DNA of 57,270 bases from an uncultured virus (IMG/VR IMGVR_UViG_3300022907_001216) (taxonomy: Duplodnaviria > Heunggongvirae > Uroviricota > Caudoviricetes). Every line of letters begins with the position of its first letter. Within the stretch, counting starts at the first letter, position 1. The stretch lies in the IMG/VR virus record IMGVR_UViG_3300022907_001216. One strand, written 5' to 3'. Both the position numbers and the translations under genes were made by a program. Shown here one piece after another: positions 1-57,270 of the stretch. The notes beneath the pieces are model-generated. The model was not told the origin of the DNA. It made no database searches and was given only the letters and a program-made list of their open reading frames with translations.

Positions 1-3000
1 CCATAAACACTTTCCCACCATGTTGGTTTTATTGAAATTCCTAACATTTCCCAAGGTGTAATATGCGGCCTGTCTGTGTCATAATAATATCTATAGATAT
101 TTCTCCAAAAACCAACTAATGTTTCGCCGTCAAAGTCAGTCATGTTACGATAATTATAAGTTAATGGATTAGAGCCATCATAAAAATCCTGCGAAGTATA
201 ATCAGGATTATTTGCGCCGTCTAACCATTTGCTAAAATCTTCTAGCAGTATATTATTAAAATCTTGTGTTTTGTAATTAGTTTTTCTAAATTTACCAGGA
301 AGAACGTTATGTATATCTAAAAAATTAGTATCATAATTAATCTTAATATTGTTGTAAATTCTTTTTTCTAATTCTAATAATAGGTCATCTCTATAATCAC
401 CAAATGCCTTTGTACGACTACCATCATGTCCTAGTATAACAGATACGTTTCCAGTTACAGATGTATCATTTATAATTTGTGGTTCATACTTTGGTAAAAA
501 TCCTAGTTTTGTTGGTGTTGGTGGCACAAAACATCCTGCTGTGTTATCAAATTCAACTACAGTGATTTGGTCATTTTCAACAGCATTTGTATACTTTACA
601 AAACCATCTTCGATTGTATAATCTTTGTTTATTGTTTTGATTTCGTCATTTACATATACTAAAATTGATTTTGAACTTAATGTAGTCATATCAAAACCAT
701 CATAACTAGTAGGAATATATTCAATTCCAGTATAATCTACACTAGTAGTATTTGCTCTAGATTTGTTAAAAGGAACCATATCACTAGCAAAAAAGGCAAA
801 CGAACTAGTTTTGTCTTTAGTAATTTTTTTCATTATCAAATCAACATGATCTGCAGTAGATCCATGAAAACCAGTTTTTGTTGATTCAGTTAAAAACGCT
901 CTTTTAAATCTGCTGTATTCAGATTGAGCAAAATTTAATGACTTAATAACATTTGCGTTTTTATCAACAATGTGATAAGATGCTAAATTAAACGGACTAC
1001 TATGCTTCATAAATTGTGAACCATATTCTGTAGCGTTTCCAATGTCTCTTAAATTTGTTACTCCTGGAGCAATTCCTGTAGTGTCAGGATGATCAAACAA
1101 TATAGTGTTTACATGTTTATTAACTTCACCAATTGTAAAGGTTGTAACATCATTGTTGGTAGGATTACTTTCTAAATTCCTAGGTATTTCATAATAGCCA
1201 TTATTATTTTTATCTGCGGCACTATAGCATTTTAAAACTACAATATCTGTGCTAGATAAATTTTTAATAAAACTTACACGCTTATTAGGAACAGCATTGG
1301 TTAAATTATAATCAATACCTTCAATTTTTTTCTCACCATTAACAAAAACTTTGATTTGTAAATCATCTAACAAGTAACTATTTTCAAACACATCAACGTC
1401 AAAGTCATTTACTTTAGCATTGTATTGTCTAATCACTGCTTGTCTAGATTTAAAATAAGTTTTTTTCCAAACATTTTCATAGGCAAAATTATCACCAGTG
1501 AAATCATAAATTTTAAAAAATCCTGTTTTTATTGAGTTTGTAACTGTATTAGAATTGTCGTCTTGATAATTAAATGTGTCTAAATTATAATCAAAACTAA
1601 AAACAATATCACCAAAATTATTAATACTTTCGTATGTTAACGGAAATCCCAATTCAACATCATTACTGCCTGAGCCTTTTTTGTAACTAAAAAGTTTTGT
1701 ACCTTGGAAGGTACTACCTTTATAATAAGTTTCGTTTGTAAAGGCATTTCCAGAGGAATCAAACAAATCAAAATGCGGTGCTTCGTTAACTGCTGTTTTT
1801 TCTTGGCTCATTTTCCATGAAGTATTTTCATAATGGAACATTTTGCCGCTGTTTACATCTCCAAGTAACACTAAAACACTATCGCCTTCATTTGGTATAG
1901 TATCTGTAGTTTCAACTAAACTAATTTGTCTCTTTTTTGTTTCAGTAGTTCCAAAGTTAATAAAGTTTACAGTATAAATTTTTCCATTAACTAATATATC
2001 AGGATCAGCAGTAAATAATATTCTCATATCTTGTGTTATCTCTACACCGTCAATGATGTAACCGCCAGAACCTTCTATAGTACTAAAAACATCAGTAGTA
2101 AATGTATCAACAAGATCTACATTTTGTTTACTTTTTACACCATGATTAAAAAGTTTTATTCCTGCTTCAAATTCAATAATAGGTCGTTTAGCTCTTGCGT
2201 TTTGATCTAACGCTACTGGCTGATTATTAGCAGCAAAACTAGCTTCAATTACGTCTTTATGAAACCATCTATTATACCTACTCCAAGGATTTCTATCCTT
2301 GCTTGAACGATTTACACAAATATAATCTTTGTTTGCTGGAAAACTTCTAGCATCTTCAAAAGGAAATTTATCAAACGCATAGTCTTCGCCGTCAAATGGT
2401 ATGGCTACTTCGGTTGTAAAAATTACAGGCACCTCTAAATCTTGTTCTTTTATCAGAACAATTTTACTTCCAACACCTTCTACAAAGTAATAACCATCGC
2501 TGTAACTAGCAGGTGTAACTTCGCCTTGAAAATTTAATTTCATTCCGTTGCTTAATTTTAAACCATTTTCTGTAGTATATGTCTTTTTACCAAGGATTTC
2601 TTGTTCAACATCAATTTTACTACTTTCTTCGATATTATAGAATGTAGCAACGCCAGATACATTTATTTCATTCTGACTTACATAATTCAAAGTAGGAGGT
2701 ACATCTGTATCAACAACAAAAACTATTCTACCATTTTCTATGTACTCGTCGGTAGTTTCAACTAATGTACCATCTTCCAATCTTTTGAACTTTGTAATAC
2801 CTGTATTGTAAAGTGTGCTATTATTTTCAGCGTCAATAGAAAGAAGAGGATCGTTGTCATTAAAATTGATATCACTTACAAATGATATAGGATGCCCAGG
2901 TGTGTTAATATCAAAAGTATATGTTTGTCCTTTGAATAATTTTAAAGTGGGATTTTTTGTTAAACCGTCTGGTGAAAACACATATGTTGGATATTGATCT

Positions 3001-3518
3001 CCTGCAGCTAATTCAACACTGTATGTGCTTTGAACAGCAATACTTTGTCCTGTAACATTAATAGGATCTGGGCCAAGAGGCAACCAGTAATATTCTCTAA
3101 AATTTGTAAACTTATCCCAATCAATATGTGGATTCCAACTATAACTTATTTGAGTGTTAAGTAAACTGTGATTACTTACAGAACCTTTAAAGTTTTTTAT
3201 GCTACCAAGAAAATCTGTGTATCCAGCAAAAAAATCAACATTATTTAATTCGTCTTTGTAAACAGTGCTTGATTCAAATTGATAATTTTCTCTATCAATT
3301 GACACATCAGGCAAATACGAATCTGTAACTTGCGCCGTAGCAGCATTTCTACGTCCTACAAACGCATCAATTTTTTCTACTACACCCTCTGATGTCATTA
3401 CATCTGTGGTTGATTGTAAAAACTTTTTGTTTGTATCTGTTCTAAAATACCTAGGTAAAAAATTTTCAGTTTTTTTATCTGAATTGCCTGTTGGCAATGG
3501 AAGATCGTTTTTCGCCAT
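1..3518 (-). CDS. Giant baseplate wedge / virion structural protein (gp7-like position), truncated at window start
   Basis: Not in the ORF track. ATG at 3518 overlaps the gp6 stop (TAATG). It reads MAKNDLPLPTGNSDKKTENFLPRYFRTDTNKKFL...WNPHIDWDKFTNFREYYWLPLGP and appears open to the window edge (>1170 codons). The product is inferred from its position after gp6. Confidence 0.7.
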   Translation of the reverse strand, partial: MAKNDLPLPTGNSDKKTENFLPRYFRTDTNKKFLQSTTDVMTSEGVVEKIDAFVGRRNAATAQVTDSYLPDVSIDRENYQFESSTVYKDELNNVDFFAGYTDFLGSIKNFKGSVSNHSLLNTQISYSWNPHIDWDKFTNFREYYWLPLGPDPINVTGQSIAVQSTYSVELAAGDQYPTYVFSPDGLTKNPTLKLFKGQTYTFDINTPGHPISFVSDINFNDNDPLLSIDAENNSTLYNTGITKFKRLEDGTLVETTDEYIENGRIVFVVDTDVPPTLNYVSQNEINVSGVATFYNIEESSKIDVEQEILGKKTYTTENGLKLSNGMKLNFQGEVTPASYSDGYYFVEGVGSKIVLIKEQDLEVPVIFTTEVAIPFDGEDYAFDKFPFEDARSFPANKDYICVNRSSKDRNPWSRYNRWFHKDVIEASFAANNQPVALDQNARAKRPIIEFEAGIKLFNHGVKSKQNVDLVDTFTTDVFSTIEGSGGYIIDGVEITQDMRILFTADPDILVNGKIYTVNFINFGTTETKKRQISLVETTDTIPNEGDSVLVLLGDVNSGKMFHYENTSWKMSQEKTAVNEAPHFDLFDSSGNAFTNETYYKGSTFQGTKLFSYKKGSGSNDVELGFPLTYESINNFGDIVFSFDYNLDTFNYQDDNSNTVTNSIKTGFFKIYDFTGDNFAYENVWKKTYFKSRQAVIRQYNAKVNDFDVDVFENSYLLDDLQIKVFVNGEKKIEGIDYNLTNAVPNKRVSFIKNLSSTDIVVLKCYSAADKNNNGYYEIPRNLESNPTNNDVTTFTIGEVNKHVNTILFDHPDTTGIAPGVTNLRDIGNATEYGSQFMKHSSPFNLASYHIVDKNANVIKSLNFAQSEYSRFKRAFLTESTKTGFHGSTADHVDLIMKKITKDKTSSFAFFASDMVPFNKSRANTTSVDYTGIEYIPTSYDGFDMTTLSSKSILVYVNDEIKTINKDYTIEDGFVKYTNAVENDQITVVEFDNTAGCFVPPTPTKLGFLPKYEPQIINDTSVTGNVSVILGHDGSRTKAFGDYRDDLLLELEKRIYNNIKINYDTNFLDIHNVLPGKFRKTNYKTQDFNNILLEDFSKWLDGANNPDYTSQDFYDGSNPLTYNYRNMTDFDGETLVGFWRNIYRYYYDTDRPHITPWEMLGISIKPTWWESVY

Positions 3519-6500
3519 TAGTAGCTACTACCTCCGCTGCTAGTGCTAGTGCTAGTAGATATTATTGTATCAGTTGTGCTTGTTACACTTTGACTTGTTG
3601 TATCCACTGATGTTACAACATTGCCTGTTGCTTTTAATTTTTCTGCTGTAATAGCAGTAATTATTTCAACATCGTTTACTGTTGCTCCACTTATAAAAAT
3701 TTCATCGTTTTCTGCTCTTAATTCGAACATGCTGCCAAAACTATCAGCAACAGAATTAGGAACTATTACAACACTTGCTAAATCAGGAGCAAGTTGTTTC
3801 ATAATATAAGCACTTAGTTCGCTCCAATAAAATGTTTCTCCAAAATCCCAATTTTCTAAACTAAAAAATTGATTAACACTATCAATTACTCTAGCTTTTA
3901 AATCTTGATCGTTTACAACAGCACTTTGAGTTTTAACTAATTTAAATGTAGCTTGTAACATTGAATCTGCTTTATCTCCAAATAAAATCTTGTATTTTAC
4001 AGGATGGAAAATAATTTCGTCGCTTATGCTTTTTATTTTGTTTATTTCTTTACCGTAGTTGCGAGACATTTGATCACTACTCATTGGCAAAGGTAAAGCA
4101 TTAATTGCTCCTGTTAAATATTGTCTAAAATTTGTATCATATTGTTTTGTCAACAAATATGTGTCAATAATATTACTACTACTAGGATCAATTCTAGAAT
4201 GCTCATCACTAGCATGAATATATTGGAATTTTAATCCACTGCGTCCAATGTATGCTTTATAATTAAATATTAAAGTTCTTGTTCTAGCAACACTATCAAT
4301 TTGATAGAATATGTTTTTGTCTATAACATAGTAGATAGGATTATTAGGAGTTGTTACTACTGCTTGAGAATCATCGTTTACTACTAAAATATTTTCAGCT
4401 GCTTGATCGACGTAAACATAAAATTCATTATCATTTGTTTCTTTTTTGACAAATACATATTTTGAACTCACATTTGTATCAGGAACTACAATATCTTCAA
4501 ATATTTGAGGATTATCAACAACTCCGTCATCGTCAGAATCAAAAAATACAACTTCAACTTTTTTACTGTTTACATAACCTATTCCGTCTCTATATTCATT
4601 GCTTACTTCCCAATCGTAATCAACTGTAAATGGGCTTAACCCTCCAGAAGACGCTAAGTCTTTATTAACACTTAAAATGCTTATTTTATCTCTGATAATT
4701 TCACCTGTTTTACTATCATAGATTTTTTTGTTTCCATCAAAAAAGAATCTTACTTCTTTATCGCTTTCAAATACGTATCTTAGTGTTCTTGATGTTACTT
4801 TATAGTCAACGCCGTTAGTTTCAAATAATAATAACCAACTACTGTCTAAATTATTACCAGATACATCACCTGTCAAACTTAAACTAAAATTACTAGATGT
4901 GTTTAAATTTTCTGAGGAAATAACATTCCATTTTCTTCCTTCTACATCATAACGTAGACCAAATGTATTAAAAGCAAATATTTCATCAACCATAATTGTT
5001 TTAACACTATCTATTATGTCTCTAACAAACTTTGGTTTTACAAGTTTTAATATTGCGCTAGATGGAATAATATCATTAAACACTATACCGCCAAGTCCAG
5101 TTGTAGTTTCTTCAGCACCTGTGCCAGAAACAGAAATTACCTTTGTCCATTTATATGTTGAAGAACCAGTATGGTCAGCATCACCGGTCATTAATGTACC
5201 ATCTGGCATAAAATGATATCCATCTGGTGCTAAAAACTTAACCATAGCTCCTGGTTCAATATACCTTAATACACCTTCAGTTGAAGACGATACTGAATAT
5301 CTTGTGGCATTTGTATTTGTCACTTCGTCAGTATCAACAATAAACCCTGTACTTCTATTAGTATCTGATGTTTTTTGTTGAAAAGACAACTCTAAATCGG
5401 TATAATCTTGTTCTGTAAATTTATCATAATAATAATTTCTTATATTTTTATCATCAACTAAGCTGGTAATCAAATTATTAATTGTAGATTCAATATCTGA
5501 TTTTGTTACAAAATTAAATGTATTTTTTTCAGTTTCATAATCTTTATACAAGATTCCATCTACACCGAGTAGATTAGTTGTACTGTATTTTCCAGTAGCA
5601 TCTCTTAAATCGTAATATCTGTTTATTCCGCTACTTGTTCTGTTTACTGCTTTTGTTTTTATAATATCTTGACTTATACCCAAAGGTCCAATATTATAAT
5701 CTTCGCCTGTAATCAATCTATTTTGTGTATAATATGTACTAGGAGCATTGCTTTTAATACTTTCAGTGCTTTCTGTACTAGTTCCATTATCAATAGTTTG
5801 TTGCAAACTCAAAAACATTGTTAATGTTTCAGTTCTTCCAATAGAACTAACGTAAGGAATGTTTATTTTTACATCTCTAATATTATTTGGTAAAATTGTA
5901 TAATCTAAATTTATACTTTGTCTATAATATGCTCTAAAATTACCTTTTGGTAATGTACCAAAAACACCGTCGCTAAAAATTAAACTAATACGATCATTTA
6001 CTCGTGTAAGAACACCAAAAATATCTTTTATATTTTTACTAAGACTATTATATATAATATTATTGCCTTCTACAGCATCTACTTTAGTCCATTGTTTATT
6101 TTCAATTCCATCTGAATCTATTTCATATAACCAAACATCAGTGTTGTTTACGTTTGTAGTATCAATATCAATTGTTTGATTAGGCGTAGGTAAATCTATA
6201 GAAAAGTCGCCTCTTTGTAAACTTCCTTGTCTAAAGTGAAAAAAGAATCCTACATTACTAGATCCTGCGCCTTGTCCGTTATCTCTATATAAAAAGTTAA
6301 CTGGTTTTTGAACACCAGGAGCATCTTCTACAATAGCACCGTCTGTTATGTCAGTTGAAACTACTTCAAACTCTAAATTAGTACCGTTAACTTGTTTTTG
6401 AAACGAAAATACAGGAAAAACCGTTGTAGTATTGTTTAATGAATATTTTTCGGTTGGTATGCCATCAACTATGTCACGTTTTTTTGGTGTTCCAAAATTA

Positions 6501-7009
6501 TTAGTAGTAACCAAAGCACTATTCATTATTTTAATAAATTGCTCATACCAATTATCATTTAATGTATCGTTCCATTTAACTGTACGTCCACTTAAATTTG
6601 TTCCATTTGTATCTGTTACTGATTCTGTAGTTGATACACTTGTAACTTTTAATAAGCCGTTGCCTGATTGGTTTCTTGTAACATTGTAACTGATAAGTCT
6701 AGCCAGTCTCAACACACTTTCTCTACGCTCTGCTAGTTCAATATAATTTTCTCTAGCGTTTAAGTCTGTGCGAAAACTTATGTTTTGTCCTAGAAAAGCA
6801 ACTAAGTCAATCAAAGACAGATATTCAGAACTTTCAATATAATCATTAAAATCTTCTGGATAATTTTGTCTAATGTAGTTAATCATTGTTCTACGTAGAT
6901 TGTCAAAATCATAGCTTTTGAAATCAGCGTATTTAAAACTACGATAAATTGTTTGCCAATCTTCGGCTAACAATAATCTGTTTTGTCTGTCAGTAGAAGA
7001 CATATTCAC
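3518..7009 (-). CDS. Baseplate wedge subunit, T4 gp6-like
   Basis: 1163 aa. N-terminal DFDNLRRTMINYIRQNYPEDFNDY...ARENYIELAERRESVLRLARLISY, plus FSDGVFG and QNRLITGEDY motifs typical of gp6/baseplate-J proteins; adjacent to gp25. Confidence 0.85.
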   Translation of the reverse strand: MNMSSTDRQNRLLLAEDWQTIYRSFKYADFKSYDFDNLRRTMINYIRQNYPEDFNDYIESSEYLSLIDLVAFLGQNISFRTDLNARENYIELAERRESVLRLARLISYNVTRNQSGNGLLKVTSVSTTESVTDTNGTNLSGRTVKWNDTLNDNWYEQFIKIMNSALVTTNNFGTPKKRDIVDGIPTEKYSLNNTTTVFPVFSFQKQVNGTNLEFEVVSTDITDGAIVEDAPGVQKPVNFLYRDNGQGAGSSNVGFFFHFRQGSLQRGDFSIDLPTPNQTIDIDTTNVNNTDVWLYEIDSDGIENKQWTKVDAVEGNNIIYNSLSKNIKDIFGVLTRVNDRISLIFSDGVFGTLPKGNFRAYYRQSINLDYTILPNNIRDVKINIPYVSSIGRTETLTMFLSLQQTIDNGTSTESTESIKSNAPSTYYTQNRLITGEDYNIGPLGISQDIIKTKAVNRTSSGINRYYDLRDATGKYSTTNLLGVDGILYKDYETEKNTFNFVTKSDIESTINNLITSLVDDKNIRNYYYDKFTEQDYTDLELSFQQKTSDTNRSTGFIVDTDEVTNTNATRYSVSSSTEGVLRYIEPGAMVKFLAPDGYHFMPDGTLMTGDADHTGSSTYKWTKVISVSGTGAEETTTGLGGIVFNDIIPSSAILKLVKPKFVRDIIDSVKTIMVDEIFAFNTFGLRYDVEGRKWNVISSENLNTSSNFSLSLTGDVSGNNLDSSWLLLFETNGVDYKVTSRTLRYVFESDKEVRFFFDGNKKIYDSKTGEIIRDKISILSVNKDLASSGGLSPFTVDYDWEVSNEYRDGIGYVNSKKVEVVFFDSDDDGVVDNPQIFEDIVVPDTNVSSKYVFVKKETNDNEFYVYVDQAAENILVVNDDSQAVVTTPNNPIYYVIDKNIFYQIDSVARTRTLIFNYKAYIGRSGLKFQYIHASDEHSRIDPSSSNIIDTYLLTKQYDTNFRQYLTGAINALPLPMSSDQMSRNYGKEINKIKSISDEIIFHPVKYKILFGDKADSMLQATFKLVKTQSAVVNDQDLKARVIDSVNQFFSLENWDFGETFYWSELSAYIMKQLAPDLASVVIVPNSVADSFGSMFELRAENDEIFISGATVNDVEIITAITAEKLKATGNVVTSVDTTSQSVTSTTDTIISTSTSTSSGGSSY

Positions 7010-7027
7010 TTTCCTTCATTAATATAA

Positions 7028-7034
7028 TATTTAT
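7028..7034 (-). promoter_or_regulatory. Putative late promoter (ATAAATA)
   Basis: T4 late-promoter-like motif in the gap just upstream of the gp6-like gene. Confidence 0.5.
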
Positions 7035-7055
7035 GAAATTCTAAATATGCGTATA

Positions 7056-7502
7056 TTAATTTAACAATCCATTGTTTTGATCAAATCGCAAAGTTAGTTG
7101 CTCACTAATATTGTAATCAATGTAAGTTAATTCAGCATAAATTTGTATTCCTGATTCGTAAGTGTCAACAACTACATCGTTTGCTTGTACTCGTGGATCA
7201 TAGTTTATAATTTCAGTAACATTCTCTAAAATAGCATTTTGTAATCCAGATGTCATTGGTTCAAATAAAACATCCCATATAATTGTTCCAAATTCTGGAT
7301 TTTCTATTTTTTCTCCAAGTCGTATATGGAAATGATTAATAATATCTTGTTTTATTAATTCTAAGTTTTTTAATCTAAAATCTTTTGACACTCTTGAAAC
7401 TGTGCTTAATCCTTTGTAGCTTTTATCTACTAAAGGCGCATCTGAAGTTTTTGCTGTTTTTAATTTTAAATTCTTATACAGATTTTTTTCTAATGTGCTC
7501 AT
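7056..7502 (-). CDS. Baseplate wedge subunit gp25-like (GPW/gp25 family)
   Basis: IKQDIINHFHIRLGEKIENPEFGTIIWDVLFEP...INYDPRV matches the gp25 pattern; 148 aa. Confidence 0.88.
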   Translation of the reverse strand: MSTLEKNLYKNLKLKTAKTSDAPLVDKSYKGLSTVSRVSKDFRLKNLELIKQDIINHFHIRLGEKIENPEFGTIIWDVLFEPMTSGLQNAILENVTEIINYDPRVQANDVVVDTYESGIQIYAELTYIDYNISEQLTLRFDQNNGLLN

Positions 7503-7513
7503 GCCCTACACTC

Positions 7514-8332
7514 CTATCCTACTTTTGTAACAGCGTTACCACTTGATGCCGCTGGATTTGATCTTTGATTATTTGGTACTTCTACTAATGGTTGATCAAA
7601 TTCAGCTGGAATATCCCAGTTACGCCTAATTTGATTTACATACAATCCACTATTACTATTATTATAGATATTAAATCTACTAATTTTAACATTGTTAGAT
7701 TGATTGCCGCCATATACGTAAATATGGTTCTTTGATGGATCTATTCTTTGAACATAAGCAGCATGTCCTCTGTTTGAATTTTCTTTTCTTGTAAATATTA
7801 CTAAATCATACTTCCGAATATCTACATAATTTCTCCAATTTACAGTTCTTCCATATCGTAAATAACTTTGACTACCTATACCAGGATTGTTAAATTCTAA
7901 ACCTGCTTTCCATAATACCCATGTAGCATAAGCAGCACACCACGGATTTGTTCTAGGACCGTCTACAGAAATATTACCACCGCCGGCTATAGCAAATGCT
8001 TCTGCTATCAAAGGATTTGGTGGTCTTCCTCTTTCTGCCCAATTTTGTCTTAAAGAACCTTCTATAACACTTGCTATACTTCCGTATTGTGTGTCAGCAG
8101 GTGGAGGATTTTGCGGTTGTTGTACTGGATTGACATTGCCGCTAATTCTTGGATCGTAATCTCCAACGCCATTTAGATCGTCAATTGGTGGTCCACCTGC
8201 TGCTCCTGAGCCTGTCACTGGATTTGAAGCATAACTAGGTGTTGGTAACAAATATCTAGATAATTCTGTAGGATTAGTTGCCCTACTAGGACTTGGAACT
8301 GGATTTGCTGGAATATTTACATTACAACTCAT
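7514..8332 (-). CDS. TIGR02594-family / NlpC-P60-like cysteine peptidoglycan hydrolase with Pro-rich N-terminus
   Basis: PWCAAYATWVL (Cys), RGHAAYV (His) and GGNQSNNV motifs. The start is placed at the ATG at 8332, which overlaps the upstream TGA (ATGA); the track starts at 8341. Confidence 0.75.
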   Translation of the reverse strand: MSCNVNIPANPVPSPSRATNPTELSRYLLPTPSYASNPVTGSGAAGGPPIDDLNGVGDYDPRISGNVNPVQQPQNPPPADTQYGSIASVIEGSLRQNWAERGRPPNPLIAEAFAIAGGGNISVDGPRTNPWCAAYATWVLWKAGLEFNNPGIGSQSYLRYGRTVNWRNYVDIRKYDLVIFTRKENSNRGHAAYVQRIDPSKNHIYVYGGNQSNNVKISRFNIYNNSNSGLYVNQIRRNWDIPAEFDQPLVEVPNNQRSNPAASSGNAVTKVG

Positions 8333-11300
8333 GCTAACCACCTTCCTGAATTTGTTATTGTATTAGATCCTAACGTGATGTATTCATCTATTTTAGTACC
8401 GTTGCCATCTGGTTTAACACCTTTGCCGTTACGCCAAACAGCAACATCATATGCGCCTTTTAAATGAGCGCCCATTAGTAACCCAGCTATTTTTGATACA
8501 CTGTCTCCATCTTTAATAGCACCGTTATTTTTAAGATATCTAACATTAGCATTTGTGTATAAAATAATTGCGTCTTCTTGGCAATCATTTTTGTTGTCTA
8601 ACCAGTCGTCTATGTTGTTAACACCTCTTTTGCCAGTCCAATTAGATGGATTTAATCTTAATCGTGTGCTTCCGCCTGTGACTGTCTTTTTAATATATCC
8701 ACCTTCTTTGAGAGCATATCCACCAAATTGATATTTTCCAGCAAAGCCAAATTGATTAGTACATTTGTAACGCAAGCCGCTTTCTCTCATTCCAAGAGCA
8801 TTTAAATACGCTACTGTTTCACTTGAGCTAAATCCAGTTATATTTCCATAAGGTGCCGAATTTATTGGACCGTCTGTTGGACCGTCACAGTATTGTATTC
8901 CGCCTATTTCTGATCCTGCTGCTGGATAGCTTGTGCTAAGAGTTGCCGGAGCAACATTTTCTGTAGCACTAATAATAGTAGAAGTAGATCCACTAGCTTC
9001 AATACTACTTTTGCCTGTAGCACCAATAATTCTACTAGCATTAGTAAAACTACCAAAATATTTTGTAGCAGTTCCTACGTCATACTTTTCAGCAATTTGT
9101 TGAGCTGATGCTTCTGTTATAAGAGTTGGATCAATATCGTCATATTTAGGAAGCTCTATTTCTGCGCCTGATGCTAATGCTGCTGTTTCAACAGTGTTTG
9201 TTAATATACGTAATTCGTTTTCTATTGGAAATCCAAATGGCGGATTTTTGTTAGACAGTACAACAACGGGTTTATATCCCTGATTTTTAACATTTTCAAT
9301 TAATGTTCTTACGTTTCTTGCTGCTGCTTCAGGATCGCCTATATCTTCTGTACCAATTACAATAACACCATAAGGAACATTTCCAGCATCCGCAAATCCT
9401 TCACCATTATAATTGTTTGTGTTTTCTAAGTTGTCAACTTCTGGTCTTTCACTTTGTACTACAGGAGCCATACTTCCAATATTACTAAATGTATCAGGTA
9501 ACGGCGCACCAGGGAATGTGTTAACTTGTTGTTCTCCGGCTCTAGTTTTTTCTGGAGTATATTCCATTGGATTAAGGTGTTCATGTTGAGGCCATGGCTC
9601 ATGCTCTGGTACTCTAGCAGGTTGTAAAGCTCTTACTGGAGCGTCTGGTAAAGCTGGATTTGCTTCTTTTGGCATAGTTGGAGGACGAGCTTCAATAGCT
9701 TCGTCAGCATTTAATCCTGTTCCAGCAGGGTTTGATGTACTGTTTAGGTGAATGTTGTTGCCTGTTGCTTGAATGTTGGCTCCGTTTGCTCTCAAACTAA
9801 GCAATCCACTAGCGTCCGCAGTTAATGCTGCTCCACTTTTGATACTAGTTTCCGTAGCACTTTCTAACAACATTTGAGCTGTATTGCTCTTTAAACTCAT
9901 GTTAGCTTCAGATGTAATTTTTATAGCAGCGCCGCTCAACATTTCAAATGTATTTCCTGCTGTTAAATAAGTTTGTAATACGCTTGTTTGGTGTATTTGT
10001 CCTTCAGCTTCACTGTAAATATTACCTTGTACTTTCCAGTTAATATCTCCGTCAGTGCATCCTTTTATACCGCCTTGTCCTGTTAACCCAATTCCTTCGC
10101 CACTAGCAATAGTCATTTGTAATTTAGATTGAATATCAAGTGTACCGCCACTAATAATACTCACTTTTTCATTACCGTATACAGCGACACCAGTTTGCCC
10201 TATAAGACTTAATGTTTCTCCAGCATTTTCAGAAATATTTTCAATTGCGGACATTCCAATATTATTGCCAGCATCAATAGCAATGTTTTTGCCAGCAATC
10301 AAACTCATATTTTCATTTGCTGTAAAATTTATATCTCTATCTGCTGTTACATTTAAATCATTTTCAGTATGTACACTAACACTATCTTGGGCATATATGT
10401 CAATTTTGCCGTTAGCAGTCATCTCAATCCAAGTTGTGCCTTTAGCATTACCAATATAAATTAAATCTTCTGTGTTGTGCATCAACAATTGATGCCCTGT
10501 ACGTGTCCTTATTCTAAACAACTCATTTGCTGGCTTAGTAAGGTCAGCATCGTCATTAGAATTTTCAACATCTACGTATTCAAAAGGTGTAGTTGAAGCA
10601 GGACCTTTTCTAAGAAACTTGTCATCGCCATCATCCATAACAATACTAGTGCCACCTAGTCTACTTTTGTAATAGTCTATTTCTCCTTTACCGTGCGGAA
10701 ATGTTGGAGCGTTTTGTCTTTTATCTAACGGACCTGGAGTGTTGATTCCAAACACAGCACTAGGTAATTCTCTCCTAGCTGACGAACTTGTTAGTCCACG
10801 CACTTCATCTTCATTTAGACCTTGCTCAAATAATATATTTGTAAAATCTGTGTTTACTGGTTTAATATATTTTGTAGGTTGCGGTTGTCCTTCAGGTTCA
10901 ACTAAGGCAGCATTATATTCGCCTACTGGTAATTTAGCACCAGTACTATTAATAACTGTTGCTGTTCTGCCATCTGGTACTGTAAAATTTTGGAAAGGAT
11001 CTGGAATACATGCTATCCAAAAACCAAAATCTGTTCTACCTTCGACTAAAGTTATTAGCACCATTGTGCCTATATCTGGTGGTACCATCCACATACCATA
11101 ACTGTGCTGTGTATCTTGGTATGTGTCGTTAGCACCTACTTTAGTTCTTGGTGTTTGTCCAGCAAATGGACTAGCATATTGAACTTGTATAGATTGTCCT
11201 GTATCATCATAATCGTTGCCGTTTTCGTTTACTTTAAGAAGATTAACTTTTAATCCGCCCATAAACTTTTGATCTAAATGCCCAATTACTCTGCCTACAA

Positions 11301-11379
11301 AAATACCAGGACCAGTAACATCACTGACAGCACTACTTTTCCTAGTAATAGTTGTTCTAATTGATTCATTTCCTAGCAT
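8329..11379 (-). CDS. Baseplate central spike, gp5/VgrG-like, with C-terminal lysozyme-like domain
   Basis: N-terminal OB-type region (YASPFAG...SYGMWMVPPDIGTMVL), IRTRTGHQLLMHN, beta-helix-like repeats, and C-terminal MRESG...FAGKYQFG...LMGAHLKG lysozyme-superfamily motifs. Confidence 0.78.
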   Translation of the reverse strand: MLGNESIRTTITRKSSAVSDVTGPGIFVGRVIGHLDQKFMGGLKVNLLKVNENGNDYDDTGQSIQVQYASPFAGQTPRTKVGANDTYQDTQHSYGMWMVPPDIGTMVLITLVEGRTDFGFWIACIPDPFQNFTVPDGRTATVINSTGAKLPVGEYNAALVEPEGQPQPTKYIKPVNTDFTNILFEQGLNEDEVRGLTSSSARRELPSAVFGINTPGPLDKRQNAPTFPHGKGEIDYYKSRLGGTSIVMDDGDDKFLRKGPASTTPFEYVDVENSNDDADLTKPANELFRIRTRTGHQLLMHNTEDLIYIGNAKGTTWIEMTANGKIDIYAQDSVSVHTENDLNVTADRDINFTANENMSLIAGKNIAIDAGNNIGMSAIENISENAGETLSLIGQTGVAVYGNEKVSIISGGTLDIQSKLQMTIASGEGIGLTGQGGIKGCTDGDINWKVQGNIYSEAEGQIHQTSVLQTYLTAGNTFEMLSGAAIKITSEANMSLKSNTAQMLLESATETSIKSGAALTADASGLLSLRANGANIQATGNNIHLNSTSNPAGTGLNADEAIEARPPTMPKEANPALPDAPVRALQPARVPEHEPWPQHEHLNPMEYTPEKTRAGEQQVNTFPGAPLPDTFSNIGSMAPVVQSERPEVDNLENTNNYNGEGFADAGNVPYGVIVIGTEDIGDPEAAARNVRTLIENVKNQGYKPVVVLSNKNPPFGFPIENELRILTNTVETAALASGAEIELPKYDDIDPTLITEASAQQIAEKYDVGTATKYFGSFTNASRIIGATGKSSIEASGSTSTIISATENVAPATLSTSYPAAGSEIGGIQYCDGPTDGPINSAPYGNITGFSSSETVAYLNALGMRESGLRYKCTNQFGFAGKYQFGGYALKEGGYIKKTVTGGSTRLRLNPSNWTGKRGVNNIDDWLDNKNDCQEDAIILYTNANVRYLKNNGAIKDGDSVSKIAGLLMGAHLKGAYDVAVWRNGKGVKPDGNGTKIDEYITLGSNTITNSGRWLA

Positions 11380-11382
11380 GTA

Positions 11383-13872
11383 TTATTTTCCTTTAAATCC
11401 AGTAATCTTAGAAAATAGTTGGCCGGCAGATTTGCCTACTGCGCCAAACTGTTGCCCTAAATCGTTACCAACGGCACCAAATTGTCCTATAATAGATCCT
11501 AATTGATTATTAAGATTATTAGTAATAACGTTAATTTGTTGTAATGCCCCAAATACGTTTTGAGCTAAATCAACAACAGCATTACCTTGGAATAATTCTT
11601 GTATATTATTCACTCCGTTTGTTTGGAAAGCAGTTTGTAAAGCATTTATTTGATCTTGTGTTTGTTGTAATGCTAATGCTGTATCTTGAATAGTACCAGT
11701 AACTTGATTTTGTAAAACATTTACTAAGTTACTGTTATTTGTTACACTAGCTTGAGTAAGTTGAGATACAAAATTAATATCTTCTAAACTTTGGTTACCC
11801 ATTCTTGCTAAATGTAATGTTTGAGTAAACATTCCATTGTTAAAATTATTTGTAAATTCAATCACTCGATATACTCCTGTAAACAAGTTTACTGGATCAA
11901 GCCTTGATAAATTTCCTACATAATCTAATCCGCTTCTAAAGGCAATTAACACATAGACTTCGCCTCTTGTAAAGTCTATCCTTCCATCTGATTGTACACC
12001 AATTGATTGTCCTGTAGGAAAATTATTTCCAAAATCTGTATCACTTAGATAAAAAGGATCACCCCATATATTCAAATCAACAGTAACATTATCATGGTCA
12101 CTATTTAATACCATTTTATTAAAATGATCTGCTACACGTTTTTTTGAAGATTCAGTACCCATGCCGCCACTATTTGAAGTTCCAAATCCTTCTCTAGATG
12201 CTCCTAAAACATTTTCTCCAGAAGCTGTTGGATTGCTCATTTGATGACCAAAGGCTGCCGCATGATATTCGTCAATTTGTGTTTCTGATCCTCCAAACTG
12301 TTGGACTTCTCTTGCTCCTTGAGTTCCAATAGCCGATATTTCTTTATAAAAAGCATTATCAATATTAAATTGAAAATCAATTACTTCAGAATTTAAACCA
12401 GTATAGGTATAGTAATAATGCTTAACTGCTTCTTTTGCTACATTGCTATAATTAGACGATGCATGTGTACCAGTCAACCTTGAAATATGAATATCGTAAG
12501 GAGTAACTTTGTAAACATATGTCATAGCAGGTAGACCAGTTTTTGCTATCATACTTGTATCTCTAATATGAACTTCTGTGTGGATTTTAAACCAAGCAAC
12601 TTTGTCAGTATGCGGTCCTGATCCTTGTTTTGCTCCTATTAGTAAATCTTTTCCCCATTGACTTGATAAAATTACTTGTTCGATTATTTTTTCTATTTTT
12701 GTTTGAGCACCAAACATAAATTCACGTTTGTTTGGATCAATTGCCATTGTTCCTCGTGTTACAACTTTTGTGCCATCAGGTCGTTCTCTAATGTTTGTTT
12801 CGTCAAAACTTTGAAAAGGAATATTTCCATAATCGTCAAAATCAGTAAGTATCAAACTTTGTCCTATAAGATTAGCATTTGTATTAATAACTGCTTCAGC
12901 TTTTACACTTTGAACATTAATAGGTTGAGCATTTAATTGACTAATTTGAGTTGAAACAGAGGCAAAGTCAGACGGACCCATTATACTATTTTCTAGAGCT
13001 GTAATTTTAGCATTTTTTGTTTGAACTGCTTGAGCATATAAATCATTTGTTTCAAATACGGCTGCTTGTGCATTTGCCAACGCTTCTTGTCTTAATCTAT
13101 CATCAAGATTAGACCCTGGGTTTATAAAATTTCTACTTCCGCCGCCTGAAACAGATACATCTTTTGGTAATTCGATACGGTATCTATGTCCAACAAATCC
13201 AGGTTCTCGTCCTTCTCTTTCAATAATACTTTTGTTAAGTATAGTTTCAACACTTCTTTCACCAAAGCCTAGCACTTCGTCTACTGTTGCTCCAGTGACT
13301 GTTAAATCCGTAGGCACTTTTTGTGCTTGGTCGATTAATGCTTGGTGATTCCACGGAAACGCACTACATTGATAAGTTGCGCCAGCTGAATCAACACTAA
13401 AGGTGACGTTTATAAATTTAAAAGCAAAATGATGTGCTGGCATTGATATAGGATTATTAGAATCATCAAATCCAACAAATTGACAAGACAACATAAACGG
13501 AACATTTAAATAACTAGTACCTGCGCCGTATAAATCTTCGACAGCAACAGATAAACTTTGGAAAAATAAACCAACACTGTGTGGTTCTTTAACTTCAAAT
13601 GTCAAACTATAAGCATTACTATGCCCTGTTCCAGGATTATGAGTTACAGCATATTTTGACTGAACATTTTCTATAAAAAATTCTACATTTGTGCCTGTAG
13701 CATCTTCAATAGCAGTAGTAACTGTTTTATCAGGAAATCCGCCAGATTGTATAATTTTTAATGCTGGTCCATTACTGTACAAAGCTGGATTGGTTACTTG
13801 GTTCGCACTTAATACGCCAAGAGACCATCTATAATTATAAGTTCCAAACTGAGATAACGGATTTTCTAGCAT
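11383..13872 (-). CDS. Baseplate hub / tail protein (gp27/GpD-like)
   Basis: 829 aa between the LysM-like gene and the spike gene. LNIWGDP and FTGVYRVIEFTNNFNNGMFTQTLHL resemble hub protein C-termini. Confidence 0.55.
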   Translation of the reverse strand: MLENPLSQFGTYNYRWSLGVLSANQVTNPALYSNGPALKIIQSGGFPDKTVTTAIEDATGTNVEFFIENVQSKYAVTHNPGTGHSNAYSLTFEVKEPHSVGLFFQSLSVAVEDLYGAGTSYLNVPFMLSCQFVGFDDSNNPISMPAHHFAFKFINVTFSVDSAGATYQCSAFPWNHQALIDQAQKVPTDLTVTGATVDEVLGFGERSVETILNKSIIEREGREPGFVGHRYRIELPKDVSVSGGGSRNFINPGSNLDDRLRQEALANAQAAVFETNDLYAQAVQTKNAKITALENSIMGPSDFASVSTQISQLNAQPINVQSVKAEAVINTNANLIGQSLILTDFDDYGNIPFQSFDETNIRERPDGTKVVTRGTMAIDPNKREFMFGAQTKIEKIIEQVILSSQWGKDLLIGAKQGSGPHTDKVAWFKIHTEVHIRDTSMIAKTGLPAMTYVYKVTPYDIHISRLTGTHASSNYSNVAKEAVKHYYYTYTGLNSEVIDFQFNIDNAFYKEISAIGTQGAREVQQFGGSETQIDEYHAAAFGHQMSNPTASGENVLGASREGFGTSNSGGMGTESSKKRVADHFNKMVLNSDHDNVTVDLNIWGDPFYLSDTDFGNNFPTGQSIGVQSDGRIDFTRGEVYVLIAFRSGLDYVGNLSRLDPVNLFTGVYRVIEFTNNFNNGMFTQTLHLARMGNQSLEDINFVSQLTQASVTNNSNLVNVLQNQVTGTIQDTALALQQTQDQINALQTAFQTNGVNNIQELFQGNAVVDLAQNVFGALQQINVITNNLNNQLGSIIGQFGAVGNDLGQQFGAVGKSAGQLFSKITGFKGK

Positions 13873-14172
13873 TTAGCCTCCAAGGACAGCATCTAATGTA
13901 GTTTTTTGAGGTAACCTAATTGTAACACCAGGTACAAAATCAAATACTGGATCTTTTATAATGTCCATGTTTCTTCTAGCAAACACCCACCATAACTTTG
14001 ATGAACCATATATATCGTATGCTAATAAATCTGGACGGTAAATGTATTGCGCTTCTATTGTGTAAGCAATATCTTTGTCGTTTAGTGGTATGTTCCTGCT
14101 TGTATATATGTCAAGATAATCGTTGCGCACAGGAGTTTGATAATAAGGACTAGTACCGGCATATTTTACCAT
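13873..14172 (-). CDS. Baseplate LysM-like wedge protein (gp53/tail X-like)
   Basis: YRPDLLAYDIYGSSKLWWVFARRN...PGVTIRLP is the typical gp53/LysM pattern. Confidence 0.8.
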   Translation of the reverse strand: MVKYAGTSPYYQTPVRNDYLDIYTSRNIPLNDKDIAYTIEAQYIYRPDLLAYDIYGSSKLWWVFARRNMDIIKDPVFDFVPGVTIRLPQKTTLDAVLGG

Positions 14173-15068
14173 TAGATAAATCCTCCAGGTTTAGTGTTAC
14201 CAATGTAATCACCTTTAATAAACGATTGTAAATCAAATTCTCTTGTAGCAGTCCTGCTGTACGCTGGTGCTACTGTTACGTTAATTGTACTCAATGTTGG
14301 TACATAACTGTATTTAGATCCTGCTATGTATGCTTCAGGTATTTCACTTGATAAATCTGAATTACTTCCTAATGGAACTTTTATATAATCAACAGCATTA
14401 GGCAAATCTAAGTTAAACATTTTTACAACTACAGGAGTCTCATCAAAAATAAAATCTCCGTATCCACTCAAAGCAATTCTTGGCGGAGGATGTCCTTGAA
14501 ATTCGCTGTTACCATAAAACATTTTTGTAATACTACGTAAGAAATGGACAGCAGCAATCCAGTATGCTCCGTCTGCTTCATTTTCAACTGGAAATTCAGC
14601 ACTAATTGTTATATCTTCTATTCTACTATTTTGATATATGTAATATGGATAGTTTGAATGAGTTGGATCAAACGAATCATAGTTTGCTTGACTAGAAAGT
14701 AAAATTTGTGGAGTAGTTGGAAATACTAAACTAGCATTACTTTCTTTTAAAGGCTTTAATATTGGACTATTTAGAAACCAATTTGGAGATGCTGGCAAAT
14801 GTAAACGAACTCTCCAATCGTTTCCACGTAAATCTGAAGAAGATGATAACCTAGCAGTTGTAGTGCTAGAACCTGCTTGTGTTGCGCCAAATTGTAACGC
14901 TGTTCCCATACGGTTTGAGCTTACAAATGCTGCGGCACTAGTAAAATCATTAATAGACGTTACAGCATTAGATATATTGTTTATTGTATTGAATACTTTT
15001 CCTACAGGCGAACTGTTAAACGATGATATAACATTGTTTACTGCTTTTCCAATTACGTTAAATGGCAT
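14172..15068 (-). CDS. Baseplate tail-tube initiator/cap-like protein (gp48/gp54-like)
   Basis: LVFPTTPQI...HFLRSITKMFYG...PPPRIALSGYG...PVVV tube-fold pattern; first gene of the baseplate operon; GGAG SD at 15075-15078. Confidence 0.55.
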   Translation of the reverse strand: MPFNVIGKAVNNVISSFNSSPVGKVFNTINNISNAVTSINDFTSAAAFVSSNRMGTALQFGATQAGSSTTTARLSSSSDLRGNDWRVRLHLPASPNWFLNSPILKPLKESNASLVFPTTPQILLSSQANYDSFDPTHSNYPYYIYQNSRIEDITISAEFPVENEADGAYWIAAVHFLRSITKMFYGNSEFQGHPPPRIALSGYGDFIFDETPVVVKMFNLDLPNAVDYIKVPLGSNSDLSSEIPEAYIAGSKYSYVPTLSTINVTVAPAYSRTATREFDLQSFIKGDYIGNTKPGGFI

Positions 15069-15085
15069 AATAATCTCCTATACAG

Positions 15086-15092
15086 TATTTAG
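15086..15092 (-). promoter_or_regulatory. Putative late promoter (CTAAATA) for the baseplate operon
   Basis: TAAATA core 18 nt upstream of the operon's first ATG. Confidence 0.5.
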
Positions 15093-15121
15093 TTGACAAA
15101 ATTATCTACGTATATTATAAT
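15093..15121 (+). promoter_or_regulatory. Consensus sigma70 promoter for gp55
   Basis: TTGACA (15093-15098), 17 nt spacer, TATAAT (15116-15121). Confidence 0.85.
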
Positions 15122-15142
15122 AAATACAACATAGGAGAATTC

Positions 15143-15961
15143 ATGGCAAGAAGAGTAAATTATCTCAACAATAAAGACATGTTAGCTGAAATACATAAAT
15201 CAAAAAATAGTTTTTCAAGTTTTTTAGAACCAAGTTATGCAGATTATGACATTATTTTACCAAGTGTTGATAAAATTAATATAAGAACAGTTGCCGAAGC
15301 AAAGAGAGCTAAGGCAAAAAAATTAAGTCAGCGGTCATATGAAGAACAAAAGGCAGCTGGTAGAAAAGTAAAAATGGCAGATTGCGAAGTAAGTTACAAA
15401 ACTATACAAAAAGAAGAACTTATTTTTAGAGTTATGACATTTGATCATATTCCAGAAGAGCCTGGTCGTAAGAAAAATCCAAAAACAGTAGCAGACCATA
15501 AAACAAAGTTACCATTTCCGCCATATCAACATTACAAGTACGATGACGAAGGCAATTTAATGTGTGTAGGCAAAAGTCACTGGGTAGGTGGAATTGAAAA
15601 CGGACATTTTGATAAAACCTTAGGAAAAGCAACCAATAAACTTGCGATGATGTGGATGAAACTGGTAGATCGTTATGCCACAAGAGGCAATGTACGTGGA
15701 TACACTTACAATGACGAGATGAAAGGTCAAGCAATATTACAATTAGCACAGATTGGACTACAATTTGACGAAAGTAAGTCACAAAACCCATTTGCGTATT
15801 ATACTGCGGCTGTAACTAACAGTTTTGTTCGTGTAATTAATTTAGAAAAGCGTAATCAAAATATTAGAGATGATATCCTTGAAATGAACGACTTAGCACC
15901 TAGTCATACTAGACAACATGCCGGTGAATGGGAAGCAGCACTTAAAAGACAGTCTAAATAA
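15143..15961 (+). CDS. Late-transcription sigma factor, T4 gp55-like
   Basis: NYLNNKDML N-terminus and RGYTYNDEM...FDESKSQNPFAYYT...SFVRVINLEK; AGGAG SD; directly upstream of gp47/gp46 as in T4-like phages. Confidence 0.85.
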   Translation: MARRVNYLNNKDMLAEIHKSKNSFSSFLEPSYADYDIILPSVDKINIRTVAEAKRAKAKKLSQRSYEEQKAAGRKVKMADCEVSYKTIQKEELIFRVMTFDHIPEEPGRKKNPKTVADHKTKLPFPPYQHYKYDDEGNLMCVGKSHWVGGIENGHFDKTLGKATNKLAMMWMKLVDRYATRGNVRGYTYNDEMKGQAILQLAQIGLQFDESKSQNPFAYYTAAVTNSFVRVINLEKRNQNIRDDILEMNDLAPSHTRQHAGEWEAALKRQSK

Positions 15962-15964
15962 CTA

Positions 15965-15993
15965 TTGACAACCTAACGAATATCCCGTATAAT
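15965..15993 (+). promoter_or_regulatory. Consensus sigma70 promoter for gp47-gp46
   Basis: TTGACA (15965-15970), 17 nt spacer, TATAAT (15988-15993). Confidence 0.85.
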
Positions 15994-16018
15994 AGTATTC
16001 TATGATAGGAGTATTTCT

Positions 16019-17032
16019 TTGTTTAAAAAAGCTGCGGTCTTTACAGATATCCATTTTGGATTGAAGGGTAATTCGCGAATACACAACCAAGATTGTGAAA
16101 ATTATGTAGACTGGTTTATACAAACTGCTAAAGACAACGGATGCGAAACTGCTTTGTTTACCGGTGACTGGAATCATAATAGAAATAGTCTCAATTTAAC
16201 TACTATGGATGCCGGTATTCGTAGTTTAGAAAAGTTAGGAGGCGCATTTGACAACTTTTATATGTTTGCTGGTAACCACGACTTGTACTACAAAGATAAA
16301 CGTGATGTAAAGTCTACTGAATTTGCGAAACACATACCTGGTATTACAGTTATTGAAGACATTTATGTCAAAGACGATGTAGCATTAGTGCCTTGGCTAG
16401 TCGAAGACGAATGGAAACAAATAAAAAACATAAAATCTAAGTATTTGTTTGGGCATTTTGAACTTCCTAGTTTCTATATGAACGCAATGGTACAGATGCC
16501 CGACCATGGAGAACTAAAAGCTGAACATTTCCAACATCAAGAGTATGTGTTTAGTGGACATTTTCATAAAAGACAAAAACAAGGCAAGATACATTACATT
16601 GGTAATGCGTTTCCACACAATTATGCCGATGCTTGGGACGATGATCGTGGTATGATGATACTAGATCTTGAAAACAATGCCGAACCTGAGTATATAAATT
16701 GGTTAGATTGTCCAAAGTATCGTACAGTAAAACTATCGCAACTAATTGACCAGAAAGAAACATTAATAAAACCAAATATGTATCTACGAGTTACCTTAGA
16801 CTTGCCGGTAAGTTACGAAGAAGCAAGTTTTATTAAAGAAACATTCATAAACGAATATGCTTGTCGAGAAATCACACTTATTCCACAAAAACAACTAGAA
16901 GAAATCAATACCGAACTAGACATTGCTCAATTTGAAAGTGTTGACCAAATTGTTAGTAATGAAATTATGGCAATTGACAGCGATAACTTTGATAAAGCAA
17001 CACTTTTAGAAATTTATAATGGCTTAGAATGA
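16019..17032 (+). CDS. Recombination endonuclease subunit gp47 (Mre11/SbcD-like)
   Basis: Metallophosphoesterase motifs DIHFG, GD, GNHD, GHFE and SGHFH; TTG start with AGGAG SD. Confidence 0.92.
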   Translation: MFKKAAVFTDIHFGLKGNSRIHNQDCENYVDWFIQTAKDNGCETALFTGDWNHNRNSLNLTTMDAGIRSLEKLGGAFDNFYMFAGNHDLYYKDKRDVKSTEFAKHIPGITVIEDIYVKDDVALVPWLVEDEWKQIKNIKSKYLFGHFELPSFYMNAMVQMPDHGELKAEHFQHQEYVFSGHFHKRQKQGKIHYIGNAFPHNYADAWDDDRGMMILDLENNAEPEYINWLDCPKYRTVKLSQLIDQKETLIKPNMYLRVTLDLPVSYEEASFIKETFINEYACREITLIPQKQLEEINTELDIAQFESVDQIVSNEIMAIDSDNFDKATLLEIYNGLE

Positions 17033-18807
17033 TAAAAATTAAAGACTTAACAGTAAAGAACTTTATGAGTGTGGGTAATGTTACCCAAGCAGTTGATTTT
17101 GAAGAGGATCAACTCACTCTAGTGCTTGGTGAAAACTTAGATCAAGGAGGTGACGACTCAGGCTCACGCAACGGTACAGGCAAAACTACTATAATCAATG
17201 GATTATCTTACGCCTTGTACGGCCAAGCACTGACCAACATCAAGAGAAACAATCTTATCAATAAGACAAACTCTAAAGGCATGTTGGTCACCCTTAATTT
17301 TGAGAAAGGCGGTAATCAATACCGTATAGAACGTGGTAGATCACCTAACATTCTCAAGTTTTATGTAAATGACCAAGAACAAAAAGACGAGTTTGAAGAT
17401 AATAGCCAAGGCGATAGTCGTAAAACACAAGAAACTATCAATAACTTGTTGGATATGAGCCATGATATGTTTAAACACATTGTTGCTTTAAACACATACA
17501 CCGAACCTTTCTTGAGTATGCGTACAAATGATCAACGTGCTATTATTGAACAATTATTAGGTATTACCTTGTTATCCGAGAAAGCAAGTATACTTAAAGA
17601 GTTAGTTAAAACAACAAAAGATAACATTGTCCAAGAAACGTTAAAGATCGAAGCTATACAAAAAGCAAACGAAGGCATCCAAAGCACTATTAATAACTTG
17701 GAAACAACTCAAAAAGCATGGAAATCCAAACAAAGATCCGATATAGACAAACTAACTAGTGCTATAGAACATTTAGAAGAGCTTGATATCGAAAAAGAGC
17801 TAGATTCTCATGAAAAACTAGCAAATTGGACTGAACACAATAACACTATATCAGCTCTTAGAAAAGAATTAGCCACATTAGAACCAGCGCTGGTACGTGC
17901 CGACAAGAGTGTTAGTAAATTAAACAAAGATATTGTTGAATTAAAAGACGCTACATGTTATACATGCGGACAGGAACTTCATGTAGATAAAAAAGCAGAG
18001 ATAGAAGCCAAAAAAGCGAAAGAACTTGAAGATACTATGTCATATCAAGTAGAAGTTGCTGGTAAACTTGAAGATGTTGTGAAAGCATTAGACGAAATAG
18101 GCGATATTAATGGAAAGCCTACTACATTTTACGAAAATGCTAAAGAAGCATATGAACATAGAAACAACGTAGATAATTTGAAGAAAACATTGCTAAGTAA
18201 ACAGCAAGAGGCGGATCCATACCAGGCACAAATTGACGACTTAACAGACACAGCACTTCAACCCATTGATTGGACACCGGTAAACAAACTAACAAATATA
18301 AAAGAACATCAAGAGTTTCTTTTAAAACTGTTAACAAACAAAGATTCGTTTATTCGAAAGAAGATCATTGATCAAAACTTAGCATATCTAAACAATAGGC
18401 TAACATACTACTTAGATAGAATAGGATTGCCGCATCAAGTTGTGTTTCAAAACGATTTAAACGTTGAAATTACACAACTAGGGCAAGATTTAGACTTTGA
18501 TAACCTGTCACGTGGTGAACGTAACAGGCTAATACTTGGTCTTAGCTTTGCTTTCCGTGATGTTTGGGAAAGTTTATACCAAAGTATTAACTTATTGTTC
18601 ATTGACGAGCTTATTGACAGTGGAATGGACACAGCAGGCGTAGAAAATAGTATAGGCATACTAAAAAAGATGACTAGAGAGCGTGATAAGAACGTGTTCT
18701 TGATTAGTCATAAGGATGAACTAGTAGGCAGAGTGAATAACGTATTAAGAGTTGTTAAAGAAAACGGCTTTACCAGTTACGCAACAGATATTGATATTGT
18801 AGAATAA
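17029..18807 (+). CDS. Recombination ATPase subunit gp46 (Rad50/SbcC-like)
   Basis: Walker A NGTGKTT, zinc hook CYTC, signature LSRGE, Walker B LFIDE, ISH, and coiled coils. Confidence 0.93.
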   Translation: MIKIKDLTVKNFMSVGNVTQAVDFEEDQLTLVLGENLDQGGDDSGSRNGTGKTTIINGLSYALYGQALTNIKRNNLINKTNSKGMLVTLNFEKGGNQYRIERGRSPNILKFYVNDQEQKDEFEDNSQGDSRKTQETINNLLDMSHDMFKHIVALNTYTEPFLSMRTNDQRAIIEQLLGITLLSEKASILKELVKTTKDNIVQETLKIEAIQKANEGIQSTINNLETTQKAWKSKQRSDIDKLTSAIEHLEELDIEKELDSHEKLANWTEHNNTISALRKELATLEPALVRADKSVSKLNKDIVELKDATCYTCGQELHVDKKAEIEAKKAKELEDTMSYQVEVAGKLEDVVKALDEIGDINGKPTTFYENAKEAYEHRNNVDNLKKTLLSKQQEADPYQAQIDDLTDTALQPIDWTPVNKLTNIKEHQEFLLKLLTNKDSFIRKKIIDQNLAYLNNRLTYYLDRIGLPHQVVFQNDLNVEITQLGQDLDFDNLSRGERNRLILGLSFAFRDVWESLYQSINLLFIDELIDSGMDTAGVENSIGILKKMTRERDKNVFLISHKDELVGRVNNVLRVVKENGFTSYATDIDIVE

Positions 18808-19049
18808 TGGAATCAGATACACATGACAAAATTATACTTGCTGTTCTTGAATACTTTAGGTTGAATGAAGAATTTCAACAAAGACCAGCAGAGCTTAAAC
18901 GTAGAAAAGTACGTAAAGCACTGTCTAGTATACGATATTTGTGTTTAGACAGACGAGCAGAAGTACTAGAAGAACATATTAAACATGTAAAAGACGGCAG
19001 AGCAAAAAACAATCCAGAAAAGGCACGAGAAGCAAAGTCAAACAAGTAA
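18807..19049 (+). CDS. Small basic protein, possibly DNA-binding (resembles histone H1-like Hc1 phage proteins)
   Basis: 80 aa, coupled to the gp46 stop. The NEEF...RKVRKALSSIRYLCLDRRAEV pattern gives only a weak family resemblance. Confidence 0.5.
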   Translation: MESDTHDKIILAVLEYFRLNEEFQQRPAELKRRKVRKALSSIRYLCLDRRAEVLEEHIKHVKDGRAKNNPEKAREAKSNK

Positions 19050-19056
19050 CTACAGT

Positions 19057-19491
19057 ATGAGTTGGACATACAAAGGTAAAGAAATAACTGAAGTATCAGA
19101 CGAATACGAAGGGTTCGTTTACCTTATAACCAATTTAACAGACAATCGCAAATACGTAGGCAAAAAACTAGCAAAATTTAAAACAACCAAGCCACCATTA
19201 AAAGGCAAAAAGAATAAAAGACGCGGAACAAAAGAATCAGATTGGAGAGACTATTGGGGATCTTCAGATAAACTATTAGCAGACGTAGAAAAATTAGGCG
19301 AAAACAATTTTACAAGAGAGATACTATACTTTTGTAAAAGTAGAGGCGAAATGTCATACCTAGAGGCACGAGAACAATTTGAACGTAGAGTTTTAGAAAC
19401 AGATGAATACTACAACGGTATTATAAACGTTCGAGTTGGTGGTTCAAATATACTTAGAGAAAATTTAAAGGCACATCAGGACACTGTTTGA
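19057..19491 (+). CDS. Stand-alone GIY-YIG family endonuclease
   Basis: GFVY-LITN...KYVG motif pair, then YWGSS, REIL, the conserved Glu in YLEAREQ, and YYN; 144 aa, catalytic domain only. Confidence 0.85.
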   Translation: MSWTYKGKEITEVSDEYEGFVYLITNLTDNRKYVGKKLAKFKTTKPPLKGKKNKRRGTKESDWRDYWGSSDKLLADVEKLGENNFTREILYFCKSRGEMSYLEAREQFERRVLETDEYYNGIINVRVGGSNILRENLKAHQDTV

Positions 19492-19840
19492 TCGGAATTG
19501 TTCGATCCACCTTGAGCTTCACGTAACCACGTGATCAGACACTGGTGAAGTCCCACAGGCTGTATGCTACGAAAACCCCTTAGCACTAGGAACGAAGCGG
19601 GGGATAGCGCATTTTGCGTGATGTCGACGTAGGTTGGGAAAGGTCAGAGCCCAGTAGCAAAGTCAAACACCTACTTCCGAATCTCGGCCATGCTACTCGT
19701 ATGAAGCAAGAGAAGATGGAGCCTCTGCAAGGTTCCGTCTGACCAATTAATCTGTATGAAACTAAAGTGCTTCGCACTTATAATAAATAAAAAAGTGTTT
19801 GAGTGACAACGAAAAACACAGATGAACGTAAGTTCATCTT
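19490..19840 (+). ncRNA. Candidate large structured non-coding RNA
   Basis: About 52% GC over 19501-19740 (hand count) in an AT-rich genome, with no credible ORF. Contains many stems, several with G-U pairs favouring the + strand, a GUAA tetraloop, and a 7-bp long-range pairing GGTCAGA/TCTGACC. Confidence 0.65.
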
Positions 19841-19847
19841 GATAAAG

Positions 19848-19854
19848 ATAAATA
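19848..19854 (+). promoter_or_regulatory. Putative late promoter (ATAAATA)
   Basis: Motif 30 nt upstream of the ATG at 19885. Confidence 0.5.
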
Positions 19855-19884
19855 ATATTAACAAAACACTTTAGGATTTATATT

Positions 19885-20556
19885 ATGCAAGTATTTCAAA
19901 TTATTGCCGAAGAAAATGAATTAGAAGAAGCTATTCCATTTACTAAAAAAGCTAAAATGATGAAGCAAGCCAAAAAAGCTGCTAAGGGTGCTACTAAAGA
20001 TGAAGCACGTCAAATGGAAGTTGAGTTGTTAACATATCTTAAAACATCAAAGCAACAACCAACTGTTGATGCTGTTATGAAATATTTTGATCAAAAAGGT
20101 TTAGGTAATGTAGCAGCACCTATTGTTAAGAATTTCCAAAGCAAAGGCAATAAAAAAGCAGCTCGTAGCCAAGCAAGACAAGATAAAGCTAGAGCAGCTG
20201 GACAAGCAGCAGCAAAACTTGGTGGCATGGCTAAAGTTGGCGCACAAAAAGCAGGCGCCGCAGCTAAAGCTGCTGGTACTGCTGTAAAAAATGCTAGTGG
20301 AGTTGTACCAGCAGGACAAATTAATCAAAGTGTTTACGAAGCTGAAGGACAAGACGTTTTAACCAAACGTGAAGTGCGTAATATTATTAGTCAAGTTGTG
20401 GCTAAAGGCTACGGCGGAGCAGCAGGATTTGATAAGAGTAGATTTGCTCAAGACGAACCAAAAGCTACGTTTAAATCACAAAGAGCAGCACCTGATGCTG
20501 AAACTCAAGCAGCAATTGATAAAGTAAAAGCTGCTGGATACAAGATTACAAAATAA
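19885..20556 (+). CDS. Ala/Lys-rich hypothetical protein, possible internal head protein
   Basis: 223 aa after a late-promoter motif. The short acidic leader IIAEENELEEA carries gp21-type [IL]-x-E sites and is followed by a basic body. Confidence 0.55.
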   Translation: MQVFQIIAEENELEEAIPFTKKAKMMKQAKKAAKGATKDEARQMEVELLTYLKTSKQQPTVDAVMKYFDQKGLGNVAAPIVKNFQSKGNKKAARSQARQDKARAAGQAAAKLGGMAKVGAQKAGAAAKAAGTAVKNASGVVPAGQINQSVYEAEGQDVLTKREVRNIISQVVAKGYGGAAGFDKSRFAQDEPKATFKSQRAAPDAETQAAIDKVKAAGYKITK

Positions 20557-20787
20557 TTAAAAGAATGGTTGCTGGGTCTTTTTGGCAATTTCCATGTTGT
20601 CCTCAGCAAGTTGTACTATAACATCTCTGTCGTCAGGTCCTAATAAGTATGCGTCATTGTAACTTAATCCACCTCGCATGTGCCAAACCAACTTGGCTAA
20701 ATCATATTTTAATTGTTTAATTTCATCTTCTAGGACCTTAACATGTTCTAATATTTCCTCAATCGGAAGTGCTAAGATCCTTATGCG
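20557..20787 (-). CDS. -1 frame extension of the gp26-like chaperone (gp51/GT-like segment)
   Basis: Not in the track. An open frame of 76 codons (RIRILALPIEEILEHVKVLEDEIKQLKYDLAKLVWHMRGGLSYNDAYLLGPDDRDVIVQLAEDNMEIAKKTQQPFF*) begins at the T TTT TTC heptamer and fills the whole gap to the convergent gene. Confidence 0.72.
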   Translation of the reverse strand, partial: RIRILALPIEEILEHVKVLEDEIKQLKYDLAKLVWHMRGGLSYNDAYLLGPDDRDVIVQLAEDNMEIAKKTQQPFF

Positions 20788-21632
20788 AAAAAATTTGAAG
20801 CATCAAAACTAATAGGTACATCCAATTCTTCTGGAGCACCTGCTGCTCTGTCCTCTTCTGATGAAACAATTTTTCTAGATTTAATTGTAAATTTCTTTCG
20901 CTGTTCGTCAACATGATTTATAATAGCTTTGTACACATCAACAGGAGCATTATCTAGAAACTCCATTATGTGTTGCTTGTTGGTAACTGATTCATCTCCA
21001 ACTGTGATGCTTACAACACTGCCATGTACACTAGCAATATTCATCTCTGTAATTCTGTTGAATGTTTCATTGAATCGTTGAAGTTTTTCTGTCTCTGACA
21101 TTTCATCATCGTTAACAATTTGTAAAATTCTCTGCTCCTCAAATGTTTTCATAGCAACATCTGTAAATGCTTTGTAATTCATTGGAGCAGTTTCAATTGT
21201 ATATTCATTGTAAGTAAACGACGGAGCATATTCAGCAGCATTGAGTTCATCTAATACTTCAGTAAGATTACATTCAAAAGTTCTGTCACCAACTCCTGGT
21301 ATGTCCATTTCCATGTTTAATGATTCACCATATGTGGCAATACGTATCGCAGTAAGCACAGCATCTAAATCAATGTTAGGCATCATCCACGCATTTTTGA
21401 TATTAGGCATACAGTTTTGTATTACACTAACAGTGCTTTGTCCGTTTAAAAGCGCATCTGGCGTTTTAATCATAATTTCGTCTCTAGCCGTCATTGGATA
21501 CACTGGATATGTATTATTTTCAGTAGGCTCTAGTGTACCTTTGGGATAGAATAATCCTTTACTAGGCAACGTGATAAACAATTTAGGCTGTCTGAAGTGA
21601 CTCAGCAGCGGATTGGTTGAACTTTGGTTCAT
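20781..21632 (-). CDS. Baseplate hub assembly / tail assembly chaperone, T4 gp26-like
   Basis: ITLPSKGLFY...VYPMTARDEI...DLDAVLTAIRIATYGE, ending SNFFA as in gp26-like proteins; GGAG SD. Confidence 0.75.
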   Translation of the reverse strand: MNQSSTNPLLSHFRQPKLFITLPSKGLFYPKGTLEPTENNTYPVYPMTARDEIMIKTPDALLNGQSTVSVIQNCMPNIKNAWMMPNIDLDAVLTAIRIATYGESLNMEMDIPGVGDRTFECNLTEVLDELNAAEYAPSFTYNEYTIETAPMNYKAFTDVAMKTFEEQRILQIVNDDEMSETEKLQRFNETFNRITEMNIASVHGSVVSITVGDESVTNKQHIMEFLDNAPVDVYKAIINHVDEQRKKFTIKSRKIVSSEEDRAAGAPEELDVPISFDASNFFA

Positions 21633-21644
21633 TCTTTTCTCCGG

Positions 21645-21651
21645 ATAAATA
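21645..21651 (+). promoter_or_regulatory. Putative late promoter (ATAAATA)
   Basis: Lies in the divergent gap upstream of the tape-measure/portal operon. Confidence 0.5.
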
Positions 21652-21706
21652 CTTTACTAATATATATCCAATATAATAAAGTGCGCAGTTAATTTAGGAA
21701 TCACAA

Positions 21707-24256
21707 GTGGCAGAACCAACAGAAATTACCAACGTAGGTGGCGTTGAAGGTGTAGCAAGCGAAGCTACACTTCAAAATCTACTTGAATTAACACGTAGAC
21801 AAGGTAGAGACACTACTACTGCTTTAAGAAATGAAGCAAAATTCAAAGAAGCTGCTAACAAAGCAACTAAAGCTGGCGCAGAACAAACTGGATTATTATC
21901 TAAAGGTATGAAACGTGCTCAGTATGGCTTTGATCAACTGAACAAGTCACTTACAGAAGGACAGGTGCGTTTAAGTGATATGGCTGCTGTGGTTACAGGC
22001 GGCAAAGGTGTATTTCAGTCACTGTTTAATTTTGTTGATGCTAGTGTTGACCAATTTAGAGAACTCAGCCAAGTTGGTGCTGGATTTGGAAACAGCATTG
22101 TTGAAATGAACAAAGTAGCTGCTACTAGCGGCATGGCAATGTCTGAATTTTATCAAACAATACAAACAAACAGTGAAACACTGAGAGCTTTAGGCGGTAA
22201 TGTAACAGATGGTGCTAAAAGATTTGCTGAACTAAGCAAAGGGCTCAGAGGAAGCGATCTAGGACAAAGATTGTTTGACTTAGGGTTTACTACACAAGCA
22301 ATCAACGATGGATTTTTATCTTATAGTGAAAACATGCTACGCCAAGGTTTTTTACAAAGGATGACCAATGCTCAACTCATTGAAGGCAGCACTGATTATC
22401 TAAGACAGATAGATTTATTAAGTAAAGCAACAGGACGCAGTAGAGAAGAACTACTTGCTCAGTCACAAGATTTAAGAAACAACGCACAGTTTCAAAGTAT
22501 AATGGCTAGAGCAAGTGCCGAAGGCGCTGGTGAATTTGAAAAAAGTATAGCACTAGTAGCAGGATTCTTGCCACAGTTTGCCGGAGATTTAGTAGATATT
22601 TCATCAGGCTTTGAAGGCAGTGACTTGGCAATAGCATTGAATACTATGGGCGGCGGCGCAGGGCAACAATTAGTTGATGCTTTACAAGCAACTGCAAGTG
22701 GAGGAATGAATTTTAGAGAATTTGGTAACGAACTTACTAGATTAGGACCAGCACTAGGAGCAATTGGCGCAGCAGTAGATCCAACCATGGTTGGACGACT
22801 CCAAGCACAAGGCGGACCGTTGGCAGCATTATTTGATGCGCAAGTAGGCTTAAACAGAATGGGCGGATTGAACATTGATGCTGCTATTGCTGCTCAAAAC
22901 AGACAAAGCACTATCACAGAATTATTTGCTAGATTTGAAGCTGCTATAACAAGTTTCAGTAGTTTTATTACTGAAAAATTTATTGAAAGTGATACATTTA
23001 CAGCACTTGAAACATTAGGAACTAAGATAACAGATTCATTTAAACTATTGTTTGGACCAGCAGAAGCAGACGGCAGTTTTAAAAATGCTTCAGCAAGTGT
23101 TAATTCTTTTGTTACTGCTGTAGATGATTGGGTAAACACTAATTTGGTTGCTCCTATATCTACATTTGTAGACGAGTTTACAGCTCATGTCGAATCTGGT
23201 AAAGCACCAATTGACTTTTTCAAACAAAAAATACAAGATGCTGGTAAAGCTATTGTTGATTTCTTTTTAGGAGAAATTCAAACAGAACCAGGAGGTCCTG
23301 GTAGAGGTACACGACAAGGTGGCTTATTATCAAAGGTTGGAGATGGTATAAAAAAAGCATTCCAAGGTGAAGGTGTGACAAAATATCTTACCGATGGCTT
23401 TGGATATTTAATGGATGCTGCTTACAACGTAATGTTAACTTATTCTGGTATAGACAACGTAGCTGTTGAGAAAAACGGATTGTTAGGAGAAATGAAAAAG
23501 AAAGTTTTTGGCGAAGACGCTTTAAATGAACAAGGAAAAGTTGATTCGTTGTATAATATTTTCAAAAAGAAAATTGGTTTAGATACAGCAGAAGGTGCAG
23601 AGCCTGTATATCAACAGCTTATTGACAAAATAGCAGAAGCATTTTCAAACATGGACATGAAAGCATTTGATCCTATAGTAACTAAATTACAACGTGCTTT
23701 TGAAGGCATGGTATTAGCAATCAAAAGAAAAATCAACGAGTCAGGTATGCTAGGCGATGCAGCTATTTCGGATAGGGAGTTGTTAGAGGACGAAATACGT
23801 TTCTATTTAGGTGGCGGCGACGGCAGTAGAACAGGAGCGGATTTTATTGCCAATTATGTAGCTGAAAGAGAAGCTCAAAGACAGGAAATGATCGATCAGG
23901 GAACATTTACCAAATACAAGAGAAAAAGTTACGGAGGAACCACTACTCGTAGGGTTAAGGAATTACAAGGTGTTTTAACAGATATGGGATTGCCTTTTAG
24001 AAGAATTGGAACTTTTAGAGCAACCGGTAAAACAACTGAACCTAAAGATACTTTAGCTCAAATTCACGCAGGTGAGCGTGTGTTAAACGCAAATGAAGCA
24101 GCGTCCGTTAACGGCTTGCCACAAGCAATGAGTCAACTAAATACATTGACAGCACAAATTAGAGATCTAATGGTACAACAAAATAACTTAACATCACAGG
24201 TAAACAGAGGTGTCCGTGGTATGAGCAATGATTATTTGAAAGGCGCAATGGTATGA
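21707..24256 (+). CDS. Tape measure-like protein (gp29-like)
   Basis: 849 aa, Ala/Gly-rich and predicted helical, with a C-terminal IHAGERVLN motif common in TMPs; adjacent to the chaperone gene. Confidence 0.65.
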   Translation: MAEPTEITNVGGVEGVASEATLQNLLELTRRQGRDTTTALRNEAKFKEAANKATKAGAEQTGLLSKGMKRAQYGFDQLNKSLTEGQVRLSDMAAVVTGGKGVFQSLFNFVDASVDQFRELSQVGAGFGNSIVEMNKVAATSGMAMSEFYQTIQTNSETLRALGGNVTDGAKRFAELSKGLRGSDLGQRLFDLGFTTQAINDGFLSYSENMLRQGFLQRMTNAQLIEGSTDYLRQIDLLSKATGRSREELLAQSQDLRNNAQFQSIMARASAEGAGEFEKSIALVAGFLPQFAGDLVDISSGFEGSDLAIALNTMGGGAGQQLVDALQATASGGMNFREFGNELTRLGPALGAIGAAVDPTMVGRLQAQGGPLAALFDAQVGLNRMGGLNIDAAIAAQNRQSTITELFARFEAAITSFSSFITEKFIESDTFTALETLGTKITDSFKLLFGPAEADGSFKNASASVNSFVTAVDDWVNTNLVAPISTFVDEFTAHVESGKAPIDFFKQKIQDAGKAIVDFFLGEIQTEPGGPGRGTRQGGLLSKVGDGIKKAFQGEGVTKYLTDGFGYLMDAAYNVMLTYSGIDNVAVEKNGLLGEMKKKVFGEDALNEQGKVDSLYNIFKKKIGLDTAEGAEPVYQQLIDKIAEAFSNMDMKAFDPIVTKLQRAFEGMVLAIKRKINESGMLGDAAISDRELLEDEIRFYLGGGDGSRTGADFIANYVAEREAQRQEMIDQGTFTKYKRKSYGGTTTRRVKELQGVLTDMGLPFRRIGTFRATGKTTEPKDTLAQIHAGERVLNANEAASVNGLPQAMSQLNTLTAQIRDLMVQQNNLTSQVNRGVRGMSNDYLKGAMV

Positions 24257-25962
24257 GTTGGAAAAAACATTTTACTCCTGTTGCCACAAGCATGAACGTT
24301 GGCGGTAGCTATTCGCCATTTAGCTTTAGCAAAGGCCAAGGTGTTGGTCCTGCGGCAGCAAATTACAGTTCACACTTGCCTGATGTTTATGTTGGATCAC
24401 CTAATCGTATTGAACGTTACGCTCAGTACAACACAATGGACAACGACTCAGAAGTAAATGCTGCTTTAGATATACTTGCTGAGTTCTGTTCACAAAAAAA
24501 TAAAGAAAACGAAACACCATTTAAATTAAAATTTAGTAAAGCACCAACTAACACAGAAGTCAACATTATTGGACAATATTTAAAACAGTGGTGTAAGATA
24601 CAACAGTTTGAATCAAGAATATTTAAGATTATTCGTAATACATTCAAGTACGGTGATCAGTTTTTTATCCGTGATCCTGAAACAAAAAAGTGGTTTCATG
24701 TAGATCCAGCAAACGTAACAAAAATTATTGTAAACGAAAGTGAAGGCAAGCGTCCTGAGCAGTACATAGTAAAAGACTTGAACATTGCTTACGAAGGACT
24801 TAGTGCTACAAAACTTAATACTAACCAAGCATATGGCCCAGGTGGCGGTGCTGGTTATCAAACATTAGACCAAAAGTACATGACAGGTCGTACACCTGAC
24901 TCAAGTAGCAGCCGTTATAGTCAAGATGCTAACGAAACTGCTATTGACGCAGAGCATGTTGTTCACTTGTCGATGAGCGAAGGACTGGATCAAAACTTTC
25001 CTTTTGGTAATAGTTTACTAGAAAGTATTTTCAAAGTATACAAGCAGAAAGAGTTGCTTGAGGATGCGATTATTATCTATCGTGTTCAACGTGCGCCAGA
25101 GCGCAGAGTATTCTACGTTGATGTGGGCAACATGCCATCACACCTTGCTATGCAGTTTGTTGAGCGTGTTAAAACGGAAATTCACCAAAGACGCATCCCA
25201 TCCAAGACAGGAGGCGGACAAACAGTCATAGACAGTTCATACAACCCTCTGTCAATTAACGAAGACTACTTTTTTCCACAGACTGCTGAAGGACGTGGAT
25301 CAAAAGTTGAAACTCTTCCAGGTGGCACAAACCTTGGAGAAATAGACGATTTACGATATTTTACTAACAAGTTGGTTCGTGGGTTGCGTATTCCTTCAAG
25401 TTATCTACCCACTGGGGCAGATGATTCAGCTTCACAGTACAACGATGGTAGAGTAGGCACCGCATACATTCAAGAGTTACGTTTTAATAATTATTGCGAA
25501 CGGCTTCAGAGCATGATAACTGAGGTATTCAACAACGAATTTAAATTATACCTTGCGCAAAAGGGAATAAATGTTGATGTAGCAATGTTTGACTTAACAC
25601 TTCAACCTCCACAGAACTTTGCGAGTTATAGACAAGCAGAACTAGATAGCAACAGAATTAGTACCTTTGCTCAGATGCAACAAATACCTTTTATATCAAA
25701 CCGTTTTGCTCTACAAAGATTCCTAGGATTAAGCAAAGAAGAAGTAGCAGAAAACGAACGCTTGTGGAGAGAAGAAAACGACGAATTCTTCAATGTTGGT
25801 GATACTGATGCCGCAGCACAATTAAGAGATGCTGGCATTACTGGTGCTGACATAAACAACGACTTAGATGCTACTCAAGGTGACGAATTAGAAGGTGATA
25901 CTGACGATATAGGTGCCAGTGACGAAACGTCTCCAGTAGCAGATGCTGACGATGAGGCATAA
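24253..25962 (+). CDS. Portal protein, T4 gp20-like
   Basis: LLEDAIIIYRVQRAPERRVFYVDVGNMP, EDYFFP...GRGSKVETLPGG and LRIPSSYL are gp20 signatures. Confidence 0.95.
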   Translation: MSWKKHFTPVATSMNVGGSYSPFSFSKGQGVGPAAANYSSHLPDVYVGSPNRIERYAQYNTMDNDSEVNAALDILAEFCSQKNKENETPFKLKFSKAPTNTEVNIIGQYLKQWCKIQQFESRIFKIIRNTFKYGDQFFIRDPETKKWFHVDPANVTKIIVNESEGKRPEQYIVKDLNIAYEGLSATKLNTNQAYGPGGGAGYQTLDQKYMTGRTPDSSSSRYSQDANETAIDAEHVVHLSMSEGLDQNFPFGNSLLESIFKVYKQKELLEDAIIIYRVQRAPERRVFYVDVGNMPSHLAMQFVERVKTEIHQRRIPSKTGGGQTVIDSSYNPLSINEDYFFPQTAEGRGSKVETLPGGTNLGEIDDLRYFTNKLVRGLRIPSSYLPTGADDSASQYNDGRVGTAYIQELRFNNYCERLQSMITEVFNNEFKLYLAQKGINVDVAMFDLTLQPPQNFASYRQAELDSNRISTFAQMQQIPFISNRFALQRFLGLSKEEVAENERLWREENDEFFNVGDTDAAAQLRDAGITGADINNDLDATQGDELEGDTDDIGASDETSPVADADDEA

Positions 25963-25965
25963 ATA
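25959..25965 (+). promoter_or_regulatory. Putative late promoter (ATAAATA), likely giving a near-leaderless transcript
   Basis: Overlaps the portal stop and ends 5 nt before the next ATG, which has no SD. Confidence 0.4.
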
Positions 25966-25970
25966 ATATT

Positions 25971-26219
25971 ATGATTATACGTGAACTATATTACTTTAAT
26001 GATAAAACAATGGAACCGGAAGACGATCAGAGATATGACGCTGACCGTGACGAATCTATTGTAGATATGGATGATACACGAAAAACTAGACTAACACTCA
26101 AAGATATTAACAAAGCACGTAGAGCTGACGATGCTCACAAGCGTGAAGCAACGAAAGACTTGGAATACATAAGGGCAATGTATGGCATAGCAGCACAAGG
26201 TGGTGAAGAAGCTATATAG
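25971..26219 (+). CDS. Small head-module hypothetical protein
   Basis: 82 aa directly after the portal gene (RKTRLTLKDINKARR...MYG). Confidence 0.65.
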   Translation: MIIRELYYFNDKTMEPEDDQRYDADRDESIVDMDDTRKTRLTLKDINKARRADDAHKREATKDLEYIRAMYGIAAQGGEEAI

Positions 26220-26229
26220 GAGATAGTCA

Positions 26230-26994
26230 TTGTCAAAGACCTATATTCCCGGTGAATCTAAAGCTCAGCGTAAATCTCGAAAAAAAGCAGAAAAGGCAAG
26301 ACGCAACCAAGAAATTAAAGTTGCTTCTCGAATAGCACCTGTGGTTCCCCAATCTAAACCAGCAGAAAAATCTCCTAACGAAAATCATCAGATTAAAAAA
26401 AGTGACATAGTTTTTGTACTTGGCAACGGTACAAGTAGGAAAGATATTCTATTAGAACCATTGAGACAACATGGCACTATATACGGTTGTAATGCTTTGT
26501 ATAGAGAGTTTAAACCTGATTATTTAATAGCAGTTGATACAAAAATGATAAGAGAAATCAGTCATAACGCTTATCAAATGTACAACCAAGTTTGGTCTAA
26601 TCCTAACAAATATACCCGTTCAGTTGAGAAATTAAACCTCTTTAATCCAAACTTAGGATGGAGTAGTGGGCCTACTGCTCTTAATATGGCTAGTTTACAA
26701 CACCCTAAAGAAGTATATATACTTGGATTCGACTATCAAGGTTTAGGTAGGAGAAATGAACTTGTAAATAATCTATATGCTGGAACAGAAAACTATAAAA
26801 AACAACACGAAAGGGCTACTTATTTTGGAAATTGGCAAAGGCAAACTTCTACTGTCATAAAGAAAAATCCAAAAATTAGATATATAAGAGTAGTACTAGA
26901 CGAACACTATTTTGTTCCAGAATCGTTGGAAGGACTAGACAATTTAAAACATATTACTGTTGAAAATTTTAAAAAATTGTTCCAAAATCCATAA
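26230..26994 (+). CDS. MptE/DUF115 (Maf, sialyltransferase-like) fold protein
   Basis: FVLGNGTSR, IYGCNALYR, PDYLIAVD, SSGPTA and VYILGFD motifs; TTG start with AGGAG SD. Confidence 0.6.
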   Translation: MSKTYIPGESKAQRKSRKKAEKARRNQEIKVASRIAPVVPQSKPAEKSPNENHQIKKSDIVFVLGNGTSRKDILLEPLRQHGTIYGCNALYREFKPDYLIAVDTKMIREISHNAYQMYNQVWSNPNKYTRSVEKLNLFNPNLGWSSGPTALNMASLQHPKEVYILGFDYQGLGRRNELVNNLYAGTENYKKQHERATYFGNWQRQTSTVIKKNPKIRYIRVVLDEHYFVPESLEGLDNLKHITVENFKKLFQNP

Positions 26995-27090
26995 CTGCGT
27001 GGTAAATGAGCTCGTTTGAGCCTATTTCGGCGTACTTTTTTCTATAAAGTGTAAATATAACTGACAGCCTTGACAATAAAGGAGAATGAC

Positions 27091-28074
27091 ATGACTGATC
27101 AAACCAAATTCGAGGAAATGCTCGAAAAATTAGTGAACGAGGACAAGGACGGTGCTGAAGCACTTTTCCATGAAATCGTTGTAGAAAAATCAAGAGAGAT
27201 TTATCAAAACATCTTAGAATCAGAAGACGAAGAAGTCGAAGAAGATACAGATGAAGAAGTTGATGAAGCTACTGACGAAGAAGTAGACGAAGCAACAGAC
27301 GAAGAAGTAGACGAAGCAACAGACGAAGAAGTCGACGAGTCAGAAGATGACGATTTAGACGAAATGTTTGGCTTAGATGAGCTTGGAATGGAAGCAGAAC
27401 CAGAAATGGGCGGCGACGAAACAGATGACATGATGGGTGACATTGCTGCTGATATGGACGGCGACGACGAAGAAGGCGACGACGAAGAAGCTGACGGCCC
27501 AGAGGCTGCTATGGACAACTTAGAAGATGCTTTAGCAGACCTAAAAGCAGAATTTGAAAAAATGATGGGTGACGAAGAGCCAGGCGACGAAGATCCTGAA
27601 GAGGAAGCAATGGCATTTGAATCAGACGACGAAGAAGTAGACGAAGCAGCTGACGAAGAAGTAGATGAAGCGTCAGATGAAGAAGTTGAAGAAACAACTG
27701 ATGAAGAAGTAGACGAAAACGCAGCACCTAAAACAGCAGGTGAAGAAATGCGTGAGTACGTAGAAAAAGTATCAGCTTCAATGGGTGACAATGGCGCAAA
27801 TACAAAATCACCAGTTGCAGGAAAAAACGACATGGGCGGTACAGCAAGTAATTTAAACCAAGCTGGTACAGAAGCTGGTGTAGAAGCTAATAAAGGAAAC
27901 TTAAAAGGTTCAGCACTAAGCGATCAAAACGCCAAAGAAGATAACGCCGGAAATAGAAATACTAAAGGCGGTATGAGTGCCAAAAAAGGCACAAAAAGCG
28001 AACCTGGCCACGGCGCTGAGAAAAAAGGCAAGCCAGACGCACCAGCCAATAAAAAACCAGTAATGGGTGGCTGA
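27091..28074 (+). CDS. Highly acidic prohead core/scaffold-associated protein
   Basis: Glu/Asp-rich with DEEVDEAT repeats, immediately upstream of the prohead protease. Start moved to the ATG at 27091 (AAGGAG SD). Confidence 0.7.
   Translation: MTDQTKFEEMLEKLVNEDKDGAEALFHEIVVEKSREIYQNILESEDEEVEEDTDEEVDEATDEEVDEATDEEVDEATDEEVDESEDDDLDEMFGLDELGMEAEPEMGGDETDDMMGDIAADMDGDDEEGDDEEADGPEAAMDNLEDALADLKAEFEKMMGDEEPGDEDPEEEAMAFESDDEEVDEAADEEVDEASDEEVEETTDEEVDENAAPKTAGEEMREYVEKVSASMGDNGANTKSPVAGKNDMGGTASNLNQAGTEAGVEANKGNLKGSALSDQNAKEDNAGNRNTKGGMSAKKGTKSEPGHGAEKKGKPDAPANKKPVMGG
27226..27342 (+). repeat. Coding 24-nt tandem repeat (GACGAAGAAGTAGACGAAGCAACA-like), ~5 units
   Basis: Visible directly; encodes DEEV(D/E)E(A/D)T. 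A second cluster of ~4 units lies at about 27628-27720. Confidence 0.85.
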
Positions 28075-28091
28075 GAAGTTAAGGAGAAACG

Positions 28092-28709
28092 ATGTTTCAA
28101 CTACGTGAAAATCTAAGTTTTGACCAAGCTAAAATGGTCGTTGAGTCTGCTAATGAAGGCAAAGACCTCTATATGAAAGGTATTTGTATCCAAGGTGGTG
28201 TAAAAAACGCAAATCAGCGTGTTTATCCCGTTGAAGAAATTGGCAGGGCTGTCACTACGCTCAATGAGCAGATAGCCGGTGGATACTCAGTTTTAGGCGA
28301 AGTTGATCATCCAGAAGGACTTAACATTAACCTTGATCGTGTGTGCCATATGGTCACAGAAATGTGGATGGATGGACCAAACGGTTATGGAAAGTTGAAA
28401 ATTTTACCAACTCCGATGGGAGGCCTAGTAAAAACAATGCTAGAAAGCGGCGTTAAGCTAGGTGTCTCATCTAGAGGTAGCGGTGAAGTCGACGGCGGCG
28501 GCAACGTTGCCGGCTTTGAAATAATTACTGTGGACGTTGTGGCTCAGCCTAGCGCCCCCGGTGCGTATCCTACACCAATTTACGAACATATAATGAATGA
28601 AAGAGGTGGATACAAGGCAATTTTAACTTCAAAAGAAGTCCAAGGCGACAAAAAGGCACAAAAATATATTGCAGAGAGCTTATTAGGTATAATAAGCAGG
28701 CTCCAATAA
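28092..28709 (+). CDS. Prohead protease, T4 gp21-like
   Basis: NANQRVYP, LGEVDHP, LGVSSRGSG and DVVAQPSAPGAY motifs. Confidence 0.95.
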   Translation: MFQLRENLSFDQAKMVVESANEGKDLYMKGICIQGGVKNANQRVYPVEEIGRAVTTLNEQIAGGYSVLGEVDHPEGLNINLDRVCHMVTEMWMDGPNGYGKLKILPTPMGGLVKTMLESGVKLGVSSRGSGEVDGGGNVAGFEIITVDVVAQPSAPGAYPTPIYEHIMNERGGYKAILTSKEVQGDKKAQKYIAESLLGIISRLQ

Positions 28710-28720
28710 AGGAGAAATAA

Positions 28721-29806
28721 ATGGAAGCACTAAAATCCCTTTTAGAGAGTGACGCAATTTCAGAAGCAATGAAAGCTGAAATCGAGGAAGCATGGACTGC
28801 TAAAGTTGAAGAAAATAAACTTAATGCTACTGCTGAACTTCGTGAAGAGTTTGCTAAAAAATATGAACACGACAAAGGTGTTATGATTGAAGCAATTGAT
28901 GCTATGATGACTGAAAAACTTTCAGAAGAAATGGCAGAATTCAATGAAGATCGCAAGCAACTAGCTGAACAAAAAGCAAAATATGCTATCGCGATGAAAG
29001 AACATGCTACTTTACTAAGTACCTTCACTAAAGAAGCACTTGTTAAAGAAGTTTCAGAACTACACGCAGATCAAAAAGCAATGGCAAATAAATTTGCTGT
29101 TCTTGAAGAATTTGTTGTAGATCAACTTGCTAAAGAACTTGCTGAGTTCAATGAAGACAAAAAAGACCTTGCTGAAACTAAAGTACGTTTAGTACGTGAA
29201 GGCAAGGAACACTTGAATAAAGTAAAAACTACCTTTATTCAAAGAAGTGCTAAAGCTATATCAGAAACAGTTGACAAAGCTCTTAAAGGAGAAATTAATC
29301 AACTCAAAGAAGATATTAACGCAGCACGTAAAAACGATTTTGGTCGCAAAATTTTCGAAGCGTTTGCTAACGAATATATGGGTTCTCATTTAAATGAGAA
29401 ATCAGAGACCAAAAAACTACTTAAAGTTGTTGATGTCAAAGACAAACAAATTGCTGAAGCAAAAGAATTAGCACTAAAAGCTAAAACTATTGCTGAAGCA
29501 AAAGACGCAGAAGTAAAGCGTCTTGTTGAAGCACAACAACGCACAGGAGTAATGAATGAACTTCTTGGACCTTTAAGTAAGGACCAAAAAGAAATTATGA
29601 CAGACTTACTGGAATCAATTCAAACTGCTAGACTACGTTCAGCATTTGATAAGTACCTTCCATCAGTAATTGATGGTAACAGTCCAGCAAAGCAGAAGGC
29701 GCAGCTTACAGAGGCAAAAGAAATTACAGGCAATAAACAAACACAAAGTTCTAATGAAGCAAGTACACATAATGTCGTAGACATTAAACGTCTTGCTGGA
29801 TTATAA
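28721..29806 (+). CDS. Prohead core scaffold, T4 gp22-like
   Basis: Coiled-coil, Glu/Lys/Ala-rich 361 aa protein between the protease and the major capsid gene. Confidence 0.85.
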   Translation: MEALKSLLESDAISEAMKAEIEEAWTAKVEENKLNATAELREEFAKKYEHDKGVMIEAIDAMMTEKLSEEMAEFNEDRKQLAEQKAKYAIAMKEHATLLSTFTKEALVKEVSELHADQKAMANKFAVLEEFVVDQLAKELAEFNEDKKDLAETKVRLVREGKEHLNKVKTTFIQRSAKAISETVDKALKGEINQLKEDINAARKNDFGRKIFEAFANEYMGSHLNEKSETKKLLKVVDVKDKQIAEAKELALKAKTIAEAKDAEVKRLVEAQQRTGVMNELLGPLSKDQKEIMTDLLESIQTARLRSAFDKYLPSVIDGNSPAKQKAQLTEAKEITGNKQTQSSNEASTHNVVDIKRLAGL

Positions 29807-29817
29807 AGGAGAAGATA

Positions 29818-30990
29818 ATGTCAGAACTATTAGAAAGTCGCTGGCAGGAGACAAAAGGTGCCTTAACTGAAGGCCTCGCAGGCAACAAAAAAGCTGTTAT
29901 GGAAACAACTCTTGAAAATACTCGTAAGCATTTGATGGAAACCGCAACAGCTGGTGCAACTTCTGCTGGTAACGTAGCAACACTAAATCGTGTGATCCTT
30001 CCAGTGATCAGACGTGTAATGCCAACCGTTATCGCTAACGAATTGGTAGGTGTACAACCAATGACTGGTCCAGTGGGCCAAATTCACACACTTAGAGTAC
30101 GTTACGCAGATGCGTTCGACTCAACAAGTGGAACAGATACCGCAGCAGGCGATGAAGCTCTTAGCCCATTCAAAATTGCTGAAGGTTATTCTGGTGCAGC
30201 TGATGACAAAGCAGCAGCTACATCAGCACTAGAAGGTGCAGCTGGTAACAGACTAAGCATTCAGATCTTGAAACAGACTGTTGAAGCGAAGTCACGTAAG
30301 TTGTCAGCACGTTGGACATTTGAAGCGGCTCAGGACGCTCAAAGCCAACACGGCATCGACGTAGAAGCAGAAATCATGGCAGCACTTGCTCAAGAGATTA
30401 CTGCTGAAATCGACCAAGAAGTTATCGCAAGTTTGACTTCATTGGCCGGTACTGCGCCAGAAACATATGACCAAAACGCAGTTTCAGGTACAGCTACTTT
30501 TGTTGGTGACGAGCATGCAGCTCTTGCTGTTTCAATCAACAGAGTATCAAACTTAATCGCACAGCGTACACGCAGAGGCGCAGGTAACTGGGCTGTTGTA
30601 TCACCAACAGTACTAACACTGTTACAAAGTGCTACAACTTCTGCTTTCGCACGTACAACAGAAGGTACTTTCGAAGCACCAACCAACACAAAACTAGTTG
30701 GTACATTAAACAACGCAATGAAAGTATATGTAAACACATATGCTACTAGCGATGATGTACTTGTTGGTTACAAAGGTACTTCAGAGTCAGACGCAGCAGC
30801 GTTCTACTGCCCATACATTCCATTGATGAGCAGTGGTGTTGTACTAGACCCAGATACATTCGAGCCAGTAGTTAGCTTCATGACACGTTATGGTTATGTT
30901 GAACTAACAAACACTGCTTCGTCTTTGGGTAACGCAGCAGACTACCTAAGCAAAGTTGCTGTTACAACAGCAAACCTAAGCTTCACATAA
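29818..30990 (+). CDS. Major capsid protein, T4 gp23-like
   Basis: RRVMP...GVQPMTGPVGQI, AKSRKLSARWT, EITAEID, FYCPYIPL and FMTRYG motifs. Confidence 0.97.
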   Translation: MSELLESRWQETKGALTEGLAGNKKAVMETTLENTRKHLMETATAGATSAGNVATLNRVILPVIRRVMPTVIANELVGVQPMTGPVGQIHTLRVRYADAFDSTSGTDTAAGDEALSPFKIAEGYSGAADDKAAATSALEGAAGNRLSIQILKQTVEAKSRKLSARWTFEAAQDAQSQHGIDVEAEIMAALAQEITAEIDQEVIASLTSLAGTAPETYDQNAVSGTATFVGDEHAALAVSINRVSNLIAQRTRRGAGNWAVVSPTVLTLLQSATTSAFARTTEGTFEAPTNTKLVGTLNNAMKVYVNTYATSDDVLVGYKGTSESDAAAFYCPYIPLMSSGVVLDPDTFEPVVSFMTRYGYVELTNTASSLGNAADYLSKVAVTTANLSFT

Positions 30991-31007
30991 GCGTAGTTAA
31001 ATATTAT

Positions 31008-31036
31008 AAAATAGGCCCTACGGGGCCTATTTTTTT
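31008..31036 (+). terminator. Rho-independent terminator after gp23
   Basis: AAAATAGGCCC-TACG-GGGCCTATTTT stem with a C(UACG)G loop and a T run. Confidence 0.92.
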
Positions 31037-31061
31037 GGCTAAGTATTAAAAAGGAGTTAAT

Positions 31062-31250
31062 ATGACAGGACAAATATACAAACACAGTGGTACCAAAGCA
31101 ATTATCAGACCTGACGAATGGGGTTCTAATAGAAGAGATGTAATCCTTGATAACAAAGATAAAAAATATAAAATAGGAGACAAACTTACATTTGACATTG
31201 TAAGAAAAAATAACAGATCTTATGCTGAGAATGTGTCTATTGAGGCTTAA
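31062..31250 (+). CDS. Small cold-shock-domain-like (OB-fold) protein
   Basis: 62 aa with AAGGAG SD. MTGQI...IIRPD...DV...GDKLTFDI...AENV follows the CspA layout. Confidence 0.55.
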   Translation: MTGQIYKHSGTKAIIRPDEWGSNRRDVILDNKDKKYKIGDKLTFDIVRKNNRSYAENVSIEA

Positions 31251-31271
31251 TAACCCATTTTAACAAAAAGG

Positions 31272-31342
31272 CTAAATACTAATGTCAAAAGACTTATGCG
31301 GTACCCACCGCGTAGACTTAGAACGTCATAAAGGAGAAACAA
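31272..31342 (+). promoter_or_regulatory. Late promoter motif plus structured 5' leader
   Basis: CTAAATA at 31272, then the hairpin TATGCGGT-ACCC-ACCGCGTA flanked by a GACTTA direct repeat, then an AAGGAG SD. Confidence 0.5.
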
Positions 31343-31774
31343 ATGGGACGTCCAATAAACAAACAAAAATTAGGATACGGTTCAGGTCGTATCGCAGTTA
31401 GCCGCCACTTTTTTACAGGCGGAGCAGAAGCTACAACAGCAGCACACATTGTAAGACAAGTTGCCTCAAACAAGTTTGTGGTTAGATTAGATTCAAACAA
31501 CGACGGTGGTGGACCGTTCTCACCAAGAACACATGCTAGTGATGAAGTAATGACACTTGTAAACAAAGCTAACGGAGCAATGGTAGCAGGTGAATTTAGA
31601 ATTGATGCTGTAGGCTCAGATTCAACAACTTACCAAGTTACACGTTTACACAACAGAACAGTACAACTTGAGGATAACGACAAAGCAATTTACAACGTTG
31701 GGTTTGACGCAAGTGCTAAAGAAAACTCAGCAGTGCCAAACGCAGTACTATCAGTAGCATTACCAAGTCAATAA
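31343..31774 (+). CDS. Hypothetical virion protein
   Basis: 143 aa with strong SD; first gene of the late structural operon after gp23. Confidence 0.7.
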   Translation: MGRPINKQKLGYGSGRIAVSRHFFTGGAEATTAAHIVRQVASNKFVVRLDSNNDGGGPFSPRTHASDEVMTLVNKANGAMVAGEFRIDAVGSDSTTYQVTRLHNRTVQLEDNDKAIYNVGFDASAKENSAVPNAVLSVALPSQ

Positions 31775-31787
31775 GTTGGAGATTTGA

Positions 31788-32840
31788 ATGCCTGGCGCTA
31801 AGTTTATATCTCATGATGTTGATACTTACAAATTAACAATTAACGATGGTGGATCAGTATCGTTTGTGGCTGGTGACGGTTTAACTCCAGCTACAACTGG
31901 TACGTTTAATTTTTTCGGCAACTTAAATGTTGTTGGTTCTACTACGACAATTGAAACTAGTGAATTATCTATTACTGATAAAACTATCACAGTCAACAAA
32001 GATGAAACAGGCGCTGGTGTTAGCACAGGTCCAGATGGGACTAATACAGCTGGCTTAATTATTGAAAGAGGATCATATCCTGATGCGAAACTTCTATATG
32101 ATGAAGATTTAGATTGGTATGATTCGAGATTAGGTGGCACAACAAGTATTACAGGTGCTTTTGCGTTCAAGGACAACAATAACGAAACTATTGGTATATT
32201 CACTAACTTTGTAGGAACTTTTGATCAAGATCTAGTTTTGCTAGGCGAAGGAACAAAAACTGTATCTGTAACAGGTACTACGTCCTATGAAAGACAAGTA
32301 TTTACTTATCAAGGCGATGTAATAGAACCTAACGTAAATAATCTAGATAGATTGTCTGATCCAATTGATCCAGATATCATTCCTAATGTACAAGCATTAA
32401 AAGATTATGTTAGAGCATATAACACTTACAATTTTACAGACACTATTGAAAGTGCTGATACAACTGTAAGTGTAGCAGATTCAGAAGAAACTAGTAGTCC
32501 AAGTTTAGCACTTGTTACAGTTGACGGAACAGAAGTTGCTAGGTTTTATCAAACATCAATTGATCTCTTACAATTAAAAATTGATAGTGATACTTTAACA
32601 AGTTTAGATATTAATGGTAATGTAAAAATTGGAGGTAACGGTACAGGCAGTGTTGAGTTTACTACAGACGCATTATTTCCTGTTACAGCTACAGATCCAA
32701 CAGCACCAACTGACGGTGTGAAGCTATATGGTAAAGCTGAAGGAGACGGTGGTACTGGATTATTTTTTGTAAATCAATCTGAAACACAAGACGAATTGAT
32801 TAGTAGAAACAAAGCACTATTATATAGTATAATATTTTAA
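31788..32840 (+). CDS. Virion structural protein (fibre-associated)
   Basis: GNLNVVGSTTTIETSELSITDKTITVN...AGLIIERG motif, shared with the fibre domain at ~48740-48900. Confidence 0.65.
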   Translation: MPGAKFISHDVDTYKLTINDGGSVSFVAGDGLTPATTGTFNFFGNLNVVGSTTTIETSELSITDKTITVNKDETGAGVSTGPDGTNTAGLIIERGSYPDAKLLYDEDLDWYDSRLGGTTSITGAFAFKDNNNETIGIFTNFVGTFDQDLVLLGEGTKTVSVTGTTSYERQVFTYQGDVIEPNVNNLDRLSDPIDPDIIPNVQALKDYVRAYNTYNFTDTIESADTTVSVADSEETSSPSLALVTVDGTEVARFYQTSIDLLQLKIDSDTLTSLDINGNVKIGGNGTGSVEFTTDALFPVTATDPTAPTDGVKLYGKAEGDGGTGLFFVNQSETQDELISRNKALLYSIIF

Positions 32841-32850
32841 GGAAAGCAAA

Positions 32851-33183
32851 ATGGCAATAAGCAGTGTAAACATATTAGCAACAGATACAACAATACTAAG
32901 TGTTCCTGCTGGCAAAAAGTATGCGATTACTACTATTGTGGTTTGTAATTATGCTACTACTACAGACGCATCGTTTGATAGTCAATTTGATATGCATGTA
33001 ATAGCAGGCTCAGGAGGAGTAAAAAGCGTTACAAACAAAGTATTAAATGCCGTAGCAATGCCAGCTCAGGAAACTTTTTCTTTTAACACAGAACGTTTAA
33101 TTTTAGAGGAAGGTGATCGAGTGGTATTAAACAGTCCTGATTCAAACAGGCTGAGCGCAACAATTAGTTATCTGGAAGTTTAA
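32851..33183 (+). CDS. Small virion structural protein
   Basis: 110 aa, beta-rich, in an operon with the fibre genes. Confidence 0.6.
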   Translation: MAISSVNILATDTTILSVPAGKKYAITTIVVCNYATTTDASFDSQFDMHVIAGSGGVKSVTNKVLNAVAMPAQETFSFNTERLILEEGDRVVLNSPDSNRLSATISYLEV

Positions 33184-33189
33184 AGTCTA

Positions 33190-36100
33190 ATGGAATTTAT
33201 TAAAAAGCAAAGTTTATACAGACGCAAAATTGATAATAAAGAACTTATTATTGATGCAGATGGTAATGTGTCTATTACACCACAAACAGGTAAGGTTACT
33301 ATTGATGGTGACTTAGCAGTTTCAGGATCGAGTTCTGGTCCAACTAATAACCTTACATTTTATGTATCACTTGAAGGTAACGATGACAATGACGGCTTAG
33401 GTGCCGGCAAAGATAGGGCTAAAAGATCAGTAAAAGCTGCGGTAGAAGCAGCACCAGCTGGAGCAACAATTAAAGTTGCGCCTGGTGACTTTTATGAAGA
33501 CAATCCTATCACAATGAAAGAACGACAAACTGTACGCGGTGACAGTTTGCGTAATACACAAATTTTTCCAAATAATTCTACATCAGACATTTTCCTTATG
33601 GATTGTGCGTGTTATTTGTTCCAATTAACATTTAGAGCTTTACAAGATCCGGGCTGGTGTGCAAGAATTAAACCTGGAGCACTAGTAACAGTATCACCAT
33701 ATGTACAAAACTGTACAAACATGAACGGTCCTTGGTTGAATGACGGTACTGAATTTACACCATTTGTAACTGAACAAATCGAAGGTGTACCTGCTACTGC
33801 TCGACCAATTGAAAACGATCCTAATGTACCATTAGCAAAGCGTGTTAATGAAAATGGCGGGGGTAATGGTATCCTTGTTGACGGTAACGATTACGACCAG
33901 CGTTCGTTAGTATTCAGTTTTGTTGCGGATGCGTTTACACAAATTGCTCAAGGTGGTATTGGTTTCCATATTACTAACTTTGGTTATACACAGATTGTTA
34001 GCTGCTTTACAGTTTTTACACGTATTGGATTTATGACCACTAAAGGTGGTTATCTTAGTATCTCAAACTCAGTTAGTGACTTTGGTACATTTGGTATTAT
34101 TGCTGACGGATTATTTGAAAAAGTTTATACTACAGCTCGACCGTCACAAACATACACTTCAAGTGTTGGTAGTGTAACAGTTAACAGCACAGGAGCAGGA
34201 TACACAGGAGTACCCACTGTTACATTTGGAGCGCCTGAAACACCAGGAGGTGTTACCGCTCAAGGTACAGCAAGTGTTGACGCATTAAGAGGAGAAGTTA
34301 CATCTGTAACAGTTGACAACCCAGGCAGTGGGTATCAAACGCAGCCAACTATTACTTTTACAGGAGGAGGATTTACTTCTCAAGCGACTGCTACTGCTAA
34401 CTTAATTAAAAATCAAAGTATTGTTGTAAACAGTTTACGAGACGTTCCACAGACAGGTAGTATTATTAAATTTGAAGGTGATTCTACTGTTTACTATGTA
34501 ACTGGTAATGACATTACAACTCAGCCATTTATATACGACGAAACAGTTTGTAGGCGAGATGTAAACAGAATTATTGATGCTGTAATGGGAGATATAGCAT
34601 TAGGTACAAATTATCAAAGTATATCTGCTGGTAGAAGTTACTTACGTGCTAATAGTGCTAAAGTTTTAAATCAACAATTACAACCTACTATATTTGGTAT
34701 TGAAGCAGTAAGAGACGAGATACTTGCACGTATACCAGATAGCGATCCAGCAAATGAACAATTTAGATACGATGTTATTGAAAAAATAGCTATTATTACA
34801 AATTTTATTGCTGAAGAAGATAGTAGTGCTGCTCCTGACATTGTATACGATGATAGTAATGCTACAAGTAATGGTGCTGTAGCAGCAAAAGATAATATTC
34901 TTTTAAACAAAGATTTTATTGTAGAAGAAACTATAAAATATATTGCTGAACAATTTACTGATCTAAGTTACGATCAAGACAAGTGTGAAAGAGACACAAG
35001 ATTAATTACTGAAGCAGTAGCATTTGATACAGCATTAGGAACAAACTATAACAGTGTCACAGCAGGATTATCTTACGCAAGGGCAAACGCAACTACTGTA
35101 GCAGAAAAACAACTTGAAGTTACAGTAGCAGCATATACTCATATTAGAGATTTAGCACTAGCACTAGCAGATGTAGCAGCAGATAGCACAGCGGTAGCAA
35201 GAGTAAAAGCAGGATACGACGAAGTCATTGACATAATTACTGGTAGGGCTTATAATACAACTACCTGTAGAAGAGATGTTGGGCAAATTGTAGATAGTGT
35301 GGCATTTGATGTAGCATTAGAAACAAACTATAACGCAGTGACTACAGGTCTTTCTTATCAAAGAGCAAACAGTTCGTATGTAAAAAGTGCTCAATTCCAA
35401 CAAACAATTGCTTCATATGAATACATGAAGCAAATAGCAAGCGATACCTATATGGCATCGGATACTACTGCTGTATCTAGATCAAATGCAGCGTTTGATG
35501 AAATACTTGACATTATAGAAAACGGAGCAGTAAGCACAGATTCAAGTGCTGATGTTCTTGTGTTTAACACACCAACCGGCGGCGATATTAATAAAGAGTA
35601 TGCTAGAGTATTATTACAAGCTAACAGAACTTATATATCTACTGAATTGAACACATGGATACAAACAAATTATCCTTCTTTAGATTATGACGCAATTAAG
35701 TGTGCTAGAGATACAAAGTATATTGTTGATGCTATTACATTTGATGTTCAGTACGGAGGAAACTTTGCTACTAGGAGAGCAGCAGAGGCGTACTTTGAAG
35801 GAACAACAAGTCAGCTTCCAGCAGATCAAAGACCAATTACTGCCGCAGCATACAATCACTTAGCAAACAATATTTTAAGTCAAATTGTAATAGAAAATTA
35901 TCCAGGACAAACAACAAACGGTAACTTAGCATCATCTGTTGAAGTAGACGAAGTAGCAGGACTAGCAAGCATTATTGCTGATGTAATTACAGCGAATAGT
36001 GTAGCAGGTATGCCAACACTTATTGAACCTTCAATTACTTGGGCAACAGCAGGATTGCAAACAGCAACAACAAATTGGAAAACTAACAAATCAACAATAC

Positions 36101-39100
36101 AAGATGATGTAATCGAAGAAATTACTATAGGTAATATTACTAATGCTGATACAATAGTTTATCCAGATCCAACAGGAGTAATTACAACTAGAGTAAATGC
36201 TAAAAATCAGTTACTTGCTAACAAAACATTTATAAAAACTGAAATAGCTGCTTATATAAATCAAAACTTTCCAAGTTTAGGATACAACCAAAAGAAATGC
36301 GAAAGAGACGTTGGATATATTGTTGACGCATTAATTTATGATATATTGTACGAAGGCAATAGTGCTACTCGTCAAACAGCACTAAGTTATTTTGTAGGAA
36401 CAACAAATCAATTAGGAACTGTTGCCGAAGAAACGACTGCTACTATAGATGCGTACACGCACTTACAAGGTGTAGTTACAGGTATACTTTTAGAATCAGC
36501 ATTATCAAAGAGTTCAGGTAATACACTTACACAAAATACTTCAAACGAACCAGCAAGTGCTGCAGAAGTAACAAGTTCTACATCGTTAATACAAATAATC
36601 ATTGACGTGTTAACAGCAGGTAACACAACAAATATTGTAGCAAAAAATAACGCTGTAACAGATTGGGCTCCTGCTTCATTACAAACAGCATTTGCGTCAG
36701 TCTTTGGACAACAAGACAACTTCGCTGCTGAAACTACAAATTATATTTTAGAAAATTTTCCAACATTTACTTATGATAGAGAAAAGTGTAAAAGAGATGT
36801 TGACTTAATTTTACAAGCTGTTATCCGAGATGCTAAATTAAATTCTAACCACAATGCTATTGTAGCAGGTCAAAGATATTTACAAGGTGTATCAAGTGTT
36901 GTAACAAACGACCAACTTCCAGCAACTATACTTGCTATGCGTGAGGCAAAAAGACTATCATTAACATACTTAACAGCTAGTTCTATTGCTACATCTAGAG
37001 TAACTGATGGTTGGGATACTGTGCTTGAGTTATTAGAAAATGGAACATTGCCTAGTGAAGGATATACATATCCGTCACCTACACCAGCAAGTCAAGAATT
37101 AATTGATGCTGCTAGACAATTACAAGATAACAAAGCATTCTTAATAGAAGAAACAATTGCTTACATTAATGATCAATATTTTGTATATGATTCAGCAAAA
37201 TGTGCTAGAGATTCGCAATTGATTTTAGACGCAGTTACAAATGACTTAGTTACTGGAACAAATTACAACAGTATCACAGCTGGAAGATCTTATTACAGAG
37301 CAAACAGCGCATATGTTATTAGCGATCAAATTACACAAACTGTAGCAGCAATTACGCATTTAAAAACTGAAACTGCTGCGGCTGTTTCTGCCGATACTGC
37401 TAGTGTAACAATTTTAAATGGCTTGTTTGACGAAATAATCGACATTATACAAAACGGTGAAGGCAATGCCGACGCTCTAGTATGGACAAATCCAGCAGGC
37501 GATACAAGTAAAACAAATGCTCGATTAATGTTACAGAATAATAGAGCATATATCATTTCAGAATTAATAACTTGGATTAATACAACATATCCTTACTTAA
37601 CATACGATCAAAGCAAGTGTGAAAGAGATACTGGGCTGATTGTTGATGCTTTATCACATGATATTCAATATGAAACAAACCTAGCAAGCATACAAAACGC
37701 TAGAGCATACTTTGAAGGTGCTGTAAGTGTTTTACCATATGATCAAAGATTAGAAACAGTTGGCGCACTAAACCAATTAGGTATAATTGCTGAACAAGTA
37801 TGTTTAGGAACATATGCTGGACAAAATACTAGTGCTGGAGCAGCTGACGCAGACGATTCTGCTGCTGTAAAAGCATTAGCAGATATTATTGAAAACACAG
37901 TGAATGCTAACACATTAGCAGTATTACCAGCTGAAACAGTACCAACACTAGTAGGTGCTAACGCTACTACTCAAGCAACAAGAGAAACAATTCTAAGTGC
38001 GGGAGATAGTTCGAGTGCTGATCTTGTACAAAGTGTTATTGATTACATAAACAATAGCTTAAATGGATTTAGTTATAATCAAGAGAAATGTCGTAGAGAC
38101 ACAGGCTATCTTATTGAATCTACTACACATGACTTACTTTATACAGGTAACAAAAGTTCTTTGTTAAGTGCTAGAAGTTATTTTTACAATAATGAAAGTC
38201 AAGTGTATGGACAAGAAAGCCAAACTACTACAGCATTAACTAGATTAAAACAAGTAGCAGGTCAAGTAATTCAAGGTATTGCGGTAACGCCTACAACAGG
38301 TAATACCGAAACACAAAGTTTAGTTGGAACATATGGAACTTCAAATGAAGTAACAACATCAAATGACTTGTTTAACATTACTATTGATGCTATAAATGCC
38401 GGAAACTTGTTAAGTACTCCAGGTGATCAAGAACCTGACACAAGCTGGGCACTTGCTACAATGGTTGCTCCATTAGATGTATTGTTGGCAAATAGCACTG
38501 TAGTACAAGAAGGTGTTATTACATTTATTAAAGAAAACATACTAGGCTTTTCGTATAATGTAACAAAGTGTGAAAGAGATACAAAATATATTATTGATGC
38601 TGCTTTGTATGATATGATGTATGGTGGTAACAAGCAAACACGTAGAGCAGGTGAAGCATATTACACCGGTACAATTTTAGCTGGTATTACAACAGCAGGA
38701 AGTAATGCTGATCAAGAAGGTGTTACAGAATTTGCTTATAAACATTTAGCAAACTTAATGTCGCAAATTGGACAGAATAAAACTGTTACAACAAGCGATG
38801 GTGTTACACTTACACAAACTTATGGCACAGTTGGCGGAACAAATGAAGCTACTACATCTGTAGTGGCAAATATTACTAAAATTGCTGAAATTATTAGCGC
38901 AGGAACTGCTCCAGAATTACCATACGAAATAGATCATTTTTATGACGTTCTTGGAGATACAACAGCCAATGCTAAACGTACAATTGTTTTAGCAGATGAA
39001 CAAGCAATTGAAGACGAAGCAATTAGATTGCTAAACCTAGAATATGGCGGTGTAGCTGAACTAACATTATTCCCACAGTTAACATACGTTGCTGAAGGAA

Positions 39101-41043
39101 CATTAGGTAGTATGCAAAACGTTTCAACTGTAAGTACTTCGGGTCACGCATTTGAATATGTTGGCGCAGGTGTTACCTATAACGCACTTCCGTTCTTTGG
39201 CGGTAGTGCTATTGCTGAAAACGAAATTACAGAGACAGACAACGGTAAAGTATTTGCTGGTGGTACAGTTGACCAAATTGGTAACTTTAGAGTTGGTAAC
39301 TTCTTTAGTGTTAACGCACTAAGCGGCGCTATTACACTTAATGCTGAAGAAATTAATTTAAGTGGTATTGCTAGTATAGGACCGTTCAAGCGTTTTGGTA
39401 TTCCAGTTGGTGTTGAATTAAAAGAAGTAAGTAACAGTTCAGACTTAAGAGCCAGCACTGGTCAAGCAGATCAAAACACTGTGCCAACACAAGTTGCTGT
39501 TACAAACTATGTTGAAAACAGATATCTCAACAAACTTACAGGCGGAGTAGTATTAGGCGATGTACAAATCGATGCTGATTTAGCAGTTGACGGCGGTGAC
39601 TTAACTACTACTGCTACAACATTTAATTTATTAAATGACAACGCTAATATTGTAAATGCGTTTGGTGGCACAACACAATTAACAATCGGTGCTGTTGGCA
39701 TTGGTACTACAACTATCAAACACAATGTTGACATTGACTTAGATCTAAATGTCGACGGTGGTGATATTACAACAAACATACTTGATACTTTTAATCTGTT
39801 AAACACTAATGTTCAAACAGTAAATGCGTTTGGTGATGCTACAGAAATAAACATAGGTGCTGTATCTACAGACAGTGTGTTCCAAGTAAACAGTGAGATT
39901 GTAATATTCAACAGTGTCGGTACACTACAGATTCCAGTAGGAACAACAGCACAACGTGGAGCAGATAGTACAGCAGCAGTTGGTCAAATACGTTTTAACA
40001 CAACAGACGAAACGTTTGAAGGATATGACGGTGCTAACTGGGGAACACTTGGCGGTGTCAAAGATGTTGACCAAGACACCTTTATACGTCCTGAATCGAG
40101 CCCAGGAGCAGACGAAGATACATTAGACTTCTTTACCGACGGTGTAGAGCGCTTAGAACTAACCACAACCACCTTTACAATCCGTGATAGTGTGCTTACA
40201 GTATTAGAAAATACAACCGAAAGCACTGATTACTTAACAGGTGCTATGACTGTAGAAGGTGGTGTCGGAATCGCTCGTAACTTACATGTAAGAGGTTATA
40301 TAAGTGGCAACGAATCTGATGTGCTACAACTTACTGAAAAAGCTACAGATAAAATTTTAATACCTGCTAATACAATTCAATCTACTGATGGATTTAAAAT
40401 TATTACTGATGCTGGCGATAGTACAACATCAAGTATTAGTACACCAATTACACTAGCCCATCATAACCAATCAGGAACAGCATCAGCAGGTTCAGGTGTT
40501 GGATTAAATTTTGAAATTGAAACAACAAACAATTTGTTTGTAAATGGTGCTAAGATTGAAGCTATTAGTACTGATGTTACAACTGGTCAAGAAGACTTTG
40601 ACATGGTAGTAACTACTACAATTAATGGCGCAGATGTAGAAAAACTTAGAATAAGTGAAGATACAAGCACATTCACAACAAATGTTCAAATTGATCAAGA
40701 TTTATTTGTAACAGGTATTCTTGACGCAGCAGGATTTAGAGGAAGTATCTTTGCTGATGATAGCACCGAGATGATCGATGCTATTAACAACAGAATTGTT
40801 GTTACAACACTAGATGCTGGCACACTAACATTAGTTACAGATTTAGAAGTACAATATGGTGGTACAGGTGTAAGTACATTTACTGAAAATGGTATCCTTT
40901 ATGGTAATGTTGCTGATCCAGTACAAGTTACTGCCGCTGCTGGAAGTGCTGACGCAAGTAATAGTTTCCAGATTCTTACAGTAACAGCTGATGCTGACGC
41001 AACGCCAGTTTGGACTGACACAATAGATGGTGGTAGCTTTTAA
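33190..41043 (+). CDS. Giant fibre/tailspike-like structural protein (2617 aa) with 10 C-x-R-D helical repeats
   Basis: N-terminal YVSLEGNDDNDG...GDFYEDNPI...GDSLR beta-helix-type entry, ten Y[DN]xxxCxRD repeats, and a GQIRFNTTDETFEGYDG-W fibre motif. Confidence 0.75.
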   Translation: MEFIKKQSLYRRKIDNKELIIDADGNVSITPQTGKVTIDGDLAVSGSSSGPTNNLTFYVSLEGNDDNDGLGAGKDRAKRSVKAAVEAAPAGATIKVAPGDFYEDNPITMKERQTVRGDSLRNTQIFPNNSTSDIFLMDCACYLFQLTFRALQDPGWCARIKPGALVTVSPYVQNCTNMNGPWLNDGTEFTPFVTEQIEGVPATARPIENDPNVPLAKRVNENGGGNGILVDGNDYDQRSLVFSFVADAFTQIAQGGIGFHITNFGYTQIVSCFTVFTRIGFMTTKGGYLSISNSVSDFGTFGIIADGLFEKVYTTARPSQTYTSSVGSVTVNSTGAGYTGVPTVTFGAPETPGGVTAQGTASVDALRGEVTSVTVDNPGSGYQTQPTITFTGGGFTSQATATANLIKNQSIVVNSLRDVPQTGSIIKFEGDSTVYYVTGNDITTQPFIYDETVCRRDVNRIIDAVMGDIALGTNYQSISAGRSYLRANSAKVLNQQLQPTIFGIEAVRDEILARIPDSDPANEQFRYDVIEKIAIITNFIAEEDSSAAPDIVYDDSNATSNGAVAAKDNILLNKDFIVEETIKYIAEQFTDLSYDQDKCERDTRLITEAVAFDTALGTNYNSVTAGLSYARANATTVAEKQLEVTVAAYTHIRDLALALADVAADSTAVARVKAGYDEVIDIITGRAYNTTTCRRDVGQIVDSVAFDVALETNYNAVTTGLSYQRANSSYVKSAQFQQTIASYEYMKQIASDTYMASDTTAVSRSNAAFDEILDIIENGAVSTDSSADVLVFNTPTGGDINKEYARVLLQANRTYISTELNTWIQTNYPSLDYDAIKCARDTKYIVDAITFDVQYGGNFATRRAAEAYFEGTTSQLPADQRPITAAAYNHLANNILSQIVIENYPGQTTNGNLASSVEVDEVAGLASIIADVITANSVAGMPTLIEPSITWATAGLQTATTNWKTNKSTIQDDVIEEITIGNITNADTIVYPDPTGVITTRVNAKNQLLANKTFIKTEIAAYINQNFPSLGYNQKKCERDVGYIVDALIYDILYEGNSATRQTALSYFVGTTNQLGTVAEETTATIDAYTHLQGVVTGILLESALSKSSGNTLTQNTSNEPASAAEVTSSTSLIQIIIDVLTAGNTTNIVAKNNAVTDWAPASLQTAFASVFGQQDNFAAETTNYILENFPTFTYDREKCKRDVDLILQAVIRDAKLNSNHNAIVAGQRYLQGVSSVVTNDQLPATILAMREAKRLSLTYLTASSIATSRVTDGWDTVLELLENGTLPSEGYTYPSPTPASQELIDAARQLQDNKAFLIEETIAYINDQYFVYDSAKCARDSQLILDAVTNDLVTGTNYNSITAGRSYYRANSAYVISDQITQTVAAITHLKTETAAAVSADTASVTILNGLFDEIIDIIQNGEGNADALVWTNPAGDTSKTNARLMLQNNRAYIISELITWINTTYPYLTYDQSKCERDTGLIVDALSHDIQYETNLASIQNARAYFEGAVSVLPYDQRLETVGALNQLGIIAEQVCLGTYAGQNTSAGAADADDSAAVKALADIIENTVNANTLAVLPAETVPTLVGANATTQATRETILSAGDSSSADLVQSVIDYINNSLNGFSYNQEKCRRDTGYLIESTTHDLLYTGNKSSLLSARSYFYNNESQVYGQESQTTTALTRLKQVAGQVIQGIAVTPTTGNTETQSLVGTYGTSNEVTTSNDLFNITIDAINAGNLLSTPGDQEPDTSWALATMVAPLDVLLANSTVVQEGVITFIKENILGFSYNVTKCERDTKYIIDAALYDMMYGGNKQTRRAGEAYYTGTILAGITTAGSNADQEGVTEFAYKHLANLMSQIGQNKTVTTSDGVTLTQTYGTVGGTNEATTSVVANITKIAEIISAGTAPELPYEIDHFYDVLGDTTANAKRTIVLADEQAIEDEAIRLLNLEYGGVAELTLFPQLTYVAEGTLGSMQNVSTVSTSGHAFEYVGAGVTYNALPFFGGSAIAENEITETDNGKVFAGGTVDQIGNFRVGNFFSVNALSGAITLNAEEINLSGIASIGPFKRFGIPVGVELKEVSNSSDLRASTGQADQNTVPTQVAVTNYVENRYLNKLTGGVVLGDVQIDADLAVDGGDLTTTATTFNLLNDNANIVNAFGGTTQLTIGAVGIGTTTIKHNVDIDLDLNVDGGDITTNILDTFNLLNTNVQTVNAFGDATEINIGAVSTDSVFQVNSEIVIFNSVGTLQIPVGTTAQRGADSTAAVGQIRFNTTDETFEGYDGANWGTLGGVKDVDQDTFIRPESSPGADEDTLDFFTDGVERLELTTTTFTIRDSVLTVLENTTESTDYLTGAMTVEGGVGIARNLHVRGYISGNESDVLQLTEKATDKILIPANTIQSTDGFKIITDAGDSTTSSISTPITLAHHNQSGTASAGSGVGLNFEIETTNNLFVNGAKIEAISTDVTTGQEDFDMVVTTTINGADVEKLRISEDTSTFTTNVQIDQDLFVTGILDAAGFRGSIFADDSTEMIDAINNRIVVTTLDAGTLTLVTDLEVQYGGTGVSTFTENGILYGNVADPVQVTAAAGSADASNSFQILTVTADADATPVWTDTIDGGSF

Positions 41044-41064
41044 ATAAAAAGCTACTACTTTTTC
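41032..41064 (+). terminator. Putative terminator
   Basis: GGTAGCTTTT-AAAT-AAAAGCTACT hairpin over the stop codon, followed by ACTTTTTC. Confidence 0.6.
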
Positions 41065-41070
41065 TCCGTG

Positions 41071-41152
41071 ATAAATAGTATTAACGATCTCTATCGTTTT
41101 TAATTTGGGCGTCTTCGGACCTGACCCGTTACCTATTTAGGAGGCAGCCAAT
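41071..41152 (+). promoter_or_regulatory. Late promoter motif plus structured leader with UUCG tetraloop
   Basis: ATAAATA at 41071, AACGAT-CTCT-ATCGTT, GTC-TTCG-GAC inside GGG...CCC, then an AGGAGG SD. Confidence 0.5.
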
Positions 41153-44100
41153 ATGGCAACAACAATTAGACACAAGCGAAGTGCGGTCGCTGGTAATCAA
41201 CCTAGTGTAGCACAACTTGAATCCGGCGAATTAGCCATCAACACAGCAGACGGTAAAGTATATCTACTAAGAGATGATAACACTGTCCAAGATATTACAA
41301 AAAGAATATTTGAAGGTAATACTGAAGTTAGAGTAGACGACTTGTTAGATAGCGCAAGTGCTGAGATCAGCATGAGTGTTAACGGCGATGAAAAAATGAC
41401 AGTGACTAATGCTGGATTTAATATAAAAGACGATGTTGATTTAGAAGATGCTACAAAACTTACTTTTAGAGAAAGTATCGGTTCGGGTGAAGATGGGATT
41501 AGTCTTAAAGCACCAGATAACCTTCCAAACAGTTATGATTTAACTCTGCCTCTAGTTAATGGTACTGTTGGACAAATTTTAAAAACAGACGGTAACGGAA
41601 ATCTAGCATTTGGAGATCCTGATATTTTTGGCGGTAACGTAATTTATGTCAGTGCTGAACAAGGCGACGATGATAACGATGGACAAAGTGCTCCAGTAAA
41701 AACAATTAAAAGAGCATGTAAATTAGCCAGTGCTATTGTTTACAATCCAGATGGAACAATTACAGGTACAAGAGTTAATATCAAAGTTGCGGTTGGTGAC
41801 TATACAGAAGATAACCCACTTATTATTCCAGACAATGTTGTTGTTAAAGGCGACGGTTTGCGTGGTTGTATTGTACGTCCAGCTAATGCTAACTTGGATA
41901 TGTTTCGTGTACGTAATGCTTGTTACTTTGGTGAATTTACATTCCGTGACGGTGTTGACGATAACCAAGTTCCACTTATTACTTGGGACTATGCTACAGT
42001 GTTTGACGATCCTAATGCTACTGATATAACAGATAGAAGCGAATACACAAACTTACCAAACACAAAACCAACTATTGTTACTTCACCATATACGCAGAAC
42101 TGTTCCATTATTTCGTTCTTGGGAGGTAGTGGTGCTAAGATTGATGGTGCGTTGGTTGAATCTCCAAACGTTCCTCGTTACAATATTGAAGCTGAGAATC
42201 CAGTTGTAGGAGCCACACCTGAGCAAGGTAAATCAATGGTTGCTAACGCATACACCATGCTTTCATTTGGTGGTACAGGCTGGCGTCTACTTAACGATGC
42301 TTACGCACAGATCGTTTCGTGTTTCCAAATTTTCCTACTAAACGGTGTTTACACACAGTCAGGTGGTTATTGTTCCATTACTAACTCCGCTACAAACTTT
42401 GGATTGTATGCGTTGAGATCTAGTGGTTATTCACCAAAAGCATTTGAATTTGACAGAGCACATGTTGTATCTACTGGTGCTAGTGAAGGTAAACAAACAA
42501 TTACTATTGTTGGTGTAAATCGTGATGCGCCTGTTGAAGAATTTATTTTAAGATACAGAGATCCTGGTTATAAAAGAGCGTATACTTTAATTTTAAATCA
42601 AAGAGATGCTATTGCCCAAGATACAGTTGATTGGATTAACTTACAAATTTCTAACGCAGCTGGTTCTCCAAGCATTTATGCTGGCTTTGAATATAACGAA
42701 GATAAATGTAGAAGAGACACTAGGTTACTTATAGAATCTATTAGATATGATGCTGCTTTAAATAGTAACGCTAGAACTATCAACGCAGCATTAACATATT
42801 TTAATGGTAGGTTTGATGCTTCATTATTTGCGGCGCAAAAAGATCAACATATTGATGCTTATGGCAATGCTAAAACTTTTACAGCGGGTATTGTACAAGA
42901 TTCAACGTTTGAATCAAGAACAGATGCACTTTGGGATGAAATCATAGAAATTCTTGGTGCTGGTAGTAGTGCGAGCATAGCAGGAGACGAATTAGTTGAT
43001 GCTAGAGTATTGCCTACTGCTATCAACACCAATAGTGGTAATGCTGTAGCACAATTGTTAGCAAACAGAACATTTATACAAAAAGAATTAACAGCTTGGA
43101 TTAATGCTCAAGTTGCTGGAAATATTGCTCCTTTCTCTACAGGATTTGTATATAATGTAGCAGCATGTGAAAACGATGCTAGTAAAATTGTAGATGCTAT
43201 AACATATGATCTTTCCACTGGCGGTAACTTAGAAAGTTTGATAGCAGCTCAACAGTATTTTGTTGACGGTACTGCTGTATACGGTACAGGACAAAAAGAA
43301 GAAACTGTCGCAGCTTGGGGCAGAATGAAAGAGATTGTTGAAAAGATTGTTAAAGAAGAAGCAGTTACAGTGTCTTCAGGAAACATCATTACACAAGATA
43401 CAAGCGGTACTGCTGCTACACAAACAGAAGCAGATTTTGCTAAAGCTAGAATAGATGAAATTATTCAACATATTCAAACCAATGCTGGAACATTAGCAGA
43501 CCCGATCAACCCTGATTTGACTGCTCTTGGTGTAAGTCAAACTTTACAAGATGATTTTATAAGATTAGATGAAATAGGCGCAATTAACATTGCTCAAAGA
43601 GTAACACAGTATATTAACGAAAGTATTGACGCAGCAAAATGGTATAATTTTGATTATGATCAAGCAAAATGTTTAAGAGATTCTAAATTAATTGTTGAAG
43701 CTGTTGCTAAAGATACATGGGATACAGGTAACAGATATTCTCGTAGTGCTGGATTAAGTTACTTTGCTGCTAACTTAGCAGACTCTTCACGTAGTAGTAT
43801 TAGCGGACAAGAACTACAAACAATTGCTGCTATACAACAATCTGCTATCTATACAAACGCAGTTATTACAGGCAAAACTGGCATAACAACGGATATTGAA
43901 GATTTTGTTCAAAGTAGATTTAACATTGTAAGTGAAGCAATTAGATCACCAGAAGAAATTCCAGCACCACAAGAAGTAAGTAGTGAAGGAGATGTAACAA
44001 ACGACTTTATTCCAACTCCAACTGAAACAACTTTTAGTTCAACAGCTGATGTTGATAAAGGTACAAGTATTTTTACAATTACAGGGCATGGATTTACAAA

Positions 44101-47100
44101 TGGTGAAAAACTTATCTATGATGCTAATGGAAATATTCCAATTGGTGGATTAGATGACGAACAGACTTATTATGCTAACGTATTAGATCCTGATACATTT
44201 AGTTTAACATTTGATGATAGTTTGGAATTTCCAGTACAACTATTTGAAAACATAACTAACTCTGGCAATCATATTTTTAGAACAAATATTATTGAATTCT
44301 TTGTTGAAGAAATTTTAAGTTCACATACTACGTATCAAACATTGATACTAGAGTCTGGTGCTGAAAGTTATGAATTTGTTCCAGGAAGAGCTATTACAGG
44401 TACAACAGGAGCAAACAATAATAGTGCCTTTGTTTCTAGTTGGGAACCAGCAGAACGTAGACTAGTAGTAAGTATCGAAGAAGTTGCTGTTGGATCAAGT
44501 GTTCTTAGAATACAATTTGATGCTACAAGCATTATTAGTGCTGATCACGCAGGTAGTCCTAATACAAATATTAGTATAAATGAAGTATCAACAAAACTTG
44601 GGTTAGGTACAGCAACGTTTAGTATTACAGCAACAGACGGAAGTAGCAGTATCACAAACACAGGAAACTTACCCGAGAGGCAAATTTGGTTCCACAGACC
44701 AAGTATTGTTAACTCGTCCGCACACACTTGGGAATACGCAGGTTCAGGAACAGACTATAACGCACTACCACAAAACGGTGGTAACACAAGATCTGAGTTT
44801 GAACAATATGAAGAATTACCAGGTCGTGTTTATTCATCAGGTACAAACGAACTTGGTGACTTTAAAGTTGGTGACTTTATTACAGCGTTTAACAGAACTG
44901 GTAACATTACATTTAGAAACAAAGTTCAGGTGGACGAACTTGATGCGTTGAAATTAAGTTTGAGTGATGTTGCTATTGAAGAAATTTCAACTGATGTTAA
45001 CTTAGGTGATGACGAAATTGGCGGTCCAAGTGATGCACGATTGGTTACGCAGTTAGCTATTAGATCGTTTATTGGTAACAGGCTAGGTGGTTTTGTTGAC
45101 AAAACTGTGTCTACTGCGGCTGTTCCAGGCGCTATTGTTCAGTTGAACACAAACGGTCAGTTGAATGGCGAACTTATTCCTGCTACTAGACAGTTTACAA
45201 ACACAAACACAGAAGGTTATCTATCAAGGCTTTTACAAGTAGATGATATTCCAGCTGTTGATTTGTCAGCTGGAGACATTGCTACTGAAAACTATGAACA
45301 AGTTGAACTTACACTTAGTGGTAATATTACCGCAACAGACGGAGATACAATTACACAACCAGGTGTTACTGGTGCTACAGGTTATGCTAAAGGTAATTTT
45401 TCGGTTAGTGGCAACATTCTTGTAGCAACTGTCGACGGTGCTTGGGACGAAACTGACGATAGTGTTGGTGATCCATGGGATGTAACAAACAATCTAAACT
45501 TGTTTGTAAACGGCGTAGACTCAGGTGTACACCCAACATCTAAAGGAGCATCAAGTGCTATTATTGATAACTTCTTCCTAAAAAGTTCTAATACTAGTCA
45601 GTATTTGTTACTTGATCCAACTGAAGATTATAACTTTACCATTGTAGATTTATCAAGTGTTGCTAGAGCAAGTAACATACAAACTATTGTAACAAATGGA
45701 TCACATGGCCTTAATGTAGGTAACCAAGTAGAAGTTGTATGTACAGAAGACAACACCTTTAATGTGTTTGGAGAAGTGATAAGTATCCCATCTGGTACAT
45801 CGTTTACAATTGAGAACATAGGTATAGATGTTAGCACAACATCAAGAACAGGTAGTGTAAGAAGTGTTGTAACAAGTGCTGATGGTGGTGCGCAAGGTTC
45901 TGTAACAGAACTACGTCTTGGTGTACTTGTTAACGTTGATAATGCTAATATAACAGGCGGCAGTGGTTATTTGCCAGCACAAGGTAATCAAATTTATGAA
46001 AATGTTGCTCTTACAAATGTAAGTGGGACCGGTTCTGGTGCTAGAGCAGATATTACAGTTACAGCAGGAGCAGTAAGTGATGTTGACTTACGTAGAGGCG
46101 GAACTGGTTATGAAGTAGCTGATATTGTTAGTTGTAATGCATCTGACATAGGTGGCGCCGGCAGTAATTTCCAAATTGAAGTATCGGCAATTGAAAAACG
46201 TGCTTATGTTAATATTTTAGGCGGAGAATTATTTGTTGCTTCGACATCAAGTATTGACTTTGTTGAAGATGTTGACGCTGTTGTAAATGCGTTTGATATT
46301 GGTTTAGATAACGTTCTTAGTTTAAACTTTTTAGCTGGTACCATAGCAGGTGGCGGTAGTGTAAACTATACAGATGATAGAATTACTATTACTAATCATG
46401 GATTGGAAAATGGTGATCCAGTTACATATGACACAATTGGTAACGTTGCTATTGGTGGTATGTTAAATGGTAGAGTATATTACGCTAAAAAGATTGATGA
46501 CAATACCATTGAAATTTACGACGATTATAGCTTGATTAATCAAATTGAATTTTTAACAACACCGTTAAACAACAACCATAATTTAAGTAGATTCACTGTT
46601 AACCTAACAGACGATAGTCTCCTTGTTCAAAATAATGGTTTAACTACTGGTGATGCTATTAGAATTAATACTTTAACAGATGGATCAACTTCTAATGCAT
46701 TGCCTAATATTGACGGTAAAGAAATTACAGATGGCGCAAGATTCTTTGTAGGTTCAGTAACAACAAACTCATTTACATTACACGCTTTACGTTCAGATGC
46801 GTTAAGCAGTATTAATGGACTTGTTACAAACAGAAAAGATATTGGTACAGCAGGTGTTGGTAGTGCGAGAATTACACCGAGCAATGTTAGAGTTACTGAA
46901 ATTGTTAACACTTCTAGCAGAATTAAATCAAACTGGAATACACTTGCTGCTACAAACATTGATGCTGAAAATATTATTTCAGGTACAATTTCACCAAGTA
47001 GACTTGGAGGCAGCGGAGTACCAAATAGTGATACAGTATTATTTGGTGATAGTAGATATGATACTGTTGTTCAAAGTCTCAAAAAAGCATCTACAACAGA

Positions 47101-50100
47101 TAACCCAATTACACTAACAGGATCAAGTTCAAATGCTGAATTCTACGGTGATCCAGTAAACATTGGTATAGCTAACGCTGACTACGATCCACTTGGAACA
47201 TTCTCAACACTTGGAACAAGTAGATTCCTACAAACACAATTTGATGTAAATTCAAACGGTAGTGGTGAGGTGTTTATTAAGGATGGAATAGTAGATGCTG
47301 GAACATTAGATGGTTTAGATAGTGCTTACTTTTTAAACCCAGCAAACTTAACTAGTCCTGTGCCTGTTGTACGTGGCGGTACAAATATAACCACGTATGC
47401 TGTTGGTGATATCATCTACGCTCAATCAGCAGCAAGTTTAAACACATTAAATATTGGTCGAGTAAATACATTCTTAAAGTCAAATGGAACAGTACCTGAA
47501 TGGGGTACAGCACTCGATCTAGCTGAAGGTCTAGATGTTGGATCTGCTAGATTAAGTTCAAGTAGTACAGCAACAGGTCAAATCTATAATGACAATGTGA
47601 CTACAATTGAAATTGGCGGCGATGCTGAAAATGTTAAAATTGGTAAAAATAGTGAAAGTAGAAATATTAGCACTTTTGTAGAAACATATGAGGCAACTAA
47701 CACTCAAGATGTTGTTGTAAATTTAGCAGATATTCAAGTAAGTACAAGTGATGCTAGTGCTAACGGTGAAAAGGTTTTAATTTTTAGCGACACTACTTCA
47801 ATTGCATTTGGTATGACAGTTACTGGTAGCGGTAGTATTCCTGCTAACACAACGGTTACTGGTATTACCGAAAACGAAGTATTTTTAAGTGATGATTTAA
47901 CAGGTAGTGTTTTAACAGGCACAACTATCTCATTTAATTATACTCCTCTAACTTTAGGCGTGAGGGTTGGTGATACAGTAATTATTGATCAAAGTACAAT
48001 TACTAACTTAGACGGACAATGGCCAGTTATTGGTGCTACTACTAACGCAACATCATTTACTATTAGAACAAATCAAAACGTAAATGCTGATCCGGCTGTT
48101 ACACAAGTTGGTACAATATCAAAAGAAAATACTATTGTTCTTAAAAACCAAAACGTTGTGATTGGCGGCGGAGAATTTGGAACATCTCCTCTTCCAGCAA
48201 TTATTAAAGGCGAAGGCGGAATTGGAACAGACGTAGCAGGTGGTAATATAACAATACAACCTGGCCTAGGTACAGGTAATGCTTCCGGCGGCAACTTTAT
48301 TGTAAAAACTGGTGAAACAGGAACAACAGGCGAAGTTGTACAAACAGCAACTACAAGAATGACTATAGACACTGATGGAGTCACAACCTTTACTGGTTAT
48401 ACTAACTTTAGTGATACTTCGGCAATTAAGTTACCTGTTGGTACTACAGCACAGCGTCCTACAGATGCTCAAGGACAAATACGTTATAACACTACAGATA
48501 GCACATTTGAAGGATATGACGGAAGTAACTGGAGCGGTTTAGGCGGTGTTATTGATGTTGATCAAGATACAAAAATTGTTGCTGAAACGACATCAGGGTC
48601 TGATAATGACGATTTAGATTTCTTTACAGCAGGTGTAGCAAGACTACAAATTAATCAAGCGGGATCGTTTAGATTTGGTACTGACTTAAATAAATTTGTA
48701 ATTAACGGAACAAACGGTGACACTAGTATTGCAGGTGATGTTGATATTACAGGAGACTTAACTGTAAACGGTACTACAACTACACTTAATTCAACTACAT
48801 TACAAGTTGATGATAAAAACATTGAATTAGGCACTGTAGATACACCAACTGATGTGACAGCAGACGGCGGTGGTATTACATTAAAAGGCGCAACCGATCA
48901 TACTATACATGGTCAAATGCTAACGATAGCTGGGACTTTAGCGAGAATGTTAATGTAATAAGTGGCAAAGAATATCGTGTAAACAATACAAGTGTTCTTA
49001 CTAGTACAACACTTGGTTCTACAGTAATCAATACTAGCATACAAAATACCGGCGCTCTTGATGGCGGTAGTATTACTAGCGGTTTTGGTAGTATTAATAT
49101 TGGAACAAGTGCCCTTACAGCAACAGGTTCTATATCATTAGGCGCTACATCTTTTAACGATAATAACATTACAAATGTAGGAAGTTTAGCACTAGATACT
49201 ATTAGCGGCGACAATGGTTCAAGTATGAACTTCGCAAGTTCAACTGTTGTAAATGTAGATAATGTAACACAAGCAACAAGCACTACAAGCGGTGCCATGA
49301 TAGTCGACGGTGGTGTAGGTATTGCTAAGAACTTACATGTTGGCGGAACACTAACTGGTAATGGCAGTGGCTTAACAACACTGAATGCAACTAACTTGTC
49401 AAGTGGTACAGTAAATGATGCTAGATTACCAACAAGCCAAGCAGGAAAAACATTTACAAGTGATATTACTGTACATGGTTTCAATGCTGGACGTGGTGGA
49501 AATAGTGGCGCTACAAACTTAATGTTTGGACATGGCGAAAACTTAACTGCTGCTGCTGAACATAATACAGGTATCGGTGGAACATCAATGACAGGTGCCT
49601 TATCCGGTGATGGTAATACTGCAGTTGGGTTTGCGTCATTGAGTGCTGCTACTAGTGTAAACAACAATACAGCAATTGGTTCAGACAGTCAAGAACAACG
49701 TACTAGTGTTGGAGACGGTAATACTAGTGTTGGTAAGAGTACAATGGCAAACAGTACTGCTGGTAGCAATAACACAGCATTAGGGTTACAGGCCTTAGAA
49801 ATTGTTACAGGTAATAACAACATTGTACTTGGTGCCCTAAGTGCTACAACATTAACCACAGGTAATAATAACATATTCCTTGGTTATGACATTGAACCAG
49901 CTTCTAACAGCACTAGTAACTTTATGCAAATTGGTAATGCTACAAACAATTCTTTGAGTATACCTGGAGTAAATGTAACTGTTTCAACAACAGCATTTAC
50001 ATTTAGTGGCACAAATGGATATAGTGGCGTAGGTACAAACTTAACAGCACTAAATGCTGATAATTTGTCCTCTGGTACAGTGCCAGATGGTAGAATCAGT

Positions 50101-51834
50101 TCTAGCAGTGTTGTACAACACCAATTAGATATTACTGGAGTAGGCACATTAGATGCTGGTGCTATTAGTAGCGGCTTTGGCAATATTAATATCGGAAATA
50201 ACTCATTAACTGCTACAGGTGCTATATCATTAGGTGCTACAAGTTTCAATGATAATAACATTACTAATGTAGGTAGCATAGCAGTTGATACTATTGTAGC
50301 AGATAATGCTACTTCAATGAACTTTAATTCAAATACTATTGTCAATATCGATAACACAACACAGTCAACTAGTAACACTACTGGTGCACTAATTGTTGAT
50401 GGCGGCATTGGTGTTGCTAAAGATGTATATTCAAATGGTACTTTCTACGGTGGCGGTAGTGGATTAACAGCACTTAACGCAAGTAACTTAGGCAGTGGAA
50501 CTGTTCCTAATGCTAGACTTAGCGGAACTTACAGTAACGTAACTGGTACTGGAGCACTAAATGCTGGTAGTATAACAAGCGGATTTGGTGATGTTAATAT
50601 TGGTACAAATACATTTACTGGTAACGGTAGTGGACTTACAAGCGTAGATGCTACAACCTTAGATGGTATTGATAGCTCAGCATTCTTACGCAGTAATGCT
50701 GATGATACGTATACTGGACTTCTTACCGGTAATAGGAATTCAAATGAACAACTTAGGTTAGCAACACAAAGTTCAACTGGATCACCTTACATAAGTTTCT
50801 ATCAAGCAGGAACACGCAGAGGTTATATTCAGTATGTAAATGGTGGAGCAATGCGTATCTACAATGACAGAACTGATGAATATCTTGATGTCAACAGTGG
50901 GGTAAATGGTCTACTTTATAATGTTGGTGGCACCAACTACAAAGTATGGCACGAAGGTAATGATGGTCCTGGCAGCGGACTTAATGCTGATACACTTGAT
51001 GGTGTATCTTCAGGTAGTTTCTTACGCAGCGATACTAATGATAGTTTTTCAGGTACACTTAGTGGAGGTGGTTCTATTAGTATTACAGGTAATGTTACTG
51101 CTAATAGTTTTACAGGTGACGGTAGTAACCTAACTGGTGTTAGTGCTAGTGATGCTGATACACTTGATGGTATTGATAGTTCAGGTTTCTTGCGTAGCAC
51201 TACAACAGCAAGCCAAAACATTTATATTAGGAATACTTCACCAACACTATATTTCCGTGATACTAATCACAATGTTGCTATGTTACATAACAACAGTGAC
51301 TTGTTTTATATCTTACGTGGCGGAGACGATTCAACATCTTGGGCACAAGTAAACAGTCAATGGCCAGCTATTTGGAACTTGACAAATAACGATGTTACAT
51401 TTGGTCGCAATATGAATGCTGTAGGCGAAGTTACAGCCTATTCATCAGATAAAAGATTGAAAGAAAATATTGTACCAATTGAAAATGCTTTAACTAAAAT
51501 AAAGTCGTTAACTGGTGTAAACTTTGATTGGAAAGCTGAAGTCAATGATTTAGGTTTCTATCCTGATAACCAAATTAATGATGCTGGTGTTATTGCTCAA
51601 GAAGTAGAAAAAGTTTTACCACAAGCGATTGCTAAGGCTCCTTTTGATCAATATTGGGATAGCGAAGAAAAAGAATATAAGAGTAAATCAGGTGAAGATT
51701 ATATTACTGTTAAGTATGAAAAACTTGCTCCATTGTTTATTGAAGCAATCAAAGAGCAAGATGCTAAACTAGAAGCACAAGCAGCAGAGATTGCTGAGCT
51801 GAAAGAAATGGTAAAAAAATTACTCGATAAATAA
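41153..51834 (+). CDS. Giant tail fibre (~3560 aa if joined) with C-terminal peptidase S74 chaperone; frame broken near 48907
   Basis: Track ORFs 41153..48958 and 49225..51834 join into continuous fibre sequence with one extra base at ~48907. N-terminal RHKRSAVAG...GELAINTADGKVY; C-terminal SDKRLKENI...GVIAQEVEKVLP...VKYEKLAPLFIEAIKE. Confidence 0.8.
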
Positions 51835-51840
51835 CATATG

Positions 51841-51866
51841 GTGTAGCTAAATTATTTTGGCTACAC
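51841..51866 (+). terminator. Hairpin after the fibre gene (possible terminator or processing site)
   Basis: GTGTAGCTAA-ATTATT-TTGGCTACAC; no clear U tract. Confidence 0.4.
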
Positions 51867-51869
51867 TAG

Positions 51870-51898
51870 TTGACATAATTTAAATAGTGTGTTACACT
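51870..51898 (+). promoter_or_regulatory. sigma70-type promoter with embedded late motif
   Basis: TTGACA (51870-51875), 17 nt spacer, TACACT (51893-51898) preceded by TG; TAAATA at 51881-51886. Confidence 0.6.
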
Positions 51899-51916
51899 TG
51901 TACAATAGGAAAGTAA

Positions 51917-52081
51917 ATGGCGTTACCAGCAACCGGATCAGCAATTACAATGTCAGAGATTAGAAACTACTTTGGTGGTTCTGGTACTCCAATTACTATG
52001 GCTGGGCTGGGTGCTTTTTTGAGTATTTCAGCTGGAACTACAATTCAAATGAGCGATACATTTGGCGGACAAGGAACATAA
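51917..52081 (+). CDS. Small Gly/Thr-rich protein (54 aa), fibre-tip/accessory-like
   Basis: Below the track cutoff: MALPATGSAITMSEIRNYFGGSGTPITMAGLGAFLSISAGTTIQMSDTFGGQGT*, with an AGGA SD. Confidence 0.75.
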   Translation: MALPATGSAITMSEIRNYFGGSGTPITMAGLGAFLSISAGTTIQMSDTFGGQGT

Positions 52082-52085
52082 TATA

Positions 52086-52469
52086 ATGGAAATGAAAAGT
52101 TTATACGAAGTTATTAATATTGACTTAGCACAAGCATATACAAAACAAAGAAAAAAAGACCTAGCGGAAAAATTAGGTTTAGAATCAGAACTTTATAAAG
52201 AAGTTTGTGAAGCAATCGATAGCATGGATATTCCAGAGGCTGACGAACGTCATCATTGGATAAATGTTATTGCGCATTTAGCTTCTGCTGATTTAATTAC
52301 ACTAGGAAAAGTACAACCTGAAAACATGGTTCTGATGAGTTCTTTAAGTGAGGAAGATTTTACTGATGCAGTAACTATTGCTGTAAGTAAAGCTAGACAA
52401 CTAAATGATCAGACAGTAGCAGCAGAAGCAACACTTAACACAGATACTATTTCAGAAACAATCACCTAA
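52086..52469 (+). CDS. Hypothetical protein
   Basis: Track ORF 52062..52469; start moved to the ATG at 52086 to avoid overlap with the 54 aa gene. Confidence 0.7.
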   Translation: MEMKSLYEVINIDLAQAYTKQRKKDLAEKLGLESELYKEVCEAIDSMDIPEADERHHWINVIAHLASADLITLGKVQPENMVLMSSLSEEDFTDAVTIAVSKARQLNDQTVAAEATLNTDTISETIT

Positions 52470-53044
52470 TGAAATTATCAATATGTGTGCCTGCTCGTGA
52501 TACAGTTCACGCAGGGTTTGCGTTATCATTGGCAAAAATTGCCAAAACTATTGATTGCGAAATACTAATGAATTTAGGTACTGTGATACCTGAACAACGT
52601 AATCAATTGATAAGCGAATCTTTAGAAAAAGGTTGTACACATATACTGTGGTTAGATAGTGATATGCACTTGCCAGCAAATACCGCAAACATATTATTAT
52701 CTCATAACAAAGAAATTGTAGCTGCCAGCTACAGCACACGAATGCCACCTTATCAAAGTGTAGCATTTACAGATCCTAATAATCTTTCAGAAAGGTTAGA
52801 TGAAATAGGAGGCTTACACAAAGTTTGGGCAGTCGGCATGGGATGTATGTTAGTAAATACAAAAGTTTACGAATACTTAGAAAAACCTTGGCATCAATAT
52901 TTAGAACATAAAGAAACTAAAACACTTATGGGAGAAGATATATATTTCTGCAAGAATGCTAACGATGCCGGATTTGATATTTTTATTGATGCGGATTTAA
53001 GTAAAAAAATTGCCCATTATGGAACAAAGAGTTTTAAATTATGA
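52469..53044 (+). CDS. Glycosyltransferase family 2-like (GT-A) protein
   Basis: KLSICVP, RNQLI, HILWLDSD (DxD), GMGCMLV and GEDIYFC motifs. Confidence 0.8.
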   Translation: MKLSICVPARDTVHAGFALSLAKIAKTIDCEILMNLGTVIPEQRNQLISESLEKGCTHILWLDSDMHLPANTANILLSHNKEIVAASYSTRMPPYQSVAFTDPNNLSERLDEIGGLHKVWAVGMGCMLVNTKVYEYLEKPWHQYLEHKETKTLMGEDIYFCKNANDAGFDIFIDADLSKKIAHYGTKSFKL

Positions 53045-56000
53045 GAGCTGTAGACAAGTTTAATAGATATGGACGCACTGTTTACAATGGACAGGATGTT
53101 TTGAAAAATCATTTTTTAAATGGTTATCCAAAACATTATACTAATGATACAATGGACTATAGTATTATAGATCAATATCAAGATTATGATTATGTTTGGA
53201 TTGTAGATAAAGACTTAGAAACACTAAGAACATTTCCATGGCATTTTAAGCCTAAGGAACACGGCATCCATTGTTTTCCTTATGTGTACAAGAGAAGTAA
53301 AAGAATATTAAGCTGGGACAAAGTTAAACTTGTTCCTACGAAAAACTTAAACAAACAATATCGTATTGAGCAAAAACATATTTGTGCCAAGTATGATGTG
53401 CTTTGTGGAAAAGAAAGTTTTAATATTTTCTATCAAGGAAATAAATCAGATCAAGAATTTAAAAAATTATCTGAAAAGTTTGCTAGTGCCAAGTGTGTAA
53501 AAAACTATAAAGATGCTCAAAAACAAAGCGAAACAGATATGTTTTGGCTTGTCCCTAATGATGTACAAGTAAGTGAGTTTTTTAAATTTTCCTATATGCC
53601 TGATGACTGGAGCCAAAAATATGTTCATGTTTTTAGTAACGGAAAAGCAAAAACTAAAGATGGTATAATTCTTGCTCCTAAAAACTATACTCCAAGTAAA
53701 AAAGAACTATCTCATAGATTCTACGCTGAAAAGAAAGACGTAAGCATACTTGCTAGTAAACCTTTACCTTACAAACAAATGAGTTTTAAAGACTATCAAC
53801 ATTATTGCGATACTATAGAAACATTAGATGACGACTTAGTATGGTGGATACCACAAGATATTATTGTGGAAGATTCTTTTGATTTAAATTTGTACATAAG
53901 TCATCATAATCAATATGATAGACAAATAAATCATGTTTATCTAAACGGTGAACATTACGATGGTGTAATGCTGTTGAGTAAACATTGTAAAATTACTGAA
54001 AAAGAATTTAACAATAGATTTTTAGCTGTAAAAAAAGAACACGAGGTGGTAGCAAGCCGTCCAAAAAAGTTTGATACTTTTACAATAAATTCTTATTCTG
54101 ATTACAAACGTGCCTTAGATAATACAACAACTGATATGTTTTGGGGCGTACCAGATGATGTAAATTTAGTAAAAGATTTAGATTTATATTTTTCACATCA
54201 TAATTTATATGACAGAAAAATTACTCATGTTTTCAAAAATAAAGAATCATATGACGGTGTTGTTTTATATAACACCAGCTCTAAACTTACAAAAAAAGAA
54301 GTAGAACATAGGTTTTATACAAAGAAAAAAGAATGGGATGTCGTTTATAGTACTCCTAAAGGTTTTGATTTTTTTGAAATTGATACTTACGAAGACTACT
54401 TATATGCCAAAGAAAAATCTACAACTGATATGTTTTGGATGTCTAGTCCTCAACTAAGAACATATCAAAAATGTATAGATGAATTTTATATTAGTCATCA
54501 TAATATTATCGATAGGAATCAAGTACACGCATTTGTACATAGCTGCGATGATAAAATTTGTTTTAATGGTGTGTTTCTTATACCAAAAAATCATACCCTT
54601 ACAGAAAATGAAATTTTACATAGACATCCTGTAGTAAGAAAAGAACATAACACAGTATTCAGTGTGCCAGCACCTTATGATTATTTTTTAATCGATTCGT
54701 ATGACGAATATTTACAAGCTATGGAAATGTCTAGAACAGAAATGTTTTGGATGAGTAGCAGAAATATAAACACTTTGGCATTTGATTTTGATTTTGTTTT
54801 TAACCACACAGACACATACAACAGAAAGGAAAATCATGCATTTATACATGATGTTGATGGAAGGCAATTATACAACGGTTTATTCTTATGTTCAAAACAT
54901 AAACCAGTGTTACAAAAAGAAATAGAATATAGACATTTTATGTTTTGTAAACAACACAACATTGTTGGATCAAAACCTGTAACTTATTCTAGTTTTACAA
55001 TTGATACATATGCTGATTATCTGTATGCTTTTGCTAATACTAAAACTGAAATGTTTTGGGGAACATGTAGTCATTTAGAAACAGCACACGATTTCAAATT
55101 TGATACATATTTTAGTCACGACAATATATTTGATAGAGAATGCAATCATGCTTTTATAAATCAAGGCGAAGATTCATGTGCATACAATGGTTATTTTTTG
55201 TTTAGTAAACATGCTCCAGTTACTGAAAAAGAAATTAAACATAGATTTTTAGTAAACGCTAAAGAACATTATAAAGTTGCTAGTAAGAATAAATCGTATG
55301 ATATTTTCCATGTAGACTCGTATGATGAATATTTACAAGCAATGGATACGTCAAGTACAGAATTATTTTGGGCAATTAGTAGAAATTGTAATACAGACGT
55401 ATACGATTTTAGTTTAACATTTGATTGGAATAACGAATATGACAGAAATGAAAATCATAGTTTTATTCATCAAGTAAACGGGTTTCCTTATAGGAATGCT
55501 GTATTTTTATTAAGTAAACATAAACCAGTAACAAAAAAAGAAATTGAATTCAAGCACTTAGCAAGTTGTAAAGAATGGGATATTGTAGCAAGCCAAGAAT
55601 GTGTATATGACGAGTTTATTATTGAAACTTATTCTCATTATTTAGATGCTTTAGAAAACAGTAACACCGAACTGTTTTATGGATATACAAAGAATATTGA
55701 TACTACGGCTTTTGACTTTGATCTTTATTTTACACATGATAATGAATTTGATCGAAAAATTAACCATACATTCGTACACGAAGTAGATGGCAAACATTTT
55801 AGAAATGGTTTATTTTTATATAGTAAACACGCCCCAGTAACTGAAAAAGAAATAGAATATAGGCATATTGTAAATGCTAAACACTGGAACGACATTGGTA
55901 GTAAAAAAGTTCAGTATGATAGATTTGTTGTAAACAATTATTCTGATTATTTGAAAGCATTAGATACAACTGAAACTGAAATGTTTTGGGCAATTCCTAG

Positions 56001-57270
56001 TGATGTAGAAGTTGAACTTTCTTTTAAATTTGATCAATACTTTACGCATGACAATGAATACGATAGAAAGATAAACCATATTTTTAAAAATGGTGAGTTC
56101 TGGGATGGTGTAGCACTTATGTCAACACATGCTCCTGTGACACAACAAGAAGTTGAACACAGATGGTATGCTAACAGAAAGAAACATGATATTGTTGCTA
56201 GTATACCAAAAGCATTTCCTGTGTTTAACATACAAACTTACAATGATTATTTAAAAGCATTTGACGAATCTAAATCTAATATGTTTTGGGGAACAACTCC
56301 TAACATAAAAATAAATGAAGATTTTGATATGAGTATGTATATAGATATACACAACAGTTATGACAGAACAATCAATCATGCTTTTAAACACAAAGCAAAT
56401 GGAAAAGAAACCTATAATGGATTATTTTTATTTACAAAACACGCACCGTTAACACAAAAAGAAATAGAATACAGAACCATAGCTAGGCGCAAAGAATGGG
56501 ATATTGTAGCCTCTAGTGCTGTTGTATATGATAGATTTACTATTAACACTTACAAAGATTACTTAAGAGCAATTGACACTAGCAAAACTGAAATGCTATG
56601 GATCATACCAAAAGAAGTCACTGTTTCAAAAGATTTCAAATTTGATCTATATTTTACTCATGATCAACAATTTGAAAGACAAACAAATCACGTGTTTAAA
56701 AATGGCAATGCTTGGGACGGTATTAGTTTAGTACCTAAACATCAACAACTTACTGAACGCGAAATTAAAATGCGATTTTTAGCAAATAAAAAACAATATG
56801 ATGTTCAAGCAAGTCAGCCAGAACCTTACGATATTGTATACATAAGTAAAGATGAAGAATACGCTGATATTAATTATAAAAACATATTAGAAAAATTTCC
56901 AAGAACAAAACGTATTCACGGTGTTGAAGGTATTCATCAAGCACACATTGAGGCAGCAAAATTGTGTTCAACTGATATGATTTGGATTATTGATGCCGAT
57001 GCTGAGATAGTAGATAATTTTAACTTTGATTATTATATACCTACATATGATCCAGATAGTAAAAGAACAGTTCATGTTTGGAAATCAAAAAATCCAATAA
57101 ACGGATTAATTTACGGATATGGCGCTGTCAAACTTTTGCCACGAGATTTAACACTTAATATGGACACTAACAAGCCTGATATGACAACAAGTATAAGTCC
57201 GCTATTTAAAACTATTAATCAAATAAGTAATATAACAAAATTTAACACAGACGAGTTTAGCACATGGCGT
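53041..57270 (+). CDS. Giant tandem-repeat glycosyltransferase-like protein (>1410 aa), truncated at window end
   Basis: Not in the track. The ATG overlaps the upstream TGA and the frame is open to the window end. It has ~13 units of ~100 aa (TxMFW...F.F..YF.H...DR..NH.F...NG..L..K); the last unit has WIIDADA. Confidence 0.8.
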   Translation, partial: MRAVDKFNRYGRTVYNGQDVLKNHFLNGYPKHYTNDTMDYSIIDQYQDYDYVWIVDKDLETLRTFPWHFKPKEHGIHCFPYVYKRSKRILSWDKVKLVPTKNLNKQYRIEQKHICAKYDVLCGKESFNIFYQGNKSDQEFKKLSEKFASAKCVKNYKDAQKQSETDMFWLVPNDVQVSEFFKFSYMPDDWSQKYVHVFSNGKAKTKDGIILAPKNYTPSKKELSHRFYAEKKDVSILASKPLPYKQMSFKDYQHYCDTIETLDDDLVWWIPQDIIVEDSFDLNLYISHHNQYDRQINHVYLNGEHYDGVMLLSKHCKITEKEFNNRFLAVKKEHEVVASRPKKFDTFTINSYSDYKRALDNTTTDMFWGVPDDVNLVKDLDLYFSHHNLYDRKITHVFKNKESYDGVVLYNTSSKLTKKEVEHRFYTKKKEWDVVYSTPKGFDFFEIDTYEDYLYAKEKSTTDMFWMSSPQLRTYQKCIDEFYISHHNIIDRNQVHAFVHSCDDKICFNGVFLIPKNHTLTENEILHRHPVVRKEHNTVFSVPAPYDYFLIDSYDEYLQAMEMSRTEMFWMSSRNINTLAFDFDFVFNHTDTYNRKENHAFIHDVDGRQLYNGLFLCSKHKPVLQKEIEYRHFMFCKQHNIVGSKPVTYSSFTIDTYADYLYAFANTKTEMFWGTCSHLETAHDFKFDTYFSHDNIFDRECNHAFINQGEDSCAYNGYFLFSKHAPVTEKEIKHRFLVNAKEHYKVASKNKSYDIFHVDSYDEYLQAMDTSSTELFWAISRNCNTDVYDFSLTFDWNNEYDRNENHSFIHQVNGFPYRNAVFLLSKHKPVTKKEIEFKHLASCKEWDIVASQECVYDEFIIETYSHYLDALENSNTELFYGYTKNIDTTAFDFDLYFTHDNEFDRKINHTFVHEVDGKHFRNGLFLYSKHAPVTEKEIEYRHIVNAKHWNDIGSKKVQYDRFVVNNYSDYLKALDTTETEMFWAIPSDVEVELSFKFDQYFTHDNEYDRKINHIFKNGEFWDGVALMSTHAPVTQQEVEHRWYANRKKHDIVASIPKAFPVFNIQTYNDYLKAFDESKSNMFWGTTPNIKINEDFDMSMYIDIHNSYDRTINHAFKHKANGKETYNGLFLFTKHAPLTQKEIEYRTIARRKEWDIVASSAVVYDRFTINTYKDYLRAIDTSKTEMLWIIPKEVTVSKDFKFDLYFTHDQQFERQTNHVFKNGNAWDGISLVPKHQQLTEREIKMRFLANKKQYDVQASQPEPYDIVYISKDEEYADINYKNILEKFPRTKRIHGVEGIHQAHIEAAKLCSTDMIWIIDADAEIVDNFNFDYYIPTYDPDSKRTVHVWKSKNPINGLIYGYGAVKLLPRDLTLNMDTNKPDMTTSISPLFKTINQISNITKFNTDEFSTWR

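What the first reader, a model, noticed from the sequence alone, without database searches (positions are those of the whole stretch)
19057..19840. Stand-alone GIY-YIG nuclease followed immediately by a ~350 nt structured RNA: candidate nuclease-ncRNA system
Seen in the sequence: this is the largest non-coding gap in an otherwise tightly packed window. It starts at the GIY-YIG stop codon and is ~52% GC (19501-19740, hand count) in an AT-rich genome. Stems: GATCGGA/TTCGATC (19490-19507), TCACGT/ACGTGA (19519-19534), CCCC/GGGG around 19576-19603, GCGCA/TGCGT (19607-19619), GTAGGT/ACCTAC (19629-19674) enclosing TGGG/CCCA, CCGA/TCGG (19677-19687), AGATGGAGCC/GGTTCCGTCT (19714-19740, two G-U pairs), AAGTGC/GCACTT, and AGATGAAC-GTAA-GTTCATCT (19820-19839, GNRA loop). 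The G-U pairs favour an RNA on the same strand as the nuclease. The nuclease has only the catalytic domain plus a basic insert (KTTKPPLKGKKNKRRGTK) and lacks the DNA-recognition tail of I-TevI/Seg homing enzymes. Established: compact nucleases paired with adjacent ncRNAs exist (IscB/HEARO, TnpB). Inference: the RNA could be a partner (guide, scaffold or inhibitor) of the GIY-YIG protein, or an independent phage ncRNA or ribozyme. I could not assign it to a known family.
Basis: partly seen in the sequence, partly recalled or inferred. Interest (0 to 1): 0.88.

Follow-up and report, generated by a model that had tools for sequence, protein, structure and literature searches.

The report
New large structured RNA in phages
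Just after a small nuclease gene in a giant marine phage lies a highly folded RNA gene of about 350 bases that matches no catalogued RNA family and is conserved in hundreds of related uncultured phages; there is no evidence yet that it works with the nuclease, and its function is unknown.

Summary
The GC-rich stretch 19490-19840 (+) is real and is a conserved, structured non-coding RNA. Its helices carry compensatory changes: 84.8% of cells are paired against 35-45% in slid controls. G-U pairs outnumber A-C 182 to 52, which places it on the + strand.

It matches no Rfam 15 family. No cultured phage holds it. It is abundant in uncultured marine T4-like myophages, probably about 350 kb in size.

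Most relatives carry an extra 5' domain of about 190 nt, giving roughly 460-520 nt. A divergent 'type B' shares only the 3' module.

The RNA always lies downstream of the SegE-like GIY-YIG gene, and no locus breaks this: 89 of 120 and 71 of 120 pattern-found loci show the gene, and the rest were too short to judge. But the whole neighbourhood is syntenic. Close and distant GIY-YIG homologues lack the RNA. Another ORF can sit between gene and RNA. No guide-like segment was seen.

The strangest feature is two 7-nt boxes 54-68 nt apart. They are identical in 168 of 173 unique sequences although the box sequence itself varies.

Best reading: an autonomous new class of large phage RNA. Nuclease partnership is unproven.

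The parts
19057..19491 (+). SegE-like GIY-YIG gene, 144 aa: catalytic domain only, with about 20 residues after it
   Evidence: Pfam PF19835, E 8.2e-35. Invariant GFVY, Y33/G35, R55, E88 and N120 across 7 homologues.
19490..19507 (+). 5' hairpin S1, overlapping the stop codon
   Evidence: 11 of 11 sequences paired at all 7 positions, with compensatory swaps.
19507..19547 (+). Second 5' hairpin domain (CCACC...GGTG enclosing TCACGT/ACGTGA). It is the short counterpart of the roughly 190-nt 5' domain of most relatives.
   Evidence: The shared CACGTAAC motif was read by eye.
19558..19570 (+). 5' strand of long-range helix P2 (GGCT, TGCTAC)
   Evidence: Pairs with 19654-19664. Variants GCTAC/GTAGC, ACACA/TGTGT, GTACA/TGTAC and GTTCA/TGAAC (helix 4).
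19576..19603 (+). Helix P3 with the invariant loop AGGAACGAAG (19588-19597)
   Evidence: Five of 7 pairs change on both sides (helix 5). The loop GGAA could pair with the invariant TTCC at 19675-19678; this is untestable.
19607..19619 (+). Helix P4, a variable-length expansion stem (0 to about 90 extra nt in relatives)
   Evidence: All 4 base pairs show double changes (helix 7).
19620..19653 (+). Invariant 34-nt core (GATGTCGAC GTAGGT TGGG AAAGGTCAGAG CCCA)
   Evidence: Nearly all columns are invariant in 82 and 45 representatives. It served as the pattern.
19654..19664 (+). 3' strand of P2
19669..19678 (+). ACCTAC-TTCC: local partner of GTAGGT (a pseudoknot relative to P2) and possible partner of the P3 loop
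   Evidence: 100% paired but invariant (helices 6 and 9).
19682..19713 (+). Helix P7 (TCTCG/CGAGA-type) with box X in its loop
   Evidence: 81% paired; UCUUG/CAAGA variants (helix 11).
19699..19705 (+). Box X (GTATGAA in the window)
   Evidence: Identical to box Y in 168 of 173 unique sequences. Normalised MI is 1.0 at box positions 1, 2 and 5.
19714..19740 (+). Hairpin P8
   Evidence: helix 12.
19739..19755 (+). CTGACC and AATCT plus the first two box-Y bases: distal partners of GGTCAG (19642-19647) and GTAGGTTG (19629-19636). This is an alternative or pseudoknot pairing.
   Evidence: RNAalifold on 82 sequences. All changes but 4 cells keep pairing through G-U. AGGTCA/TGAC is also present in type B (read by eye).
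19754..19760 (+). Box Y (GTATGAA)
19765..19779 (+). Hairpin P9 with a UUCG loop
   Evidence: Covarying and of variable length.
19795..19819 (+). Hairpin P10: outer stem GTGTT/AACAC, tandem G-A/A-G, then a 2-bp stem capped by a 4-nt loop (k-turn or C/D-box-like)
   Evidence: The loop-closing pair is C-G in 68, U-A in 11 and G-U in 1. The motif reading is my inference.
19820..19839 (+). 3' hairpin P11 (GNRA loop), with no U tract on the + strand
   Evidence: The strongest covariation in the alignment. The terminator scan calls it only on the - strand.
19848..19854 (+). ATAAATA, like a T4-type late promoter, ahead of the next ORF (19885-20556)
   Evidence: Sequence located. The promoter consensus is recalled, not tested.

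Best explanation
Window 19490-19840 (+) encodes a member of a previously uncatalogued family of large, pseudoknotted non-coding RNAs. It is 349 nt here and about 460-520 nt in most relatives. The family is specific to a clade of uncultured, probably jumbo, marine T4-like myophages.

It is most likely transcribed with the upstream early/middle unit (gp46, a small ORF, GIY-YIG). It begins at the stop codon of whichever ORF precedes it and ends at a hairpin just before a late-promoter-like motif.

Its architecture is an invariant core, long-range helices or pseudoknots, and variable-length peripheral stems. That is the pattern of RNAs that act through their own fold, such as ribozymes or RNP scaffolds.

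I read the two identical, co-varying 7-nt boxes X and Y as twin recognition sites for one shared, phage-specific partner that is still unidentified. That partner may be an RNA or a protein other than the nuclease's basic segment.

Shown: existence, strand, conservation, helices, single copy per genome, box identity and adjacency. Inferred: co-transcription, autonomy from the nuclease, and the twin-site reading.
For: Conservation.
- nhmmer finds the element after the GIY-YIG gene in 65 of 80 viral loci. The 15 misses all end 185 nt or less after the stop codon.
- 83 representatives remain below 93% identity.

Structure.
- 84.8% of cells are paired, against 35-45% when partners are slid.
- 19 pairs change on both sides.
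- The covariation score is 0.170 against 0.104 in shuffles; 0 of 500 shuffles reach it.
- MI analysis recovers the helices.

Strand: 182 G-U cells against 52 A-C cells.

Not coding.
- Spacing between conserved blocks varies by lengths that are not multiples of three (X-Y period 54-68 nt; residues mod 3 are 33, 39 and 71).
- 34 nt are invariant with no wobble-position change.

Novelty.
- No Rfam hit at gathering thresholds in the window.
- Only chance-level hits at E up to 10.
- Nothing consistent across 12 homologous loci.

Copy number: model R1 hits the window once (196 bits, 19556-19763 +) and hits three large contigs once each.

RNA libraries.
- In four metatranscriptome runs, contigs identical to the window run from the GIY-YIG gene across the stop codon into the RNA, as far as 19646-19650.
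- Other variants of the RNA are present as well.

Twin boxes.
- X equals Y in 168 of 173 unique sequences, with at least 10 box variants.
- X equals Y in type B too.
- X-Y is the strongest covariation of those columns.

Autonomy from the nuclease.
- The Melnitz genome has the nuclease (72.6% identity) but no RNA.
- Cyanophage and IME-SM1 homologues have no gap after the gene.
- An extra ORF of 92 or 87 aa lies between gene and RNA in L044 and L011, and the RNA then starts at that ORF's stop codon.
- The nuclease's basic segment is nearly invariant across box variants and across RNA types.
Against: - No discrete transcript, transcript end or abundance has been shown. Only contigs were available, and DNA carry-over in RNA libraries cannot be excluded.
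- The single-sequence fold is not more stable than shuffles.
- No partner for the boxes was found. No segment able to pair with them, G-U allowed, sits at a constant place within -400 to +700 nt.
- Adjacency to the GIY-YIG gene has no exception: 89 loci with the gene and 0 without among 120 pattern loci, and 71 with and 0 without among 120 metagenome loci; the rest were too short. It even survives the replacement of the RNA's 5' half in type B. This is what a functional link would also predict.
- The core pairings GTAGGT/ACCTAC and TGGG/CCCA are invariant and so untested, and a rival pairing exists.
Confidence: 0.55

Rival explanations
1. The RNA is a functional partner of the GIY-YIG protein. 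It could be a cofactor, scaffold, inhibitor or antitoxin-like regulator, a guide, or the protein's own substrate, with the protein processing the RNA at boxes X and Y.
For: - Adjacency on the same strand has no exception in either direction within the clade.
- It is kept in type B although the 5' half of the RNA is replaced.
- The RNA starts at the gene's stop codon in most loci.
- RNA-library contigs bridge the gene and the RNA.
- The protein has a strongly conserved basic segment and no DNA-recognition tail.
Against: - The whole gp46 / small ORF / GIY-YIG / RNA block is syntenic, so adjacency may be inheritance.
- Homologues at 72.6% (Melnitz) and about 40% identity lack the RNA.
- An ORF can separate the two.
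- No long unstructured hypervariable (guide-like) segment was seen in the alignments.
- The basic segment does not change with the boxes.
- From my own knowledge, no RNA-guided GIY-YIG enzyme is known.
Confidence: 0.2
2. Homing-type association. The GIY-YIG gene is a free-standing Seg-like endonuclease parked beside a highly conserved RNA gene that holds its cleavage site, as (from my recollection) SegB sits among the tRNA genes of T4. The RNA would then have its own, unrelated function.
For: - The protein belongs to the SegE family.
- Family members sit in different genomic contexts in Melnitz, cyanophages and IME-SM1, which suggests past mobility.
- An invariant 34-nt core next door would make an ideal target.
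Against: - No presence/absence polymorphism: no RNA locus without the gene.
- The protein is conserved at 75-100% identity.
- It lacks a DNA-binding tail.
Confidence: 0.1
3. Cis-acting switch. The RNA is a ligand- or factor-responsive leader or 3'UTR element that controls read-through from the early unit into the downstream late genes, by toggling between the local pairing (GTAGGT/ACCTAC) and the distal pairing (GTAGGTTG/AATCTAC).
For: - Two mutually exclusive pairings of one invariant segment are each kept by G-U-compatible changes (helix 9).
- Hairpins and a promoter-like motif follow.
Against: - The downstream gene differs among loci; the 223-aa ORF's homologue is the neighbour in only a few.
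- There is no U tract after the 3' hairpin on the + strand.
- At 350-520 nt, the size is far above usual aptamers.
Confidence: 0.1
4. Not an RNA. It would be a DNA-level element (origin, packaging or recombination site with two direct repeats) or a small protein-coding gene.
For: - Direct repeats X and Y flank an inverted repeat.
- A 63-aa ORF on the - strand and a 42-aa ORF on the + strand exist in the window.
Against: - Compensatory base-pair changes with a G-U over A-C excess on one strand.
- Indels that break the reading frame.
- Nucleotide invariance at all codon positions of the core.
- Single-stranded + strand DNA is not excluded by these data.
Confidence: 0.05

Closest known systems
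TnpB/IscB nucleases with omega-RNA (HEARO)
   Same: A compact nuclease gene lies directly next to a long structured RNA on the same strand. As with TnpB (from my recollection), the RNA begins at the 3' end of the ORF.
   Different: The nuclease is GIY-YIG, not RuvC/HNH. There is no transposon context and no guide-like variable segment. Close homologues of the nuclease lack the RNA. Rfam, whose library I recall as including HEARO, gives no match.
Large 'ornate' orphan RNAs (GOLLD, ROOL, OLE, raiA)
   Same: Size of 350-520 nt, an invariant core with variable peripheral stems, pseudoknots, phage association and unknown function. PMC12286853 (abstract seen in a search listing only) reports that GOLLD, ROOL and OLE form homo-oligomers.
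   Different: No sequence or structure match to any of them. The fixed position after a GIY-YIG gene and the twin identical boxes are not features I know from those RNAs.
T4 Seg endonucleases beside stable-RNA genes (segB in the tRNA/rnaC/rnaD cluster)
   Same: A GIY-YIG Seg-type gene adjacent to structured stable-RNA genes in a T4-like phage. This comparison is recalled, not tested here.
   Different: No tRNA in the window. No polymorphism of the nuclease gene. The protein lacks the DNA-binding part.
Lambdoid nut sites (boxA/boxB) and N proteins
   Same: Short RNA boxes that are the same at two sites within one phage but differ between phages, as expected of sites read by a co-evolving partner. 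This comparison is recalled.
   Different: The boxes here lie 54-68 nt apart inside one large RNA. No cognate protein has been identified, and the neighbouring nuclease's basic segment does not co-vary.
csRNA catalogue from IMG/VR (PMC10690425)
   Same: The same source collection and the same kind of evidence (covariation in intergenic regions of phage contigs).
   Different: Passages read state that its candidates are 29-151 nt long. Whether fragments of this RNA are among them could not be checked, because the alignment files were too large to search.

Membership tests
Any Rfam 15 family | Covariance-model score at or above the gathering threshold, or a consistent sub-threshold hit across homologues | tested here: not met
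   0 hits at gathering thresholds in the whole window. Only 4 chance-level hits at E up to 10 in 19000-20000. One unrelated hit in 12 homologous loci at E up to 0.5.
tRNA / tmRNA | ARAGORN detection | tested here: not met
   0 genes in the window.
Omega-RNA / guide-RNA nuclease system (TnpB, IscB) | RuvC-type nuclease | tested here: not met
   The protein matches only SegE_GIY-YIG.
Omega-RNA / guide-RNA nuclease system (TnpB, IscB) | A conserved scaffold next to a hypervariable, unstructured guide segment | tested here: not met
   The variable parts are self-complementary stems (P4, P9, P11), the covarying P2 strand, or the 7-nt boxes.
Omega-RNA / guide-RNA nuclease system (TnpB, IscB) | The RNA co-occurs with the nuclease family wherever the nuclease occurs | tested here: not met
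   Melnitz, P-SSM7, S-SCSM1 and IME-SM1 homologues lack it.
Group I intron carrying a GIY-YIG ORF | Intron core detectable, and flanking exons of a split host gene | tested here: not met
   No group I intron match in Rfam. Only 7 nt separate the preceding ORF from the GIY-YIG start, and the next gene has its own start.
SegE-type GIY-YIG nuclease (the protein) | Pfam PF19835 match above its cut-off | tested here: met
   120.2 bits against a cut-off of 25; profile positions 1-123 all matched.
SegE-type GIY-YIG nuclease (the protein) | Catalytic constellation (GIY, YIG, Arg, Glu, Asn) | tested here: met
   GFVY, Y33/G35, R55, E88 and N120 are invariant in 7 homologues. Assigning them to catalytic roles rests on recalled I-TevI knowledge.
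Free-standing homing endonuclease | Sporadic presence among close relatives, and a DNA-binding domain | tested here: not met
   The gene is present in every RNA locus that could be judged. Only about 20 residues follow the catalytic domain.
Intrinsic terminator (3' hairpin 19820-19839) | A GC-rich hairpin followed by a U tract on the transcribed strand | tested here: not met
   The scan calls it only on the - strand.
Kink-turn / C/D-box-like motif (19795-19819) | Tandem sheared G-A pairs next to a 3-nt bulge, with an L7Ae-type binder | tested here: inconclusive
   Tandem GA/AG flanks a covarying capped stem. The bulge geometry is atypical. No L7Ae family hit in four partial genomes, 29-66% complete.

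The most novel reading that the evidence does not exclude
The RNA and the GIY-YIG protein form a new kind of RNA-dependent nuclease system. Alternatively, the RNA is a new ribozyme class in which the twin identical boxes are two equivalent cleavage or ligation sites, so that the 54-68-nt segment between them is excised, exchanged or copied by template jumping.
Probability: 0.15. Interest if true: 0.95.

Novelty: new variant of a known kind. Interest (0 to 1): 0.75.

Why it matters
Large, intricately folded RNAs with invariant cores are rare, and several such classes have turned out to be ribozymes or central RNP components. It is confined to an uncultured clade of very large phages and appears in RNA libraries.

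Two features are directly testable:
- an exceptionless position after a conserved catalytic-domain-only GIY-YIG nuclease;
- two 7-nt boxes kept identical while their sequence drifts, which points to an unseen shared partner or to a copy/excision mechanism.

Either outcome would add a new RNA function to phage biology. If the nuclease link holds, it would be, to my knowledge, the first RNA-associated GIY-YIG system.

Tried and rejected
- Thermodynamic stability of the window sequence alone: not better than shuffles.
- Cultured phages: no blastn match to the RNA at E 1e-5 or E 1.
- The window's own assembly is not held, and the nearest record G001 has no match.
- Group I intron, tRNA/tmRNA and all Rfam families: rejected.
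- Coding ORF and translational bypass between matched boxes: rejected, because the X-Y spacing shows no multiple-of-three bias and no conserved reading frame flanks the boxes.
- Concatemer ('neo'-like) ORF from the X-Y unit: no multiple-of-three bias, and no reverse transcriptase hit (PF00078) in four partial genomes (incomplete genomes, so weak).
- Internal complement to the boxes: none at a constant position.
- X pairing with Y through a palindrome: only 4 bp, and not kept in all variants (hand analysis).
- Nuclease basic segment as reader of the boxes: it does not co-vary.
- Metatranscriptome contigs leave 19667-19819 uncovered in all four runs, and no joints were reported. With contigs this shows nothing either way. 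Depth differences cannot rank expression: the core unitig is at 25-60, and the contigs from the gene into the RNA at 5-18.5 against 2.6-8 for flanking contigs.
- Literature: three full-text searches found no description of this RNA. The supplementary alignments of PMC10690425 could not be searched, so fragments may be listed there.
- A weak R1 hit upstream of the GIY-YIG gene in L038 (20.1 bits) was not followed up.

Full report
**What is at the coordinates.** The window looks like a T4-like myophage. An SbcC/gp46-type gene lies at 17029-18807, an 80-aa ORF at 18807-19049 and a 144-aa ORF at 19057-19491. A 393-nt stretch follows, then a 223-aa ORF with no family match (19885-20556), then a baseplate-hub-like gene on the other strand.

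The 144-aa protein matches Pfam SegE_GIY-YIG over the whole profile (E 8.2e-35). The GIY, YIG, Arg, Glu and Asn positions are invariant in seven homologues. No relative with a solved structure is detectable by sequence.

GC rises to 0.525 at 19500-19699, against a window mean of 0.356 (sd 0.05). This is the top 200-nt value in the window, and two coding stretches come close. By a crude ORF map it is not the largest ORF-poor gap.

**Is the fold more than chance?** Not on this sequence alone: the minimum free energy is no better than that of dinucleotide shuffles on either strand (z +0.24 and +0.86). The case rests on relatives.

A protein-seeded scan of viral contigs found 598 relatives of the nuclease among 600 matched stretches, and kept the best 80. 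An iterated nhmmer profile of the intergenic stretch hits 65 of those 80 loci on the + strand. The 15 misses all end 185 nt or less after the stop codon. The Melnitz locus, with 2961 nt of downstream DNA, also has no hit.

It also found two contigs of one marine MAG.

**Structure and strand.** On 45 representatives of 19557-19763, my structure of 51 pairs gives:
- 84.8% paired cells, against 35-45% when the 3' partners are slid;
- 19 pairs with changes on both sides;
- a covariation score of 0.170 against 0.104 in shuffles, reached by 0 of 500 shuffles.

Well-supported helices:
- P3 (19576-19603), P4 (19607-19619) and part of the long-range P2 (19565-19570 with 19654-19659);
- P7 and P8;
- in the 82-sequence alignment, P9, the small capped stem of P10 and the 3' hairpin P11;
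- the 5' hairpin at the stop codon, paired in 11 of 11 sequences with compensatory swaps.

G-U cells outnumber A-C cells 182 to 52, which places the RNA on the + strand.

The 34-nt core at 19620-19653 is essentially invariant, so its local pairings (GTAGGT/ACCTAC and TGGG/CCCA) cannot be tested. RNAalifold instead pairs GTAGGTTG with the bases just before and inside box Y, and GGTCAG with CTGACC. All changes but four cells stay compatible with those pairings through G-U. The RNA therefore has either a pseudoknot or two alternative states.

**Size and variants.** In most relatives about 190 further conserved nucleotides, with their own covarying hairpins, lie between the stop codon and the core. 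This gives RNAs of roughly 460-520 nt; the window carries a short form of 349 nt.

Nine loci form a 'type B'. It has a different but equally conserved 5' half, with a recognisable GTAGG...AGGTCA motif, and the same 3' module. Model R1 scores these loci only weakly.

**The twin boxes.** Two 7-nt boxes lie at 19699-19705 and 19754-19760 and flank hairpin P8. They are identical to each other in 168 of 173 unique sequences. The box sequence itself takes at least ten forms in type A, and three further forms in type B.

In 137 full-length sequences the normalised mutual information between the boxes is 1.0 at three variable positions and 0.82 at a fourth. That is higher than with any other column.

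- The boxes are not complementary to each other.
- No complementary segment sits at a fixed place nearby.
- Their spacing of 54-68 nt shows no reading-frame bias.

I cannot explain this by intramolecular pairing. It fits two equivalent sites read by one variable partner, or a copy or excision process. It remains the main open question.

**Identity.** There is no Rfam 15 match in the window at gathering thresholds, none beyond chance at permissive thresholds, and nothing consistent over 12 homologous loci. There is no tRNA or tmRNA. No cultured phage record matches even at E 1.

Three literature searches found no description. The one catalogue that might list fragments could not be searched at the alignment level.

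**Relation to the nuclease.** Within the clade the link has no exception:
- 89 of 120 viral pattern loci and 71 of 120 metagenomic ones show the gene upstream on the same strand;
- the remaining 31 and 49 are too short to judge, and none lacks the gene;
- the two collections probably overlap, so these counts are not independent.

But the block gp46 / small ORF / GIY-YIG / RNA is syntenic throughout, so inheritance explains the link as well as function does. Several results argue against an obligate partnership:
- Melnitz phage encodes a 72.6%-identical protein in another context, and its complete genome has no R1 hit.
- P-SSM7, S-SCSM1 and IME-SM1 homologues, at about 40% identity, are followed at once by other genes.
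- In L044 and L011 an extra ORF of 92 or 87 aa lies between the gene and the RNA, and the RNA then begins at that ORF's stop codon.
- The nuclease's basic segment is nearly invariant across all box variants and both RNA types.
- No guide-like variable segment exists.

**Expression.** Four salt-marsh metatranscriptome runs hold contigs identical to the window. These contigs run from the nuclease gene across the stop codon to 19646-19650, where the assembly breaks at the invariant core shared by many strains. Other variants of the RNA are present too. This is compatible with co-transcription. It shows neither transcript ends nor abundance, and DNA carry-over is possible.

**Host and genome.** CheckV estimates put a 236-kb contig at 66% complete, which suggests genomes of about 350 kb. 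There is one RNA copy per contig.

**Verdict.** This is a real, new family of large structured phage RNAs. The nuclease-partner idea is neither shown nor excluded, and I rate it at about 0.2.

Noticed in passing
window 53045-56572 and 2211-3517: Several AT-rich stretches (GC 0.28-0.34) of 340-857 nt have no ORF of 50 aa or more. They are larger than the gap under study. No Rfam or tRNA hit lies there.
   Followed up: partly
L038:2299-2505 (+): About 1.7 kb of extra DNA sits between the small ORF and the GIY-YIG gene in this relative. It carries a weak full-length hit to RNA model R1 (20.1 bits, E 3.6e-4). This may be a second, degenerate copy, or it may be chance.
   Followed up: no
L205, L206 (contigs of 335 kb and 153 kb in one marine MAG): Both contigs carry gp46, the small ORF, GIY-YIG and the RNA at GC 0.37. 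They look like phage contigs binned into a bacterial MAG. That could be a binning artefact or a hint to the host.
   Followed up: partly
GenBank phage records hit; phrog_447: Many records, and the PHROG family itself, name this GIY-YIG family 'NAD synthetase'. The Pfam match and the conserved catalytic residues indicate a SegE-type nuclease, so the name looks like a propagated misannotation.
   Followed up: partly
window 19839-19820 (- strand): The 3' hairpin of the RNA, read on the - strand, is followed by GTGTTTTTCG and scores as an intrinsic terminator. It does not score on the + strand. It might stop antisense transcription.
   Followed up: no
window 19885-20556: The 223-aa Ala/Lys-rich ORF after the RNA has no Pfam or PHROG match. 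A homologue is the immediate neighbour of the RNA in only a few relatives; other loci carry different or additional ORFs there.
   Followed up: partly
L044:3419-3697; L011:3422-3685: Small ORFs of 92 and 87 aa, unrelated to each other by eye, are inserted between the nuclease gene and the RNA. In both, the RNA's conserved 5' start (TAGGCAAA) overlaps the inserted ORF's stop codon.
   Followed up: partly
G002-G005: CheckV completeness figures (110 kb = 30%, 236 kb = 66%) imply genomes of about 350 kb. The clade would then be jumbo T4-like phages with no cultured member in the phage collection searched.
   Followed up: no
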